Both the position numbers and the translations under genes were made by a program. From the NCBI GenBank assembly GCA_002009975.1, contig MTLP01000042.1:128001-192000 (forward strand): a stretch of 64,000 nucleotides of DNA, in the 5' to 3' direction. The stretch is from Thermococcus sp. JdFR-02. GTDB taxonomy: Archaea; Methanobacteriota_B; Thermococci; Thermococcales; Thermococcaceae. Below, piece after piece: positions 1 through 64,000 of this stretch. How positions within the stretch are numbered: position 1 is the stretch's first letter; the number at the start of each line of letters is the position of its first letter. A model generated the notes under the pieces. It was not told the origin of the DNA and ran no database searches. It saw only the letters and a program-made list of their open reading frames with translations.

Positions 1-969
<969 letters not shown>

Positions 970-973
<4 letters not shown>

Positions 974-1527
974 CTAGAGATCTTTCTTTTTTCTGCCACT
1001 TCTTTTAGCTTTAAGTGAGCTCTTAAAAGCCTCTTTTTGATGATGCGCTCTGCTATGAGGAGATTCAAGATTTTCCCCAGAAAACCATAGCGAAGGGAGT
1101 AATATACGCTCTCAATACTGAGGGTCATGTTATTCACAGGGATGAAGTAGTGTTCATACCGCAATTTCTTTAAAAATGTGTTCTCTTCCAGCATCTCTCC
1201 GGAATATAAGTAGTTTTCTTTAAAGTCAACAATCCGATATTTTACCCACTTTCCTGCTCCTTTTTCGCGGGTGTAATAGATCATCCCCCTCTCCAATTTT
1301 CCATCACCTTCAGATTTAAACTCATATTCCGGCCAGAACAACACGTGATTGCTGATGTTGGACACGAGAGAAAAAACTTCCTCCACTCTCGCGTCAATAA
1401 GCACCGCTATCTTGACACAATGAGAGAAACCTCGCGGTGGTTTACACTCTAAAAACTCAACATGTGTATTTTTAAGCCTCTTGACAATTAAGTGAATTCT
1501 CTGCTGGTCGTATTTTTTCGAGTTCAT
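970..1527 (-). CDS. SRPBCC/START-like domain protein
   Basis: VLIDARVEEVFSLVSNISNHVLFWP is a typical SRPBCC N-terminus. Confidence 0.7.
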
Positions 1528-1628
1528 TTTCCACCGCCTTTATTCATCGAGCAGATTCATCTGTATTCTGATAAAATTAGAGGGATAACTTAAAAAAATG
1601 TAAAAAATATGCAAACAAATGGAAGGGA

Positions 1629-1919
1629 CTAACCTTCTAGAAGCTTTCTCTTCCTTTTTTCGTATTCTTCGTCGTCTATTTCTCCTCTTGCGTATCTCTC
1701 ATTAAGTATTTCTAGAGCAGTCTTTTTTGAAGCCGTTTTTGATGTTCCTTGTTCTAAAAGCCATTTAATTAATAGGACTACTCCCACAATTATTGCAACC
1801 CAGAATAGGAGCATAAATATAGCCCAGCCCCATCCTAAGAAGCCAAATCCCATCATATCGTGCCACCCCCATTCACCTTCTCCCATATGAACGAGATAAT
1901 CTCCAAAACTTTCAAACAT
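1629..1919 (-). CDS. SHOCT-domain membrane protein (Met/Gly/His-rich N-terminus)
   Basis: HMGEGEWGWHDMMG, one TM helix, ALEILNERYARGEIDDEEYEKRK SHOCT motif. Confidence 0.85.
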   Translation of the reverse strand: MFESFGDYLVHMGEGEWGWHDMMGFGFLGWGWAIFMLLFWVAIIVGVVLLIKWLLEQGTSKTASKKTALEILNERYARGEIDDEEYEKRKRKLLEG

Positions 1920-1967
1920 TATCTTTCACCATATATTACTCAGTTAGAAAACCTATAACCCTTATCT

Positions 1968-1982
1968 TTAACAAAGTGTAAA
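1968..1982. promoter_or_regulatory. putative CopR-type operator TTAACAAAGTGTAAA
   Basis: Same semi-palindrome and flanking CTTAT spacing upstream of three minus-strand metal-related genes (also 11039, 25213). Confidence 0.55.
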
Positions 1983-2061
1983 AAATAAGGGACAAATTTT
2001 GGATATCTAAAAGATATAATGTTATATTGGCTGAGAGTTAACATGCGCAAAACTTAAAACT

Positions 2062-2083
2062 GAGTTATTATTATTCATAACTC
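2062..2083. promoter_or_regulatory. inverted repeat GAGTTAT-N8-ATAACTC, candidate thiamine-regulon operator
   Basis: Perfect 7-bp inverted repeat between TATA and RBS of thi4; related sequence before thiM. Confidence 0.45.
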
Positions 2084-2092
2084 GGTGATAAC

Positions 2093-2881
2093 ATGGCAAA
2101 GATACTGGCAAAGGTTAGTGAAAAGGATGTAACCTCAGCTATAGTCGATACTTTCTACAGCATGCTTAGAGAATACACAGAATCAGACGTTATAATCGTA
2201 GGCGCAGGACCGAGTGGATTAACCGCCGCTAAAGAGCTTGCAAAAGCAGGTAAAAAGGTCTTAGTTATAGAAAGGAACAACTATCTTGGAGGAGGCTTTT
2301 GGATCGGAGGATTCTTAATGAACAAGATAACAGTAAGGGCACCAGCACAAGAAGTGTTAGAAGAACTTGGTGTTCCATATGAGGAATACACAGAAGGTCT
2401 CTACGTTGCAGATGGTCCTCATGCATGTTCAAAGCTTATTGGAGCAGCATGTGACGCGGGAGTGAAGTTCCTCAATATGACGAGCTTTGATGATGTTGTT
2501 ATAAGAGATGGGAAAGTTGCAGGTGTTGTGGTTAACTGGACTCCAGTTCAAGCTTTGCCAAGGCAAATAACCTGTGTTGACCCAATAGCTCTTGAGTCAA
2601 AGATTGTAATAGACGCTACCGGACACGATGCCTTTGTTGCCAAGAAGCTCGAAGAAAAAGGGCTCCTGAAGACGAGAGGACACGGCTCAATGTGGGTTGA
2701 GGAGAGCGAAGACGCGGTTATAAATCACACAAGTGAAGTTTATCCAGGACTTATAGTTACGGGAATGGCAGTTTCTACAGTTTTTGGGCTTCCAAGAATG
2801 GGGCCAACCTTTGGAGGAATGCTCTTAAGCGGAAAGAGAGCTGCTGAAGTGGCTTTAGAGAAGCTTAAAGAACTGGAGTGA
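2093..2881 (+). CDS. thi4: thiazole synthase Thi4 (Cys-type)
   Basis: [11 protein letters not shown] Rossmann motif, [33 protein letters not shown]. Confidence 0.95.
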
Positions 2882-3537
2882 TCCCAATGAAGATTTACGT
2901 TGAAGATTCCTTTTGGGACTCCTTTTTATTTTTTGAGGGGATTAGAAAGTTTTTCAGGTTCTCTGTAGAATTTAATCCCTATAAATTTAAAGACCCCTAT
3001 TTTCTAGCTTACATAAGAGTGAGGAACCCAAATAAGAGAGAATTTTACGAGCCCTTTCCGGTGGAAGTCGAGAACGAAAAGAGGGGTCTCATAAAAGGGG
3101 TTATCTATGATGGTGTGGAACTGCTGAGATATTTCTCTCGAGATGTTGATATCTCTGAGCCGACAGTTTTGATAACTAACAGGCTTATAGCCACATTTGG
3201 AGAAGATGGGCGATATCACCTTAGAATGATTGTAATAGGTCCTGCAGCGATAATTTCACTTAAGGGAATACTCTATGCTCCAGCAAAGCCTCTCCAATAT
3301 TATATGATGCATTCATTTGGATTTGATGAGAAAATTGATGTAAAGGTTGACAAAGTGTTGAAAATGCTCCTTCTTCAGTTCTATGCTTATTTTAAGCATG
3401 AAGAGATCTTTTGCGAGAGCGAGGAATGCATGCTCCACAATTGCCATACAACGGAAGAGATAAAGAAAGTGAAAGGGCTGTGTGAGAGGCATAGGAAGAT
3501 GTTTGGAGATAGTGTAAATTTAAGAGGACTATCATAG
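2878..3537 (+). CDS. putative archaemetzincin-like/DUF6775-type protein
   Basis: [17 protein letters not shown] and C-terminal [13 protein letters not shown]...LCERH Cys cluster; no HExxH. Confidence 0.5.
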
Positions 3538-3743
3538 AATGTGTGAGAAAGGGTAACATAGAGTTAATGCTCGTTGCCATGATTTTAAAGATGCTACCTT
3601 TAGAATTAACTAAATTTTTAAGTTTTAAATACTACTCAAAGTTTTATTAAATTCATTTTCTTAGATTTTAGAAAAGAAGCTTTTTGAAGACTTACTTTTT
3701 TTTTAGAAATTTACTAACTTCAAATTATTAACTATAAGTTTAC

Positions 3744-3757
3744 GAAAAATTTAAGTA
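3744..3757 (+). promoter_or_regulatory. BRE/TATA promoter of RiPP cluster 1
   Basis: GAAAAA-TTTAAGTA ending ~65 nt upstream of the precursor ATG. Confidence 0.5.
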
Positions 3758-3820
3758 TAAGTACAACTTAAGAAAGTATGCTGAGGTAACGATGAAGCGG
3801 ATAAAAATGGAGGGGGCACT

Positions 3821-3937
3821 ATGCCAGAGCGTCAGGAAGAGGTGATAGTGTTAGAATTTGGAAATCCCTCCTTTGGGGAACCCAACTTTGTGTGCGGTTT
3901 ATGCGGATTTTGTGGCGCATTTCCACTTCCGACCTGA
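3821..3937 (+). CDS. RiPP precursor peptide, 38 aa: MPERQEEVIVLEFGNPSFGEPNFVCGLCGFCGAFPLPT
   Basis: Translated by hand (not in ORF track); GGAGGGGG RBS; acidic leader plus CxxCxxC core; directly upstream of rSAM/SPASM gene. Confidence 0.85.
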   Translation: MPERQEEVIVLEFGNPSFGEPNFVCGLCGFCGAFPLPT

Positions 3938-3942
3938 GCCCC

Positions 3943-3954
3943 TTTTTATTTTTT
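3943..3954 (+). terminator. oligo-T tract after precursor (possible partial terminator)
   Basis: TTTTTATTTTTT starting 6 nt after the stop codon; archaeal intrinsic terminators are U-rich. Confidence 0.45.
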
Positions 3955-3990
3955 ATGTATTCAAAAAACCAGATAAAGGAGGGAAAAATC

Positions 3991-5292
3991 ATGGTGGATT
4001 ATACTTTATCAAAATATGTTATAGAAACCGATTATAATGGATACGTAGTCCTTTATCATCTAATCTATACTCATATAATAGGACTATCAAGAGAAACATA
4101 TTTGAATATCAAAACGGGAAAATCTGAAGAAGTCAAAGAAAAGACTCTCCAACAGCTAATTGATCTGGGCTTTCTTGTACCATCAACTGTTGATGAAAAG
4201 GAGATTGTAAAGCTTAAGATGAACTCATTAAAATACACTCCACTTCAGATGGGGATATTTGTAAGTCTAACATCTGCATGCAATCTTAAGTGTCCATATT
4301 GTTATCAATCCATGAGAAATGATACAAAATATCTTACTGTTGAAAAATGGAAGGTGTTATACAAGTACATTACTAAACATCAGGACATTGTAAAAGCTTT
4401 AGCAATAGCTCTATTTGGAGGAGAACCTCTCATGAACTATGATATTGCAAAAGAGATCTGTAAAGACGTTAAAAAGTTGAGAGTTAATGGGATTCATACT
4501 AGTATAGCTCTTGTGACTAATGGCACCCTATTTACAAAGGAAGTTGGGGAAGAACTCTCAGATTACTTAGAGAATGTTCAGATAACAATAGATGGTATGC
4601 AAGGAGAACATGACAAACTTAGACCTCTTCCAAATGGCAAAAGTAGTTTTGAAATAATAATTAAAAATCTAATTGATAACATAGATCTTTATAAAGATAG
4701 AATTGTCCTTCGTTCGAATATCACTGAGGAAAACATAGAATCAGTTAAAACTTTATTAAAATACCTAAAAGAAGAAGTTGGGATTATGAACAAGATAAAA
4801 GAGGTTGATTTCAGGTATATCTATCCCTCTCAAAATGATATATTTGATGGTGCAATATATCGATTAGACAGTCATGTTTCAAAAATGTTGCTAGAGATGT
4901 ATAAATATGCCACAGAGCTTGGCTATAAAATTGCCAATCCCTTGCTATCTGTCGCACCTTGTATGGCATCTCATGCATTTAGTTTCGCAGTGGATGAAAA
5001 TCTGAACGTATACAAATGTGGAGGATTCCTATATTCTACTCCCGATGGGTATATCTCTCCTGATGGAAAGTTGGTAATAACGAATCCTAGATGGTACAAA
5101 TTAATAAACTTCGAACCTGTCTGTGTTAATACATGTAAGTTCGCCCCTGTGTGCTATGGAGGATGTAAATGGATGGGAATTATGAATAATTTTAAAGGTA
5201 CATGCAACATTGAGCACTTCAAGGATCTCAAAGAGTTCTTGAGGATATACGTTAATTCAAATTACAAAAGACAACTGGAGGTAATGCAATGA
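3991..5292 (+). CDS. radical SAM/SPASM peptide maturase with N-terminal RRE-like domain
   Basis: CNLKCPYC, FGGEPL; SPASM Cys CMAS..YKC..CVNTCKFAPVCYGGC..C; N-terminal VVLYHL...LQQLIDLGFLV; GGAGG RBS favours ATG 3991. Confidence 0.92.
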   Translation: MVDYTLSKYVIETDYNGYVVLYHLIYTHIIGLSRETYLNIKTGKSEEVKEKTLQQLIDLGFLVPSTVDEKEIVKLKMNSLKYTPLQMGIFVSLTSACNLKCPYCYQSMRNDTKYLTVEKWKVLYKYITKHQDIVKALAIALFGGEPLMNYDIAKEICKDVKKLRVNGIHTSIALVTNGTLFTKEVGEELSDYLENVQITIDGMQGEHDKLRPLPNGKSSFEIIIKNLIDNIDLYKDRIVLRSNITEENIESVKTLLKYLKEEVGIMNKIKEVDFRYIYPSQNDIFDGAIYRLDSHVSKMLLEMYKYATELGYKIANPLLSVAPCMASHAFSFAVDENLNVYKCGGFLYSTPDGYISPDGKLVITNPRWYKLINFEPVCVNTCKFAPVCYGGCKWMGIMNNFKGTCNIEHFKDLKEFLRIYVNSNYKRQLEVMQ

Positions 5293-6212
5293 AAAAAATT
5301 ATCAATATTGAAAATCTCACTAAAATTTATCCAAATGGCAAAAGAGCTAATGATAATATAACAATGTTTGTAAGAAAAGGGGAAATAGTGGGCTTAATCG
5401 GACCAAATGGTGCAGGAAAAACCACACTGATACGGCAGATTCTAGGACTTTTAAAACCAACAAAAGGTAAGATAGAAGTTATGGGAATCAACGTTTCAAA
5501 GAAACCAGAAAAAATTAGGGGGATTGTTGGATATGTCCCCCAATACCCCTTATATTATCCCTCCTTAACTGTTGAGGAAATTCTACACTACATTTTGCTC
5601 ATGAAAGGCATTAAAGATAAAAAAGAGCTTGAAGAAAAACTCAATAATGTTTTGAAATTAACAAACCTCGATTCAGCAAGAAAATTCTATGGTTACCAAC
5701 TTTCCGGAGGGATGATGAAATCTCTTCTTTTATCTATGGCATTAATACAAGAACCCCAGCTTTTAATTTTAGATGAACCAACTAGCATGGTCGACATAAA
5801 TACTAAGTTTAGAATATGGGGAACTATACAGAAAAACAAAAGAAAAGGAGTTCTTTTAGCAAGCCATGACCTAAATGAAGTAAAGAGAATTTGTGATAGA
5901 ATATACGTTATTATCAACGGAAAAATTATTGCAAGTGGAACAACTGGAGAGATTTCAAAGCTATTAAAAACGCCAACAGAGATAAGACTGATTCCTCAGG
6001 AGACCCAAGAGTTTAAGCACCTCATGGAAGAGCTTAACATCATGGGTGAAAAAAAAGGAAATATTTATGAAATGGCTTTTGAAGATCTTGAAAGTGCTTT
6101 AAATGCCATTCAACACATTTTGAAGACTTCGGGGATTGAATATCTCGAGGTGAATTCTCCATCATTCGAAAAAGCAATAATGACGCTCATTGGAGGTGGA
6201 AATAATGATTAA
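5289..6212 (+). CDS. ABC exporter ATP-binding subunit
   Basis: GPNGAGKT, LSGGM, LILDEPT. Confidence 0.95.
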   Translation: MKKIINIENLTKIYPNGKRANDNITMFVRKGEIVGLIGPNGAGKTTLIRQILGLLKPTKGKIEVMGINVSKKPEKIRGIVGYVPQYPLYYPSLTVEEILHYILLMKGIKDKKELEEKLNNVLKLTNLDSARKFYGYQLSGGMMKSLLLSMALIQEPQLLILDEPTSMVDINTKFRIWGTIQKNKRKGVLLASHDLNEVKRICDRIYVIINGKIIASGTTGEISKLLKTPTEIRLIPQETQEFKHLMEELNIMGEKKGNIYEMAFEDLESALNAIQHILKTSGIEYLEVNSPSFEKAIMTLIGGGNND

Positions 6213-6915
6213 GGCTTTGATCTTAATGGAACTTAAAGGCATGAGGATTTACATGTTGCAGATAATTGTAAGCCTGTTTGTAGTACCCTTGTCCTTTCTG
6301 GCGCTTATCCTTCTGAATTCAAAGGAGGCTCCAAGTACTTTCAAGGCATATCTCATTTCGGGATTTATAGTAATATCTTTTGTTGGGTTGTTGCTACTAA
6401 TGCTGTCATTTAGAGTTAGTACAGTGTTTGAACCGAGGTTTTTAGAGCTATATTCAACCTTGCCGGTGAGTATTGAAAAAGTTGTATTATCAATGTTCCT
6501 AGCGTATGTTCTTTTGGGGGTACCCCAAACACTTATTGCTTTACTTCTGCTTATTAAATATTCCAGCACCATTAACATCCCACTTCTTCTGACATCATTT
6601 GCATTAATTGCTGGGGAACTTGGAAGTATTGCAATAGTTTTGGGAGCAACAATTAGGAACCCATATAAGGTTCAGGCATTCACAAGTATTTTGCCATGGA
6701 TACTAACACTACTTTCACCAGCATATTACAAATCATCCTCCAAAATATTGCTGTTGAATCCAATAACTCATCTTCTAAACGTTCTAAGGGCGTCTTTAGC
6801 ACTTGAAAAACTTTCCATGACCTCTTTAGCATTTTCTGTGGTTTTAACTATTGTGTTGTGTATCTATACTGATAAACAACTGAGGAAACCCTATATGCTA
6901 GAAAAACCCTTTTAA
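6205..6915 (+). CDS. ABC-2 type exporter permease
   Basis: About six TM segments, LLNPITHLLNVLR; overlaps the ATPase gene. Confidence 0.85.
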   Translation: MIKALILMELKGMRIYMLQIIVSLFVVPLSFLALILLNSKEAPSTFKAYLISGFIVISFVGLLLLMLSFRVSTVFEPRFLELYSTLPVSIEKVVLSMFLAYVLLGVPQTLIALLLLIKYSSTINIPLLLTSFALIAGELGSIAIVLGATIRNPYKVQAFTSILPWILTLLSPAYYKSSSKILLLNPITHLLNVLRASLALEKLSMTSLAFSVVLTIVLCIYTDKQLRKPYMLEKPF

Positions 6916-6935
6916 GTTTCTCCTTTTTATTTACA

Positions 6936-7280
6936 TTGTGGGATAACCCATGTGAAGATTGCTCTCTAAAAGAGCATGTGTGCTGTGTCGTGCCGTTATT
7001 GAACCTGCCAATATTGAATCCAGCTCCTGTCCAACTTGGCACGCTCAGCATGGCGTTTTCTGTAATGACGGGATTATTCTTAAGTGGGCCTGTGAGCAGG
7101 GAAAAAGCGTTTGGGATTTTAGAGATCCTGCTCTCGGCGCCAGTCTGTCCCGCTGAGATTCTGTTCTCAAAAGCCATGGGGACTTCCGCATACGGCTTTA
7201 TCGTGATAACCATTGGGCTTGACTCAGGTGCTTTGTATTATAAGCACTTTGATATGGCAAAGGGGTTACCTTCTTCATAG
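6936..7280 (+). pseudogene. ABC-2 permease fragment
   Basis: SREKAFGILEILLSAPVCPAEILFSKA resembles the permease motif at 17787-18593; truncated, no RBS. Confidence 0.6.
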
Positions 7281-7512
7281 CGTTTTTTGCCCCTCTTTAC
7301 CTCCCCGAATACTATCATGGCAATCACCTTTAATTAAGCACAATCTTTTCACCCAACCTTTTCCCTAGTCCTTTTATTATTGCAAGCGAAGCCAAGAATG
7401 CACCCGCGGACAGCAACAGGGAAATTGCTAATGCCATGGATAAAGAAAGTCCAACCCCAAAAAACTCAAAAACGTTAGCAAAAGTATAAAAGGCAGGAAA
7501 GTTTTAACTGGA

Positions 7513-8354
7513 GTGAGTTTCGCATCAAAAAGTGGGGAAGTACACGCTTACTTGGGACACAATGGGGCTGGAAAGACTACTACATTCCGACTTATTCTGG
7601 GGATATTAGTCCCCGATGAAGGGTGCATTAGTGTGTTAGGAGTTAATCCTGCGGAAAATCCTGAGGTTAAGGCCCAAATTGGCTACCTCCCAGAGTATGA
7701 CCCTTTGTATCCAGACTTGACTGTTTGAGACAACTTAAAACGCTACGCTTTACTGAAAGGAGTTTATGATGAGAAGGAGCTACGGGACTTGTTGGAACTC
7801 TTTGAGATTAAAGAGTATGCTAAAAAAGAAGGTTTCAACCCTCTCAAACGGGACTCAGCGGAGGGTTGCAATAGCGAGGACTTTTATTGGAAGGCCCAAA
7901 ATCCTCCTTATAGACTGAAACAATGAAGGATTTGGACCCAGAATGGCGCTTGAGATTTAAGCACTTCTTAGAAAAGTACGTGAAAAAGGAGAAGGCCGCG
8001 GCTTTGTTCTCCACACATATTCTGAGCGATGTTGATGAGATATGTGAAAAGCTGACGGTGATAAAAGATGGGCGTGTATTATTCCCCGGAAGCTTAGAAG
8101 AACTTAAAAAGCATTTTTCATTTGAAGAGAGTGTTCTCATCAAAGTGCAGGAAGTCAGAAAGGCATTAGAGCTACTTAAACAATTCGGTTATTCTCCAAA
8201 ACTCACAAACAACTTTATCCTACTTAAAAATGCAGAACCGCCTGAAATTAACAAGCTCTTAGTAAAGAACGGAATAACAGTTGAAGAAATAAAAAAGAAG
8301 GGACTCACTTTAGAAACATTATACTCAACACTCTATGGCAGACATAAACATTAG
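7513..8354 (+). pseudogene. ABC ATPase pseudogene
   Basis: Walker A GHNGAGKT, in-frame TGA at 7726-7728, frameshift near 7825 into LSNGTQRRVAIAR..LLID*, further shift into DLDPEWR..FSTHILSDVDEIC. Confidence 0.85.
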
Positions 8355-8406
8355 CAGATTAACAAATGCTGAAATATTAAAAAGAAAAAATTCAGAGACT
8401 CAGCCG

Positions 8407-10527
8407 TCAAACTTTCAAAAACCTCGCATTTATTGCAACTATAACTGTGCTTAGGCTCATTAACAAAGCACCTACCGCTGGGCTTAATAGTATCCCATAG
8501 TTGTAAAGCGTTCCCGCTGCCAGAGGAATCGCAAATGTGTTGTAGCCTGTTGCCCATGCCAAGTTCTGCACCATTTTTCCATAGGTTGCCCTTGCAAGGT
8601 GTATTGCCGTTATGACGTCTCTTGGATCGTTTTTAACCAAGATTATGTCAGCACTTTCTATTGCCACATCAGTTCCTGCTCCAATTGCTACCCCAACGTC
8701 CGCTTGAATCAAAGCAGGAGCATCGTTTATTCCATCTCCAACCATTGCCACGATGAAGCCTTTTTCTTGAAGCTCCTTAACTTTCTCCGACTTTTGATGG
8801 GGCAAGACCTCTGCAAAGTAGCCATCCAGGCCAAGCTCCTCGGCAACCCACTTTGCAACTTTAGCGTTGTCTCCTGTGAGCATGTAAGCTTTAATTCCCA
8901 TCTCGTGGAGTCTCTTTATAGCTTCTCTCGATTCTGGTCTTATCTTATCGGCTAAAGCTAAAGCACCAGCTAGCTTTCCATCGATAACTAAAAACACCAC
9001 TGTCTTTCCTTGCTCCAAGACCTTATTAACACGCTCATCCTCTTTCCAGAGTCCGTTTTCCTTAAGAAAGCCAGGACTTACAACAAGAATCTCTTTGCCG
9101 TTAATAACTCCCTGAACACCTTTGCCAGGTAGTACTTTAGATTGTTCAACCTCATAGAGCTCAAGTCCAAGTTCCTTTGCTTTTTCCACTATCCCCTGTG
9201 CTATTGGATGTGATGAATGTCCCTCAAGGGCAGCTGCATATTTTAAAATCTCATTGTCTTCAAGTTCATCCAATGGAATTATATCCGTTACCTCAAACTT
9301 TCCTTCGGTCAAAGTTCCTGTCTTGTCAAAAACAACTACCTGAACATCTTTTGCCCTCTCAAAGGCTTCTCTGTTCCTAATGAGTATTCCCTTCCTCGCT
9401 GATATTGACGTCGACACTGAGACCACTAGAGGAACAGCCAGTCCCAAAGCGTGGGGGCATGTAATTACCATCACAGTGACCATTCTCTCGAGAGCGAACA
9501 CAAAGGGCTTCCCTAAGTAGAGCCAAGTACCGAGAGTCGCACTTCCAGCGGTTATTGCAATGAGTGTAAGCCAAAACGCTGCTCTATTGGCTAAATCTTG
9601 AGTCCTTGACCTTGTCTCTTGTGCCTGTCTTACAAGCTCGACGACCTGCATGAGGTAGGTGTCCTTACCCGTCTTCTCAATCCTTACTTTAATCGAGCCC
9701 TCTAAGTTTATTGAACCACCAATAACAATGGCACCTGGTTTCTTATAGACGGGCTTTGACTCACCGGTAAGCATCGCCTCGTTTACGCTCGTCTCTCCCT
9801 CAATTATGATGCCATCAGAAGGTATCTTCTCGCCGGGCTTGACCAAAACTATATCTCCCTTCTTGAGCTCGCTCACTGGAACATCTTTTATTCCCTCAGG
9901 AGTTATTAGGTGAGCATCAGTTGGCATGAGCTTTATTAGCTCCTCTAAAGCCCTTGAAGCACCGAGAACAGAGCGCATCTCTATGTAATGCCCCAAAAGC
10001 ATGATGTCAATAAGCGTTGCAAGCTCCCAATAGAACGTCTTTCCGGGCAAACCAAAGGTTACTGCAGCACTGTAGGAAAAGGCAACCGTGATTGCCAAAG
10101 CTATTAGCGTCATCATTCCTGGGGTTTTCTTCTTAAATTCATCTCTCATTCCTGTTAGGAACGGCTTTCCGCCGTAGAAGTAGACCACCGCCGACAGTGT
10201 GAAGAGGACATACCTATCACCAGGGAAAGTGAATGTAAAGCCAAGGAACTTTTGAATCAGCGGAGATAGGAGCAGTATCGGAATCGTAAGTATGGTAGAA
10301 ATTATAAATCTCCTCTTGAAGTCCTCCATCATCATTTTATGGTGCTCTGCATGCGAATGCTTGTGCTCTCCGTGCTCATGATTTATGTGTTCATGCTTTT
10401 CTTCCTCCATCTCGTGTCTATGCATTTCATGATGTTCATGCTTTTTGCTTTCCTCATGTTGATGCATTCTCATTTCTTTGTGTTCTTCATGCATGTGCTC
10501 TTTGTGTATTTCTTTTTCATCTTCCAT
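8407..10527 (-). CDS. copB: copper-exporting P1B-3 ATPase (CopB type)
   Basis: His/Met-rich N-terminus, CPH in TM6, DKTGTLT, GDGINDAP, YN/MSLST. Confidence 0.93.
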   Translation of the reverse strand: MEDEKEIHKEHMHEEHKEMRMHQHEESKKHEHHEMHRHEMEEEKHEHINHEHGEHKHSHAEHHKMMMEDFKRRFIISTILTIPILLLSPLIQKFLGFTFTFPGDRYVLFTLSAVVYFYGGKPFLTGMRDEFKKKTPGMMTLIALAITVAFSYSAAVTFGLPGKTFYWELATLIDIMLLGHYIEMRSVLGASRALEELIKLMPTDAHLITPEGIKDVPVSELKKGDIVLVKPGEKIPSDGIIIEGETSVNEAMLTGESKPVYKKPGAIVIGGSINLEGSIKVRIEKTGKDTYLMQVVELVRQAQETRSRTQDLANRAAFWLTLIAITAGSATLGTWLYLGKPFVFALERMVTVMVITCPHALGLAVPLVVSVSTSISARKGILIRNREAFERAKDVQVVVFDKTGTLTEGKFEVTDIIPLDELEDNEILKYAAALEGHSSHPIAQGIVEKAKELGLELYEVEQSKVLPGKGVQGVINGKEILVVSPGFLKENGLWKEDERVNKVLEQGKTVVFLVIDGKLAGALALADKIRPESREAIKRLHEMGIKAYMLTGDNAKVAKWVAEELGLDGYFAEVLPHQKSEKVKELQEKGFIVAMVGDGINDAPALIQADVGVAIGAGTDVAIESADIILVKNDPRDVITAIHLARATYGKMVQNLAWATGYNTFAIPLAAGTLYNYGILLSPAVGALLMSLSTVIVAINARFLKV

Positions 10528-10595
10528 ATTACTCACCACCATTAGGTTTTAATTCTCAAACTTTAATAACATTTTTAACCAAAAGAATGAAAAAG

Positions 10596-10976
10596 TTAAA
10601 TTTTATCAACAACTTTTTTCAAAATCTCTTCAATTTGTCCAGCAACTTTTAATAACCTCTCATTTTCTGCCACTTCCATAGCTTTCGTTAGAAGTAGGGG
10701 GCTTACGTAAGTTTTCTCGTCTTTAGTGTAAACTAAAAGATTGCATGGTAAAAATGCTCCACTGTCATAGTCGATTTCCATGAGCTGACTTGAAAATTTT
10801 GGATTGCATGCACCTAAGATGACGTATTTCTCCATATCTAAGTCAAGCTTCTCTTTAAAGAGCTTATCAATCCTTATCTCACTCAGTACTCCAAAACCTT
10901 CCTTTTTGAGCTCCTCTTTGACTTTATCAACTGCTTCTTCAAAGCTCAGTTTGGTCTCTTTCTTATAGACATACAT
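10596..10976 (-). CDS. DUF302 family protein
   Basis: GFGVLSEI, YVILGACNP, LPCN motifs. Confidence 0.85.
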   Translation of the reverse strand: MYVYKKETKLSFEEAVDKVKEELKKEGFGVLSEIRIDKLFKEKLDLDMEKYVILGACNPKFSSQLMEIDYDSGAFLPCNLLVYTKDEKTYVSPLLLTKAMEVAENERLLKVAGQIEEILKKVVDKI

Positions 10977-11038
10977 TTCACATCACCTACTTTATTATCC
11001 ATGATTATTTTTAATTTGAAAAGCTAATAGGCTTATTA

Positions 11039-11053
11039 TTGTCAAAGTTGAAA
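11039..11053. promoter_or_regulatory. putative CopR-type operator TTGTCAAAGTTGAAA
   Basis: Part of a ~70-bp upstream element similar to 25189-25260. Confidence 0.55.
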
Positions 11054-11085
11054 GTAGAAAAGGACAAAATTTTCAAAAATGAAAA

Positions 11086-13164
11086 TTATTTTAAAATCCT
11101 TATTGCATTGAACACCGCTATTAATGCAACACCAACATCTGCAAACACTGCCTCCCACATTGTAGCTTCTCCAAGAATTCCAAGGCTTATGAAAGCCAGC
11201 TTAACCCCAAGAGCAAAGATTATGTTCTGCCACACTATCCTTTGTGTCTTTCTTGCGGTTTTTATCCCTGTAGGCAACTTTGAAGGCTTGTCGTCCATTA
11301 TAACTATATCTGCTGTTTCAATAGCGGCATCGCTTCCTAAAGCACCCATTGCAACTCCCACATCAGCTCTTGCAATAACGGGTGCATCGTTTATTCCATC
11401 GCCCACAAAAACTATTGTATCATTTGAACCCTTTTTCTTTTCAAGCTCTTCAATAACTCTCACTTTGTCCTCTGGTAGCAGCTCGGCATAAAACTCATCC
11501 AAGCCTATTTGTCTTGCTATCTCCTCTGCAACATCTTTGCTGTCCCCAGTTACCATTATAACCTTTTTAACACCTAAGCGCTTTAGTTCTCTAACAGCTT
11601 TTGGAGCATCTTCTTTTATCTCGTCAGATATAACTATGTAGCCCGCGTATTTTCTGTTAACGACAACATGAGCAACGGTCCCCTTTACGTGGCATGTATC
11701 ATGTTCAATATCGAATTTGTGCAGTAACCTATCATTTCCAACCATTATCTCTGTTTTATCAATTTTTGCCCTAACGCCATGTCCTGTTATCTCTTCATGT
11801 TCTTTTATTTGGGCTTCGTTGATTTCTTTTCCATAGGCTTCTTTTATTGCCTTTGCAATTGGATGATTTGAATGTGCTTCTGCTAAAGCTGCAAATTTCA
11901 AAATTTCCTCTTCGCTGAAACCGTTCCTCGTTTCTATTTTTGTAACTTTAAAGACACCCTTTGTTAGCGTCCCAGTTTTATCAAAAGCCACAATTGTTGC
12001 TTTACTAAGCGCATCAAGAAAGTTTGATCCCTTAACTAGTATTCCTTCCCTAGCAGATTTTCCAATTCCTCCAAAGTAGCCGAGAGGTATTGAAAGCACC
12101 AAAGCGCAAGGGCATGAGATTACCAAGAGCACTAAAGCCCTGTAGAGCCAATCAGAAAAAGATTCTCCAAAGGCTAGTGGTGGAATTAAAGCAATAAGTG
12201 CAGCTAATCCCACAACCGCTGGGGTGTAGTAGTGAGCAAACCTTGTGATAAACTTCTCTGTTTTAGCCTTTCTTGCACTTGCATTTTCCACAAGCTCTAA
12301 AATCCTCGAAATAGTTGACTCTTTAAGCTCTTTCGTAACTTTGACTATCAGAAGACCGCTTAAGTTTACCATCCCTGATAAGATTTCCCCTCCTTCCTTT
12401 ACAGTTCTTGGAACGCTCTCTCCGGTTAAAGCCGATGTATCAACATTTGAACTTCCCTCAATGATGATCCCATCAACGGGAACTCTCTCACCGGGCTTTA
12501 TGATTATTATGTCACCAACTTTAAGCTCCTCAGGCTTGACTTTGACTATCTTATCCCCCACTTTGAGGTTTGCATACTCTGCCTTTAAAGCTAATAAAGC
12601 CTTAATAGAACGTCTTGACCTGTTAATGGCTAAATCTTGGAAGAATTCACCAACAGTGTAAAACAGCATAACTCCCACAGCTTCTGGATATTCTCGAATT
12701 GCAAATGCACCAAGCGTGGCTATAGCTATGAGAAAGTTCTCATCAAAGACATTTCCATGTATGGAGTTGACAAAAGCGTTCCTTAACACTTTCCAACCCA
12801 CTAAGAGGTAGCTCACAACAAATATTCCAAGCACAAAGGCATTGTCGTAGTTGTAGTAGTACCTCAGAACTATTCCAATGATGAACAGCAAAAGTGAAGG
12901 GATTATGAAGTGGAGCATCTTCCTCGGGTCGTCGTGGTCATGGTGGTGATGGTCATGTTCGTGCTCGTCCTTCTCAATGACCTTAACTCCCGGCTCAACC
13001 CTCTTTATTATCTCCTTAGCCTTCTCGATGTCTCCCTCTATCACAGCTTCCTTGGTGGCAAAGTTTACCATAGCAAACTCAAAGCCTTCTTTTTTTAATG
13101 CTTCTTCAATTTCATAGGCACAGCTAGCACAGTCAAGACCTTCTAATTTGAGCTTCTTTGGCAT
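11086..13164 (-). CDS. cadA: Zn/Cd/Pb-exporting P1B-2 ATPase
   Basis: GLDCASCA HMA domain, His linker, SCPCAL, DKTGTLT, FADVG. Confidence 0.93.
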   Translation of the reverse strand: MPKKLKLEGLDCASCAYEIEEALKKEGFEFAMVNFATKEAVIEGDIEKAKEIIKRVEPGVKVIEKDEHEHDHHHHDHDDPRKMLHFIIPSLLLFIIGIVLRYYYNYDNAFVLGIFVVSYLLVGWKVLRNAFVNSIHGNVFDENFLIAIATLGAFAIREYPEAVGVMLFYTVGEFFQDLAINRSRRSIKALLALKAEYANLKVGDKIVKVKPEELKVGDIIIIKPGERVPVDGIIIEGSSNVDTSALTGESVPRTVKEGGEILSGMVNLSGLLIVKVTKELKESTISRILELVENASARKAKTEKFITRFAHYYTPAVVGLAALIALIPPLAFGESFSDWLYRALVLLVISCPCALVLSIPLGYFGGIGKSAREGILVKGSNFLDALSKATIVAFDKTGTLTKGVFKVTKIETRNGFSEEEILKFAALAEAHSNHPIAKAIKEAYGKEINEAQIKEHEEITGHGVRAKIDKTEIMVGNDRLLHKFDIEHDTCHVKGTVAHVVVNRKYAGYIVISDEIKEDAPKAVRELKRLGVKKVIMVTGDSKDVAEEIARQIGLDEFYAELLPEDKVRVIEELEKKKGSNDTIVFVGDGINDAPVIARADVGVAMGALGSDAAIETADIVIMDDKPSKLPTGIKTARKTQRIVWQNIIFALGVKLAFISLGILGEATMWEAVFADVGVALIAVFNAIRILK

Positions 13165-13166
13165 GT

Positions 13167-13529
13167 TTACTCCTCCATGTGCTTGAGCGCAACTTTCAGA
13201 ATCTCCCTTATATGCTCGTCATCTAAGCGGTAAAAGACGTTCTTTCCATCTTTTCTGTATGTAACAATTTTTCTATCCTTTAAAATCCTAAGCTGGTGAG
13301 ATATAGCTGAAACTGACAAGCCAGTAATGTTTGATAAATCACACGTGCAAAGCTCATCCTCCAGCAGAGCGAAGAGTATTTTAAGTCTTGTTGGATTTCC
13401 TAAAGCATCAAAGAAGTCGGAAACCTCAAGAATAACTTCATCATCAGGCAATTTTTCTTTGGCTTTAAGGATTTTGTCTAAATGCTCCTCATACACCTTA
13501 CACACTTCCGTCCCTTTTTCATTACTCAT
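13167..13529 (-). CDS. ArsR/SmtB (CadC-like) metal-responsive repressor
   Basis: FDALGNPTRLKIL, ELCTCDL, SAISHQLRIL, LDDEHI; GAGGTGA RBS before ATG 13529. Confidence 0.92.
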   Translation of the reverse strand: MSNEKGTEVCKVYEEHLDKILKAKEKLPDDEVILEVSDFFDALGNPTRLKILFALLEDELCTCDLSNITGLSVSAISHQLRILKDRKIVTYRKDGKNVFYRLDDEHIREILKVALKHMEE

Positions 13530-13542
13530 TTTTATCACCTCT

Positions 13543-13566
13543 ACATTTGAGCAATTGTGCAAATGT
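13543..13566. promoter_or_regulatory. ArsR/CadC-type operator ACATTTGAGCAATTGTGCAAATGT
   Basis: 24-bp imperfect palindrome between TATA and RBS of the arsR-cadA operon. Confidence 0.75.
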
Positions 13567-13621
13567 TCTTATAAATGTTACTGGACAGAAATGTATAGGA
13601 GAATAAAAGAGAGCTTGGGAG

Positions 13622-14212
13622 TTATTCAGCAGGCCTTCCAAGAGGGAAGATATATAGCGGATCTCCTTCAATATCAATTACCTTTTTGACTTCCTCGTCT
13701 CGAAAAGCACCAACTGCAACAGTTCCAAGGCCTAAAGCCGTCGCCTGGAGGTAAATATTTTGTCCCATATGTCCCGCATCTATGTGCACGTATCTTATTC
13801 CCCTCTTACCATACCTGCTCGTGGTTCTTTCATAGTGGGCAACTATCACAATGTTCACTGGAGCGGTAGCAACACACTTCTGCCCGAGACATGCACGAGC
13901 GAGCTCTTCTCTTAAATCTCCCTTTCGAATAACCTTTAGAACATGCTTCTTCCCATCATAATGGTACAGCCCCGGCTCAAGATTCTCAACACTGCTCACA
14001 ACGGTGTATACCTCAAAAGGATACCTCGCACCTGCACTTGGAGAGGTTCTCTTTCCCCAGAGGTTTACTCCATAAGCCGCCCAGAGAACTTGAGAGAGCT
14101 CGCCAAGGGTTAATGGTTCTGAGGTATATCTTCTAATGCTCTTTCTCCTGTATATCGCTTCCTCAAGGCTCATTTCCCCTTTAATTCTTGGTTCTGGTAG
14201 TTTGATCTCCAT
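13622..14212 (-). CDS. SagB/ThcOx-family nitroreductase-like flavoprotein
   Basis: RRKSIRRY, RTSPSAGARYP, DAGHMGQNIYLQATALGLG. Confidence 0.9.
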   Translation of the reverse strand: MEIKLPEPRIKGEMSLEEAIYRRKSIRRYTSEPLTLGELSQVLWAAYGVNLWGKRTSPSAGARYPFEVYTVVSSVENLEPGLYHYDGKKHVLKVIRKGDLREELARACLGQKCVATAPVNIVIVAHYERTTSRYGKRGIRYVHIDAGHMGQNIYLQATALGLGTVAVGAFRDEEVKKVIDIEGDPLYIFPLGRPAE

Positions 14213-14253
14213 ACCATCACCCAGAAATTAATGAGCATTTTTTCACATAAGGT

Positions 14254-15156
14254 TTACTCCAAAGATAACAAATACACTCCAAAGAACATCAAAATGCCGA
14301 AAAATGCTTTTAAAAGAGTGAAGCTCTCTCCGAGAATTAGAAAAGCAAAGAAAGCGCCAATTAATGAGGAAGTCGAAAAAATTGCCCCCGTTTTCATAGC
14401 TCCAATTTCTCTTAGAGCAAATAGAAATAATACGATAGAAAAGCCTATGCTGAAAGCACCGACCGTTAGTATATAAGGGAGGCTTTGAAGTGGGATGTAG
14501 AAAGGAATTCCAATTAGAGAAGCCAGAATCAACAGCGCGCTCCCTCCAAACAGCCCTTTTAGTGAGGTTACCAAAAGCAGATCCCTCTTAACGCTTAGCA
14601 GCTTGCTCAAATTATTGTCTATTGCCCATGAAAGACCTGCCAAGATTATTAGAATATTCCCGACAATACCCTTACTCAGCTCGACTTCTCTAAAGTTCTC
14701 TGTTGAGATCACAACGGCTCCAATTAGGATTAAGAGAACTCCGATAATGCTTCTTCTTGAGGCTTTTTCTTTAAAGACTAAAAGAGCTATTAAAACAGTG
14801 AACAATGTCTCGGTGTTGAGTAAGAGGGATGCATTAACAGCTGTTGTCTTATTCAAGCCGAACATGAATGAAAGAGGGGCTAAGAAAGATCCAAAAAGTA
14901 CTATAAAAGTTAATATCAAAAGATCTCGCCTTGAAAAGAACTCTTGAGTTTTAACCTTAAATTCAAGCTTTTTGAGGAGCTTGTCTTTGAGCGGCGTAAA
15001 GCGAAGAAGCATTAAAACTATCCCCGCCGTTAGATAGATACTTCCCGCTATTATCATTGGATGAACATTTCTAAGGGCAATTTTATTAAGCGTTGAGCTT
15101 ATTCCAAAGAGCAGGGCGGCTAAAACCGCACTTACATATCCATAGTGATGCGTCAT
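14254..15156 (-). CDS. DMT/EamA family transporter
   Basis: About ten TM segments, ASLLLNTETLFT, WAIDNNL. Confidence 0.9.
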   Translation of the reverse strand: MTHHYGYVSAVLAALLFGISSTLNKIALRNVHPMIIAGSIYLTAGIVLMLLRFTPLKDKLLKKLEFKVKTQEFFSRRDLLILTFIVLFGSFLAPLSFMFGLNKTTAVNASLLLNTETLFTVLIALLVFKEKASRRSIIGVLLILIGAVVISTENFREVELSKGIVGNILIILAGLSWAIDNNLSKLLSVKRDLLLVTSLKGLFGGSALLILASLIGIPFYIPLQSLPYILTVGAFSIGFSIVLFLFALREIGAMKTGAIFSTSSLIGAFFAFLILGESFTLLKAFFGILMFFGVYLLSLE

Positions 15157-15253
15157 GGAAATAAATTTAAAATAGAGCCTTTATAAAAGTATTTCACACG
15201 AAAGAGGAAAAGATGGCATGAAATGACATTATTTAAGCAGCTATATTCACAAC

Positions 15254-16726
15254 TTATTTTGGCTTCATTAGATTATTCCTAAGCAGCATAGCTACACCAT
15301 ATAACAAACCTGAGATGAATAAATTAGCCACAATACCAACTATGAGGGCAAAGATTGCATACCTCAAACTTATAACCCTTATTGTCCAGGCTGCAAAAAT
15401 AAACAATAATACGGGAAGAAAGAGAAGTAGAGGTAAAGCTTTTATCTTATCAAACGTTAGGACAATAAAAAGTACTAACGCCCAACTAAGCATTATTTTC
15501 ATGGAGATGGTTAATGGGTAGCTATCAAAAAACAGGGACAATCCAAAAAACACTGCAAGTGCCGATAAAAGGCTTATGACCAAGTTTTTCTTGTCTATTT
15601 TGTTAAAATTGGATCCTAAAACAACTAATGCAATAATCATGATAATGCCGAATATGCCGTTCTGAGTTACAATACTCCTCCAAAGATCAAGGGGATTAAA
15701 AATGTTGCCATATATTTTAAATGCAAGTAAGATTTTTCTTAAATCGCTTAACTTCTCATCCGATGGGATGTAAACATAACCATCTATCTTCGGAAAGAGG
15801 AACTTTAAAATACCTGCTTCGTTTATTGAAATCTCTGAAAAACCTTTCTCTTTAAAGATTTTTATCGCGGGGTCTCCAAAGAGGACTACTTTGGGGTTCA
15901 CACCGACCTTTTTGAAGTAGGCATTATTTATTTGAACGAGTTTGCCGAGAGAGTAGTTTGAGAGCCAGAGCGTATTCTCCAAATATGAAACTCCTCCTGT
16001 GTCTACGGACGCTATTACTACCAAAGAACCGTTATTGAGCAGATCCAAAACCAATGGTCCCTTAGTCTGCCAAATCATGCCAACACTGCAAGACTCAAAG
16101 ATAAATACTTTTCCTTTTGGATTTCTTATATAATCTTTATTGAAACGCCAAGTGATAAGATTGATCCCATAAGGGCTACCATGCCCAGTTATCCATATCA
16201 GAGAGGTATTCTGAGAATATTTAAGATAGTTTTCATAACTGGCACTATCTCCTTCAAGAAAGTAAGCTTTTCCATTTGTTAGATTTTCGATTTTGATTTT
16301 AGATGGACATGAAGGACAAATGAATAAAGCTCCATATTCTAGCTTTGAGGAAGTTAAACTATTAACCCAATATATAAAGCCGTTTTTGCTTTTAACTGGA
16401 TAAAAACCGATTATTGGATCATAAATGCCATCATTATTAAAGTCAAGATTGTTATAGATAGAATAAACAAAATTGGCGTTAAACTTTGAATAGTTTACAA
16501 TGAATAGAACTTGGTCGTCACTCTTCAAAAATTCTAAGTCAGAAAAATTTGAAATAACCGTGACACCATTATGAAAGTCGGCGATTTTTCGAGCATAAGA
16601 CTCTAAAGAAGACATATTCTGATCTAAAACTACATAATAATCTGCGGACGTCAATTGAGTTGTAAATAAAAACAATATACAAAAAAGGACGAGCGATAAC
16701 AAAAATATCCTTTTACCTACCTTCAT
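15254..16726 (-). CDS. membrane-anchored clan CD (C25 gingipain-like) cysteine peptidase
   Basis: Signal peptide; LIWITGHGS and FIFESCSVG His/Cys dyad motifs; LFGDPA motif; about five C-terminal TMs; GGTGAG RBS before ATG 16726. Confidence 0.75.
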   Translation of the reverse strand: MKVGKRIFLLSLVLFCILFLFTTQLTSADYYVVLDQNMSSLESYARKIADFHNGVTVISNFSDLEFLKSDDQVLFIVNYSKFNANFVYSIYNNLDFNNDGIYDPIIGFYPVKSKNGFIYWVNSLTSSKLEYGALFICPSCPSKIKIENLTNGKAYFLEGDSASYENYLKYSQNTSLIWITGHGSPYGINLITWRFNKDYIRNPKGKVFIFESCSVGMIWQTKGPLVLDLLNNGSLVVIASVDTGGVSYLENTLWLSNYSLGKLVQINNAYFKKVGVNPKVVLFGDPAIKIFKEKGFSEISINEAGILKFLFPKIDGYVYIPSDEKLSDLRKILLAFKIYGNIFNPLDLWRSIVTQNGIFGIIMIIALVVLGSNFNKIDKKNLVISLLSALAVFFGLSLFFDSYPLTISMKIMLSWALVLFIVLTFDKIKALPLLLFLPVLLFIFAAWTIRVISLRYAIFALIVGIVANLFISGLLYGVAMLLRNNLMKPK

Positions 16727-16870
16727 TCTTCTCACCTTTTTGTTTGGTTTGTCTTTTGTAAGCATAATAAAGCTCTAAAAGTTTGTCGATATTGTATTTA
16801 AAAGATGGACACTGAGGGTATCCTTGTTTCATTGCAAGCAATGGACAGCTTCCCATACAAATCTGCAGGA

Positions 16871-17776
16871 TTAATAACTCTTTGTTGTTTCAATGAATAT
16901 TTTTTCTATCGGGGCTTCTTTTGTTTTTACTTCGTAGATATTAATCTCCTGAGTAAGGAGTATTTTCATTATTGCTGGGATCTCATCATTATAATTAGAA
17001 ACTCTAACAGTGACACCAGTGCTCTCCAAATTAACTGAATAACCAAACTTCTCTAGGAGTTCCTTTGCCTGTTGCTTTTTATCAACTTTAAGCACTACAT
17101 CAATGTTTCTAATCCTATTAAGTAAATTCTCCAGTCTTTCCTCTAAAACTAACCTTCCCTCTTTCATTATTCCCACCCTGCATTTCACTCCCTCAAAGTT
17201 TTGGAGCTCGCTTAGGATATGGGTTGAGAATAAAATTATCTTCCCTTCTTTCAACATTTCAAAAATTTTGTCTCTTAAGCTTAAAACTGTGGGAATGTCT
17301 AGATTGCTGAAGGGCTCGTCTAAAACCAAAATATCTGGATCGTGAAGTAATGCTCTCGCCAAAGCGAGTCTCTTTCTAAGTCCCCTGCTTAGATGTCCAG
17401 CTTTTACATTTCTGTATTTTTTAAGTCCAAATTCTTTTAGAAGTTCATTGATCCTTTCCTCTTTAACATCATAGATTTTGGCAAAGAAGAGTAGGTTTTT
17501 ATAAACACTCAAATCTGGATAAACTCTTTCCCCTTCAGGTAAATATCCAATCTTTCTCTTAGCCTTTTCAGGTTCTACCCAAAGATCAATTCCATCAACT
17601 ACTACTCTACCTTTAGAAGGGGGTAAAATGCCGGTGATTACTCTAAACGTTGTAGTTTTACCCGCACCATTGGCTCCCAATAACACATAAATTTCCTTTT
17701 TTATTGCGATAAAGCTCAGATCTTTTACCACATCACCATTACCGTAACCTGTACTAATATTGTCAACCTCAAGCAT
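16871..17776 (-). CDS. ABC exporter ATP-binding subunit
   Basis: GANGAGKT, LSRGL, LVLDEPF, STH. Confidence 0.95.
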   Translation of the reverse strand: MLEVDNISTGYGNGDVVKDLSFIAIKKEIYVLLGANGAGKTTTFRVITGILPPSKGRVVVDGIDLWVEPEKAKRKIGYLPEGERVYPDLSVYKNLLFFAKIYDVKEERINELLKEFGLKKYRNVKAGHLSRGLRKRLALARALLHDPDILVLDEPFSNLDIPTVLSLRDKIFEMLKEGKIILFSTHILSELQNFEGVKCRVGIMKEGRLVLEERLENLLNRIRNIDVVLKVDKKQQAKELLEKFGYSVNLESTGVTVRVSNYNDEIPAIMKILLTQEINIYEVKTKEAPIEKIFIETTKSY

Positions 17777-17786
17777 GAGCATCACC

Positions 17787-18593
17787 TTAATTAGCTATGA
17801 AAGCAAGACGATTGATGAATCTTCTTGATAATAATGCCAGAATAAGAGATATCACAAATCCAGTGCTTCCCAAAAGTTGAACAATTGTGAAGAATTGCTG
17901 AGGAGGAACTTTCATTGCCAATACAAATAACAAAAAGGGTATCAGGCCTACAAATCCTCCAAATTTCATTTGATTGATACTCCTCGCTTTCATACTTATA
18001 AACAATCCAAAAGGCAAAGCAAATAAAAGCATTGAAATTGGTAGAATGATGGACAAGAATATGTACCCTATAGTGGGTGTCCATAGTTTTCCGAGAGATG
18101 TTACAAATATGTACTGGATAGCTCCAAGATTAACTAATATAGCCGAAAATGTCGTAATTAAACCAGCAATAATGCTGGCGATCATTTTGCCCAAAACAAT
18201 ATCGCTTTCCTCTACAGGTGTTGCGAATAAAACCTCCATTGTCTTGTTTATTTTCTCAAAAGCAAAGGATGTTAGTATAATATTGTATGTAGTAAAAAAC
18301 GCAAAAACCTGTATCACCATTGGAATTTGAACTATCATTGTTGCAATAGTTATTGCAGTATCACCAAGAGTATTTAATGATCTCCTCGATATTCCAAAAA
18401 GGCGGGGGTTTGAAAGTATCTGGTTATATGCTAATGCTCGTGATTGTGGGGTTATATATTGGGAATTTGTCAGGATAAGAAATACTAGAACGGAGATTAA
18501 TGAAATTACTGGAAACACGAGTGAATAGAAGGTGTCCTTATTTCCAAGATAGTTCCAGAACTCTTTCTCAAGTATAACTTTAACTTTGGACAT
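17787..18593 (-). CDS. ABC-2 type exporter permease
   Basis: FAFEKINKTMEVLFATPV...GK motif; six TMs. Confidence 0.88.
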   Translation of the reverse strand: MSKVKVILEKEFWNYLGNKDTFYSLVFPVISLISVLVFLILTNSQYITPQSRALAYNQILSNPRLFGISRRSLNTLGDTAITIATMIVQIPMVIQVFAFFTTYNIILTSFAFEKINKTMEVLFATPVEESDIVLGKMIASIIAGLITTFSAILVNLGAIQYIFVTSLGKLWTPTIGYIFLSIILPISMLLFALPFGLFISMKARSINQMKFGGFVGLIPFLLFVLAMKVPPQQFFTIVQLLGSTGFVISLILALLSRRFINRLAFIAN

Positions 18594-19065
18594 GGCTTCT
18601 TTCCCCAAGCTTTTTTATTATCTTGTCTACTCCATCAACGGCTATTACGAATTTTTTCCCATTTTCAGTTTCGATAAATATGCCCTTATTCATGACACAG
18701 TACGCTAAAACTTTCTCTCTCCTTACTGTAGTAAATGTGCCGATCTTAACATTGTTTGTATCAATGCCAATACCATAAGTTCTACCGATTAGAAACGAAT
18801 GTACATCAATAGGCTCTATCTTTGCTATTTTAAATCGCTTCTTTCCCGATAATGTCTTTAGTATAATCATGCTGTCTTCGATATAAATATCAATAGGGAG
18901 GGTTATTACTGCCCACATTGCCCAGAACACTACAAACAGAGACAATACAAATGCAGGAACAAAATAATATGGAACTCCTGATGTAAACACGGATGCCATT
19001 ACAAATATGAAAAAGGCTATAGATCCTGACGCTATCATTATCATAATCCTGATTACCTTTTTCAT
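18580..19065 (-). CDS. two-TM protein with PH-like C-terminal domain (possible immunity protein)
   Basis: Two TMs then beta-rich domain with GRTYGIG..IGTF..IFIETENGKKFVI, resembling bacterial PH (bPH) membrane proteins. Confidence 0.55.
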   Translation of the reverse strand: MKKVIRIMIMIASGSIAFFIFVMASVFTSGVPYYFVPAFVLSLFVVFWAMWAVITLPIDIYIEDSMIILKTLSGKKRFKIAKIEPIDVHSFLIGRTYGIGIDTNNVKIGTFTTVRREKVLAYCVMNKGIFIETENGKKFVIAVDGVDKIIKKLGERSHVQS

Positions 19066-19466
19066 AGTGCATCACTGCAAATTTTTTCTATAATGTCCAC
19101 TATAGATATTCTTTTATTATATTTTTCCAGATAAATAAATCCATTTACGAAAAGCCAAGTTAAAGCAAAAAGTACATCCTGGTTCAATTGTTTTTCGGTG
19201 ACCTCAGGATATTTCTCTCTAAGAGAATTTAGGATAGATTTAAAATTAGTTCCTGACTTATCGGAAGTCATTAAATATATCTGGGCCAGTGTAGGGTTCA
19301 TAACACATATCTTCCCAGTTATTGGATTGAATGTAATAATTTTGCCATCTTTCTCCTGTCTCCACTTTATTGAATTGTTCATAAATACCCTAGAGTTCAT
19401 TATGTCTCTTTTGATATCATCAAGTAGTGGTGGGTTCTTAACTTTGTTATTCTTTATCTTGTTCAT
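19062..19466 (-). CDS. stand-alone PqqD-family RiPP recognition element (RRE)
   Basis: WRQEKDGKIITFNPITGKICVMNPTLAQIY...LREKY....LNQDVLFALTWLFVNGFI fits the three-strand/three-helix PqqD pattern. Confidence 0.88.
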   Translation of the reverse strand: MNKIKNNKVKNPPLLDDIKRDIMNSRVFMNNSIKWRQEKDGKIITFNPITGKICVMNPTLAQIYLMTSDKSGTNFKSILNSLREKYPEVTEKQLNQDVLFALTWLFVNGFIYLEKYNKRISIVDIIEKICSDAL

Positions 19467-20617
19467 GTTAGCTCCCTCCTAATTTCTCGGGAAAGTTTAA
19501 ATTGTGCATCTTTCGGCAATTTTTTCAAATTGATATATTCGCCACACTCCTTTCGTGTGAGTAAAAGTTTATTTAATTTCAGGAAATCTTTCTCTGTTTT
19601 TATATATGTAGAAAGTGCTAATAGAACTAGATTATCTCTCCAAATATTTTGTAACTCGGGCCATAAATTGTTTATACCTTCCTCAATATGTCCATATGCT
19701 AAATTTAAATACGGAGTTGGCAAAATATATCCCTCTGCACTGATCGTCAGTACTACAGAATTTAAATATGGCCCTATAACTATGTGCTCTGTGGGATCCC
19801 CAAAAGTTATTTTCAATGGATAATGTCCTGAATTCTCATTGATCCAAGTTATTAATTTTGAGTATTGTTCTTCTGTAGGTATGAGATTTAGATGTCTTTC
19901 ACTTTCTGGGACAAAGTACATAGATCTAACCTCAAATACTCCAAGATCCAATGCTAGTTCAACTGTATTAGGGAAATCGTGAATATTCAAACTGGTTGCG
20001 CAAAATGCTACAGCCGTGTTTATGTTATAGTCAACTAAATTTTTTATTGCATTAACAGCTTTATTAAATGTTCCTTTACCTCTCAACAGATCCATAATTT
20101 CAGATTTTGATCCATCTAACGAAATCTGTACGCTACCGATATTTAATTCAGACAACTTAGAGGCAAATTTATCTGTAATTAGTGTTCCATTACTCACAAA
20201 ATTCACTCCAATGCCTTTTGAATTTGCATATTCTATAATCTCAAAGAAATCTCTATGCAATGTTGGCTCTCCTCCGCAGAGGCATATACCTAAAACCTCT
20301 AACTCTGAGAGTTCGTCTATTATCTTGAACACATTATCTTTACAAAGGCTTGGAGCTACGGTTCTTTGGGGAGCAGCTAGATAACAATATGGGCATTTGA
20401 GATTACATCGGTAGGTAATGTCAATTGCAGCAAATATTGGCCCTTTGATATTATCTATCCAAGACTTCAACTTTTTGCGAGTTTCGATATATTTTATCCA
20501 TGCCTCAAGAAATCCTGGGATCTGTCCCACCCTAATGGGTTTTCCTCTATTTGGAAGAATGACCTCTAAGAGCTCATTAGTCGCATTGTGTAGCTCTTCT
20601 AAAAAAGAAATGTGCAT
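19463..20617 (-). CDS. radical SAM peptide maturase lacking SPASM/twitch cysteines (candidate epimerase)
   Basis: CNLKCPYC, GGEPTL, SNGTL, VQISLDG; C-terminal LTISAEGYILPTPY has T where PC is expected. Confidence 0.9.
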   Translation of the reverse strand: MHISFLEELHNATNELLEVILPNRGKPIRVGQIPGFLEAWIKYIETRKKLKSWIDNIKGPIFAAIDITYRCNLKCPYCYLAAPQRTVAPSLCKDNVFKIIDELSELEVLGICLCGGEPTLHRDFFEIIEYANSKGIGVNFVSNGTLITDKFASKLSELNIGSVQISLDGSKSEIMDLLRGKGTFNKAVNAIKNLVDYNINTAVAFCATSLNIHDFPNTVELALDLGVFEVRSMYFVPESERHLNLIPTEEQYSKLITWINENSGHYPLKITFGDPTEHIVIGPYLNSVVLTISAEGYILPTPYLNLAYGHIEEGINNLWPELQNIWRDNLVLLALSTYIKTEKDFLKLNKLLLTRKECGEYINLKKLPKDAQFKLSREIRRELT

Positions 20618-20880
20618 TAAGAGGCACCTCCGATATTTTTAAACTTACGTATGTCGTAGGAGTCAAAGATCTCTTTAACTGTTGGTATTGCTACAGTAGC
20701 TATAACTAAGACCCAAGCTGCTGCTGCCCAAACAACCGCAGCATAAGCATAGCCGACTAAGTTCAGAATGGCAGCGTGGTTAACTGCTGCTGCATTATTA
20801 ACAGCCACTACATTATTAGTGCTTATAGTAATGTCTGCGGGAGTGCCAACATCACCACCAACAGGGGGCACGTAGCTCAT
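20617..20880 (-). CDS. RiPP precursor A2, 87 aa, Ala/Val/Asn-rich with Nx5N ladder
   Basis: GGAGGTGA RBS; leader YVPPVGGDVG; N22/N28/N34/N40; TAATG overlap with rSAM gene. Confidence 0.85.
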   Translation of the reverse strand: MSYVPPVGGDVGTPADITISTNNVVAVNNAAAVNHAAILNLVGYAYAAVVWAAAAWVLVIATVAIPTVKEIFDSYDIRKFKNIGGAS

Positions 20881-29516: not shown

Positions 29517-30140
29517 TTATTTTATATACTCTTCAATTATCTCTTTCATTCTTTTAGTTGCTTCCCTAACATCTTTCGCTCCGACTATTGCTGAAATAAC
29601 AGCTATCCCATCGACGCCAAGCTTCAGAACCTCTCTAACGTTTTCGTGGTTTATTCCCCCTATTGCAACCACGGGGATGCTAACGTTTTCAACCACTGCT
29701 TTTAGACCATCCAAGCCCAAATATTTAGCATCTTCTTTAGTTTTTGTTGGAAATACACTTCCAGCACCAATATAATCTGCCCCTCCCTTTTCTGCCTCTA
29801 TAGCCTCTTTTAAATTTGAAGCTGAGACCCCAACAATTAAATTTGGTGCTATTTCTTTAACTATCTCAACAGGCATATCCTCTTGTCCTACATGAACTCC
29901 ATCTGCATTAACAGCTAAAGCTACATCTAACCTGTCGTTTACAAAATAAAGAGCACCATATTCCTCTGTTATTTTTCTAATTTTTTTACCTACTTCCACC
30001 ATCTCCTTTGTAGGTGCTTTTTTAATTCTAAGCTGTATTGAAGTTGCCCCTCCTTCTAAAGCCTCCTTTACGGTCTCAACTTCATCTCTAAGCCTTCTAT
30101 CTGTTATCACATAAAGCTTAAGCCTTTTTCTAAGGTTCAA
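29517..30140 (-). CDS. thiE: thiamine-phosphate synthase
   Basis: IQLRIK, VNDRLD, GVHVGQED, FPTKTK, VAIGGI. Confidence 0.95.
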   Translation of the reverse strand: MNLRKRLKLYVITDRRLRDEVETVKEALEGGATSIQLRIKKAPTKEMVEVGKKIRKITEEYGALYFVNDRLDVALAVNADGVHVGQEDMPVEIVKEIAPNLIVGVSASNLKEAIEAEKGGADYIGAGSVFPTKTKEDAKYLGLDGLKAVVENVSIPVVAIGGINHENVREVLKLGVDGIAVISAIVGAKDVREATKRMKEIIEEYIK

Positions 30141-30930
30141 TCTCCCTCACCTTAACTTTCTCTTCTATCAACGCTTCGTCAACTCTATAAAGCCAATCAT
30201 ATAGCTTTACGTGAAAGCTTCCAGGATAAGGCGCTTCTTCATAGGCTTTTTCAGCAACAATTCCAAAAACAGCTAAAGCACTCGTAGATGCTCTTAAAGG
30301 CTCATCTATCGCCACAAAAGCCCCCATTAGAGCAGTAACTATACAGCCCGTCCCGGTAACTTTCCCAAGCATCGGATGACCATTCTCCACTACAAAAACT
30401 TTCTTTCCATTGCTTATGTAGTCGATAGGTCCTGTAACAGCAACGGTTGTATTAAACTCTTTAGCGGCAGTTAATGCTAAATTAAGTGCTTCTTCTTTAT
30501 CATATCCTGCACTGTCAACACCTCTCGTCTTTCCATGCTCTCCTAGAAGGGCTTTTATCTCCCCAAAGTTCCCCCTTAAAATAGCAATTTCTCCCGCTTC
30601 AAGAAGCTTTAATGCTGTTTGTGTTCTAAGTTTGGTTGCACCAGCTCCAACAGGGTCTAAAACGATTGGCTTCTTAAGCTCACTTGCTATCTTCACAGCT
30701 TTCTCCATTGAAGAGATCCACCATTCATCAAGGGTTCCAATATTCACCACAAGAGCGTTTGCAATTCTAAGCATGTCTTCAAGCTCTTCTTTTGCATGAG
30801 CCATTACTGGAGAAGCTCCAATAGCTAAAAGGGCATTTGCCGTGGTGTTCATAACAACAAAGTTGGTTATATTTTGAACCAGCGGTCTCTTCTCCCTAAC
30901 CTTTCTTAAATTCTCAGCTATCCATTTCAT
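30130..30930 (-). CDS. thiM: hydroxyethylthiazole kinase
   Basis: ITNFVVMNTTANALLAIGASPVM, LDPVGAGAT, VTGTGC. Confidence 0.95.
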   Translation of the reverse strand: MKWIAENLRKVREKRPLVQNITNFVVMNTTANALLAIGASPVMAHAKEELEDMLRIANALVVNIGTLDEWWISSMEKAVKIASELKKPIVLDPVGAGATKLRTQTALKLLEAGEIAILRGNFGEIKALLGEHGKTRGVDSAGYDKEEALNLALTAAKEFNTTVAVTGPIDYISNGKKVFVVENGHPMLGKVTGTGCIVTALMGAFVAIDEPLRASTSALAVFGIVAEKAYEEAPYPGSFHVKLYDWLYRVDEALIEEKVKVREIEP

Positions 30931-30940
30931 TGTATCACCA

Positions 30941-30959
30941 AGTTATTAAAAATCATAAT
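30941..30959. promoter_or_regulatory. candidate thiamine-regulon site AGTTATTAAAAATCATAAT
   Basis: 15/19 identity to the inverted repeat upstream of thi4. Confidence 0.3.
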
Positions 30960-30980
30960 GAAGTTATAAGATTTGTGCCG

Positions 30981-32072
30981 CTAAACGATATTTTCCCTTT
31001 CGAGCTCTTCCAGAATCCTGAGAAACTCCTCATATTTTCCTTGAGTAATAACCCTCTCAGGTCTAAATGGGCAATCACAGTAGGGATACTCCAAAAATGC
31101 TTGATACGTTCCTATCTCCCTTGCGATCTTTACTATCTCCTCTTTATCCATCCCAATTAAAGGTCTGTGAATTGGGAACCTAACGCTTATCGTCTCAATA
31201 AAGAGATTTGAGAGCGTTTGAGATGCTACCTGACCTAATGAATCACCAGTAACGATTCCTAAGGCTCCTTTTTCTTTGGCTATTTGGGCAGCTTTTCTCA
31301 ACATTGCTATCTTACAAATAACGCATGTCCATTCCCTCATGTTGAGCCTATTTAGAGCTAAAACGTAAGGTTTCAGGACTTCAAAGTGGTTTTCAATTAT
31401 TAGTTCTACATCTTTGGGAGAATAGTCATTTAGTATTTTTACTGTGTTCTCAACAACCTTTCTTGCATTCTTCCCTTGATCAAAGTGCAAAGCAATTATT
31501 TCTGCACCTCTTTTCATCATTAGAAAAGCTGCAACTGGAGAGTCGATACCACCACTCAAAAGAGCAACAACCTTTCCTTGAGTACCTACAGGTAATCCTC
31601 CCACACCTTTAATCTTCTCAAAAAAGACGTAGGCTTTTTTGCTTATTATCTCAATCCCTATAACAAGTTCTGGATTTTCTAGATCTACCTTCCAACCAAA
31701 CTCCTTAACAACAAAAGCCCCAATTTCTTTGTTTACATCCATAGAAGTGAGTAAAAAAGTCTTATCTAATCGATGAGTATCAATTTTGAAGCTCTTTGGG
31801 TTTAATCCTTTTAGAACTTCTTTTAAATAGGTAGGAACATCTTCATAATTCATTTCTTTAGCTGGAGAAACTGAAACAACGCCAGGAACTTTGGCTATTA
31901 TCCTGGCACTCTCATCTGGAGCATCAATCAAAATTCTCCCAGGAATTATTTTTCCTTTAGCATCAATTCCTTTTTTCTTTAAAGCGGCAAGAATATTTTC
32001 TAAGAGCTTCCTCTCAAATTCCCTTCTCTTCCCTCTTTTCACTGCAACTTCTCCATAGCGAACTATTATCAT
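30981..32072 (-). CDS. thiI: tRNA 4-thiouridine sulfurtransferase (THUMP + PP-loop)
   Basis: IVRYGE, GGLPVGTQGK, LSGGIDSPVA, CVIC, TGDSLGQVASQT. Confidence 0.92.
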   Translation of the reverse strand: MIIVRYGEVAVKRGKRREFERKLLENILAALKKKGIDAKGKIIPGRILIDAPDESARIIAKVPGVVSVSPAKEMNYEDVPTYLKEVLKGLNPKSFKIDTHRLDKTFLLTSMDVNKEIGAFVVKEFGWKVDLENPELVIGIEIISKKAYVFFEKIKGVGGLPVGTQGKVVALLSGGIDSPVAAFLMMKRGAEIIALHFDQGKNARKVVENTVKILNDYSPKDVELIIENHFEVLKPYVLALNRLNMREWTCVICKIAMLRKAAQIAKEKGALGIVTGDSLGQVASQTLSNLFIETISVRFPIHRPLIGMDKEEIVKIAREIGTYQAFLEYPYCDCPFRPERVITQGKYEEFLRILEELERENIV

Positions 32073-32074
32073 GC

Positions 32075-33034
32075 TTAACCACCTAAATATCTTGCAAATA
32101 AGTTCTTAGCCTCTTTTTCATCCTCCGCTCCTCTAACTATCATTCTACCATTCTTGAAGATTAAAATTTCAGCGTAATCATCTTCAAATTGAATAAACTG
32201 AGAAGTTACCAATGACTCTATTCCAGAATTCTTAAGCCTCTCTGCAAGCTCCTTAAAGTCAACTTTAATTTTTTCTGGTGGTGTTATTTGGATTGAGCCA
32301 TCACACATTCTCTCTATTTTCATCTGCTTTTCTAAAAACGTGAAGTTATGTTTGACGCAGGCTTCACAGTCCTCTCTTCTTGGAATTTCAACCTTTTCAA
32401 ACTCCATTGTTTTTGTATCAAAGAAAATCATTTCACTCTTTATGTCTTCACCAAGCAAAATCTTTGCTGCCAGAGATACTGCTAAAGAAGCCGCTAGGGT
32501 TGGGACATAGCTCATTATTCCAACAACGGCACAGGTTGGCATTGGTCTTGACGGCAATCTAGGCATTAAACATCTAAAACAAGCCGTTTTTCCCGGGATT
32601 ATTGGCATAACATTTCCATATGTTCCCAAAACTCCAACATAAATCCAAGGCTTGTTGTTTTTAACACAGTAGTCGTTTATTACTTGCCTCGTGTAAATAT
32701 TGTCTGTTCCATCCAAAACTAAATCAGCTTCATCCAGAAGTTCTACTGTTGAGGGGTTTAAATCTTCAAAGTAACCTTTAACGCCAAACTTCTCTTTTAA
32801 AACTTCAACTTTTGGCTTTTCGACATCATTTTCATCATAGATAGTTCTCGCTAAGTCATTGTAATCAACAAAATCTCTATCTATAACGATTATCTCTCCA
32901 ACGCCAAGCTTTTTAAGGAAGTAAACTTCCCAGCTTCCTAAGGCACCAGCTCCAACTACAGCTACTTTAGCGTTTATTAAGCGCTTTTGTCCTTCTAAAC
33001 CTATGATTGGGATATGTCTCGAAAATATTTCCAT
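32075..33034 (-). CDS. ThiF/MoeB E1-like adenylyltransferase
   Basis: VVGAGALG, DGTDN, CFRC and CEAC Zn motifs. Confidence 0.9.
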   Translation of the reverse strand: MEIFSRHIPIIGLEGQKRLINAKVAVVGAGALGSWEVYFLKKLGVGEIIVIDRDFVDYNDLARTIYDENDVEKPKVEVLKEKFGVKGYFEDLNPSTVELLDEADLVLDGTDNIYTRQVINDYCVKNNKPWIYVGVLGTYGNVMPIIPGKTACFRCLMPRLPSRPMPTCAVVGIMSYVPTLAASLAVSLAAKILLGEDIKSEMIFFDTKTMEFEKVEIPRREDCEACVKHNFTFLEKQMKIERMCDGSIQITPPEKIKVDFKELAERLKNSGIESLVTSQFIQFEDDYAEILIFKNGRMIVRGAEDEKEAKNLFARYLGG

Positions 33035-33209
33035 CTTCTCACCACCAAAGTTACTTTAAGTTTTCTATTTATGAAGTTATCCTCATACCTATCTTGCATG
33101 CTGAGACTCAAAATTTTCTATTTTGTTAAAGTATAAAAGCATCTCTTTTCAACTTGATAAAAATTAGGCTAATAAAAATTACGGACAAATGTCCACCTGG
33201 TGAGCTAAA

Positions 33210-33422
33210 ATGAAAGCTCAGGTATGCGAATACTGTGCTGGAAATCACTTGGAGGAAATAAAGAATGCTCTAGAATTAAAGGGCTACGAAGTTGAGATAA
33301 TCCAATGTATAGGGCTCTGCGCCAAGTACGGATGCGGACGGATTAATGTTAAATTAGAGGAAAGGGAAATTTCAGTAAAGAGCTTTGAGGAATTTATTAA
33401 AGCTTTGGGGGAGACAGGATGA
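33210..33422 (+). CDS. small Cys-rich protein (DUF1450-like)
   Basis: VCEYC...CIGLCAKYGC; GGTGAG RBS. Confidence 0.6.
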   Translation: MKAQVCEYCAGNHLEEIKNALELKGYEVEIIQCIGLCAKYGCGRINVKLEEREISVKSFEEFIKALGETG

Positions 33423-33751
33423 CTAAAGTTTTAATTATAATCTCAACAGCGGAGATAGAGAAGGCGTTAGTAGGCTTCATGTACGCTACCAATGCATTGA
33501 AATATAAGTGGGTGGAGAATGTTGAAGTAATCCTCTTTGGTCCAATAGAGAAGAAAATTGCACAGGGCGATGGAAGATTAATGATCTGGATAGAAAAGCT
33601 TAAGGAGCTTAATAAAGTGCCTTATGCCTGCAAAAAGATAGCTGAAGATGAAGGATTTGAGAAAGCCTTAATGCCTTATGCAAAGGTCGAATACGTTGGA
33701 AAAATTATCTCAGAGCTTTTAAACGAAGGATATATTCCAATGGTGTTTTGA
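33419..33751 (+). CDS. DsrE-family protein
   Basis: MYATNALK..VILFGP..PYACKKIA..VGKIISEL. Confidence 0.8.
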   Translation: MTKVLIIISTAEIEKALVGFMYATNALKYKWVENVEVILFGPIEKKIAQGDGRLMIWIEKLKELNKVPYACKKIAEDEGFEKALMPYAKVEYVGKIISELLNEGYIPMVF

Positions 33752-33818
33752 GTTTTTATTTAAAATTTGGAGGAAAGCTTTTTTTATTCTTTTATTCCAT
33801 GCATATTAAGGGATAAAG

Positions 33819-34385
33819 ATGAAGCGCATATTAGCCATAGTTTTCTTAATTGTCTTTATTTCGTCTATTGTTGTTGCTGATGAGGAGTATGGAGAAGAGG
33901 ATGAAGCGGGGTATGCAGGCTTAGCTGAATTCGGATTTGTTTTAATAACGATAGGTATTGTGCTATACTCTTTGGTGAAAAGAACACCATTCATTGCCTT
34001 TAAAAAAGAGAAAGAGATAAGCATACATCTAAGTGCAACAATGCCTTTTGTCAAGATTGCATTCCCTCTTTCCCTCTTGGATATTCATCATGTATTTACG
34101 ATAATAGGTTCCCTATTAACAGTTCCACACTTTCTCTCATGCAACGATTACAGCACTCCTTTTGGTCTAACTGGACTTCTTTTGGGGATAGTCCTTCTAG
34201 GAGAGAACATAAGCGGCTTTTATGGTAGGTATCTGCACGGAAAAATAGAAAGATTGAGAAGACAAATAGAGCATCCTTTATTAAAAGAACTTCTAAAAAA
34301 GTTTAGAGCATGGAGAACTTTTCACATTGCATGGACTATTCTGCTGTACCTTCTTTTAGCACTCCACGTTGCCTTTGCAGACTAA
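33819..34385 (+). CDS. membrane protein with candidate b-heme His ligands (ferric-reductase-like TM domain)
   Basis: LDIHH..TVPH and WRTFH..LALH His pairs 13-14 residues apart in TM helices. Confidence 0.55.
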   Translation: MKRILAIVFLIVFISSIVVADEEYGEEDEAGYAGLAEFGFVLITIGIVLYSLVKRTPFIAFKKEKEISIHLSATMPFVKIAFPLSLLDIHHVFTIIGSLLTVPHFLSCNDYSTPFGLTGLLLGIVLLGENISGFYGRYLHGKIERLRRQIEHPLLKELLKKFRAWRTFHIAWTILLYLLLALHVAFAD

Positions 34386-35202
34386 TTTTTGGTTCTTTTT
34401 TATAGGCTTTAAGCACTAAATAGAGCCCGAAGATTAAATATCCAAGTTGGAGTATAACTCTTCCCCATTCCATTTTTGTTGAATAACCAAACAGCACAGC
34501 AAATATCGAACCTATTGCTCCTTTATGGGACCAAATACTCTCCTTTGGAATTCCCAAATCATAGGCAGTTTGAGCAAACCAGCCCAAGCTAACTCCTTCT
34601 TCCTCTGCAAATTCGATTAGCTCATGTGTCCCATAACCCAAAAGTCCAGCGGCAACAAAGATTAGCAATATTGAGCTGTAGTAAAAGAATGTTCTGAGGT
34701 TAATTTTCATTCCAATGCCATAGATAGCGTAAGCTAACACTAGCGCTCCAGCTGAACCAAGAATTAATCCCAAGAAAGTTCCACTCAAATCTTGAGTTGC
34801 AAAAGGTGTCAAGAATAGAACAGTCTCTAAACCTTCTCTAAAGACCACTATGAATGTAAACACTATTAAAGCCCAGGGATTTATTGCTTGGGAGACTTTT
34901 CTCTCTATCTCAGCTTTTAGATTCTTTCCCTTTGTTGCCATCCAGTAGATCATGCTCGTTAGAACTATTACAGCTAAGTAAGAGGCGATTCCTTCAAAGA
35001 GTTCTTTCTCTCTTAAACCTCCATAAATCGTTAATATTGCTCCGCCCAAAGCTATGCTGGCAAACGCTGACAAACCAACCCCAATCCAAACATCCCTAAC
35101 TTGTTTCTCTCTTCCAGTTCTTTTTAAGTAAGCAATTATTATAGCAACGATTATGGCAGCTTCGAGAACTTCTCTAAATGTAATCAGAAATTGCCCCAAC
35201 AT
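34336..35202 (-). CDS. ftr1: FTR1-family iron permease
   Basis: Two RExxE motifs (FREVLE, FREGLE). Confidence 0.93.
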   Translation of the reverse strand: MLGQFLITFREVLEAAIIVAIIIAYLKRTGREKQVRDVWIGVGLSAFASIALGGAILTIYGGLREKELFEGIASYLAVIVLTSMIYWMATKGKNLKAEIERKVSQAINPWALIVFTFIVVFREGLETVLFLTPFATQDLSGTFLGLILGSAGALVLAYAIYGIGMKINLRTFFYYSSILLIFVAAGLLGYGTHELIEFAEEEGVSLGWFAQTAYDLGIPKESIWSHKGAIGSIFAVLFGYSTKMEWGRVILQLGYLIFGLYLVLKAYKKEPKISLQRQRGVLKEGTAE

Positions 35203-35222
35203 TTTAGCACCTCCAACATTTG

Positions 35223-35236
35223 TTAGGCAAATCTAA
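35223..35236. promoter_or_regulatory. putative DtxR-type iron box TTAGGCAAATCTAA
   Basis: TTAG..CTAA palindrome between TATA and RBS of ftr1. Confidence 0.5.
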
Positions 35237-35346
35237 TAAAATTTTAGTGCCTTATAGATTTTATCTTTATCAAAAAACAAAAGTGTGAGCATCAAATATT
35301 ACAAAATGTACAGTACAAACATGTAGCAAATTAACAATTAGAAAAA

Positions 35347-36456
35347 TCAAAGGAAAGCTGAACTGTCAAAAGGAGTCACGTTCTCAAGCTTTTTACCTAC
35401 TATAAACGTGTCTTCTTTTTTCACAGCCCCTTCTGGAATCATAAGGGGTGCATGAACCATTGCCAATGCCATTCCCTCTTGAATTTTCATCGCTCTATGA
35501 GGAACCACTATCGTAGTTATCGGATCTTCTTCGATTAAAAGCCCAACTCCATGAGCATACCCCGTTATATAGTACTCTTGGAGGTTCTTTCCATTATAAA
35601 TCTTGGCTATTTCCCTTTCCACTTGAGCAAAAATAACTCCGGGCAAAGTTTTTTCTAAGACTGTTTGGTAAGCCTCTTCCATAGCCTCAATTGCATCTTT
35701 TGCCCTTTTATTTGGCTTTCCGATGAAAAAGCTCCTCGTTAGATTTGCGTAATAATAGTTGTGGTCAGCGCCTATCACAACCGTTACAAATTTTCCCTTT
35801 TCAACTTTAACATCCTTAAAAGGCTCAGCATGTGCTCTGGGGGTAGCTGAAACATAAACCTTAGGCTCTTCACTTCCATTAAGCATCAACTCCCTATAAA
35901 CTTCAGCTGCTATTTCAAGCTCGCTCTTTCCGGGTTTTATGTTCTCTATAGCGACTTCCATTCCCCTAATTGCTATTTTTCCCGCTTTCCTTATATTATC
36001 CAGCTCCCACTCATCCTTTATCATTCTAAGCTGCATTGATAGAGGTCTTATATCTACTACTTCTACACCTGGATTTAGTCTTTTAAAAATCTCCAGGAAA
36101 AGGATGTATGCATCTCGTTCAATGGAGTACTCCATGCCGATGGTGTTGTAGCCATTTCTTCTAATCCACATGGTTACACTTGCCATTAAATCTTCAGTTT
36201 TTTGAAATTCCTCGACATTTTTAATCCAGCTTTTCTTCATAAACAATTCTCTCTCGCCCTTTGCTACTATAACAGTTGGCTCACCTTCGGCTGGAATTAA
36301 TAAGGCAGGTCTAAGCCATTTAACACCAGTAAAATAAATATAGGTGGAGAGGGTTCTTATAACGGCTCCATCTATATTGTTTGCCTTTAAAAGTTCTTGA
36401 AATCTTTTAACTCTTTTCCTAAATATTTTTTCCATGAACTTCACCATAGTTATCAT
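35347..36456 (-). CDS. M24 (Xaa-Pro peptidase/creatinase fold) protein
   Basis: LRMIKDEWE, AHGVGL, EDT; several metal ligands appear substituted. Confidence 0.85.
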   Translation of the reverse strand: MITMVKFMEKIFRKRVKRFQELLKANNIDGAVIRTLSTYIYFTGVKWLRPALLIPAEGEPTVIVAKGERELFMKKSWIKNVEEFQKTEDLMASVTMWIRRNGYNTIGMEYSIERDAYILFLEIFKRLNPGVEVVDIRPLSMQLRMIKDEWELDNIRKAGKIAIRGMEVAIENIKPGKSELEIAAEVYRELMLNGSEEPKVYVSATPRAHAEPFKDVKVEKGKFVTVVIGADHNYYYANLTRSFFIGKPNKRAKDAIEAMEEAYQTVLEKTLPGVIFAQVEREIAKIYNGKNLQEYYITGYAHGVGLLIEEDPITTIVVPHRAMKIQEGMALAMVHAPLMIPEGAVKKEDTFIVGKKLENVTPFDSSAFL

Positions 36457-36794
36457 TCAAGTATCTTACCTTTAATTTTTTGTTTTGGTGTTTTGACAAC
36501 CAAAAATCGCATTGTTATGTTTCCGCTGTTTATAACTTTGTGAGGGATATCTTTTGGCAAATAAACAAGCTCATCTTTTTTAACTTCCTCTTTCTCCTCC
36601 CCAACTTCAACTATACCTTTTCCTTTGAGCACATAGACAAAAGCATCTACTGGAGTAACATGTCTTTTGAGTTCTTCTCCGGGCTTTAAAGTCACATGCA
36701 TGACTTGAACATGCTCACTTTCAAATAATTTCTTGACTTCAACTCCATGAGGGGTTTCAACTTTTTGAGCTTCTTCTATCTTTACAAGTATCAT
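36453..36794 (-). CDS. cupin domain protein
   Basis: LKPGEELKRHVTP..YVLKGKG..PKDIPH. Confidence 0.88.
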   Translation of the reverse strand: MILVKIEEAQKVETPHGVEVKKLFESEHVQVMHVTLKPGEELKRHVTPVDAFVYVLKGKGIVEVGEEKEEVKKDELVYLPKDIPHKVINSGNITMRFLVVKTPKQKIKGKILE

Positions 36795-36806
36795 AAAACC
36801 ACCTCC

Positions 36807-38135
36807 TCACTTCCAATCCAAGAGCCTCTTTTCTCCTTCAAGTTTCCTAATTTCAGTTACATCCTGGGTAACTTCAAGAGTTCCCAAATAATTTCCATCC
36901 TCATCTCTAACAGGGAAGTACCTTATATGGACAAATCTTCCATTCATCTGAATCCAGAATTCAGCGACATCTCTTCTTCCTTCCTTGAATTCCTTCAAGA
37001 TTTTGTTAACTATGTGAACGCTCTTTGGTGGATGACAAAGCTGGACAGGTCTTCCAATTACTGAATGGGTTCTGGTGAATATTCTATCCCCTCCAGAGAA
37101 GAATCTAACTCTATCATCTTTGTCAATAAAGGTGATGTCCACGGGCAGGGTCTTGAATATTGCGTTTATCTCTTTTGGGGATAAATAACCAACATCAAGT
37201 TCTAAGTCGCCCTCTTTTTTGGCCTTTTGTCTATCAGCTTCAAGTGTTTGTCCTTTCAAAGCCATTTGTACTTCCTTAGGTAGGCTTAAAAGCTGCTCAG
37301 CAGTTAAAGTTGGATCTATCTCATAGGGGTGTAAAGGCTTTGATTTTGGCTTCCATTCATTTCCAGGCTTAACTTTGTAGTAGCCTATCTCATCTTCTTG
37401 TTCCCTAATAGCAACCCATTCGCCTTCTGAAAGCAGGGCTTCCAATGTTGGGTAAAAGATGTTGTTCTCCCTAAAGACCATGTCTATCAGGGCTATTGAA
37501 AGCTCTTGGGCTAACTCCTTAACTTTTCTGGTAAACTCCTCCCATTCCATTTCTTTCTCTTTATAAAGGAGCTGATTTAGCTGTCTGATCTTAAACCTAA
37601 TCTCATCGTGCTTGGTCCATAAAACGGTTGGCACTGCTGTAATTCCTCTCCTCTCGATGTAGGGAAATAGCAGCATCTCCTCTCTATTGTAGTGTGTTCT
37701 TCCAATTAGAGCCAGTTCTTTAGCTAATTGCCTTAGATATTCGAGAATTTCCTTTTTCATTTTTTCATCCTTTGTGTTCGCCAGAGTATTTGCATAAAGG
37801 TTAAGCATTTCTGCATCCTTAGTTATCTGATCATTTTCCATATAGAGCGTATGAAGGGGATGACCTTTTGGAATACCCTTAATATCCAAAGCCCCGCTAA
37901 CGGATTCCCTGAAAAGCTCAACGTGAATATCACACATCTTTGCTATTTCCTTAGCAGAAATGCCTTCCTTTACGAGCTCCTGCTCAATTAAAGGGATTTC
38001 TAATGGAGAGATACTCCTAAGCAAGGCTTTAAACTGTTCTTTAAGCTCATTAACATCTTTTCCCTCATGGATTTGCTTTAAAAGATTCTTTAACTGTTCT
38101 TTTTTGTATTCTCTATTTTTTAAAAGTTCGGTCAT
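36807..38135 (-). CDS. DUF438/hemerythrin-like/PAS domain protein
   Basis: EQELVKEG..CDIH, GHPLHTL..EN, HYNREE, HDEIR, PVDITFID..CHPPKS; GGTGA RBS before ATG 38135. Confidence 0.9.
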   Translation of the reverse strand: MTELLKNREYKKEQLKNLLKQIHEGKDVNELKEQFKALLRSISPLEIPLIEQELVKEGISAKEIAKMCDIHVELFRESVSGALDIKGIPKGHPLHTLYMENDQITKDAEMLNLYANTLANTKDEKMKKEILEYLRQLAKELALIGRTHYNREEMLLFPYIERRGITAVPTVLWTKHDEIRFKIRQLNQLLYKEKEMEWEEFTRKVKELAQELSIALIDMVFRENNIFYPTLEALLSEGEWVAIREQEDEIGYYKVKPGNEWKPKSKPLHPYEIDPTLTAEQLLSLPKEVQMALKGQTLEADRQKAKKEGDLELDVGYLSPKEINAIFKTLPVDITFIDKDDRVRFFSGGDRIFTRTHSVIGRPVQLCHPPKSVHIVNKILKEFKEGRRDVAEFWIQMNGRFVHIRYFPVRDEDGNYLGTLEVTQDVTEIRKLEGEKRLLDWK

Positions 38136-38156
38136 TTTTATCACCCTGTTTCTGTC

Positions 38157-38172
38157 TATGACATATGTCATA
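38157..38172. promoter_or_regulatory. operator TATGACATATGTCATA
   Basis: Perfect 16-bp palindrome before the DUF438 gene. Confidence 0.85.
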
Positions 38173-38219
38173 TTTTGCATTTTTAAACTTTTCTACCCAA
38201 ATTTGTCCAGTAAAATTTA

Positions 38220-38235
38220 TATGACACGTGTCATA
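38220..38235. promoter_or_regulatory. operator TATGACACGTGTCATA
   Basis: Perfect 16-bp palindrome abutting the TATA box of the DUF1858 gene. Confidence 0.85.
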
Positions 38236-38254
38236 AAAACTAATAGGTGAAAAA

Positions 38255-38752
38255 ATGAATATAAAAGTAGTGTTAGATTTGAGAGATTTAAGTCCTCAAG
38301 AAGCAACAGTCAGAATAGCTGAAGCAATTGAAGATTTGAAAAAAGGAGAGGTCATTGAAGCTATATGTTCAAAACCTTTTGAAAATCTGCTTTCAAAGTT
38401 AGAAGAGGCTGGATATAAGTATGAGGTTAGAAAGGTAAAAGAGTTCTATGTGCTTAGAATTTGCCATACTGCAAATGTGAAAGGAAGAATCAGAGTTGAG
38501 GAACATCAGGAAAAAGGAGAACTTGAGATAAATGAAAACACCAATGTCGGAAAACTTATAGAGAGATATCCAAAAGCGGTAGATATTCTTGCAAAATATG
38601 GTTTCACCCCCCTCAAAAACCCAATCCTCAGAAAAACTTTAGCAAAAACGATAACATTGGGACAAGCAAAGCGTATTGGACATCTTTCTGATGAAAGATT
38701 TCAAGAACTTTTAAAAGAATTAAAAGAGCTTAAAGATGAGAAAAACAGTTAA
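38255..38752 (+). CDS. TusA-like + DUF1858 domain protein
   Basis: LDLRDLSP..GEVIE N-domain; INENTNVGKLIERYP..LAKYGFTPLKNPILRKT DUF1858. Confidence 0.8.
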   Translation: MNIKVVLDLRDLSPQEATVRIAEAIEDLKKGEVIEAICSKPFENLLSKLEEAGYKYEVRKVKEFYVLRICHTANVKGRIRVEEHQEKGELEINENTNVGKLIERYPKAVDILAKYGFTPLKNPILRKTLAKTITLGQAKRIGHLSDERFQELLKELKELKDEKNS

Positions 38753-40077
38753 TCAAGCTCTTCAGCAAATTTTGGACTCTCTTCAACTTCAATTCCTTTA
38801 TTTAGCATTTCTCTTAAGTCTTTCTCTGGTTCTGTTGTTAGTTTTAAGTCAAACTCCTTTTTAAGAATGTCAAAGATTCCTGGTGTCAGAAACTCTGGGG
38901 GTCTTGGACCAATATAAATTCCCTTGACTCCCAAATAGAGCAAAGTGTAAAGTATTCCAATTGCTTTTTGCTCCATCCATGAAAGGACTATTGAAACTGG
39001 TAGTGAATTTACATCAGTTCCAAATTCCTGAGCTAAAGCTAAGGCTATCTGTACGATTGAATAGACATTATTACACTGACCGAAGTCAAGGAATCTTGGA
39101 ATGCCTTCTATTGTTCCATAATCCCTTGCATTATACCTGAACTTTCCACATGCAGCACTTAATATTATAGCGTCCTCTGGGATAAGTGATGTTAGCTTCT
39201 CATAGTAGCTCATCTTTGGATCAGGTGTATCACATCCACCGATAACAAATATGTGTCTAATCTTGCCCTCTTGGATTAATTCAATAAGCTTATCCTTCAT
39301 GGCTAATATGTTTGTGTGATGGAATCCTGTGAGAAGTTTTCCTCCCTCTTTTCTCTCCATTTTTGGTGTTTTCAAAGCCCTCTTTATTAATGGTTCAAAG
39401 TTGTAATCCTCTATATGTGGAACTCCTTCAAGACCCGCTATGCCAACGGTAAAGATTCTATCTGCATAGGCTCTTGTTGGTTGCTGTACACAGTTGCTTG
39501 TGCCCAAAATAACTCCTGGGAACTCCATAAATTCCTTCTTCTGGTGTAACCAACTTCCACCCCAATTTGCCACAAGATGATCGAACTTCTTAAATTCAGG
39601 ATATGCATGGGCAGGAAACATCTCTGCATGGGTGTAAATTTTTATGTTAGTTCCTTCTGTTTGCTTTAAAAGCTCATAGAGAGCTTTGTAACTGTGTCCC
39701 GTTACCAAAACACCATATCCTTTTTCTGTTCCTGTCGAAACCCAAGTGGGCTCCGGTCTTCCAAACGTTTCTACATATGCCCTATCCAGAAGTTTCATGG
39801 CTTCAAGATGAATTCTACCATTTTCAAGTATTAATTCCAAGAATCTATTCTTATTGAAGTTAACGTTAGTTAATGTCGAATACAGAGCTTCAGCCAAAAA
39901 ATGCCCGATTTCCTCATTATCATAACCAACTTCCAAAGCATGGTAATAATAAGCGGCTGTTCCTTTAATTCCATACAACAAAGCTTCTTGAAGAGCATTT
40001 AAATCAGGATCTTTTCCACATACTCCTTGAATCTTACATCCTCCAACCAAACTCATAGAGCATTGATTACATAGCAT
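38749..40077 (-). CDS. hcp: hybrid cluster protein (short, hyperthermophile-type)
   Basis: CNQC..GC..GVCGK, VTGH, YTHAEM, SNC, GGCD, ACGK, GQCN, WMEQKA. Confidence 0.95.
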   Translation of the reverse strand: MLCNQCSMSLVGGCKIQGVCGKDPDLNALQEALLYGIKGTAAYYYHALEVGYDNEEIGHFLAEALYSTLTNVNFNKNRFLELILENGRIHLEAMKLLDRAYVETFGRPEPTWVSTGTEKGYGVLVTGHSYKALYELLKQTEGTNIKIYTHAEMFPAHAYPEFKKFDHLVANWGGSWLHQKKEFMEFPGVILGTSNCVQQPTRAYADRIFTVGIAGLEGVPHIEDYNFEPLIKRALKTPKMERKEGGKLLTGFHHTNILAMKDKLIELIQEGKIRHIFVIGGCDTPDPKMSYYEKLTSLIPEDAIILSAACGKFRYNARDYGTIEGIPRFLDFGQCNNVYSIVQIALALAQEFGTDVNSLPVSIVLSWMEQKAIGILYTLLYLGVKGIYIGPRPPEFLTPGIFDILKKEFDLKLTTEPEKDLREMLNKGIEVEESPKFAEELD

Positions 40078-40095
40078 CTTTTACACCTCCTTATT

Positions 40096-40111
40096 TATGA
40101 CGCGTGTCATA
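40096..40111. promoter_or_regulatory. operator TATGACGCGTGTCATA
   Basis: Same palindrome upstream of the hcp RBS. Confidence 0.85.
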
Positions 40112-40286
40112 TGTGCGATATTATTTATTGCTCATTTAGTATAAAAGCATTTCCATTGTTTAACCTAAAAACAAAATTTTGCATTATAAATTAGGAGAAA
40201 ACGTAATAGTTATATTAATATTTTATCACCATGTGTTACATATTTTCGCAAAAATCCAATTATGAAAAATTTTTCATTAATTTTTC

Positions 40287-40302
40287 TATGACAAGCGTCA
40301 TA
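40287..40302. promoter_or_regulatory. operator TATGACAAGCGTCATA
   Basis: Same palindrome mid-way in the hcp/regulator intergenic region. Confidence 0.8.
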
Positions 40303-40431
40303 ACAAGAAAAAGAGGCGAGCATACCTTTAGTTATTACAAAAAACAATTTGCAAAAAAGTAACAAAGGGATACAATCGTCAAACTTATGTCCATACCAAT
40401 AAACTCATATGAGAGTGTCGAAACCCTTATA

Positions 40432-40447
40432 TATACCACATGTCATA
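40432..40447. promoter_or_regulatory. degenerate operator TATACCACATGTCATA
   Basis: Two mismatches; overlaps the TATA-to-start region of the regulator gene. Confidence 0.6.
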
Positions 40448-40457
40448 AAAATACTCC

Positions 40458-40853
40458 ATGAAAGTTACAGCCTTTGAAGTTGCATCTCGTTATGTTTACC
40501 CCTCATTGAGGAGAAGGTTAGTGGAGATTTTGTACAAAGAACATAAATTAAGCCAAGTAAAGGTTGCGGAGCTTCTGCACATAACCCAACCAGCTGTTTC
40601 AAGGTATTTGAAAATGGACAGAGGAGCCTTGGTGGATGTAAAAAAATTCAAGGATATAGATGAGAAACTTAAAGAGTTGGCAAAAAAAGTGCTTGAAGAA
40701 AACCTAAATGAGTATGAAATTCATTCTGAATTAGTTAGGATTTCTCTTGAAATGCTTGGAAAAGGTTACATATGTTCATTTCATGAAAAAATAGACAAAG
40801 AAATTGATCCCAAAAAGTGCAACATCTGCATTTCCCTCTTTGAAAAATTTTGA
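40458..40853 (+). CDS. HTH transcriptional regulator with C-terminal Cys/His motif
   Basis: LSQVKVAELLHITQPAVSRYL HTH; ICSFH...KKCNIC. Confidence 0.88.
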   Translation: MKVTAFEVASRYVYPSLRRRLVEILYKEHKLSQVKVAELLHITQPAVSRYLKMDRGALVDVKKFKDIDEKLKELAKKVLEENLNEYEIHSELVRISLEMLGKGYICSFHEKIDKEIDPKKCNICISLFEKF

Positions 40854-40915
40854 TGAAAAACTCTTCATAAATTTCTTTTTAAACCCTTTTCTTTGACCTT
40901 ATCTTGGGTGAGAAA

Positions 40916-41260
40916 ATGGACGAGCTTGAGATGATTAGGAGAAAAAAGATGCTCGAATTGATGAAAAGAATGAGTGGAGTTAAAGTTGAGAGACCAAAGC
41001 CAAAGGCAGTAATTGAAGTTATAACTTCACCTACCTGTCCCTATTGCCCAATTGCACTTCAAATAGCAAGGGAAATAGCGAGAAAGTACAGAGGAGTAGA
41101 AGTTAGAGAGCTGAGCGTTGCAACTCCAGAAGGAAGAGAAAAAGCAATGAGGCATAACATCTTGGGGACTCCAACAATTTTGATTAATGATAGGGTTGAG
41201 TTCATAGGGGTTCCTTCACCAATAGAATTTGAAAGAAGGATAAAAGCCTATTTAAGCTAA
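40916..41260 (+). CDS. thioredoxin/glutaredoxin-like protein
   Basis: TCPYC, GTPTILIN. Confidence 0.9.
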   Translation: MDELEMIRRKKMLELMKRMSGVKVERPKPKAVIEVITSPTCPYCPIALQIAREIARKYRGVEVRELSVATPEGREKAMRHNILGTPTILINDRVEFIGVPSPIEFERRIKAYLS

Positions 41261-41487
41261 CCGCCACTTAAAACGGGCATTACTTTTATTTCATCCTCAT
41301 CTTTTATCAGATAATCGCCTTTTACTGGTCTTCCATTTACAATGATTATTTTGTCATGCAACTTGTCATAGTCTCTGATGATCCCTCTAAGTAACTCATC
41401 CACCGTTTTCGGCTCTTCAAGCTTTAAATAAACTTCATGGGCTTTAGCTAAGTGTGCCATACTCCCAATAAGCCTGACCTTGACCAT
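41257..41487 (-). CDS. MoaD/ThiS ubiquitin-like sulfur carrier
   Basis: IIVNG..DEDEIKVMPVLSGG, C-terminal GG. Confidence 0.9.
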   Translation of the reverse strand: MVKVRLIGSMAHLAKAHEVYLKLEEPKTVDELLRGIIRDYDKLHDKIIIVNGRPVKGDYLIKDEDEIKVMPVLSGG

Positions 41488-41603
41488 GATCATCACCACT
41501 ACAGATTGGTTAGGAGGTATTAAATAGTTTTTTGCAAATTACAAGTAGTGAATTTCATAATCGAGATCAAAGAGCATTGAGAAAAGTAAAAAGATAAAAG
41601 AAC

Positions 41604-43463
41604 TCATTCAAGCTTTGTAACCTTCTCAAGCTCTGGGATAACGTAGTCCAAGTTAAGCTCTTTGAGTGTCTCCTTCTTTGGAATACCTCTCTCATCCCAT
41701 CCTCTAAGCTTGTAGTACTCTGAAAGCAAGGCATCGTACTTGTCTTCCTCTAAGTGTGATCCCTTTAGTTTTCCGCTCTTTAAGCTCTCGACAAACCATC
41801 TCTTTGGTGGATAGTCCATCTTCCTATCCCAGTTGCCGTTGAATTCTCTAACCCAGTAAGCCCTTATAAGAGCATAAACCCTATCTGCTGCTTTGTAGAG
41901 GTCGTCCCATGTGTACTTAACCCCAGTAATTGCTTCTAAGAACTTTGGATACCACTCTAATGTTAATCCTATTTCTACCCATGGTAACCTACAAGCGGTA
42001 AGCATCTCGAAGAGTCCGCCTCTAAGTCTTTGCAACTCAATAACCTTTGCTGCCTTCTCTGGATCGTAGGTTATCTTGTACTCAACTTCCTTCTTTTGCT
42101 CTCCTTCAATTGGTGCTGTTCCGATTTCCCATGCAATTACCCAAGCTTCCTTGTGGTGAGCACCAATTGATGATGTTGCAAATGCCAATGCCATTGCTGG
42201 GTAGGCAAAACAGTTGTAACCACTAACCTCTAAGCCCTTAACATGCATTGCAAACTCTTCGCCGCCGATCTTTTGTGATGCCCTCATTACTCCCTCAGCT
42301 AAGAGGCTTCCAAGTTCTCCTCTTCTATAAGCAATGTCCAAGGCAAGTTCCTTAGCCTTCTTATAGTCACCAAAGTGTATTCCATCATCTAATAATCCCT
42401 TTTCAGTTGCTTCCATTGCAAATGCCAAGACACCACCCAATGAAATCGTATCCATACCCATTTGGTCAGCTATTCTGTTTAGTACAGAAACTCTGTTTAG
42501 GTTAGCTATTCCTAAGTTTGAACCAAGTAAAGCAACGTTTTCATAGTCAAGTTCACTTTCTTGAGCCTCTGCATCCAAAACTACGTTACCACATTGCATG
42601 TTACAGTAGGGACAGCCTCTTCTATCAACCTTCATACCCTCTAGAGTGTAACCATCAATTGTTCTCGCAAACTCGAAGTATCCATCACTAAAGTTCCTTG
42701 TTGGTAAAGCACCATTTTCTTGTGTCCATTCAACAGCTGCCATTGTTCCTTGCCTAATCCAGAAGTCATAGGCTGGCTTTTCTTGTATCTCATTAAACGC
42801 TTCCTTTGAATACTCCATAAGCTTCTTCTTGTCAGCAACTGGGATTTCCTTTGTACCCTTAATCACAACAGCTTTTAGGTTCTTGCTTCCCATCACTGCA
42901 CCCATTCCAGGTCTTCCACCGGCTCTACCCTCTTGGGAGATAATAACAGCAAATTTAACTAAATTCTCACCAGCAGGACCTATGCTTAGAATTCCTACAT
43001 TTTTGCCATGAACTTCCTTCAATTTTCTCTCGGTTTCAAAAGTATCCAGTCCCCATAGCCCCTCTGCACTTAAAATGCTAACATTGTCATTTTCGACATA
43101 AACATAGACTGGTTTCTTTGCTTTACCCTCAATAACGATTGCATCATAACCAGCTTTTCTTAAGTGAACAGTTGCCATAGTTCCTAAGTTACCATCACCA
43201 TAACCATTTGTTAATGGACTTTTAGCTGCAACCACTAATTTTCCACCACTCGGTGTTGGGAGACCGTTGAACGGTCCAGCAGCAAAGATTAACTTATTTT
43301 CTGGGCTTAATGGATCAACACCCTTAACTTCATCCCAAAGAATCTTTATGGCTAAACCTCTACCACCTATAAATTGTTGGGCAATGTCTGGAGAATATTC
43401 TTGCACCCACGTTTTGTTGTTGGTTAAATCAACTCTTAAAATTCTTCCCCACCAGCCTTTCAT
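41604..43463 (-). CDS. for: tungsten-containing formaldehyde:ferredoxin oxidoreductase
   Basis: [42 protein letters not shown]; closely resembles Pyrococcus FOR. Confidence 0.92.
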
Positions 43464-43787
43464 AGAAACCACCATATTTCATAAAGATGAAATTCTATAA
43501 AAGCTTTGAGTTCACAAAAATCTTTACCCTCCTAAATTATTGAAAACAGCAATGTTTAACGATTTTTAACAAGTAACTTTTCTTGTTTATCAAAAATTTT
43601 CGAAGAATTTACACCATATAAAAGCCTTAACGAATAGATTACATTCATTAATGTCCAAAGTCGAACAAGAAAAATCAAAAACAAATAATAAAGATCTTGC
43701 TATTTTTGAGATGATTGTTTGACTCTACTCTTCTAACTGTTTGAAGGAAAAATTTAAATACATATAATGGAAAAGCAATGATGATGG

Positions 43788-43910
43788 ATGATAGTTGGAA
43801 TTGCCTGGAAAGTGGCCAAAATTGTTGGAAGTGTTTTGTTATGTGTAAGTAGTGTAGTAGACATCCCATACTGCTGTGAAAGGGAGGTAATGTATTGTTC
43901 AAGTCTTTGA
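43788..43910 (+). CDS. possible 40-aa Cys-rich peptide MIVGIAWKVAKIVGSVLLCVSSVVDIPYCCEREVMYCSSL
   Basis: Translated by hand; TTTAAATA ~30 nt upstream; terminal YCSSL* codons recur synonymously at 43964-43981; no RBS. Confidence 0.3.
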   Translation: MIVGIAWKVAKIVGSVLLCVSSVVDIPYCCEREVMYCSSL

Positions 43911-43993
43911 AGGGGGTTGAACTTAATGAAGATATCTAAAAATAATCTACTTTTTTCATATATTATTGCTCAAGTCTATAAGGGGGAATAGAA

Positions 43994-44347
43994 ATGAAAG
44001 TAGAAGAGTCAAGATTTTTGAAGTTTGTTCTTCTTTATTATCTTTTCTTTTTTGTTATTGATGTCATCATGTATTTCAGTGGAGTAATGCATGACACCAG
44101 ATTACTTATCTCAGCCCCACTAATTTTGTTGATAGGTGTTGGGGCGCATTTTTTTGCTAGAGGAAGCAGCAAAGGGAGATATTTGGCTTATGCCTCCTTA
44201 GCTCTCTTAATCTTAATAACAGTATATAGCAACATAACAGCACCAAAAGAAAATCCATATAATGACTGGATAGGCGTGATAATTTTAGCTGGCTTATTGT
44301 ATGAAGTTGAGAAGCGAGTAAAGGAGCGTGAGAAAAATAAAAGATAG
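43994..44347 (+). CDS. hypothetical four-TM membrane protein
   Basis: Four hydrophobic segments, AGGGGG RBS. Confidence 0.75.
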   Translation: MKVEESRFLKFVLLYYLFFFVIDVIMYFSGVMHDTRLLISAPLILLIGVGAHFFARGSSKGRYLAYASLALLILITVYSNITAPKENPYNDWIGVIILAGLLYEVEKRVKEREKNKR

Positions 44348-44424
44348 TGTTAAATGTGACTAATTAACAAACACCGTAGATAACCTCAATTATTTTATAT
44401 ATCTACAGCGAACATAATAATGTC

Positions 44425-45474
44425 ATGATATGGTTTAGGCGGATTAATATTGATGAGATAGAGAGTGCTAAAAGGGCATTGCCACATTATTTTGCAATCC
44501 TTAAGGGAGATGAAAAGCCGAACTTCTTTTATGCAAAGCAAGTTGAGGTTAGCTTTGATGAAAGCTTCTCATTTGAAGAGCTTTGGAATATCCATGAGGA
44601 GGGAATGAAAAAGCTAAAAGAAGGCGAGTTCATTGAAAATCCAGAGCAAAGTCTCTTAGATTTAAAAGCTGTCATAGCAGACAAAATCCTTGAGAAGTGT
44701 GAACTTTGTGAGATTAAATGCAATGTGAACAGAAAGAATGATATTGGATATTGTAGGGTTGGGGAAAGCTTAGTTGCAAGTGACTTTTTGCATTTAGGCG
44801 AAGAGCCTGAATTAGTGCCATCTTACACGATTTTCTTTAGCGGATGTAACTTTAGATGTGTATTTTGTCAGAACTGGGATATAAGTCAATACAGAGTTGG
44901 AATTAGTTATTTGCCCAAAGAGATGGCAACTAAGATAATGGTGGCATTTGCAAAAGGTGCAAAGAATGTTAACTTCGTCGGTGGAGAGCCGACACCAAAT
45001 TTGCCTTTTATTCTTAAAACGCTCCGTTTTGTTAAAACACCAATTCCAGTTGTCTGGAACTCCAACATGTACATGAGCGAAAAATCAATGAAACTTTTGG
45101 ATGGAGTGGTTGACGTTTATTTAGGTGATTTTAAGTGGGGAAATAATGACTGTGCATTAAAGTACTCAAAAGCTCCAGGATATTGGGAGATTATAACGAG
45201 GAACTATCTCTTAGCTAAAGATCACTATAAAGCAGAGTTTTTGATAAGGCATTTGGTGATACCAACCCACTTAGAGTGCTGCACAAAGCCAATTTTAAAA
45301 TGGATAAGCGAGAATTTGGGAAAGGACGTTAGAGTGAACGTAATGTTCCAGTATAGACCAGAGTATAAAGCTGGGGAATACAAAGAGATAGACAGGGGTT
45401 TGAATTATAATGAGATGAAAAGAGCGGCAGAACTTGTAAGGGAATTTGAACTAAGAAATGCCTTAGTGGGTTAA
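44425..45474 (+). CDS. PflX-like radical SAM protein
   Basis: CELCEIKC, HLGEEP, GCNFRCVFCQNWDIS, VWNSNMY, IRHLVIP. Confidence 0.9.
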   Translation: MIWFRRINIDEIESAKRALPHYFAILKGDEKPNFFYAKQVEVSFDESFSFEELWNIHEEGMKKLKEGEFIENPEQSLLDLKAVIADKILEKCELCEIKCNVNRKNDIGYCRVGESLVASDFLHLGEEPELVPSYTIFFSGCNFRCVFCQNWDISQYRVGISYLPKEMATKIMVAFAKGAKNVNFVGGEPTPNLPFILKTLRFVKTPIPVVWNSNMYMSEKSMKLLDGVVDVYLGDFKWGNNDCALKYSKAPGYWEIITRNYLLAKDHYKAEFLIRHLVIPTHLECCTKPILKWISENLGKDVRVNVMFQYRPEYKAGEYKEIDRGLNYNEMKRAAELVREFELRNALVG

Positions 45475-45484
45475 GTCTTCTCAG

Positions 45485-45694
45485 CTAGCCTCCAGCTCTC
45501 GCTTTCATTAGCTTTTCCATAACATTTCTAATCAGCACCTCATCCCCTTCAAGCACTACTTCATACCTCGGAATATTATAAAAGGTTCCAACATATTTTA
45601 TCGTCACTTTAAGACCTTCACACCCACCACATGCTTTTCTCACAAGTTCCATAAACTCCTCTGGAGGAATTGCAGTTGTAATTTTCTTTATCAT
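45485..45694 (-). CDS. small archaeal protein ending ARAGG (TIGR04140-like)
   Basis: 69 aa from ATG 45694 with GGTGTGG RBS; CGGC motif; the longer ORF call overlaps the opposite-strand gene. Confidence 0.7.
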   Translation of the reverse strand: MIKKITTAIPPEEFMELVRKACGGCEGLKVTIKYVGTFYNIPRYEVVLEGDEVLIRNVMEKLMKARAGG

Positions 45695-45864
45695 TTTCCA
45701 CACCTTCCTTTTGAACCGTTTCAGCCATTTTTCGCTAAATTGGGAGTAGTGACCCTTCACATAGAAGTATACGAACTTTTTATAGATTTGCATAAGCATT
45801 CCTCTTTTTGTTATTTCTTCTCTTTTTATCTTTTTTGAACCGAAAAATTTATAAAGTATAAGTA

Positions 45865-45890
45865 CATATGTAATATTGAACTTACATATG
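45865..45890. promoter_or_regulatory. inverted repeat CATATGTAA-N8-TTACATATG (operator)
   Basis: Perfect 9-bp inverted repeat between TATA and RBS of the 45906 gene. Confidence 0.7.
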
Positions 45891-45905
45891 AAGAGGTGAA
45901 TAAAC

Positions 45906-46373
45906 ATGTGGAAAAAGTTGTTTGGAATAGGATTGTTGGCTTTGGGTCTGTTTGGTTTAGTGTTTGGAGCAGTAGCAGCATACCAAGGAGAGCCTGGACC
46001 AAACCCAGAAATCGATAGAGAAATGATACCTGCCCAAGCTATGGGAATGAAAGGATATGGACACCATGGAGAAAGAGGAAAGCCCCAGTTCATGGGTTTA
46101 GGAGTTATGGGACAAAACCTTGAAGAAGTTAGCATAGAGGAAATTAGTGAAAAAGCTGAAGAAATTTTGAGCCAAGTAACAATTGAAGAGTTCACCAACC
46201 CAAGAGGTCTCACGATTCAAAAGCTCATCTATGATGGACAATATATCGGAAAAGTAGTTGGTGATTATGAGCTAAGTGAACTAAGCATCTATAAAGCCTT
46301 TGAAACACCAATGGGCATGAAAGTTTTCCTAAGCTATGAAGATCAGATAGTTGGATTCTTCCTAATAAAGTGA
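45906..46373 (+). CDS. secreted protein with Met/Gly/His-rich segment
   Basis: Signal peptide; MGMKGYGHHG; GAGGTGA RBS. Confidence 0.8.
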   Translation: MWKKLFGIGLLALGLFGLVFGAVAAYQGEPGPNPEIDREMIPAQAMGMKGYGHHGERGKPQFMGLGVMGQNLEEVSIEEISEKAEEILSQVTIEEFTNPRGLTIQKLIYDGQYIGKVVGDYELSELSIYKAFETPMGMKVFLSYEDQIVGFFLIK

Positions 46374-46518
46374 TTTTCCTCCCTCTCTTTTCAATTTTTA
46401 GGTGATAGAGAATGAGAATAATGGAGAAAATAAAGCTGATCATTTCATCCTTGGAATTTAGGACTAAGAAAAGTGAGAAGAGTATTCCTCTCATAATTTT
46501 AGCAAAGGAGGAACAAGA

Positions 46519-46689
46519 ATGAGAACATTTGAAGTCTTCTTTGGAAAGCCAAGTTTCGCTTTAATTGTAGGGATATTATTTACTTTGGCTGTGTTAGCTG
46601 GAATCTTTCTATTTCTAAAAGGTTATTTTGGAAAGGATGATGAATTCCCTAATGAATGTGAAAGTTGTGAGATGGAGGGATTGGAATGA
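46519..46689 (+). CDS. 56-aa single-TM protein with C-terminal CxxC: MRTFEVFFGKPSFALIVGILFTLAVLAGIFLFLKGYFGKDDEFPNECESCEMEGLE
   Basis: Translated by hand; GGAGG RBS; ATGA overlap with next gene. Confidence 0.75.
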   Translation: MRTFEVFFGKPSFALIVGILFTLAVLAGIFLFLKGYFGKDDEFPNECESCEMEGLE

Positions 46690-47336
46690 AAATTCCCAGA
46701 TGGGTAAGACCAATTTTAGATTTACTACTAACCATTGATTTTATAATAGAAGCACTATCAGGAATAGCCCTTTACTTAGCACCAAGTGGCAAAATAGCAG
46801 AGATTACAGAGTGGACTTTCCTAGGGCTAAACAAGGATATTTGGGAAGCTTTGCATATCTACTTTGGTTTTGCTATGATAGCGTTAGTTGCAATACATTT
46901 GTTCGTGAACTGGAATGCAATGATTTGTCTGCTTAGAGGCATGATAAAAAACAGGAAAACAAACAAGATAAGCGTTAAAAATGTCCTTGGAATAGCCATA
47001 GTTAACCTCTTACTTATAGGAGGGGCGATAATATATTCAATAAAAAGCCTAGAAAGTGAAAGTGATTATTACACATCGAGTGAATATGAAACAATATCCA
47101 ACACGACAGAAGAGATAGAGGTTACGGGAAGCATGTTAGAAACATTCACTATAGAAGAACTTGCTCAAGCATACAATATTTCAGCTGATAGACTAATAGA
47201 AATCTTGGAGAAAGACTATGGTATTAAAGCGTCAAAGGACGAACTTCTTGAGGTTGTCATGGCAAACAATGGATATGCAAGAGGAGATTTCAAATACATC
47301 CTTGAAGAAGCTATATTAAAAGCTAAGGAGGGCTAA
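46686..47336 (+). CDS. DUF4405 (cytochrome b-like) membrane protein
   Basis: LSGIALYLAP, WEALHIYFG..AIHLFVNW. Confidence 0.85.
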   Translation: MKIPRWVRPILDLLLTIDFIIEALSGIALYLAPSGKIAEITEWTFLGLNKDIWEALHIYFGFAMIALVAIHLFVNWNAMICLLRGMIKNRKTNKISVKNVLGIAIVNLLLIGGAIIYSIKSLESESDYYTSSEYETISNTTEEIEVTGSMLETFTIEELAQAYNISADRLIEILEKDYGIKASKDELLEVVMANNGYARGDFKYILEEAILKAKEG

Positions 47337-47338
47337 TC

Positions 47339-47563
47339 ATGCCTGGACCTTACTTTTCTTCCTCTTTCTATGAAGGATTTACAAAAACAGAGTATTTACT
47401 AATGATTTTTTGGCTAATATTGTTAGTTGTGTTTTTGCTTTCCTTTTGGCATTTAAGACAGAATATCAATGAAATAAAAGAAGAAATCAACAAAATTAGA
47501 CCAAAAATTGTTGAGCTTAATAGGGAGAGTAAGGAGATAGTGAAGATGCTTGAAGAGGTGTGA
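47339..47563 (+). CDS. TM-anchored coiled-coil small protein
   Basis: One TM plus heptads, ends LEEV; paralog of 47990-48190. Confidence 0.75.
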   Translation: MPGPYFSSSFYEGFTKTEYLLMIFWLILLVVFLLSFWHLRQNINEIKEEINKIRPKIVELNRESKEIVKMLEEV

Positions 47564-47689
47564 ATTAGCGAATTAAAAAGAAGTTCAAATTTTGAGTTGC
47601 TGTCCTCTTGCGTGCTTAGAAAACTTTTTATTTCCCTCTAACGACTCTTTATTTATGTAATTAACAGCTACCTTATGTAAGTGATAAAC

Positions 47690-47986
47690 ATGGTGAAAAC
47701 AATAAAAGAGCTCTCAACCATTGCAGAGGCATTAAGTTCTCCAATAAGGATTAGGATACTAAAGATGCTCGTTGAAAAGGAATGGTACGTTTATGAGTTA
47801 GCTAAAACTTTAAACATTTCCCGTCAGCTCTTATATCTTCATTTAAGAAAACTTGAAAAAGCAGGTTTAATAGAGAGTGAGCTTCGCCTAGAACCAAATG
47901 ATCCAAGAGCTAAAAAGTATTATAGGGCAAAGCCTTTTAGGATTATCATAGATAATGAGCTTATAAAAAACCTAAAGGAGGAGTGA
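47690..47986 (+). CDS. ArsR-family transcriptional regulator
   Basis: ALSSPIRIRIL, ISRQLLYLHLRKLEKAGLI, KYYR. Confidence 0.9.
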   Translation: MVKTIKELSTIAEALSSPIRIRILKMLVEKEWYVYELAKTLNISRQLLYLHLRKLEKAGLIESELRLEPNDPRAKKYYRAKPFRIIIDNELIKNLKEE

Positions 47987-47989
47987 AAG

Positions 47990-48190
47990 ATGGCACCCTA
48001 TGGTGGAACGCCAAACGGATGGGTTTCAATTGTTTTAGGGCTTATACTTCTCGCGATAGTTGTTTTTGCCTTCTGGAGCATGAACAAGACTATGAACGAA
48101 CTTAAGGTAGAGCTTAACAATTTAAGAAATGTCCTTGAGGAGACGAGAAAAAACACTGAAGAAGTAAAAAAGAAGCTTGAAGAGGTTTAA
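47990..48190 (+). CDS. TM-anchored coiled-coil small protein
   Basis: One TM plus heptads, ends LEEV. Confidence 0.78.
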   Translation: MAPYGGTPNGWVSIVLGLILLAIVVFAFWSMNKTMNELKVELNNLRNVLEETRKNTEEVKKKLEEV

Positions 48191-48205
48191 TTTGGAGGTT
48201 TAAAT

Positions 48206-48673
48206 TTGAACGGATTATTTTACATTTTCTTGCTCTCACTTATCCCAACCTTTGAAGGAAGGTATGCCATAATAGTAGGCATTGGAAAGGGATACTCATT
48301 GATAGGGGTTCTTTTAGTAGCTTCTCTTGGTGTCTTACTGCTCTCAATAGCTCTACCCTTAGCTTTACCTTTTATTGACGTTGTGATGCTCAAGTTAGAG
48401 GAAACTCCTCTAAAAAGGTTTGCAGAGTTTTATTTAACTTATGTTGGAAGGGTAAGAAGGAAAGCCCATCCCTATGTAGATAAATGGGGCTTTTTTGGGC
48501 TAATCTTATTTGTTGCTATTCCTTTGCCGGGAACTGGTGTCTGGACAGGAAGTTTAGCTGCTTACATCTTTGGTATTGAAAAAAGAAAAACAATCCCAGC
48601 TTTGTTAATTGGAGGCTTGTTAAGCATTTTAATAACCTTAATTCCGAGTCTTGGGGTTATAAGACTTTTCTGA
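48206..48673 (+). CDS. small multi-drug export family protein (COG2426)
   Basis: PTFEGRYAI, FVAIPLPGTGVWTG. Confidence 0.88.
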   Translation: MNGLFYIFLLSLIPTFEGRYAIIVGIGKGYSLIGVLLVASLGVLLLSIALPLALPFIDVVMLKLEETPLKRFAEFYLTYVGRVRRKAHPYVDKWGFFGLILFVAIPLPGTGVWTGSLAAYIFGIEKRKTIPALLIGGLLSILITLIPSLGVIRLF

Positions 48674-48749
48674 ATTTTCTATGCTATTTTATCTCTTAAC
48701 ACGCTAAGCTTTTTATTGTTTCATGAAAATTGTTAGTAAGGTGTGAACC

Positions 48750-50171
48750 ATGTTACCTCCCCAGAAGACAAAAATAATTGCAACTGTAGGACCTTCTTCG
48801 AACAAAAAGGAAGTTTTAGAAAAAATGATTAAAAAAGGTATGGGAATTGCGAGGCTTAACTTCGCTCATGGCACTTTTAAGAGCCATGAAAAAATGATCA
48901 AGCTTATTCGCTCAGTATCTTCTCACTTGGATAAAAGAATGGCTATCCTTGGAGATTTGCCAGGACCAAAGCTTCGTATTGGTGAATTCGAAAAGGAACC
49001 AATAATCCTCAGAAAAGGGGATGTAGTAACTTTGACAACGAGAGATATTAAAGGAAATGAAAAGTTAATCCCCGTTGAGTTTAAAAAACTTCCAAAAATT
49101 GTTTCAAAAGGAGATGTGATTTACCTAAAGGATGGCTTCATAAAGTTAAAGGTTGAGGAAGTCCAAGGGACAGACATAAAGTGTAGGGTTATAATTGGAG
49201 GAACTCTCTCTTCTCACAAGGGAATAAACTTACCAAAGGCTAACATTCCTGTTGAGTCTCCAACAAAGAGAGATCTTGAGATTCTTGACTTCATTTTAGA
49301 GCATGATGTAGATGCTGTAGGCATTTCCTTCGTTAGAAAAGCAGAAGATGTAATTAGAGTTAAAAAGATTGCACAAAAGAAAGGAAAGCAAATATTCGTT
49401 ATTGCAAAGATCGAACGCCCAGAAGCTGTAAAGAACATTGACGAAATCCTAAAAGTTGCTGATGGAATAATGGTTGCTCGTGGCGACTTAGGAGTTGAAA
49501 TGCCAATTGAAGAGTTGGCAATAATCCAAAAGAAGCTCATTTTTAAAGCAAACTTAGCTGGGAAGCCTGTTATAACTGCAACTCAAATGCTTGAGTCCAT
49601 GACCGAAGATATAAGACCAACAAGAGCAGAGGCTACAGATGTTGCAAATGCAATTTTAGATGGGACTGATGCAGTTATGCTTTCAGGGGAAACCGCTATT
49701 GGACAATATCCCGTTGAAACTGTTGAGATGATGTCAAAAATTGCAAGAGTTGCAGAGACTTATAGAGAGAGTATTAACGACAACAAAGTTTTAGACACAA
49801 TTAAAGGAAAAACATCAGAAATTAGTGTTGAGGATGCGATTTCAATAGGTATCGCAGAGGCTTTAAAAGTTATAGATGTTAGGCTAATTTTGACCCCAAC
49901 AACAACCGGGAAAACACCACGCTTAATTTCTCGTTTCAAGCCAAAACAGTGGATATTAGCCTTTAGTCCAGATGAAAAGGTTTGCAACTCATTAATGTTC
50001 TCCTATGGAGTCTATCCTTTCTATATGAAAGAGAGGAGCGATGAAAACATACTAAGGTTCATAAAAGAAAATAATTTAGCTAAAAGTGGAGATAAAGTTC
50101 TCCTAACAGAAGGGATAAAAATCGAAAAACCAGCAGGAACAAATGCAATGAAGATATTTACTTTGCTTTAA
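48750..50171 (+). CDS. pyk: pyruvate kinase
   Basis: KTKIIATVGPS, ARLNFAHG, IAKIE, MVARGDLGVE, ATQMLESM. Confidence 0.97.
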   Translation: MLPPQKTKIIATVGPSSNKKEVLEKMIKKGMGIARLNFAHGTFKSHEKMIKLIRSVSSHLDKRMAILGDLPGPKLRIGEFEKEPIILRKGDVVTLTTRDIKGNEKLIPVEFKKLPKIVSKGDVIYLKDGFIKLKVEEVQGTDIKCRVIIGGTLSSHKGINLPKANIPVESPTKRDLEILDFILEHDVDAVGISFVRKAEDVIRVKKIAQKKGKQIFVIAKIERPEAVKNIDEILKVADGIMVARGDLGVEMPIEELAIIQKKLIFKANLAGKPVITATQMLESMTEDIRPTRAEATDVANAILDGTDAVMLSGETAIGQYPVETVEMMSKIARVAETYRESINDNKVLDTIKGKTSEISVEDAISIGIAEALKVIDVRLILTPTTTGKTPRLISRFKPKQWILAFSPDEKVCNSLMFSYGVYPFYMKERSDENILRFIKENNLAKSGDKVLLTEGIKIEKPAGTNAMKIFTLL

Positions 50172-50890
50172 TCCATTAACCTTCCACCATTTACATCTAT
50201 TAATTCACCAGTTATGTGGTCATTTTCAAGTAAGAAGATTACTGTGTGAGCTATTTCCTCTGGTTTTGCTATCTCTCCTGTTAGTGAAAGCTTCCTAAGC
50301 CTTTCTTTTAATTCTGGAGTTATCAACTCGGTATCAACTGGTCCGGGGGCAACGGCATTAACTAGAATATTTGGTGCTAAGTGTCTTGCTAAGTTAAAGG
50401 TTAAAGCTATCAAACCGCCCTTTGATGCTGCATAATGAGCACCTACCGTTCCCCCATCTTTTCCAGCAATTGAAGCAATGTTTACAATTTTTCCCTTTTT
50501 CATGTGCTTCAAAACCTCTTGCGTAACTATAAATGCTCCCTTTAAGTTTACATTTAAAACGGCGTCCCAGTCTTCATCCGTAATTTCCTCTGGCTTTATT
50601 CCCTTTCCTAGAATTCCAGCATTATTTATGAGAATGTCAATTCTTCCAAATTTTTCAATTATTTTATTTACCATAGCTCTAACTTCTTCCCTTTTGCTAA
50701 CATCGGCTTTTACAGTGAGCGTTCCAACTCCATAAGCCCTACAAAGTTCTTCTGTTTTCTTTGCTTCTTCTTCATTCCTTGCATAGTTTATCACAACATT
50801 TGCGCCTTTTTGTGCTAAAGCTACTGCTATTGCCTTTCCAATTCCTCTTGAAGCACCAGTAACTAAAGCTACTTTGCCTTTCAATTCCAT
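50168..50890 (-). CDS. FabG-like short-chain dehydrogenase/reductase
   Basis: TGASRGIG, NNAG, YAASK. Confidence 0.93.
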   Translation of the reverse strand: MELKGKVALVTGASRGIGKAIAVALAQKGANVVINYARNEEEAKKTEELCRAYGVGTLTVKADVSKREEVRAMVNKIIEKFGRIDILINNAGILGKGIKPEEITDEDWDAVLNVNLKGAFIVTQEVLKHMKKGKIVNIASIAGKDGGTVGAHYAASKGGLIALTFNLARHLAPNILVNAVAPGPVDTELITPELKERLRKLSLTGEIAKPEEIAHTVIFLLENDHITGELIDVNGGRLMD

Positions 50891-50991
50891 TGCAACCACC
50901 ACTAAAATTACAAGATTTAAAGTTAAAAAGTCTTGCTTAATTAAAGCACTTGACCAAAATATTTTTACGTTCTAAAAGTGAAACTAAAAAT

Positions 50992-51543
50992 ATGAAAAAG
51001 TTTGTTATCGTGAGTCTGTTAATATTTGTTGTTTTACTTTCGGGATGTGCACAAAAGGAAAAGGAGGAGGAGAAAATGAGTTTAAAGATTAGCTCTGTTT
51101 TTGGTGAGAATGAGTTTATTCCGAGAAAATATACTTGTGAGGGCATAGATGTTAATCCACCCCTAAAGCTTGAAGGACTGAGTGAAAAAGCCGTTAGTAT
51201 AGCAATAATAGTCGATGATCCAGATGCACCAATAGGGACTTTTGTTCACTGGGTTGCTTGGAACATTCCACCAACAAATGAAATTCCAGAAGGAATTCCA
51301 AAGGAGAGAGAAGTAAAAAGCCCAATAGAAGTTGTGCAGGGAAAGAACGACTTTGGAAGAATTGGCTATAATGGACCTTGTCCACCACGGGGTCACGGAA
51401 TTCATCACTACCACTTCAAGGTTTACGTGCTTGATACAAAGCTTGACATAAAAGCAGGTGCAACTAAGAGAGATCTAAAAAGAGCTATGAAAGGACATAT
51501 CATTCAACAAGGTGAGCTAATTGGACTTTATGAGCGTAGATAG
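50992..51543 (+). CDS. YbhB/YbcL (PEBP) family lipoprotein
   Basis: LLSGC lipobox; DDPDAP..HW, YNGPCPP..HHYHF. Confidence 0.92.
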   Translation: MKKFVIVSLLIFVVLLSGCAQKEKEEEKMSLKISSVFGENEFIPRKYTCEGIDVNPPLKLEGLSEKAVSIAIIVDDPDAPIGTFVHWVAWNIPPTNEIPEGIPKEREVKSPIEVVQGKNDFGRIGYNGPCPPRGHGIHHYHFKVYVLDTKLDIKAGATKRDLKRAMKGHIIQQGELIGLYERR

Positions 51544-51676
51544 CAGTTTCCACTTTATTACTTTATTTTTAACGCTTCTATTATTTTAGTTCCAAAATGT
51601 TTTTAAAGTTTTGATACTAAATATAAAACACAGTAACATTAAAGTATCATAGTTGCTATTCATTGGGGTGATTCTA

Positions 51677-52372
51677 ATGAACAATATACCTTCTCTTGCA
51701 ACATATCTAAACTCTCTAAGACCCGGAGAAAATATCTTGCTGGAGTACAACAAACCCTTTCTGTCCCATATAGCCTTTTATATAATCTCAAAGCATTTTT
51801 TAAATAAGGAATACCCCATAATTATCGATGATCTTTTGGATACACTATATGTCTATAAATCACAGCTCGAATTTGCAGGTATTGATACTAAATTTTTGGA
51901 AAGCGAGCAAGTTTTTGTTATTAAAGTTGGTGGGCGCAAGGAAGTTGGGAGAGTTGTAGGGAAAATTAAAATCCATCCAGACTTTTATGTTCATAAAGAG
52001 AACTACAACAGAGTATTTATGCGTGTTTTAAAGAGCGGAAAGTATTTTATCAACATTGTTCTCGGTTTCGACAAAAGGATTGCGTTAACTCAAGATGCAT
52101 ATAACAAGTACTCTCTTTTACTTAACAAGTCACGGTACCTAGGCAATAAGAAGAGGACATCCATCTATTTTGTAAACACTGGAATTCTTAAAGGCTCACC
52201 ATTAGCCCTTCCATATCTAGAGGAAATCTCTACAAATGTCGTTATGATAGATAAAAAGGATAGTAGTGTTGTAATAAAAATTTTGAAGTCTCCTTTGCCA
52301 GAGTTAAATGACAGAGTTTTTGAGTTTGATATAAAAAATGTTGAAGAATTTGTAAGGAGGTACCTGAAATGA
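51677..52372 (+). CDS. DUF257 family protein
   Basis: PGENILLEY, IIDDLLDTL, VIKVGG, GNKKR. Confidence 0.85.
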   Translation: MNNIPSLATYLNSLRPGENILLEYNKPFLSHIAFYIISKHFLNKEYPIIIDDLLDTLYVYKSQLEFAGIDTKFLESEQVFVIKVGGRKEVGRVVGKIKIHPDFYVHKENYNRVFMRVLKSGKYFINIVLGFDKRIALTQDAYNKYSLLLNKSRYLGNKKRTSIYFVNTGILKGSPLALPYLEEISTNVVMIDKKDSSVVIKILKSPLPELNDRVFEFDIKNVEEFVRRYLK

Positions 52373-53025
52373 CATCGCTATTTGAGCTTTTTGAGAAATT
52401 TAAGCCAGGAGAGATTGTTCTAATATTCTATTCTCCATTCTCACCCCACTATAGTCTTTTTAGGTCTTTATTGACGTATTCAAAAGAAAAAGGACTTGAC
52501 GTCATTATAGATGATGCCCTGGATATGCTCCATGTCTATAAGACAAATATGGAATACTTCGGAATAGATACAAAGGATATAGAAGATGTAAAAGTCATAA
52601 AAGCTGGAGGATTAAGAGAGGTTGGAAAGATACTTGAAAGGGTCAATGTAGAAGCGGATGCTGCATTTCATTTGGAGAAATATAACGAAGTGTTTAATAA
52701 AGTTTTAGAGAAGTTTGATCTTGTTCTCAATATTGCTTTAGGATTTGACAAGCTCTTAGCATTTTATTCTGGAAGTCAACAGGATTTAAACGTTATACTA
52801 CTTGCACTAAGGCATTTCCTTGGTAATAAGAAGAGGATTGCAGTATACTTTCTAAATGAAGATCTCGTTACCAAAATACCTGGTGCTGTTGAATTTTTAG
52901 AGGATTCTGCAAGCACAGTTCTTAGATTAGAAAAGAACGAGAAATGGGTACTAAAAGTCCTAAAGTCTCCAAATATTGAGCTGCTTGAAAAGGAGATTGA
53001 GATAGCTAGTGGTAGCGAATCTTAA
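52369..53025 (+). CDS. DUF257 family protein (tandem paralog)
   Basis: PGEIVLI, IIDDALD, VIKAGG, GNKKR. Confidence 0.85.
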   Translation: MTSLFELFEKFKPGEIVLIFYSPFSPHYSLFRSLLTYSKEKGLDVIIDDALDMLHVYKTNMEYFGIDTKDIEDVKVIKAGGLREVGKILERVNVEADAAFHLEKYNEVFNKVLEKFDLVLNIALGFDKLLAFYSGSQQDLNVILLALRHFLGNKKRIAVYFLNEDLVTKIPGAVEFLEDSASTVLRLEKNEKWVLKVLKSPNIELLEKEIEIASGSES

Positions 53026-53254
53026 CGTATAAGTTAACGGAGCTTTGGAAAGTTGCAAGCCCATTTAACGTTAAAAATATCCAATCCCCAATCATATATG
53101 AGTACAGCGTTAAAAGGAACGACGCTGTGACATAAATTAAAACGAATCTAAAGTTCAATGGACATTTCTTCTGTTTTATGGTTTCTATCGTCTGAGGAGC
53201 CCATGAGCTTACGAGTAATATCATACCAAGCAGACCAATCCACGTTCCGTTCAT
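53006..53254 (-). CDS. PQ-loop/SemiSWEET-like three-TM protein
   Basis: WAPQTIETIK PQ motif, three TMs. Confidence 0.75.
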   Translation of the reverse strand: MNGTWIGLLGMILLVSSWAPQTIETIKQKKCPLNFRFVLIYVTASFLLTLYSYMIGDWIFLTLNGLATFQSSVNLYVKIRYH

Positions 53255-53368
53255 TTTACCACCCCCTTTTTTAAGCCCTTAGAAGTTTCAAAACTAAGCA
53301 AAAAAGCGTTGTGAATTAATTCATATCAAAAAAGAAGCACAAAATTAAAAAAATTGACAGAAATATGT

Positions 53369-53860
53369 TTATACTCCTTTACTTTGAGTTAGTTCTGCTG
53401 CAAGTCTTGAAGTTGCCCATGTCTTCACATCGGTGTCAATTATCTTGTTAATAATCTCAAGTGCCTCAGAGACCTTTCCTTGCTTTGCAAGGACAATCGC
53501 AATTTCTGCCTGAACTTTAGAACGATTAGAGATGTCATGAATAAAATTTGCAATTTCTAAAGCATCATCAAGACGATTAAGTGCTATCAACTCAAAGGCT
53601 AAGCTCATTAAGGCTTTGGTTATGGACTCTTCATTGTTCATCTCAAATATGGCATCCAACGTTTTCTGCAGAGTTTCCTTATATCCCTCATGAGATGTCT
53701 TTGCCATCTCAATTGTTATTTTGGAGAGAGCTTTAGCCTTTATTCCTTTATCGGGAATAGCATTTGCAATATCCAGAGCAGTTTTAAACTGTTTATCTTT
53801 TAATAATTTTATGACTCCATCATATAAAGCTCTAGATTGATACCATTTCTCCATCATCAT
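53369..53860 (-). CDS. helical-repeat (TPR-like) hypothetical protein
   Basis: Repeated ALxIAxxI.D..K..A units. Confidence 0.7.
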   Translation of the reverse strand: MMMEKWYQSRALYDGVIKLLKDKQFKTALDIANAIPDKGIKAKALSKITIEMAKTSHEGYKETLQKTLDAIFEMNNEESITKALMSLAFELIALNRLDDALEIANFIHDISNRSKVQAEIAIVLAKQGKVSEALEIINKIIDTDVKTWATSRLAAELTQSKGV

Positions 53861-53965
53861 GCACCAAAGAAATTTTGCTTTTGTTGAACTTAAGCTTTCC
53901 TATGGTAGGCATCAAATTTGAGGAAAAACTTTAAAAGTGTCTCGCGTTTCCACAATTCGATGTCC

Positions 53966-55099
53966 ATGAAAAAACTTAGCGAGATTTTCAGTGAAATATT
54001 AATCAAAAGGGGCATTGATAAGGTGGGAAGCCTTTCTAAGAGAATTCCCAATAGAGAGTCTAAAAATCCAATCCAAGATATTGCAATTGCAGTCCTCGAA
54101 AATAAAGGCGTTATAGCTGAAATTGGTAATCCAACAGCTTTAGCCTGGGATTTGAGAGGAAACAAAACCAAAGGTGCAAAATTCGCTTTTGTTCCCCTTA
54201 ACTCTAAATATCTCTCAAAATTTAGCATCGTTTTAAAAAGTGAGGACATTATGAGAGAATTGGAAAAACACAATTACCCTCTCTTTATAATTGATCTGAT
54301 GCACTGGGAGAAGCACACCTTAAAAGAAAAGAGGAAAGTTGCTTTACAAGTTGCCCAAAGCTACGGAGTAATTAGAGACTATCTTTGGGGCGATCTGCTA
54401 AACGTTACATGGGTAAATGAAGAATTTAAGAAATTGGCTGGAGGTTTGCCAATAGAGAGAGTTAGTGTCTATGAAATTTCAACAGCAGATTTTCTAAAGA
54501 AAGAAGGCATAGATGAGGTAATTCTCCTTGATCCAAGGGCTGAAGAGGACCTTAGTAGAGAAGATTTCAATGTTAAGGCTTTCATAATAGGTGGAATTGT
54601 TGATATGGGCGGAACTAAAAAGGGAACAACCACTCAGATTGGAAAAATCCTTGAAGAGTCTGGGATAAAGGTCAGACGCAGGAAAATTACATTAAGAGGA
54701 GACATTTTTGGTGTTCCAGATAGGATAAATCACATCCTTGAAATTGTTCTTAAAATGCTGGTGGAGGATAAAAGTATGGAAGAAGCTATTTTAGATGTTC
54801 AAGCCCCAATTCAAGCAAGATGGCGTTTAAGGAAAGAACTTCCTAAACATGCTGTTAGATTTTTAATTGATGGTAAGAAATTTTTAGTTGTTGAAAAAGA
54901 GCTCTATAAAGAGTTTAGCGAATGGTTAAACATTAGATGGGAGGATTTTGTTCAAGTGCTTAGAGAATTAAACTTTGTAGCTCTCGAGAGAAAGAGGTTA
55001 CACCACTTAAAGAAAATCTCAACATTTAGGCTAATAAATGGAAAAGGTCATTGGGTATTGTTAACAAAAAGAGCAGCATTGCTCTGCTATAATTGTTAG
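53966..55099 (+). CDS. trm10: tRNA (purine-9-N1) methyltransferase Trm10
   Basis: LLDPRAEE, FIIGGIVD, GVPDRIN SPOUT motifs. Confidence 0.88.
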   Translation: MKKLSEIFSEILIKRGIDKVGSLSKRIPNRESKNPIQDIAIAVLENKGVIAEIGNPTALAWDLRGNKTKGAKFAFVPLNSKYLSKFSIVLKSEDIMRELEKHNYPLFIIDLMHWEKHTLKEKRKVALQVAQSYGVIRDYLWGDLLNVTWVNEEFKKLAGGLPIERVSVYEISTADFLKKEGIDEVILLDPRAEEDLSREDFNVKAFIIGGIVDMGGTKKGTTTQIGKILEESGIKVRRRKITLRGDIFGVPDRINHILEIVLKMLVEDKSMEEAILDVQAPIQARWRLRKELPKHAVRFLIDGKKFLVVEKELYKEFSEWLNIRWEDFVQVLRELNFVALERKRLHHLKKISTFRLINGKGHWVLLTKRAALLCYNC

Positions 55100-55102
55100 A
55101 AA

Positions 55103-56110
55103 CTAAAGCAATCCCTCCAAATAAGCCAGTTCAGCGTTTAAAATCGAGCCTCCTGCAGCACCTCTAACTAAATTATGCCCCAAAGTGACGTATTTAAACT
55201 TTCTTTCTCCAACTTTCTCTAATCTTCCAACAACAACAGTCATTCCTCTCCCCAAATCTCTATAAAGCTTTGGCTGTGGAATTTCCCTATAAACTATTGG
55301 TCTTTCTGCTGTGGGAAGGTTTAGCTTTTCAAGACCTTCAAACTCAACCAGAGCTTTTTTCACCTCTTCCCTTTCAACATCTTCCTCAAACTCTATGAAA
55401 ACAGCTTCTGTATGACCATGTGCCACTGGAACTCTAGTAGTTAAAGCTGCAATTTCAAAGTTTGCTGGAGTTATCTTACTTTCTTCAAGCTTCCCAAGTA
55501 TTTTTCTTGACTCATTCTCGATTTTCCACTCTTCGTTTTCAATGTAAGGGATAACATTATCAAAAATCTGCATAGCTGAGATGCCTCTAAATCCCGCCCC
55601 AGATATCGCTTGCATTGTTGCAACGTTAACGTTCTTTATTCCAAACTTTGAGAGGGCTTTAAGAGAAAGAACGAGTATAGCTGTAGAGCAATTTGGGTTT
55701 GTAACAATAAATCCCTCCCAATTGCGCTTTTCTCTTTGAACTTCGATTAAGCTTAAATGCTCTCTATTTACTTCTGGAACTAAAATTGGCACATCCTCTT
55801 CATAGCGGTGTGAAGAGGCATTGGAAAATAGGGGGACTCTTTTAGCAAGCTTTTTCTCAACTTCCTTAGCAATTAAGGAAGGTAAAGCCGAAAAAATTAA
55901 ATCAACTTCTCCAGCAAACTCCTCCAAGCTTTCTATCTTTATTTCCCCAATTTCTTCCGAAACTTCCCAAGTTGCCACTTCACTGAACCTCTTTCCCTTT
56001 GATCTCTGCGAAGCTACCAAATGCTTTATCTCAAACCAAGGATGGTTCTCTAAAAGTCTTACAAAGGTTTGCCCAACTAGTCCCGTTGCTCCCAAAATAG
56101 CTACTTCCAT
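55103..56110 (-). CDS. asd: aspartate-semialdehyde dehydrogenase
   Basis: GATGLVG, NPNCST, QAISGAG, HNLVRGAAG. Confidence 0.96.
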   Translation of the reverse strand: MEVAILGATGLVGQTFVRLLENHPWFEIKHLVASQRSKGKRFSEVATWEVSEEIGEIKIESLEEFAGEVDLIFSALPSLIAKEVEKKLAKRVPLFSNASSHRYEEDVPILVPEVNREHLSLIEVQREKRNWEGFIVTNPNCSTAILVLSLKALSKFGIKNVNVATMQAISGAGFRGISAMQIFDNVIPYIENEEWKIENESRKILGKLEESKITPANFEIAALTTRVPVAHGHTEAVFIEFEEDVEREEVKKALVEFEGLEKLNLPTAERPIVYREIPQPKLYRDLGRGMTVVVGRLEKVGERKFKYVTLGHNLVRGAAGGSILNAELAYLEGLL

Positions 56111-57279
56111 TAAAGAACCTCCTTGAATGCTTCTAAACTTGGCTCTATTGGTTCTGGGAGTCTAAAGTTCTCAAGAATTATGTTTGGGTCCTTCAATCCA
56201 TGCCCTGTTGTTATTAAAACCACGCTTTCATCATCTTCAATTTTATCTCTCAGCTTTATCAACCCAGCAAGGGAAGAAGCAGATGCAGGTTCCACAAAGA
56301 TTCCTTCTTTTGATGCTAAAAGCTTTTGAGCATTTAGAATTTCCTTGTCGCTAACACTTTCCAAAAGTCCTTTAGATTCCTCAACAGCCTTTAGTGCTTT
56401 TTTCCAGTTAGCTGGATTTCCAATTCTTATTGCTGTTGCCACTGTCTCGGGTTTTTCAAAGGGTTTGAAAGTTCCTTCTTTAAAGGCTTTAGCTAAAGGT
56501 GAAGCCCCTTCTGCTTGAATTCCAATCATCTGAGGAAGCTTATCAATGAATCCAACTTCATAAAGCTCCTTAAACCCTTTCCAAATTGCCGAAATATTTC
56601 CAGCATTTCCAACAGGTAAAATAACTTTATCTGGAACAAAGCCTAATTGATCAAAGATCTCAAAAGCTATGGTTTTTTGCCCCTCTAAGCGAAAGGGATT
56701 TATAGAGTTGAGCATGTAAACGCCCAGTTCTTTGCTTGCTTCGACCACAACCCTTAAGGCATCATCAAAGTTTCCCCTGATTGGAACTACCTTTGCACCG
56801 TAAACTATTGCCTGAGCAAGCTTTCCTAATGCAATCTTCCCACTCGGAACCAGAACATAACTTTTAATTCCAGCTTTTGCTGAATAAGCAGCTAAAGACG
56901 CCGAAGTATTACCTGTTGAGGCGCAAATTACTTTATCCATACCAAGCTCCAAAGCTTTGCTAACTCCAACAGTCATTCCCCTATCTTTAAAAGAGCCCGT
57001 AGGATTTGCACCTTCATTTTTGACGTAAAGCTCTTTCATCTTAAGCTCCTTTTGGAGGTTTTCTAAGCGATATAAAGGTGTTCCCCCTTCGTTGAGCGAA
57101 ACTCTCTTTTCAACTGGGATAAAGCTCTCATATTTCCACAATGTTATGTTTTTACCATCGAAGACGTTTTCAACTTTATCTAAATCAACAAGGACTTCAA
57201 GTAATCCACCACATTCACACTTATACCTAACCTCTTTTGGATCATATTCCTTTCCACATTCTATACATTTCAAAATCAT
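56110..57279 (-). CDS. thrC: threonine synthase
   Basis: NPTGSFKDRG, ASTGNT, PVGNAGN, TGHGLKD. Confidence 0.96.
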   Translation of the reverse strand: MILKCIECGKEYDPKEVRYKCECGGLLEVLVDLDKVENVFDGKNITLWKYESFIPVEKRVSLNEGGTPLYRLENLQKELKMKELYVKNEGANPTGSFKDRGMTVGVSKALELGMDKVICASTGNTSASLAAYSAKAGIKSYVLVPSGKIALGKLAQAIVYGAKVVPIRGNFDDALRVVVEASKELGVYMLNSINPFRLEGQKTIAFEIFDQLGFVPDKVILPVGNAGNISAIWKGFKELYEVGFIDKLPQMIGIQAEGASPLAKAFKEGTFKPFEKPETVATAIRIGNPANWKKALKAVEESKGLLESVSDKEILNAQKLLASKEGIFVEPASASSLAGLIKLRDKIEDDESVVLITTGHGLKDPNIILENFRLPEPIEPSLEAFKEVL

Positions 57280-58151
57280 TCTGCTCCCCCTCCTACTTTG
57301 CTAATAAAGTATTCAGCATTAATTCCCTCCTCTTCAAAAGCCTCTACAATTGCTTTTCCAATCTCATCAAGGTTTTCACCTAAAGCAAATACAGCTGGTC
57401 CAGAGCCAGAAATAGATAATCCATAGGCTCCGCTCTCTAATGCTGCTTTCCTAACCTTGTCGAACCAAGGTATTATGGGCTTCCTATAGGGAATTGCTAA
57501 ATAATCATCCAACAACTTTCCAACTTCTTCTATATCACCATTTTCTAAAGCTAAAACCAAGGAACTTGCTAAGGCTAAATTTCTTACTGCATCGCTTAAT
57601 GGGACGTATTTTGGTAAAACTTCTCTCGCCCTTTTAGTGCTCACTTCCACTTCTGGCAGTACTACAACTAACTTAAGCTTTGCATCTATCTTGAATACTT
57701 CAAGAGGGAATAGGGATTTTAAGACCACGAATCCTCCAAACAGGGCTGGAACCACGTTATCGCCGTGAGGACTTCCAGATGCTACCCTTTCCCCCTCTAA
57801 AGCTGCTCTCAAAATAATCTCTTTATTCTCTATATTCAAAAGCCTTGCAATTGCTAAAGCTCCTCCCAGAGCAGAGGCTCCAGAGCTACCAAGCCCACTT
57901 TTTGGCCTTATTCCTTTTTTGAGCTTCATCTTAAAGCCACTCTCAACTCCTGCTTGCCTTAAGAGGGATAAAGCCGAAACAGAAGCAACATTCTTGTTTG
58001 GCTCCTCTGGAACCTTATAACCCTTGACTTTTACTTCAATCTCATCGCTTAGCTCAACCCTAATGAAATCCCTTGGCTTTTCTAAGCAAAGACCAAAGAC
58101 ATCAAATCCTGGTCCAAAGTTTGCTATCGTTGCTGGAACTGAGACTTTCAT
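57276..58151 (-). CDS. thrB: homoserine kinase
   Basis: PATIANFGPGFD, SGLGSSGAS, HGDNV, SGSGP. Confidence 0.96.
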   Translation of the reverse strand: MKVSVPATIANFGPGFDVFGLCLEKPRDFIRVELSDEIEVKVKGYKVPEEPNKNVASVSALSLLRQAGVESGFKMKLKKGIRPKSGLGSSGASALGGALAIARLLNIENKEIILRAALEGERVASGSPHGDNVVPALFGGFVVLKSLFPLEVFKIDAKLKLVVVLPEVEVSTKRAREVLPKYVPLSDAVRNLALASSLVLALENGDIEEVGKLLDDYLAIPYRKPIIPWFDKVRKAALESGAYGLSISGSGPAVFALGENLDEIGKAIVEAFEEEGINAEYFISKVGGGAE

Positions 58152-59203
58152 TGAAAAATCACCTCATGTACGGCATTTAAAGTATTTTCAAGCTCTTCCC
58201 TTCTTACAAGAAAACAAATCCAATTTCTGCCCCTCTTGTAAATCTGAGCATTGAAGTTCACTTCATTTACTCCAACAATCCCTATGCTTGCAAAGTTTTC
58301 ATTGATGATTTTATAGGTCAATATTGGCATTCCAGCGTTTATTTTTGAAATAAGCGTCCCTAAGCGCCGATTATTTGTTTTCCCCAGAATTATTGGTATC
58401 TTTCCCTTTACCGGTTCAATAGCCCTTTCATGCAAAGCCTTCATCCCAAGCATTGAAGCCGTCAAAACTTCTTCATAAGATGCAAAGGGGAGTAGCTTAG
58501 CATCTCTAACTATCTTAGGATCAGCTGTGTATATTCCCTTAACATCGCTCATAATCAAAACGGCTCTTGCTTCTAAAAGCGAACCCAATATCGTTGCTGT
58601 ATAATCACTTCCCCCTCTCCCAAGTGTTGTTCTAAAGCTTTTATAACCTCCCAGGAACCCTGTAACAACTGGAACCTTATTTTGTTTAAGCAAGTCTTCA
58701 AGAACTTTTACTCTCTTTGCTGTCTCACTAAAGTCAACTTTTGCGTTTCCAAAACTGTTGTCCGTCCTAATTATGTGAAAGGCATCAACTGCTTCGCTCT
58801 CTATTCCCAAGTTTTTCAAAGCATTTACGAATAGATTAACTGAAAGTCTTTCCCCAAAGGATAGGATATGGTCAATAAAGGCTTTTTTATTTGGAAAATT
58901 CTTTTCATTTCTCAAAACTTGCTCGAGCTCAGCTAAAAGTATTTCAGCTGAATTAAGATCAATTCCGCTTTTGTTTGCTAATCTTTCATGCTTTTCTGCA
59001 ATTTCTTCTATTGTTGATTCGTCTTTGCTCTCAGCCAAGTACAAAAGAGCATCTGTGACTCCTTTAAGTGCTGAAAGCACGACCACAACTTCATTCCCTT
59101 CGTAGAGTTTCAAAACCAGTTGCAATGCCTCTTTAAAAGAGTTCCCAATAGAGCTTCCTCCAAATTTAACGACTATTCTCTTATTGGAGAGTTTGTAAAT
59201 CAC
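58148..59203 (-). CDS. lysC: aspartate kinase
   Basis: VVKFGGSS, SFGERLS, LGRGGSD, DVKGIYTADP; start codon uncertain. Confidence 0.92.
   Translation of the reverse strand: MIYKLSNKRIVVKFGGSSIGNSFKEALQLVLKLYEGNEVVVVLSALKGVTDALLYLAESKDESTIEEIAEKHERLANKSGIDLNSAEILLAELEQVLRNEKNFPNKKAFIDHILSFGERLSVNLFVNALKNLGIESEAVDAFHIIRTDNSFGNAKVDFSETAKRVKVLEDLLKQNKVPVVTGFLGGYKSFRTTLGRGGSDYTATILGSLLEARAVLIMSDVKGIYTADPKIVRDAKLLPFASYEEVLTASMLGMKALHERAIEPVKGKIPIILGKTNNRRLGTLISKINAGMPILTYKIINENFASIGIVGVNEVNFNAQIYKRGRNWICFLVRREELENTLNAVHEVIFQ

Positions 59204-64000: not shown

Follow-up and report, generated by a model that had tools for sequence, protein, structure and literature searches.

The window, meaning the whole 64,000-nucleotide stretch of DNA that we analyzed, contains a run of four genes on its forward strand: a tiny precursor peptide gene, a radical-SAM maturase gene, and the genes for the two subunits of an ABC transporter. 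The features of the locus are as follows.

3743..3762, + strand: BRE/TATA-like box of the precursor gene, AT-rich and archaeal, placed by reading the sequence and by alignment with the box 5' of orthologous peptide genes
3809..3816, + strand: Shine-Dalgarno-type ribosome-binding site of the precursor gene, a GGAGG-type run
3821..3937, + strand: precursor peptide gene, 38 aa, with a leader as far as the EPNF motif and the core VCGLCGFCGAFPLPT
3943..3954, + strand: T5 (3943-3947) and T6 (3949-3954) tracts, just 3' of the precursor stop and between the precursor and enzyme genes
3991..4245, + strand: predicted N-terminal RRE domain of the leader-recognition type, residues 1 to 85 of the maturase (AlphaFold model, pLDDT 91.7, and PDB fold matches)
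4246..4959, + strand: radical-SAM core, with CX3CX2C at residues 97 to 104 (bases 4279-4302); Pfam PF04055
4960..5292, + strand: SPASM-type C-terminal domain, with seven invariant Cys (C324, C343, C378, C382, C388, C392, and C405)
5289..6212, + strand: DrrA-like ATP-binding subunit of an ABC transporter; Pfam ABC_tran PF00005, 113 bits against 25
6205..6915, + strand: ABC-2-type membrane permease, beginning within the end of the ATPase gene; ABC2_membrane_3 PF12698

Read from the sequence, the GGAGG core of the ribosome-binding site ends 7 nt, and the whole run 4 nt, before the ATG at 3821, and GGAGGTGAT lies at the same position in all six Thermococcaceae orthologues. The transcription start of the window gene is predicted near 3779-3780, a site placed solely by homology with the RNA 5' end observed in Thermococcus kodakarensis. 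Beyond the stop codon, the T5 and T6 tracts are likely an archaeal terminator or attenuator. The Thermococcaceae loci have T-tracts after the peptide gene, those of L008 being the weakest, and two bacterial loci have hairpin terminators at the corresponding position. Everything that the initial annotation had listed for this 38-aa ORF (a strong ribosome-binding site, an upstream TATA box, and a downstream T-tract) is present, and its description of the core as three tandem C-G-x units fits the sequence, which reads C-G-L-C-G-F-C-G-A with no acidic residue after EPNF. The gene is a single copy in its own genome.

To search the window, we used an HMM of 69 family peptides from which the window's own peptide was excluded. 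Among 1739 stop-to-stop pieces, the ORF at 3821-3937 was the sole significant match (E = 6.4e-7; runner-up, E = 0.45). Orthologue pairs with unsaturated synonymous sites gave dN/dS values of 0.03 to 0.09; in the L007/L009 pair, 10 synonymous changes stood against 2 nonsynonymous ones (dN/dS = 0.03). By these sequence comparisons, the 38-codon ORF is a real gene under purifying selection. Its exact 38-aa product is absent from a 15-billion-protein collection, so the peptide is unannotated there. The ESM Atlas held no usable match for the peptide, NCBIfam gave no match at E <= 10 for five family precursors including the window's, and Pfam had no model for any of 11 precursors.

Public RNA data came from T. 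kodakarensis, a species other than that of the window, in three raw-read runs from two studies; the enzyme at its locus is 100% identical to the NCBI-named KOD1 protein. Depth over the T. kodakarensis peptide gene was 801 to 1796, 2289 to 4672, and 11 to 84 in the three runs. It was 0 to 7 over the enzyme gene and 0 to 1.3 upstream of the peptide gene, a peptide-to-enzyme RNA ratio that is not quantitative because the libraries consist of short adapter-bearing fragments (1556 of 2071 reads aligned only in part). A single base, 25 nt 5' of the peptide start codon, was the start of 118 and 315 molecules, and the BRE/TATA box lies about 20 to 35 nt 5' of this end. T5 tracts lie where depth drops from hundreds or thousands to 0 to 7, before the enzyme gene. 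The peptide RNA is sense, discrete, very abundant, and about 150 nt long. Transcription of the peptide gene, on which the initial annotation depended, was thus seen, and strongly, for the orthologue.

The same annotation had also leaned on conservation of the peptide beside radical-SAM homologues, and this was found. The peptide gene lies 5' of the radical-SAM gene in six of six related Thermococcaceae loci, and the same upstream peptide occurs in five of the six closest loci outside the Thermococcaceae. The peptide profile matched 7 of 97 Thermococcaceae genomes, once each, and enzyme homologues occur in the same seven: six genomes have a full-length close homologue and one an internally deleted homologue. 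All 52 distinct peptides end their leader with the motif and continue into a core of 9 to 18 residues with two to four Cys. The leader consensus is VLE-x-G, five residues, and EPNF, with spacing fixed in most. Across the family the core is C-G-x-F-C, with only two Cys in 27 of the 52 peptides; CxxCxxC is particular to the window peptide, which lacks the N-P-[VI] found after the last Cys of most members. The two core Cys are the best-conserved core residues after the EPNF motif, and a Phe is also conserved in the core. A short precursor encoded beside its enzyme, its leader conserved and its core variable, is the general pattern of a RiPP precursor and maturase, and the family shows it. The peptide of this tiny, unannotated gene is most likely the substrate of the neighboring radical-SAM enzyme and of the pump encoded with it.

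An exhaustive profile search of 1.84 billion representatives returned 40 matches, of which 39 were family peptides; the other, P0171 (495 aa), is not a member. At L034 there is a related peptide, but it is non-EPNF. No family peptide was seen in the 221 bases available upstream of the frameshifted enzyme gene at L032 (Dehalococcoidia), or at L038, L055, L071, and L077, where enzyme identity is 23 to 27%. A literature search on the motif, the curated families, and Thermococcus or archaeal RiPPs found no description of the family; supplements were outside its scope, and the compendium of about 15,000 enzymes in PMC10288494, or another atlas of that kind, may include the group without a name. The four-gene set is apparently an undescribed modified-peptide family common to heat-loving archaea and several bacterial phyla.

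The radical-SAM ORF runs from the ATG at 3991 to 5292 (+ strand) and encodes 433 aa. Homologues align from residue 4 to 6, which shows that neither the GTG start at 3892 in the ORF track nor the start of a 396-aa database form is correct. When the model of the N-terminal domain was compared with 48,161 PDB representatives, the best matches were RRE domains: the TigE N terminus (Z = 8.1; 85 residues aligned), TbiB1 (7.2), lasso B1 (6.4), the PbtF RRE (5.3), and PqqD (4.9). Foldseek returned the same RRE set with weak E values. As modeled, the maturase N terminus is a winged-helix RRE fold. The core belongs to the radical SAM superfamily (PF04055, 64.1 bits against a cut-off of 29.5), and C97, C101, and C104 do not vary among 20 homologues. 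The C-terminal region is of the SPASM type by its seven invariant Cys and by superposition on CteB and anSME up to residue 427 to 430; the Pfam SPASM model gave no match to the enzyme at E <= 0.01. In SPASM enzymes generally, such a seven-Cys motif serves two auxiliary [4Fe-4S] clusters. All ten Cys of the two motifs are invariant in the alignment of the 20 homologues (A1), and the window enzyme retains every residue that is invariant there. The radical-SAM enzyme with an RRE-like N terminus and SPASM cysteines proposed by the initial annotation is therefore what the gene encodes.

Among solved enzymes, the best relative is CteB, the enzyme of the SCIFF peptide CteA (PDB 5WGG/5WHY; TIGR03974), with a profile E value of 6.5e-31, a Foldseek value of 1.9e-16, and a Z of 26.6 for model residues 7 to 427 on chain residues 1 to 448. 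For anSME, Z was 26.6 over residues 85 to 429; the fold scores of TigE, anSME, and ChlB are about equal to that of CteB, and that of SuiB is lower. Like the window enzyme, CteB has three parts, an N-terminal RRE, a radical-SAM core, and a SPASM domain with seven Cys, and its precursor is a short Cys-containing peptide encoded close by. However, identity is about 17%, the TIGR03974 score of 81.3 bits against a cut-off of 425 places the window enzyme outside SCIFF, the window precursor is unrelated to CteA, and no SCIFF model matched the family peptides. The eight best NCBIfam matches of the enzyme, at 81 to 175 bits, were the geopeptide maturase, CefB, TIGR04463, PapB, Clo7bot, CcpM, QhpD, and SCIFF families. 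Each of these is either a known thioether synthase or a maturase of Cys-rich peptides, and all rank above the cyclophane families, with weaker matches to the cyclophane-forming YhhB (71 bits) and GrrM/OscB (56 bits). The enzyme reached the curated cut-off of no named maturase family in this search.

The best HMM match was the geopeptide maturase TIGR04280 (175.1 bits; cut-off, 400) and the second best the Cys-every-fifth maturase CefB, NF038107 (158.6 bits; cut-off, 600), both below cut-off and both over nearly the whole length. These are maturases for short Cys-rich peptides, as proposed here; the literature search found no paper on either family, so there is no chemistry to borrow from them. 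The CefA model (NF038108) matched none of five family peptides, whereas it recognized a genuine CefA in the Thermococcaceae genome L020. PapB of freyrasin (NF047865) and QhpD, thioether-forming radical-SAM/SPASM enzymes that act on Cys in short motifs, were weaker matches, again below cut-off (107.9 bits against 340 and 83 against 453). Their acceptor motif is Cys-X3-Asp/Glu, which is missing from the window core. The third-best family, TIGR04463 (151.7 bits against 525, so that the window enzyme is not a member), includes CrpC of Methanococcus voltae, an archaeal enzyme with the RRE-rSAM-SPASM layout of the window enzyme. According to the available text of PMC13692751, CrpC binds three [4Fe-4S] clusters and installs ranthionine thioethers, and its substrate CrpA is a large repeat protein with C-X-X-Q/D motifs, in contrast to the 30- to 40-residue peptide here. 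Thermococcus celer and T. nautili have subtilosin-like sboA/albA/albC clusters, for which acquisition from thermophilic bacteria is proposed (bioRxiv 10.64898/2026.07.27.741052, available text). Like the window locus, these are radical-SAM peptide clusters with an ABC component in Thermococcus. Going by the preprint's text only, they are set apart by their gene order (enzyme, membrane protein, and then ABC) and by a precursor whose alignment with subtilosin A rests on a hairpin formed by three Cys and two Phe. No species other than these two is named as a carrier in the available text, from which T. kodakarensis is absent.

Downstream, the enzyme stop overlaps the ATPase start in an ATGA at 5289-5292. 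An ABC-2 type exporter consists of an ABC ATPase and a six-helix ABC-2 permease. The best NCBIfam match of the ATPase was TIGR01188 drrA (192 bits, below the cut-off of 312), and the permease scored 26.9 bits against the PF12698 cut-off of 31.6 and has five to six hydrophobic segments. The pair lies 3' of the enzyme gene in five of five Thermococcaceae cassettes and in five of seven outside loci (Thermotogae, Alkaliphilus, Bacteroidales, Dehalococcoidia, and one Desulfurococcaceae); it is absent from L030 and L034. The overlap agrees with the translational coupling of the ABC genes to the enzyme gene that had been annotated. Likewise, no protease had been seen in the cluster, and we found no peptidase domain in the pump and no leader protease among the cassette genes. 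The four-gene set recurs in Thermotogota, Bacillota, Bacteroidota, and one of two Desulfurococcaceae loci, the other lacking the pump. In both Archaea and Bacteria, the peptide is linked with the enzyme and the pump.

The genes that neighbor the cassette vary between genomes. We considered the DUF6775 "probable metallopeptidase" (2878-3537) as the missing protease and rejected it: it is coupled to an upstream Thi4-like gene and is absent from the flanks of five of five related cassettes, and a Thi4 query gave only a 36-residue match, in two of those five. A Pfam scan of ten ORFs flanking the T. kodakarensis locus found no integrase or transposase. With no tRNA in 1-14000 and no Rfam family in 3300-8600 of the window, these spans hold no sign of an integration site or known RNA. 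Directly 3' of the cassette in the window lies a second ABC system, which is frameshifted, and next to the cassette are large opposite-strand ORFs (8407-10542 and 11086-13164) that resemble metal-pump ATPases by eye only. In other genomes, G018 has an internally deleted enzyme gene, and G022 has a cassette remnant, 86 to 91% identical to the window's, that lacks the peptide gene and the greater part of the enzyme gene.

We think it probable that the four genes are a self-contained cassette for a ribosomally made, enzyme-modified peptide (RiPP) that works in the following way. A strong promoter of its own would drive the 38-residue precursor, and the T-tracts after the precursor stop would let no more than a minor fraction of transcription continue into the genes for the enzyme and pump. 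The N-terminal RRE of the maturase would bind the conserved leader, from VLE-x-G through the five residues to EPNF. The radical-SAM/SPASM part, with one SAM-cleaving and two auxiliary clusters, would then cross-link the short Cys core, most likely through Cys-sulfur-to-carbon thioethers, a chemistry that we infer solely from relatedness. In sactipeptides, the Cys sulfur is joined to an alpha carbon, and in ranthipeptides, it is joined to the beta or gamma carbon of another residue. The coupled ABC-2 pump would export the product, protect the producer, or both; leader removal and any biological activity are likewise presumed. Counted against this proposal are an enzyme below every curated maturase cut-off, an identity of only 16 to 18% to solved enzymes, fold relatives of similar score with other chemistry, a window core that lacks N-P-[VI], RNA evidence that comes from a different species, and a cassette with no protease or leader-cleaving domain. 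The reaction of an uncharacterized radical-SAM enzyme is unpredictable without very high identity to a known one, according to the available text of PMC10288494.

That warning bears on whether a real precursor and maturase might use chemistry other than thioether formation, such as a carbon-carbon cyclophane on the conserved Phe, epimerization, or Cys oxidation. TigE (cyclopropyl chemistry), anSME, and ChlB, whose chemistry is of other kinds, score near CteB by fold; cyclophane enzymes appear among the weaker NCBIfam matches; and the F-C-N of the family core presumably resembles three-residue cyclophane motifs. However, the core residues most conserved after EPNF are the two Cys, thioether synthases and maturases of Cys-rich peptides fill the eight best NCBIfam places, and the window core has F-C-G, not F-C-N. 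We therefore regard such chemistry as quite unlikely. It is unlikely, too, that the modified peptide is no secreted weapon and remains within the cell or on its surface, for example as a signal or as a peptide with metal or redox activity, with the ABC-2 pair serving immunity or other transport. A pump without a peptidase domain, a cassette without a leader protease, and the metal-pump resemblance by eye of the two adjoining ORFs would suit that role, and the very high constitutive RNA in T. kodakarensis laboratory cultures is unusual for a costly toxin. Yet the ABC pair travels with the peptide and enzyme across phyla, as expected of a dedicated exporter or immunity pump, and the neighboring genes do not stay the same.

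The decay of related cassettes in G018 and G022, the frameshift in the downstream ABC system, and the atypical window core could also mean that the cassette in the window genome is a decaying relic without a product. Against this, all four ORFs are intact with their translational coupling kept, no A1-invariant residue of the enzyme has been lost, and neither the promoter box nor the ribosome-binding site nor the T-tracts are missing, so that we consider decay very unlikely. Finally, the short, discrete, and abundant T. kodakarensis transcript is like many small RNAs, and the ORF might be untranslated and its RNA noncoding. However, synonymous sites of the orthologues are saturated or far more changed than nonsynonymous ones, the amino acid motif is kept across two domains of life despite DNA divergence, a ribosome-binding site precedes every Thermococcaceae copy, and there is no Rfam match. 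On dN/dS and motif conservation, we rejected this explanation, to which we give almost no weight.

The proposed RiPP cassette is a new family within a known kind of system. Archaeal radical-SAM-modified peptides have been predicted by genome mining, and their products remain essentially unknown (PMC12144867, available text); the one characterized archaeal enzyme of this kind that we found, CrpC, acts on a large protein (PMC13692751, available text). Likely substrate peptides are now identified for an uncurated maturase family. A more tentative idea, which we find possible though doubtful, is that EPNF-Cys peptides are a mobile cross-domain class of very small (9 to 18 residues) cross-linked peptides with an undescribed type of bridge, for example, from Cys sulfur to the invariant EPNF Asn or Phe or to the conserved core Phe, and that they serve as weapons or signals exchanged between hyperthermophilic archaea and thermophilic bacteria carrying the same cassette. 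If so, they would be the first radical-SAM peptide natural product of archaea whose role is known. The very short cores, with two or three Cys, are simple substrates for high-temperature enzymology. T. kodakarensis, named as genetically tractable in the available text of PMC12966224, carries the cassette and transcribes the precursor highly, and thus both chemistry and role are directly testable there.

The window carries a genuine RiPP cassette. The family is new and uncurated, though systems of this kind are known. The cassette features, read from the sequence and, for the enzyme gene, also from homologues, are as follows.

3743-3762, + strand: AT-rich BRE/TATA-like box
3809-3816, + strand: GGAGG-type ribosome-binding site of the precursor gene
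3821-3937, + strand: precursor ORF, 38 codons
3943-3954, + strand: T5 and T6 tracts directly 3' of the precursor stop codon
3991-5292, + strand: radical-SAM enzyme gene, 433 aa, ATG start with its own ribosome-binding site
5289-6212, + strand: ABC ATPase gene, whose start overlaps the enzyme stop at 5289
6205-6915, + strand: membrane protein (permease) gene, whose start at 6205 is overlapped by the ATPase gene

The initial annotation had described this layout (a 38-codon ORF with ribosome-binding site, TATA box, and T-tract, then a radical-SAM gene and coupled ABC genes), and the sequence bears it out. Its statement that the cassette encodes no protease also stands, as the unit defined by conserved neighbors consists of the peptide and enzyme genes plus the ATPase/permease pair. 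Upstream, at 2878-3537, lies a DUF6775/DUF7001 gene annotated "probable metallopeptidase" that is translationally coupled to a Thi4-like gene (2093-2881); it was ruled out as a cassette member because neither of these two genes is conserved at the five Thermococcaceae cassette loci fetched with flanks. We take ATG 3991 as the true enzyme start because homologues align from residue 4 to 6 and the ribosome-binding site supports it. By the same alignments, GTG 3892, which gives a longer ORF, is a mis-start, as is the internal TTG that begins the 396-aa form of the enzyme in a public protein collection (P0001), with about half of the RRE domain lost. The window's genome holds a single copy of the precursor, and no exact match to the 38-residue peptide was found in a collection of 15 billion proteins.

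The enzyme was used as a query over the 97 genomes available for the taxonomic family to which the window belongs. Full-length homologues (about 50% identity, E values of 1e-144 to 1e-154) were found in five genomes besides that of the window, together with an internally deleted copy in G018, an additional remnant in G022 that matches the final 79 residues at 86% identity, and nine more matches at about 30% identity. Each of the six loci that carry a close or deleted homologue also has a 32- to 36-codon ORF of similar sequence, on the same strand and just 5' of the enzyme gene. A six-frame search with a peptide profile matched 7 of the 97 genomes, once each and always just 5' of a close or internally deleted enzyme gene; because the profile includes the matched sequences, the informative result is solely the lack of a match in the remaining 90. 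When the window's own peptide was excluded, an HMM of 69 family peptides recovered the window ORF at an E value of 6.4e-7 among 1739 stop-to-stop pieces (runner-up, 0.45). The peptide codons of loci L007 and L009 differ by 10 synonymous and 2 nonsynonymous changes (dN/dS, 0.03), and the ratio is 0.09 for L007 and L008 and 0.07 for L006 and L010; in most other pairs, synonymous sites are saturated and the protein motif is retained. By codon comparison, the ORF thus shows purifying selection.

The peptide family extends across domains. Outside the Thermococcaceae, the closest enzyme loci belong to four MAGs (one from the Thermotogae, two from the Desulfurococcaceae, and one from the Bacteroidales), to Alkaliphilus transvaalensis, and to a single-cell assembly of Dehalococcoidia. 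A peptide gene lies 5' of the enzyme at all but the last of these six loci, where just 221 upstream bases are available; the expectation that the peptide would be conserved beside radical-SAM homologues is therefore confirmed within and outside the Thermococcaceae. No peptide gene was seen upstream of the distant enzyme loci (23 to 29% identity). Among called proteins, the profile retrieved 44 short sequences, only 4 of which carry source names, all "hypothetical" or "uncharacterised," and HMMER, run exhaustively over 1.84 billion representatives (E ≤ 0.001), gave 40 matches, of which 39 were family peptides. All 52 distinct sequences contain the leader-end motif [PS]-[NS]-F, nearly always as EPNF, and most have [IV]-[LI]-E-x-G ahead of it at a constant distance of five residues. 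The core that follows spans 9 to 18 residues with two (27 peptides), three (22 peptides), or four (3 peptides) cysteines, C-G-x-F-C-N-P-[VI] being the most frequent form. The window's core, VCGLCGFCGAFPLPT, represents a variant with three cysteines and an L-C insertion, which is found in bacterial members too, and has no N-P-[VI] tail. The peptides tested matched nothing in Pfam or NCBIfam, and our search of article texts found no description of the EPNF peptide family or motif.

Transcription was assessed at the orthologous locus of T. kodakarensis (L023), whose enzyme is 100% identical to a protein named by NCBI from strain KOD1. Nineteen RNA runs from five studies cover most of this stretch, and we mapped three raw-read runs (two studies) and the contigs of one run to a 1.2-kb region surrounding the peptide gene. 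Over L023 positions 6787 to 6950, depth was 801 to 1796 (run X21), 2289 to 4672 (X23), and 11 to 84 (X24); it was 0 to 7 over the enzyme gene, and over 6582 to 6786 it was 0 in X21 and X23 and 0 to 1.3 in X24. These libraries are of short adapter-bearing fragments from a species other than the window's, and the peptide/enzyme ratios are not quantitative; the precursor RNA still far exceeds that of the enzyme. In two sets of 118 and 315 molecules, the 5' end fell at base 6797, 25 nt ahead of the GTG start at 6822 and 20 to 35 nt 3' of a canonical BRE/TATA box. Two T5 tracts 3' of the stop codon mark the site at which depth collapses. The contig from the fourth run begins at 6798 and extends through the enzyme gene. 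First mates lay on the + strand by 50-300 to 1, and the sparse reads from the + strand enzyme gene were oriented likewise (in X23, all 8 bins between 7402 and 7700 contained + reads only). Because the strands match, the abundant RNA is sense to the peptide ORF, and the orthologous peptide gene is indeed transcribed, as a check of the earlier proposal called for. Compared with the orthologous loci, the window has homologous promoter box, ribosome-binding site, and T-tracts, and its transcription start is predicted near 3779-3780. At bacterial loci L029 and L031, a hairpin terminator lies between the peptide and enzyme genes at the place of the archaeal T-tracts. An attenuated-operon design is preserved across domains through different signals.

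The proposed radical-SAM enzyme with an RRE-like N terminus and SPASM cysteines was recovered at each of these points. Pfam Radical_SAM scores 64 bits (cutoff, 29.5), and an alignment of 20 homologues holds invariant the CX3CX2C cysteines (97, 101, and 104) and seven C-terminal cysteines (324, 343, 378, 382, 388, 392, and 405). The strongest NCBIfam matches are all either known thioether synthases or enzymes that mature Cys-rich peptides: geopeptide maturase (175 bits), CefB (159), TIGR04463 (152), PapB (108), Clo7bot (99), CcpM (91), QhpD (83), and SCIFF maturase (81). All score far below their curated cutoffs, so the enzyme is related to these families but belongs to none of them. Its AlphaFold model (pLDDT, 89) has CteB as the best solved relative (profile E value, 6.5e-31; Foldseek, 1.9e-16; Z score of 26 over model residues 7 to 427); fold scores for TigE, ChlB, and anSME are near that of CteB, and those for SkfB and SuiB are lower. 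Folded alone (pLDDT, 91.7), residues 1 to 85 best match RRE domains among 48,161 PDB representatives (Z scores: TigE N terminus, 8.1; TbiB1, 7.2; lasso B1, 6.4; PbtF RRE, 5.3; PqqD, 4.9).

The ATPase (55 to 58% identity) and permease (47 to 50%) lie 3' of the enzyme in all five Thermococcaceae loci fetched with flanks, and the pair does so in five of seven outside loci. The cassette flanks vary from genome to genome; in T. kodakarensis, a Pfam scan of the flanking ORFs gave mostly housekeeping genes and no integrase or transposase. A peptide gene under selection is strictly linked to genes for an RRE-rSAM-SPASM enzyme and a putative ABC-2 pump. Directly 3' of the window's cassette lies a decayed second ABC-2 transporter (6936-8354), in which three frames (7465-7833, 7775-8026, and 7917-8336) match an intact 295-aa ATPase relative and the permease persists as fragments, one inverted (7336-7500).

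In the pathway that we envisage, the RRE would bind the leader strand, radical chemistry would cross-link the core cysteines, and the pump would export the product. Thioethers, as initially suggested, are our best guess for the cross-link because Cys is the conserved core feature and because characterized members of the nearest families form sulfur-carbon bridges, including the archaeal CrpC (PMC13692751); the enzyme may instead perform another chemistry. As to the acceptor, Asp, Glu, and Asn are all missing from the window's core. PapB-like enzymes follow a Cys-X3-Asp rule, which is therefore inapplicable here. Candidates are the Asn and Phe of EPNF, both invariant, or the Phe conserved in the core; EPNF may alternatively just mark the end of the leader. 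Thioether formation, like the cassette as a whole, is open to testing in T. kodakarensis.

In a maximum-likelihood tree of 25 enzymes (midpoint rooted for drawing only), a supported clade (100/99) unites the 21 taken as EPNF type, with peptide linkage examined in just the 11 locus rows, and leaves out the other peptide maturases of the Thermococcaceae. The six Thermococcaceae enzymes form a monophyletic group (100/99) in which that of the window branches deepest, and they are placed among bacterial lineages, not as sister to the Desulfurococcaceae pair. This placement, presence in 7 of 97 genomes, and decayed copies point to horizontal spread and frequent loss. In G018 (L017/L026), enzyme residues 172 to 401 or so are deleted and the peptide, ATPase, and permease genes are intact. 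G022 has a complete two-Cys cassette and, elsewhere (L025, G022:C1:2004000-2020000, about 6100-8000), a remnant 86 to 91% identical to the window's cassette; it retains the last 79 enzyme residues, a frameshifted ATPase gene, an intact permease gene, and then the same second ABC system, and lacks the peptide gene along with the greater part of the enzyme gene.

Both the literature and our searches contain other peptide clusters. A 2025 survey (PMC12144867) includes ranthipeptide and sactipeptide clusters predicted in archaea, for which it gives no products, and the subtilosin-like clusters of T. celer and T. nautili described in a 2026 preprint (bioRxiv 10.64898/2026.07.27.741052) are, judging from its text, a different system. 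At Thermococcaceae loci L011-L016, L018, and L021, rSAM/SPASM genes about 30% identical to the window's are mostly preceded by Cys-packed precursors of 62 to 77 residues (none is listed for L013). Their leader, E-F-E-I-I-E-K-G-S followed by E-G-I-A-G-N, resembles that of the EPNF family, and they look like a second peptide family with a larger core; four tested precursors matched no NCBIfam model. The window itself holds a further radical-SAM gene (L002, 19463-20617, - strand; 39% identity over query residues 90 to 229). Elsewhere in the same genome, an rSAM/SPASM gene 23% identical to the window's enzyme (L003, G000:C5:62832-66803) is followed just 3' by two small Cys-rich ORFs (67 and 60 aa; neither reaches an NCBIfam cutoff), a candidate additional cluster. 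At L020 (G047:C151), also in the Thermococcaceae, three tandem Cys-rich peptide genes lie 5' of a radical-SAM gene, the last of which clearly encodes a CefA "Cys-every-fifth" peptide (NF038108, 50.9 bits; cutoff, 30).

What the first reader, a model, noticed from the sequence alone, without database searches (positions are those of the whole stretch)
20617..20880. Precursor A2 carries an exact period-6 Asx ladder (D10, D16, N22, N28, N34, N40)
Seen: ...TNNVVAVNNAAAVNHAAILNLVGYAYAAVVWAAAAWVLVIATVAIPTV is a stretch of about 50 residues with no D/E/K/R, with Asn every sixth residue; Asp10 and Asp16 extend the register. A charged 19-aa tail follows. Knowledge: Nx5N repeats in polytheonamide and aeronamide form the side-chain H-bond clamp of an alternating D/L beta-helix of about 6.3 residues per turn. 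Differences: no nitrile-hydratase-like leader, and no Asn N-methyltransferase or B12-rSAM in the cluster. Inference: a minimal, thermostable beta-helical channel peptide.
Basis: partly seen in the sequence, partly recalled or inferred. Interest (0 to 1): 0.85.

Follow-up and report, generated by a model that had tools for sequence, protein, structure and literature searches.

The report
Archaeal radical-SAM peptide with hexad polar ladder
A small gene in a heat-loving archaeon encodes a likely precursor of an enzyme-modified peptide whose polar residues recur every sixth position, a spacing kept in related archaea that resembles known channel-forming bacterial peptides, though the chemistry is untested.

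Summary
The minus-strand ORF 20617-20880 (87 aa) has D10, D16, N22, N28, N34, N40. T21-V68 holds no D/E/K/R, and a 19-aa charged tail follows. A ladder this long arose in 45 of 100000 shuffles.

The gene belongs to a tight operon: A1, A2, radical SAM, PqqD-like protein, small membrane protein, ABC-2 permease, ABC ATPase. This core recurs in 10 of 97 genomes of the same archaeal family.

A polar period of about 6 (5.7-6.2) recurs in the P. furiosus-, T. guaymasensis- and short-type homologues, with D/E/Q replacing N. Indels of exactly six residues keep the register. It is absent from the T. litoralis type and from A1.

A complex model puts the shared N-terminal YxPPxGG(D/E)xG motif into the PqqD-like protein: score 0.74, best control 0.00.

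The radical SAM enzyme has lost all SPASM cysteines but keeps an invariant CxC next to GGEP. This fits a redox-neutral reaction such as epimerisation without showing it.

A2 is therefore most likely a precursor of an undescribed archaeal radical-SAM peptide family. The D/L beta-helix reading is plausible but untested, at roughly 0.2. It is not a proteusin by membership.

The parts
20617..20880 (-). A2, 87-aa precursor-like peptide (the finding)
   Evidence: ORF. Homologues. Purifying selection.
20842..20874 (-). Codons for A2 residues 3-13 (Y-V-P-P-V-G-G-D-V-G-T): shared N-terminal motif, predicted RRE-binding leader
   Evidence: M1, Y3, P5, P6, G8, G9 and G12 are invariant in 15 sequences. 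Residues 3-13 form the modelled interface with the PqqD-like protein.
20761..20853 (-). Codons D10 to N40: the period-6 Asx ladder
20677..20820 (-). Codons T21 to V68: 48 residues with no D/E/K/R. The second half (about Y44-V68) looks like a transmembrane segment.
   Evidence: Sequence. AlphaFold2 helix 15-74.
20620..20676 (-). Codons K69 to S87: charged C-terminal tail. Its last codons also hold the Shine-Dalgarno sequence (GGAGGTG, 20625-20631) of the radical SAM gene.
   Evidence: Read directly.
20877..21056 (-). A1, 59-aa second precursor-like peptide with the same Y-x-P-P-x-G-[GE]-[DE]-x-G motif and no ladder. Its last codons hold the Shine-Dalgarno sequence of A2 (GGAGGTGA, 20887-20894).
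   Evidence: (78-79% identical in L022 and L024).
19463..20617 (-). Radical SAM enzyme, 384 aa. CX3CX2C at C71/C75/C78, invariant C112-x-C114 before GGEP, and a SPASM-like C-terminal region without its cysteines.
19062..19466 (-). PqqD-like (RRE) protein, 134 aa
   Evidence: TIGR04248 ScmD at E 7e-4, below its cut-off. Conserved in 9 loci. Complex model.
18580..19065 (-). 161-aa membrane protein with a weak bacterial-PH-like match. Possible immunity or accessory protein.
   Evidence: PF10882 at E 0.0087, below its cut-off. Homologues in L021 and L026. A 118-aa analogue holds the same position in L029.
17787..18608 (-). ABC-2 type permease
16871..17785 (-). ABC transporter ATPase; last gene of the operon
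   Evidence: A terminator-like hairpin lies at 16823-16807.
21224..23307 (+). Divergent second ABC ATPase (21224-22234), ABC-2 permease (22209-23021) and 94-aa protein (23023-23307, called HTH-like by eye only). Possibly an associated export or immunity module.
   Evidence: The three genes lie next to the cluster in L025 (G110), at 72-84% identity for the transporter genes and 41% for the 94-aa protein. They are not found next to the cluster in the other loci.

Best explanation
A2 is one of two co-transcribed precursor peptides (A1 and A2) of an undescribed RiPP-like system that depends on a radical SAM enzyme and a RiPP recognition element (RRE). The system is confined to Thermococcus/Pyrococcus-type archaea.

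Proposed steps, each marked shown or inferred:
1. The invariant N-terminal motif M-x-Y-x-P-P-x-G-G-(D/E)-x-G is a short leader. It docks onto the stand-alone PqqD-like RRE protein (modelled, not measured).
2. The RRE hands the Ala/Val/Asn-rich core to a radical SAM enzyme that descends from the SPASM clade. That enzyme has lost both auxiliary-cluster sites and gained an invariant Cys-x-Cys beside the SAM-binding GGEP motif (shown by sequence).
3. The substrates have no cysteine and the enzyme has no auxiliary cluster. I therefore infer a redox-neutral, cysteine-assisted reaction. C-alpha epimerisation is the most likely chemistry, at about 0.3 (inferred).
4. The product is a very hydrophobic, probably membrane-active peptide. 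The ABC-2 transporter and the small PH-like membrane protein handle or resist it (inferred from context).
5. The polar ladder with a period of about 6 is a selected property of the A2 core, not a chance pattern (shown by comparison). It most likely lines up one polar stripe in a non-alpha-helical periodic structure of the mature peptide (inferred).
For: Operon:
- Stops and starts overlap along A1/A2/rSAM/PqqD/p161/permease.
- Shine-Dalgarno sequences lie inside the preceding genes.

Synteny:
- An rSAM orthologue occurs in 10 of 97 genomes of the family.
- A2-rSAM-PqqD-permease-ATPase is kept in L021, L022, L024, L026 and L027 of the 8 fetched loci. L025 and L029 carry short-type peptides in the same position.

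Family:
- 15 proteins came from the profile search of 5.8 billion proteins, and 8 real clusters from 1.84 billion representatives. All that carry a name are Thermococcus or Pyrococcus, apart from one contig binned as Thermotogota.

RRE binding:
- The complex model scores ipSAE 0.74 against a best of 3 controls of 0.00. That mark was reached by 58 of 80 solved complexes and 2 of 110 mismatched pairs.
- The three runs agree in at least 50% of contacts. Partner pLDDT is 48-49.
- The interface joins RRE residues 47-63 and 86-104 to A2 residues 3-13.

Enzyme:
- Only C71/C75/C78 and C112/C114 are invariant in 9 orthologues.
- Among 54 homologues, 32 have CxC before GGEP, and 30 of those 32 have 2 or fewer Cys in the C-terminal region.
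- 15 of the 16 full-length homologues with neither cysteine of the motif in place have 6 or more Cys there.
- The best sequence matches are peptide maturases that abstract C-alpha hydrogen or make crosslinks (SkfB 1e-20, StsB, AlbA, MftC), in the core domain only.
- Proteusin epimerases likewise have a single cluster, an RRE and one critical Cys (PMC8326336, passages).

Ladder:
- The best polar period is 6.0 in the window, P0006 and P0007; 6.1-6.2 in P0008, P0010, P0011 and P0014; and 5.7 in P0005.
- Shuffles reaching the observed power at period 6 number 0, 1, 11, 18, 5, 2, 3 and 0 of 5000 for the window, P0006, P0007, P0005, P0008, P0010, P0011 and P0014. That is 8 of 13 A2 sequences tested.
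- None of 6 A1 controls shows it.
- No sequence shows significant 3.6 periodicity (lowest counts 620/3000 hydropathy, 264/3000 side-chain volume).
- Six-residue indels keep the register: window against P0006, and P0011-13 against P0008/P0010.
Against: - No modified product, mass shift or D-residue has been observed; all chemistry is inferred.
- The PqqD-like and PH-like matches are below their curated cut-offs.
- The complex score may partly reflect memory of solved RRE-leader complexes. The partner's own fold is uncertain (pLDDT 48-49).
- The ladder is absent from the T. litoralis-type A2 (4932, 3740 and 3728 of 5000 shuffles). It is not significant in P0015 (1044 of 5000) or P0070 (680 of 5000). 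It is absent from A1. So the enzyme does not need it.
- AlphaFold2 gives a single alpha-helix 15-74 with mean pLDDT 72.6.
- The cluster is often decayed. The rSAM gene is frameshifted in G016, G068 and G063, and A2 is frameshifted in G065.
- The YydG epimerase family model does not hit this enzyme.
Confidence: 0.55

Rival explanations
1. The radical SAM enzyme epimerises alternate residues, so the core folds into a gramicidin/polytheonamide-like beta-6.3 helix. The Asx residues at i, i+6 then form one hydrogen-bonded stripe and the peptide acts as an ion channel.
For: - The polar period is 6.0-6.2 in four subfamilies, and no sequence shows 3.6 periodicity.
- Six-residue indels keep the register.
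- Aeronamide D-Asn25/31/37/43 lie on one helix face (PMC9060474, passages).
- The enzyme has a single cluster and invariant non-cluster Cys. Its substrates lack Cys. An RRE is present, as described for proteusin epimerases.
- Gly falls at even offsets (+2 or -2) from ladder residues in 11 of 13 cases in four representative sequences. This is weak, because the cases are not independent.
Against: - There is no homology evidence to PoyD/AerD, no NHLP leader, and no N- or C-methyltransferase.
- The short-type ladder is made of D/E, which is awkward on the outside of a membrane-spanning helix.
- The ladder is absent from the T. litoralis type and from A1, although they have the same enzyme.
- A2 has a separate alpha-helix-like transmembrane segment and a charged tail.
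- Even epimerised, N-methylated aeronamide fragments were unstructured in solution (PMC9060474, passages).
Confidence: 0.2
2. A1 and A2 are ordinary all-L small membrane proteins. Each would have a helical hairpin or a single span, with the Asn/Asp/Glu residues driving helix-helix association. The ladder would have no link to the radical SAM chemistry.
For: - AlphaFold2 models helix 15-74 with pLDDT 74-87 over residues 21-70.
- The segment Y44-V68 is transmembrane-like, and the K/R-rich tail fits an N-out, C-in topology.
- The ESM Atlas model matches only long helices.
Against: - Period 6 places polar residues 240 degrees apart on an alpha-helix, so no polar face forms. No sequence shows significant 3.6 periodicity (lowest counts 620/3000 hydropathy, 264/3000 side-chain volume).
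- The genes are translationally coupled to the rSAM and RRE genes, and the RRE is modelled to bind the shared motif.
- The short-type peptides have five acidic or amide residues within about 30 residues and no basic residue.
Confidence: 0.15
3. The hexad is an enzyme ruler. The radical SAM enzyme would modify one site per repeat, at the hydrophobic-Asx/Glx dipeptide, by side-chain or backbone chemistry other than alternating epimerisation. Known analogies are repeat-motif substrates such as the poly-cyclopropylglycine TvgA. The CX3D repeats of PapA are a second analogy, recalled from memory only.
For: - The residue before each ladder position is aliphatic in most hexads: V, V, L in the window; V, V, L in P0006; I, L, M, L in P0005.
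- Radical SAM enzymes that act on repeated motifs are known (PMC9062424 and PMC10878394, titles and abstract openings in the listing only).
Against: - The T. litoralis-type A2 and A1 lack the repeat but keep the enzyme.
- The ladder residue varies among N, D, E, Q, S and T.
- Oxidative crosslinking usually uses auxiliary clusters, which are missing here.
Confidence: 0.12
4. The hexads form an all-L beta-solenoid. This would be a left-handed beta-helix of three hexads per turn, or a HET-s-like two-layer amyloid, with Asx at the corners.
For: Read by eye, the hexads fit the recalled hexapeptide-repeat pattern [LIV]-[GAED]-x-x-[STAV]-x at positions 1 and 5. In the short type they also fit at position 2, with V-E and V-D. 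The pattern itself is recalled, not taken from a tool.
Against: - Pfam Hexapep does not match any of 7 A2-family peptides, even at E up to 10. HMMER's filters may drop weak matches.
- Only about two turns would fit.
- This reading gives the radical SAM enzyme no role.
Confidence: 0.06
5. The ladder is chance, or a by-product of a recent 18-bp tandem duplication, and has no functional meaning.
For: - The finding was picked after the fact from a large scan.
- The first two Asn hexads are similar at the DNA level (read by eye).
- The window has exactly one hexad more than P0006.
Against: - 45 of 100000 shuffles match the ladder.
- Tandem Repeats Finder finds no repeat.
- Period about 6 recurs with different residues in subfamilies that are only 30-36% identical.
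Confidence: 0.03

Closest known systems
Channel-forming proteusins (polytheonamide B, aeronamide A) with their radical SAM epimerases PoyD/AerD
   Same: - The core is Ala/Val/Gly/Asn-rich and uncharged.
- Asn recurs at i, i+6; aeronamide D-Asn25/31/37/43 lie on one helix face (PMC9060474).
- The epimerases have only the radical SAM cluster, an RRE and a critical Cys (PMC8326336). The enzyme here likewise has one cluster motif, invariant extra Cys and an RRE partner.
   Different: - There is no NHLP/Nif11 leader; a 12-residue N-terminal motif stands in its place.
- The RRE is a separate protein.
- No Asn N-methyltransferase, B12 radical SAM enzyme or LanM-like dehydratase is present.
- A2 has an extra transmembrane-like segment and a charged tail.
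- The system is archaeal.
- Homology of the enzyme to PoyD was not tested.
Epipeptides (YydF/EpeX with the radical SAM epimerase YydG/EpeE, B. subtilis yydFGHIJ)
   Same: - The operon logic is similar: small peptide, radical SAM enzyme, membrane protein, ABC transporter. The yyd gene order is recalled from memory.
- The substrate has no Cys.
- The mechanism uses a Cys hydrogen-atom donor (PMC8326336).
   Different: - EpeE has two [4Fe-4S] clusters (PMC8326336); this enzyme has no auxiliary-cluster cysteines.
- The YydG family model TIGR04078 does not hit this gene in the window's genome.
- Epipeptides have no periodic ladder.
Sactipeptide and related SPASM/twitch maturases (SkfB, AlbA, StsB, MftC, PqqE with PqqD)
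   Same: - These are the best sequence matches to the radical SAM core: SkfB 6efn at 1e-20, and MftC, ScmE, WgkB and StsB at about 1e-34 to 1e-36.
- A PqqD-type RRE is used.
- The C-terminal region keeps a SPASM-like 'EGYILPTPY...AYG' layout.
   Different: - All auxiliary-cluster cysteines are lost, and a CxC motif appears before GGEP.
- The precursors have no Cys, so no thioether is possible.
- Every family score is far below its cut-off.
Gramicidin A (non-ribosomal D/L beta-6.3 helix); recalled from memory, not from a call
   Same: About 6.3 residues per turn would put residues i and i+6 in line. Gly occupies a D-position in gramicidin; here Gly sits mostly at even offsets from the ladder residues.
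   Different: Gramicidin is non-ribosomal, 15 residues long and bacterial, with no polar ladder.

Membership tests
Proteusin (polytheonamide/aeronamide type RiPP) | Long NHLP- or Nif11-type leader | tested here: not met
   No Pfam or NCBIfam family matches A2 or A1. Only 9-21 residues precede the ladder.
Proteusin (polytheonamide/aeronamide type RiPP) | PoyD/AerD-family radical SAM epimerase | tested here: inconclusive
   No PoyD sequence or model was within reach. The enzyme shares the described traits of one cluster, a critical Cys and an RRE, but its best matches are SPASM-clade maturases.
Proteusin (polytheonamide/aeronamide type RiPP) | Asn at i, i+6 in the core | tested here: met
   N22/N28/N34/N40, extended by D10/D16.
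Proteusin (polytheonamide/aeronamide type RiPP) | Alternating D/L residues and a beta-helical product | not testable with these tools
   Needs Marfey or D2O-labelling analysis and NMR or CD in lipid.
Proteusin (polytheonamide/aeronamide type RiPP) | Asn N-methyltransferase and B12 radical SAM C-methyltransferase in the cluster | tested here: not met
   None among the 10 ORFs scanned, 15254-23021.
Epipeptide (YydF/YydG) | YydG-family radical SAM enzyme (TIGR04078) | tested here: not met
   The 6 weak matches in the window's own genome all lie elsewhere; none lies at C1:147466-148617.
Sactipeptide / ranthipeptide | Cys residues in the precursor core | tested here: not met
   A2, A1 and all 15 aligned homologues have no Cys.
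Sactipeptide / ranthipeptide | SPASM or twitch auxiliary [4Fe-4S] cysteines in the maturase | tested here: not met
   There is no invariant Cys after position 114. The 9 orthologues have 0-2 Cys in the C-terminal region.
RRE-dependent radical SAM RiPP (generic kind) | Small precursor gene(s) co-transcribed with a radical SAM maturase and an RRE | tested here: met
   Genes overlap. Synteny holds across genera. The PqqD-like match is weak: TIGR04248 at E 7e-4, below its cut-off.
RRE-dependent radical SAM RiPP (generic kind) | Leader bound by the RRE | tested here: met
   Model only. ipSAE is 0.74 against a best control of 0.00; that mark was reached by 58 of 80 solved complexes and 2 of 110 mismatched pairs. 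Runs agree in at least 50% of contacts and partner pLDDT is 48-49. The pass may reflect likeness to solved RRE complexes.
RRE-dependent radical SAM RiPP (generic kind) | Post-translationally modified product | not testable with these tools
   Needs mass spectrometry of the co-expressed or native peptide.
Hexapeptide-repeat left-handed beta-helix (Pfam PF00132) | Match to the Hexapep profile | tested here: not met
   None of 7 A2-family peptides matches at E up to 10. HMMER's filters may drop weak matches.

The most novel reading that the evidence does not exclude
Thermococcales archaea make a two-peptide natural product whose A2 component is turned into a D/L-alternating beta-helix with a single polar stripe. 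The enzyme would be a new type of single-cluster radical SAM epimerase, in which a Cys-x-Cys pair beside the SAM site replaces the SPASM clusters. This would be a convergent, hyperthermophilic, archaeal counterpart of the polytheonamides. It would also be the founding member of a wider CxC-GGEP radical SAM clade that has bacterial members.
Probability: 0.2. Interest if true: 0.9.

Novelty: new variant of a known kind. Interest (0 to 1): 0.64.

Why it matters
To my recollection, few modified ribosomal peptides are known from archaea and none from hyperthermophiles. My literature searches found no description of this cluster. They turned up only an unrelated subtilosin-like locus in other Thermococcus species.

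The system is compact, with two peptides, one enzyme, one RRE and one exporter. T. litoralis is named as a source of the peptide, and two complete genomes of that type show intact reading frames, so it may be directly testable if such a strain can be grown. Three features make it worth the test:
- The peptide core has a polar period of about 6 that comparison shows to be selected. So far this is seen in D/L beta-helical channel peptides.
- The radical SAM enzyme's loss of SPASM clusters goes together with the gain of a CxC motif across 54 homologues. This points to a distinct, probably redox-neutral mechanism.
- The recognition motif is very short and is shared by two unrelated cores.

If epimerisation is confirmed, it would give a thermostable peptide epimerase and a minimal route to beta-helical peptides. 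If not, it still defines a new radical SAM peptide chemistry.

Tried and rejected
- Tandem Repeats Finder on 20500-21100 found nothing.
- Pfam and NCBIfam gave no family for A2 or A1, also at E up to 10.
- ESM Atlas gave no feature hits. Its structure hits were only generic long helices.
- The sigma-70 promoter scan is not informative for an archaeon. Only the terminator-like hairpin after the ATPase was used.
- NCBIfam scans of 7 bacterial CxC-clade relatives found no family over its cut-off.
- The 503-aa neighbour (15254-16765) was considered as a leader protease. It was dropped from the system because it has no tblastn match in any of the 8 related loci.
- RNA evidence: no RNA holder is listed among the 15 runs, so expression could not be examined. 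The four runs that were laid are DNA contigs and were used only for sequence variants.
- The degenerate DNA pattern scans returned 4 loci from genome contigs and 6 from metagenome contigs. Three of them (L032, L034, L035) are chance matches without a family peptide. The genome-contig scan did not return the complete genomes in which genome search had found the motif, so its recall is incomplete.
- P0072, a 775-aa repeat protein, is a false hit of the profile search.
- P0070 shows paired acidic residues at 16/17, 22/23 and 28/29 by eye, but does not pass the shuffle test (680 of 5000).
- Period-2 hydropathy alternation is only modest: window 129 of 3000, T. litoralis type 14-46 of 3000. I do not build on it.
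- Papers seen as passages only: PMC8326336, PMC9060474, bioRxiv 10.64898/2026.07.27.741052, and PMC12710340 (no relevant passage). All other papers were seen in search listings only. Supplements were not opened. The supplementary alignments of PMC9060474 may bear on the Asn spacing.
Full report
**1. The observation**

The minus-strand ORF at 20617-20880 encodes 87 residues with D10, D16, N22, N28, N34 and N40.
- A ladder of six or more Asx at any period from 2 to 10 occurs in 45 of 100000 shuffles of the protein.
- The D/E/N/Q indicator peaks at period 6.0. No shuffle of 5000 reaches its power at period 6, and 16 of 5000 reach it at any tested period.
- Tandem Repeats Finder sees no DNA repeat.
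- The gene is under purifying selection. Of 14 differences in related metagenome contigs, 10 are synonymous and 4 conservative, and none is at a ladder residue.

**2. Context**

A2 sits in a translationally coupled minus-strand operon.
- A1 (20877-21056) overlaps A2 by 4 nt.
- A2's stop overlaps the start of a 384-aa radical SAM gene (19463-20617).
- Next come a 134-aa PqqD-like protein, a 161-aa membrane protein with a weak PH-like match, an ABC-2 permease and an ABC ATPase.
- The Shine-Dalgarno sequences of A2 and of the radical SAM gene lie inside the last codons of A1 and A2.
- A second ABC pair and a small 94-aa protein (HTH-like by eye only) are transcribed divergently.

**3. Relatives**

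The window lies in a genome of the Thermococcus/Pyrococcus family.
- Orthologues of the radical SAM gene occur in 10 of 97 genomes of that family.
- The order peptide(s)-rSAM-PqqD-permease-ATPase is kept in the fetched loci.
- Several copies are decayed. The rSAM gene is frameshifted in G016, G068 and G063. A2 is frameshifted in a G-run in G065.
- Profile searches of 5.8 billion proteins and of 1.84 billion representatives find only this small family: 15 proteins in one search and 8 real clusters in the other.
- Sources name P. furiosus, T. litoralis and T. guaymasensis proteins, all as 'hypothetical'.
- Five literature searches found no description of the cluster. The one Thermococcus radical-SAM peptide paper concerns a Cys-containing subtilosin-like locus.

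**4. Is the spacing conserved?**

- *P. furiosus type:* D10, D16, N22, N28 and N34 (S34 in P0007). It has exactly one hexad fewer than the window.
- *T. guaymasensis type:* D10 and D16, then N21, N27, N33 and D39.
- *Short type (53-61 aa):* E10 and E16, then D23, E29, a hydrophobic residue at 35, N/E41, D/N/Q47 and D/E53. A six-residue insertion in P0011-13 keeps the register.
- *Best polar periods:* 6.0, 5.7 and 6.1-6.2 for these three types.
- *Significance:* 8 of 13 tested A2 sequences exceed all but 0-18 of 5000 shuffles at period 6.
- *No signal:* the three T. litoralis-type sequences, P0015, P0070 and all six A1 controls.
- *Alpha-helical periodicity:* no sequence shows significant 3.6 periodicity (lowest counts 620/3000 hydropathy, 264/3000 side-chain volume).

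So the periodicity of a polar residue, rather than Asn itself, is the conserved trait. It belongs to the A2 core, not to the enzyme's requirements.

**5. Precursor status**

All A2 and A1 peptides share Y-x-P-P-x-G-[GE]-[DE]-x-[GD] near the N-terminus. I ran a complex model of the PqqD-like protein (9-row alignment) with A2 residues 1-45 (15-row alignment).
- It scores 0.74 against a best of three controls of 0.00.
- That mark was reached by 58 of 80 solved complexes and by 2 of 110 mismatched pairs.
- The runs agree in at least 50% of their contacts, and the partner's pLDDT is 48-49.
- The interface joins RRE residues 47-63 and 86-104 to A2 residues 3-13.

This is the canonical place for an RRE to bind a leader, according to the description of CteB in PMC8326336. 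The pass may therefore partly reflect likeness to solved complexes. It supports binding but does not show it.

**6. The enzyme**

- Pfam sees only the radical SAM core.
- NCBIfam and PDB matches are to SPASM or twitch peptide maturases (MftC, ScmE, WgkB, StsB, SkfB, PqqE). They cover the core only and score far below the family cut-offs.
- In nine orthologues the only invariant cysteines are the cluster triad C71/C75/C78 and C112/C114, in L-C-L-C-G-G-E-P.
- Across 54 homologues, 32 have CxC before GGEP, and 30 of these have at most two Cys in the C-terminal region.
- In contrast, 15 of the 16 full-length homologues with neither cysteine of the motif in place have six or more Cys there.
- The CxC clade includes bacterial proteins that match no curated family.
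- The YydG epimerase model does not hit this gene.

According to PMC8326336 (passages), proteusin epimerases have only the radical SAM cluster, an RRE and a critical cysteine. The same passages describe sactisynthases and epimerases as differing in whether the cysteine that quenches the C-alpha radical comes from the peptide or from the enzyme. Here the peptides have no cysteine and the enzyme has two invariant ones next to the SAM site. Epimerisation is therefore my leading guess for the chemistry, but it is inference only.

**7. Structure**

- AlphaFold2 on the 15-row alignment gives one helix, residues 15-74, with mean pLDDT 72.6 and pTM 0.33. It cannot model D-residues, and a 60-residue straight helix is not a realistic membrane fold.
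- The published precedent is real. In aeronamide, D-Asn25/31/37/43 lie on one face of the beta-helix model (PMC9060474). The same paper also found the epimerised fragment unstructured in solution.
- An all-L beta-solenoid built from hexads is a further possibility. By eye the hexads resemble the recalled hexapeptide-repeat pattern, but Pfam Hexapep does not match.

**8. Verdict**

- A2 is best read as a precursor of a new archaeal peptide family that depends on a radical SAM enzyme and an RRE (confidence about 0.55).
- It fails the membership tests for proteusins, epipeptides and sactipeptides.
I put it at about 0.2.

Noticed in passing
window 15254-16765 (-): A 503-aa membrane protein with an N-terminal anchor and several C-terminal transmembrane segments. 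By eye it has a His-Gly ... Glu-Ser-Cys pair of motifs that recalls caspase/gingipain-type cysteine peptidases. It has no Pfam family and only a weak PorU-related NCBIfam hit (E 0.033). It has no match next to the cluster in 8 related loci.
   Followed up: partly
window 20887-20894 and 20625-20631 (-): The Shine-Dalgarno sequences GGAGGTGA (for A2) and GGAGGTG (for the radical SAM gene) lie inside the last codons of A1 (S-G-G-E-S-A) and A2 (I-G-G-A-S). The conserved Gly-Gly tails may therefore be partly constrained by translation initiation of the next gene.
   Followed up: partly
L026/L002 (G016), L027 (G068), L028 (G063), L021 (G065): The cluster is decaying in several genomes. The radical SAM gene is split by frameshifts in G016, G068 and G063. 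The ABC ATPase is split in G068. A2 is interrupted in a run of G in G065, which could also be a sequencing error.
   Followed up: partly
L029 (contig of 4423 bases titled as a Thermotogota MAG): This contig carries a complete short-type cluster: A1-like, A2-like, rSAM, PqqD-like, small membrane protein, permease and ATPase. Its GC content is 45%. It is either a mis-binned Thermococcus-like contig or a case of transfer.
   Followed up: no
proteins P0042-P0049, P0051, P0062: A wider clade of radical SAM proteins of about 325-411 aa has CxC directly before GGEP and few or no C-terminal cysteines. It includes proteins named from Gemmatimonadota and Lachnospira multipara. None reaches an NCBIfam cut-off. 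Their gene neighbourhoods were not examined.
   Followed up: partly
short-type peptides P0008, P0010-P0015 and their A1-like partners (L025, L029, L036-L038): Most of these peptides have no Lys, Arg or His at all and several Asp/Glu, so they are hydrophobic and anionic (exceptions: P0014 has one Lys, P0015 ends in His-Gln-Arg, and the A1-like partners carry one or two Lys). As I recall, most bacteriocins are cationic, so this is unusual.
   Followed up: no
window 23326-25174 (-): By eye only, this looks like a metal-handling group. It has a 466-aa pyridine-nucleotide-disulfide oxidoreductase ending in Cys-Cys (mercuric-reductase-like), an 80-aa protein with a Cys-rich metal-binding look, and a 71-aa heavy-metal-associated-like protein. 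It was not scanned against families.
   Followed up: no
The DNA search scope genome contigs: The pattern scan returned only 4 loci. It missed the complete genomes (G005, G015, G016, G068) in which genome search had found peptides that fit the pattern. Absence in that scan is therefore not evidence of absence.
   Followed up: no
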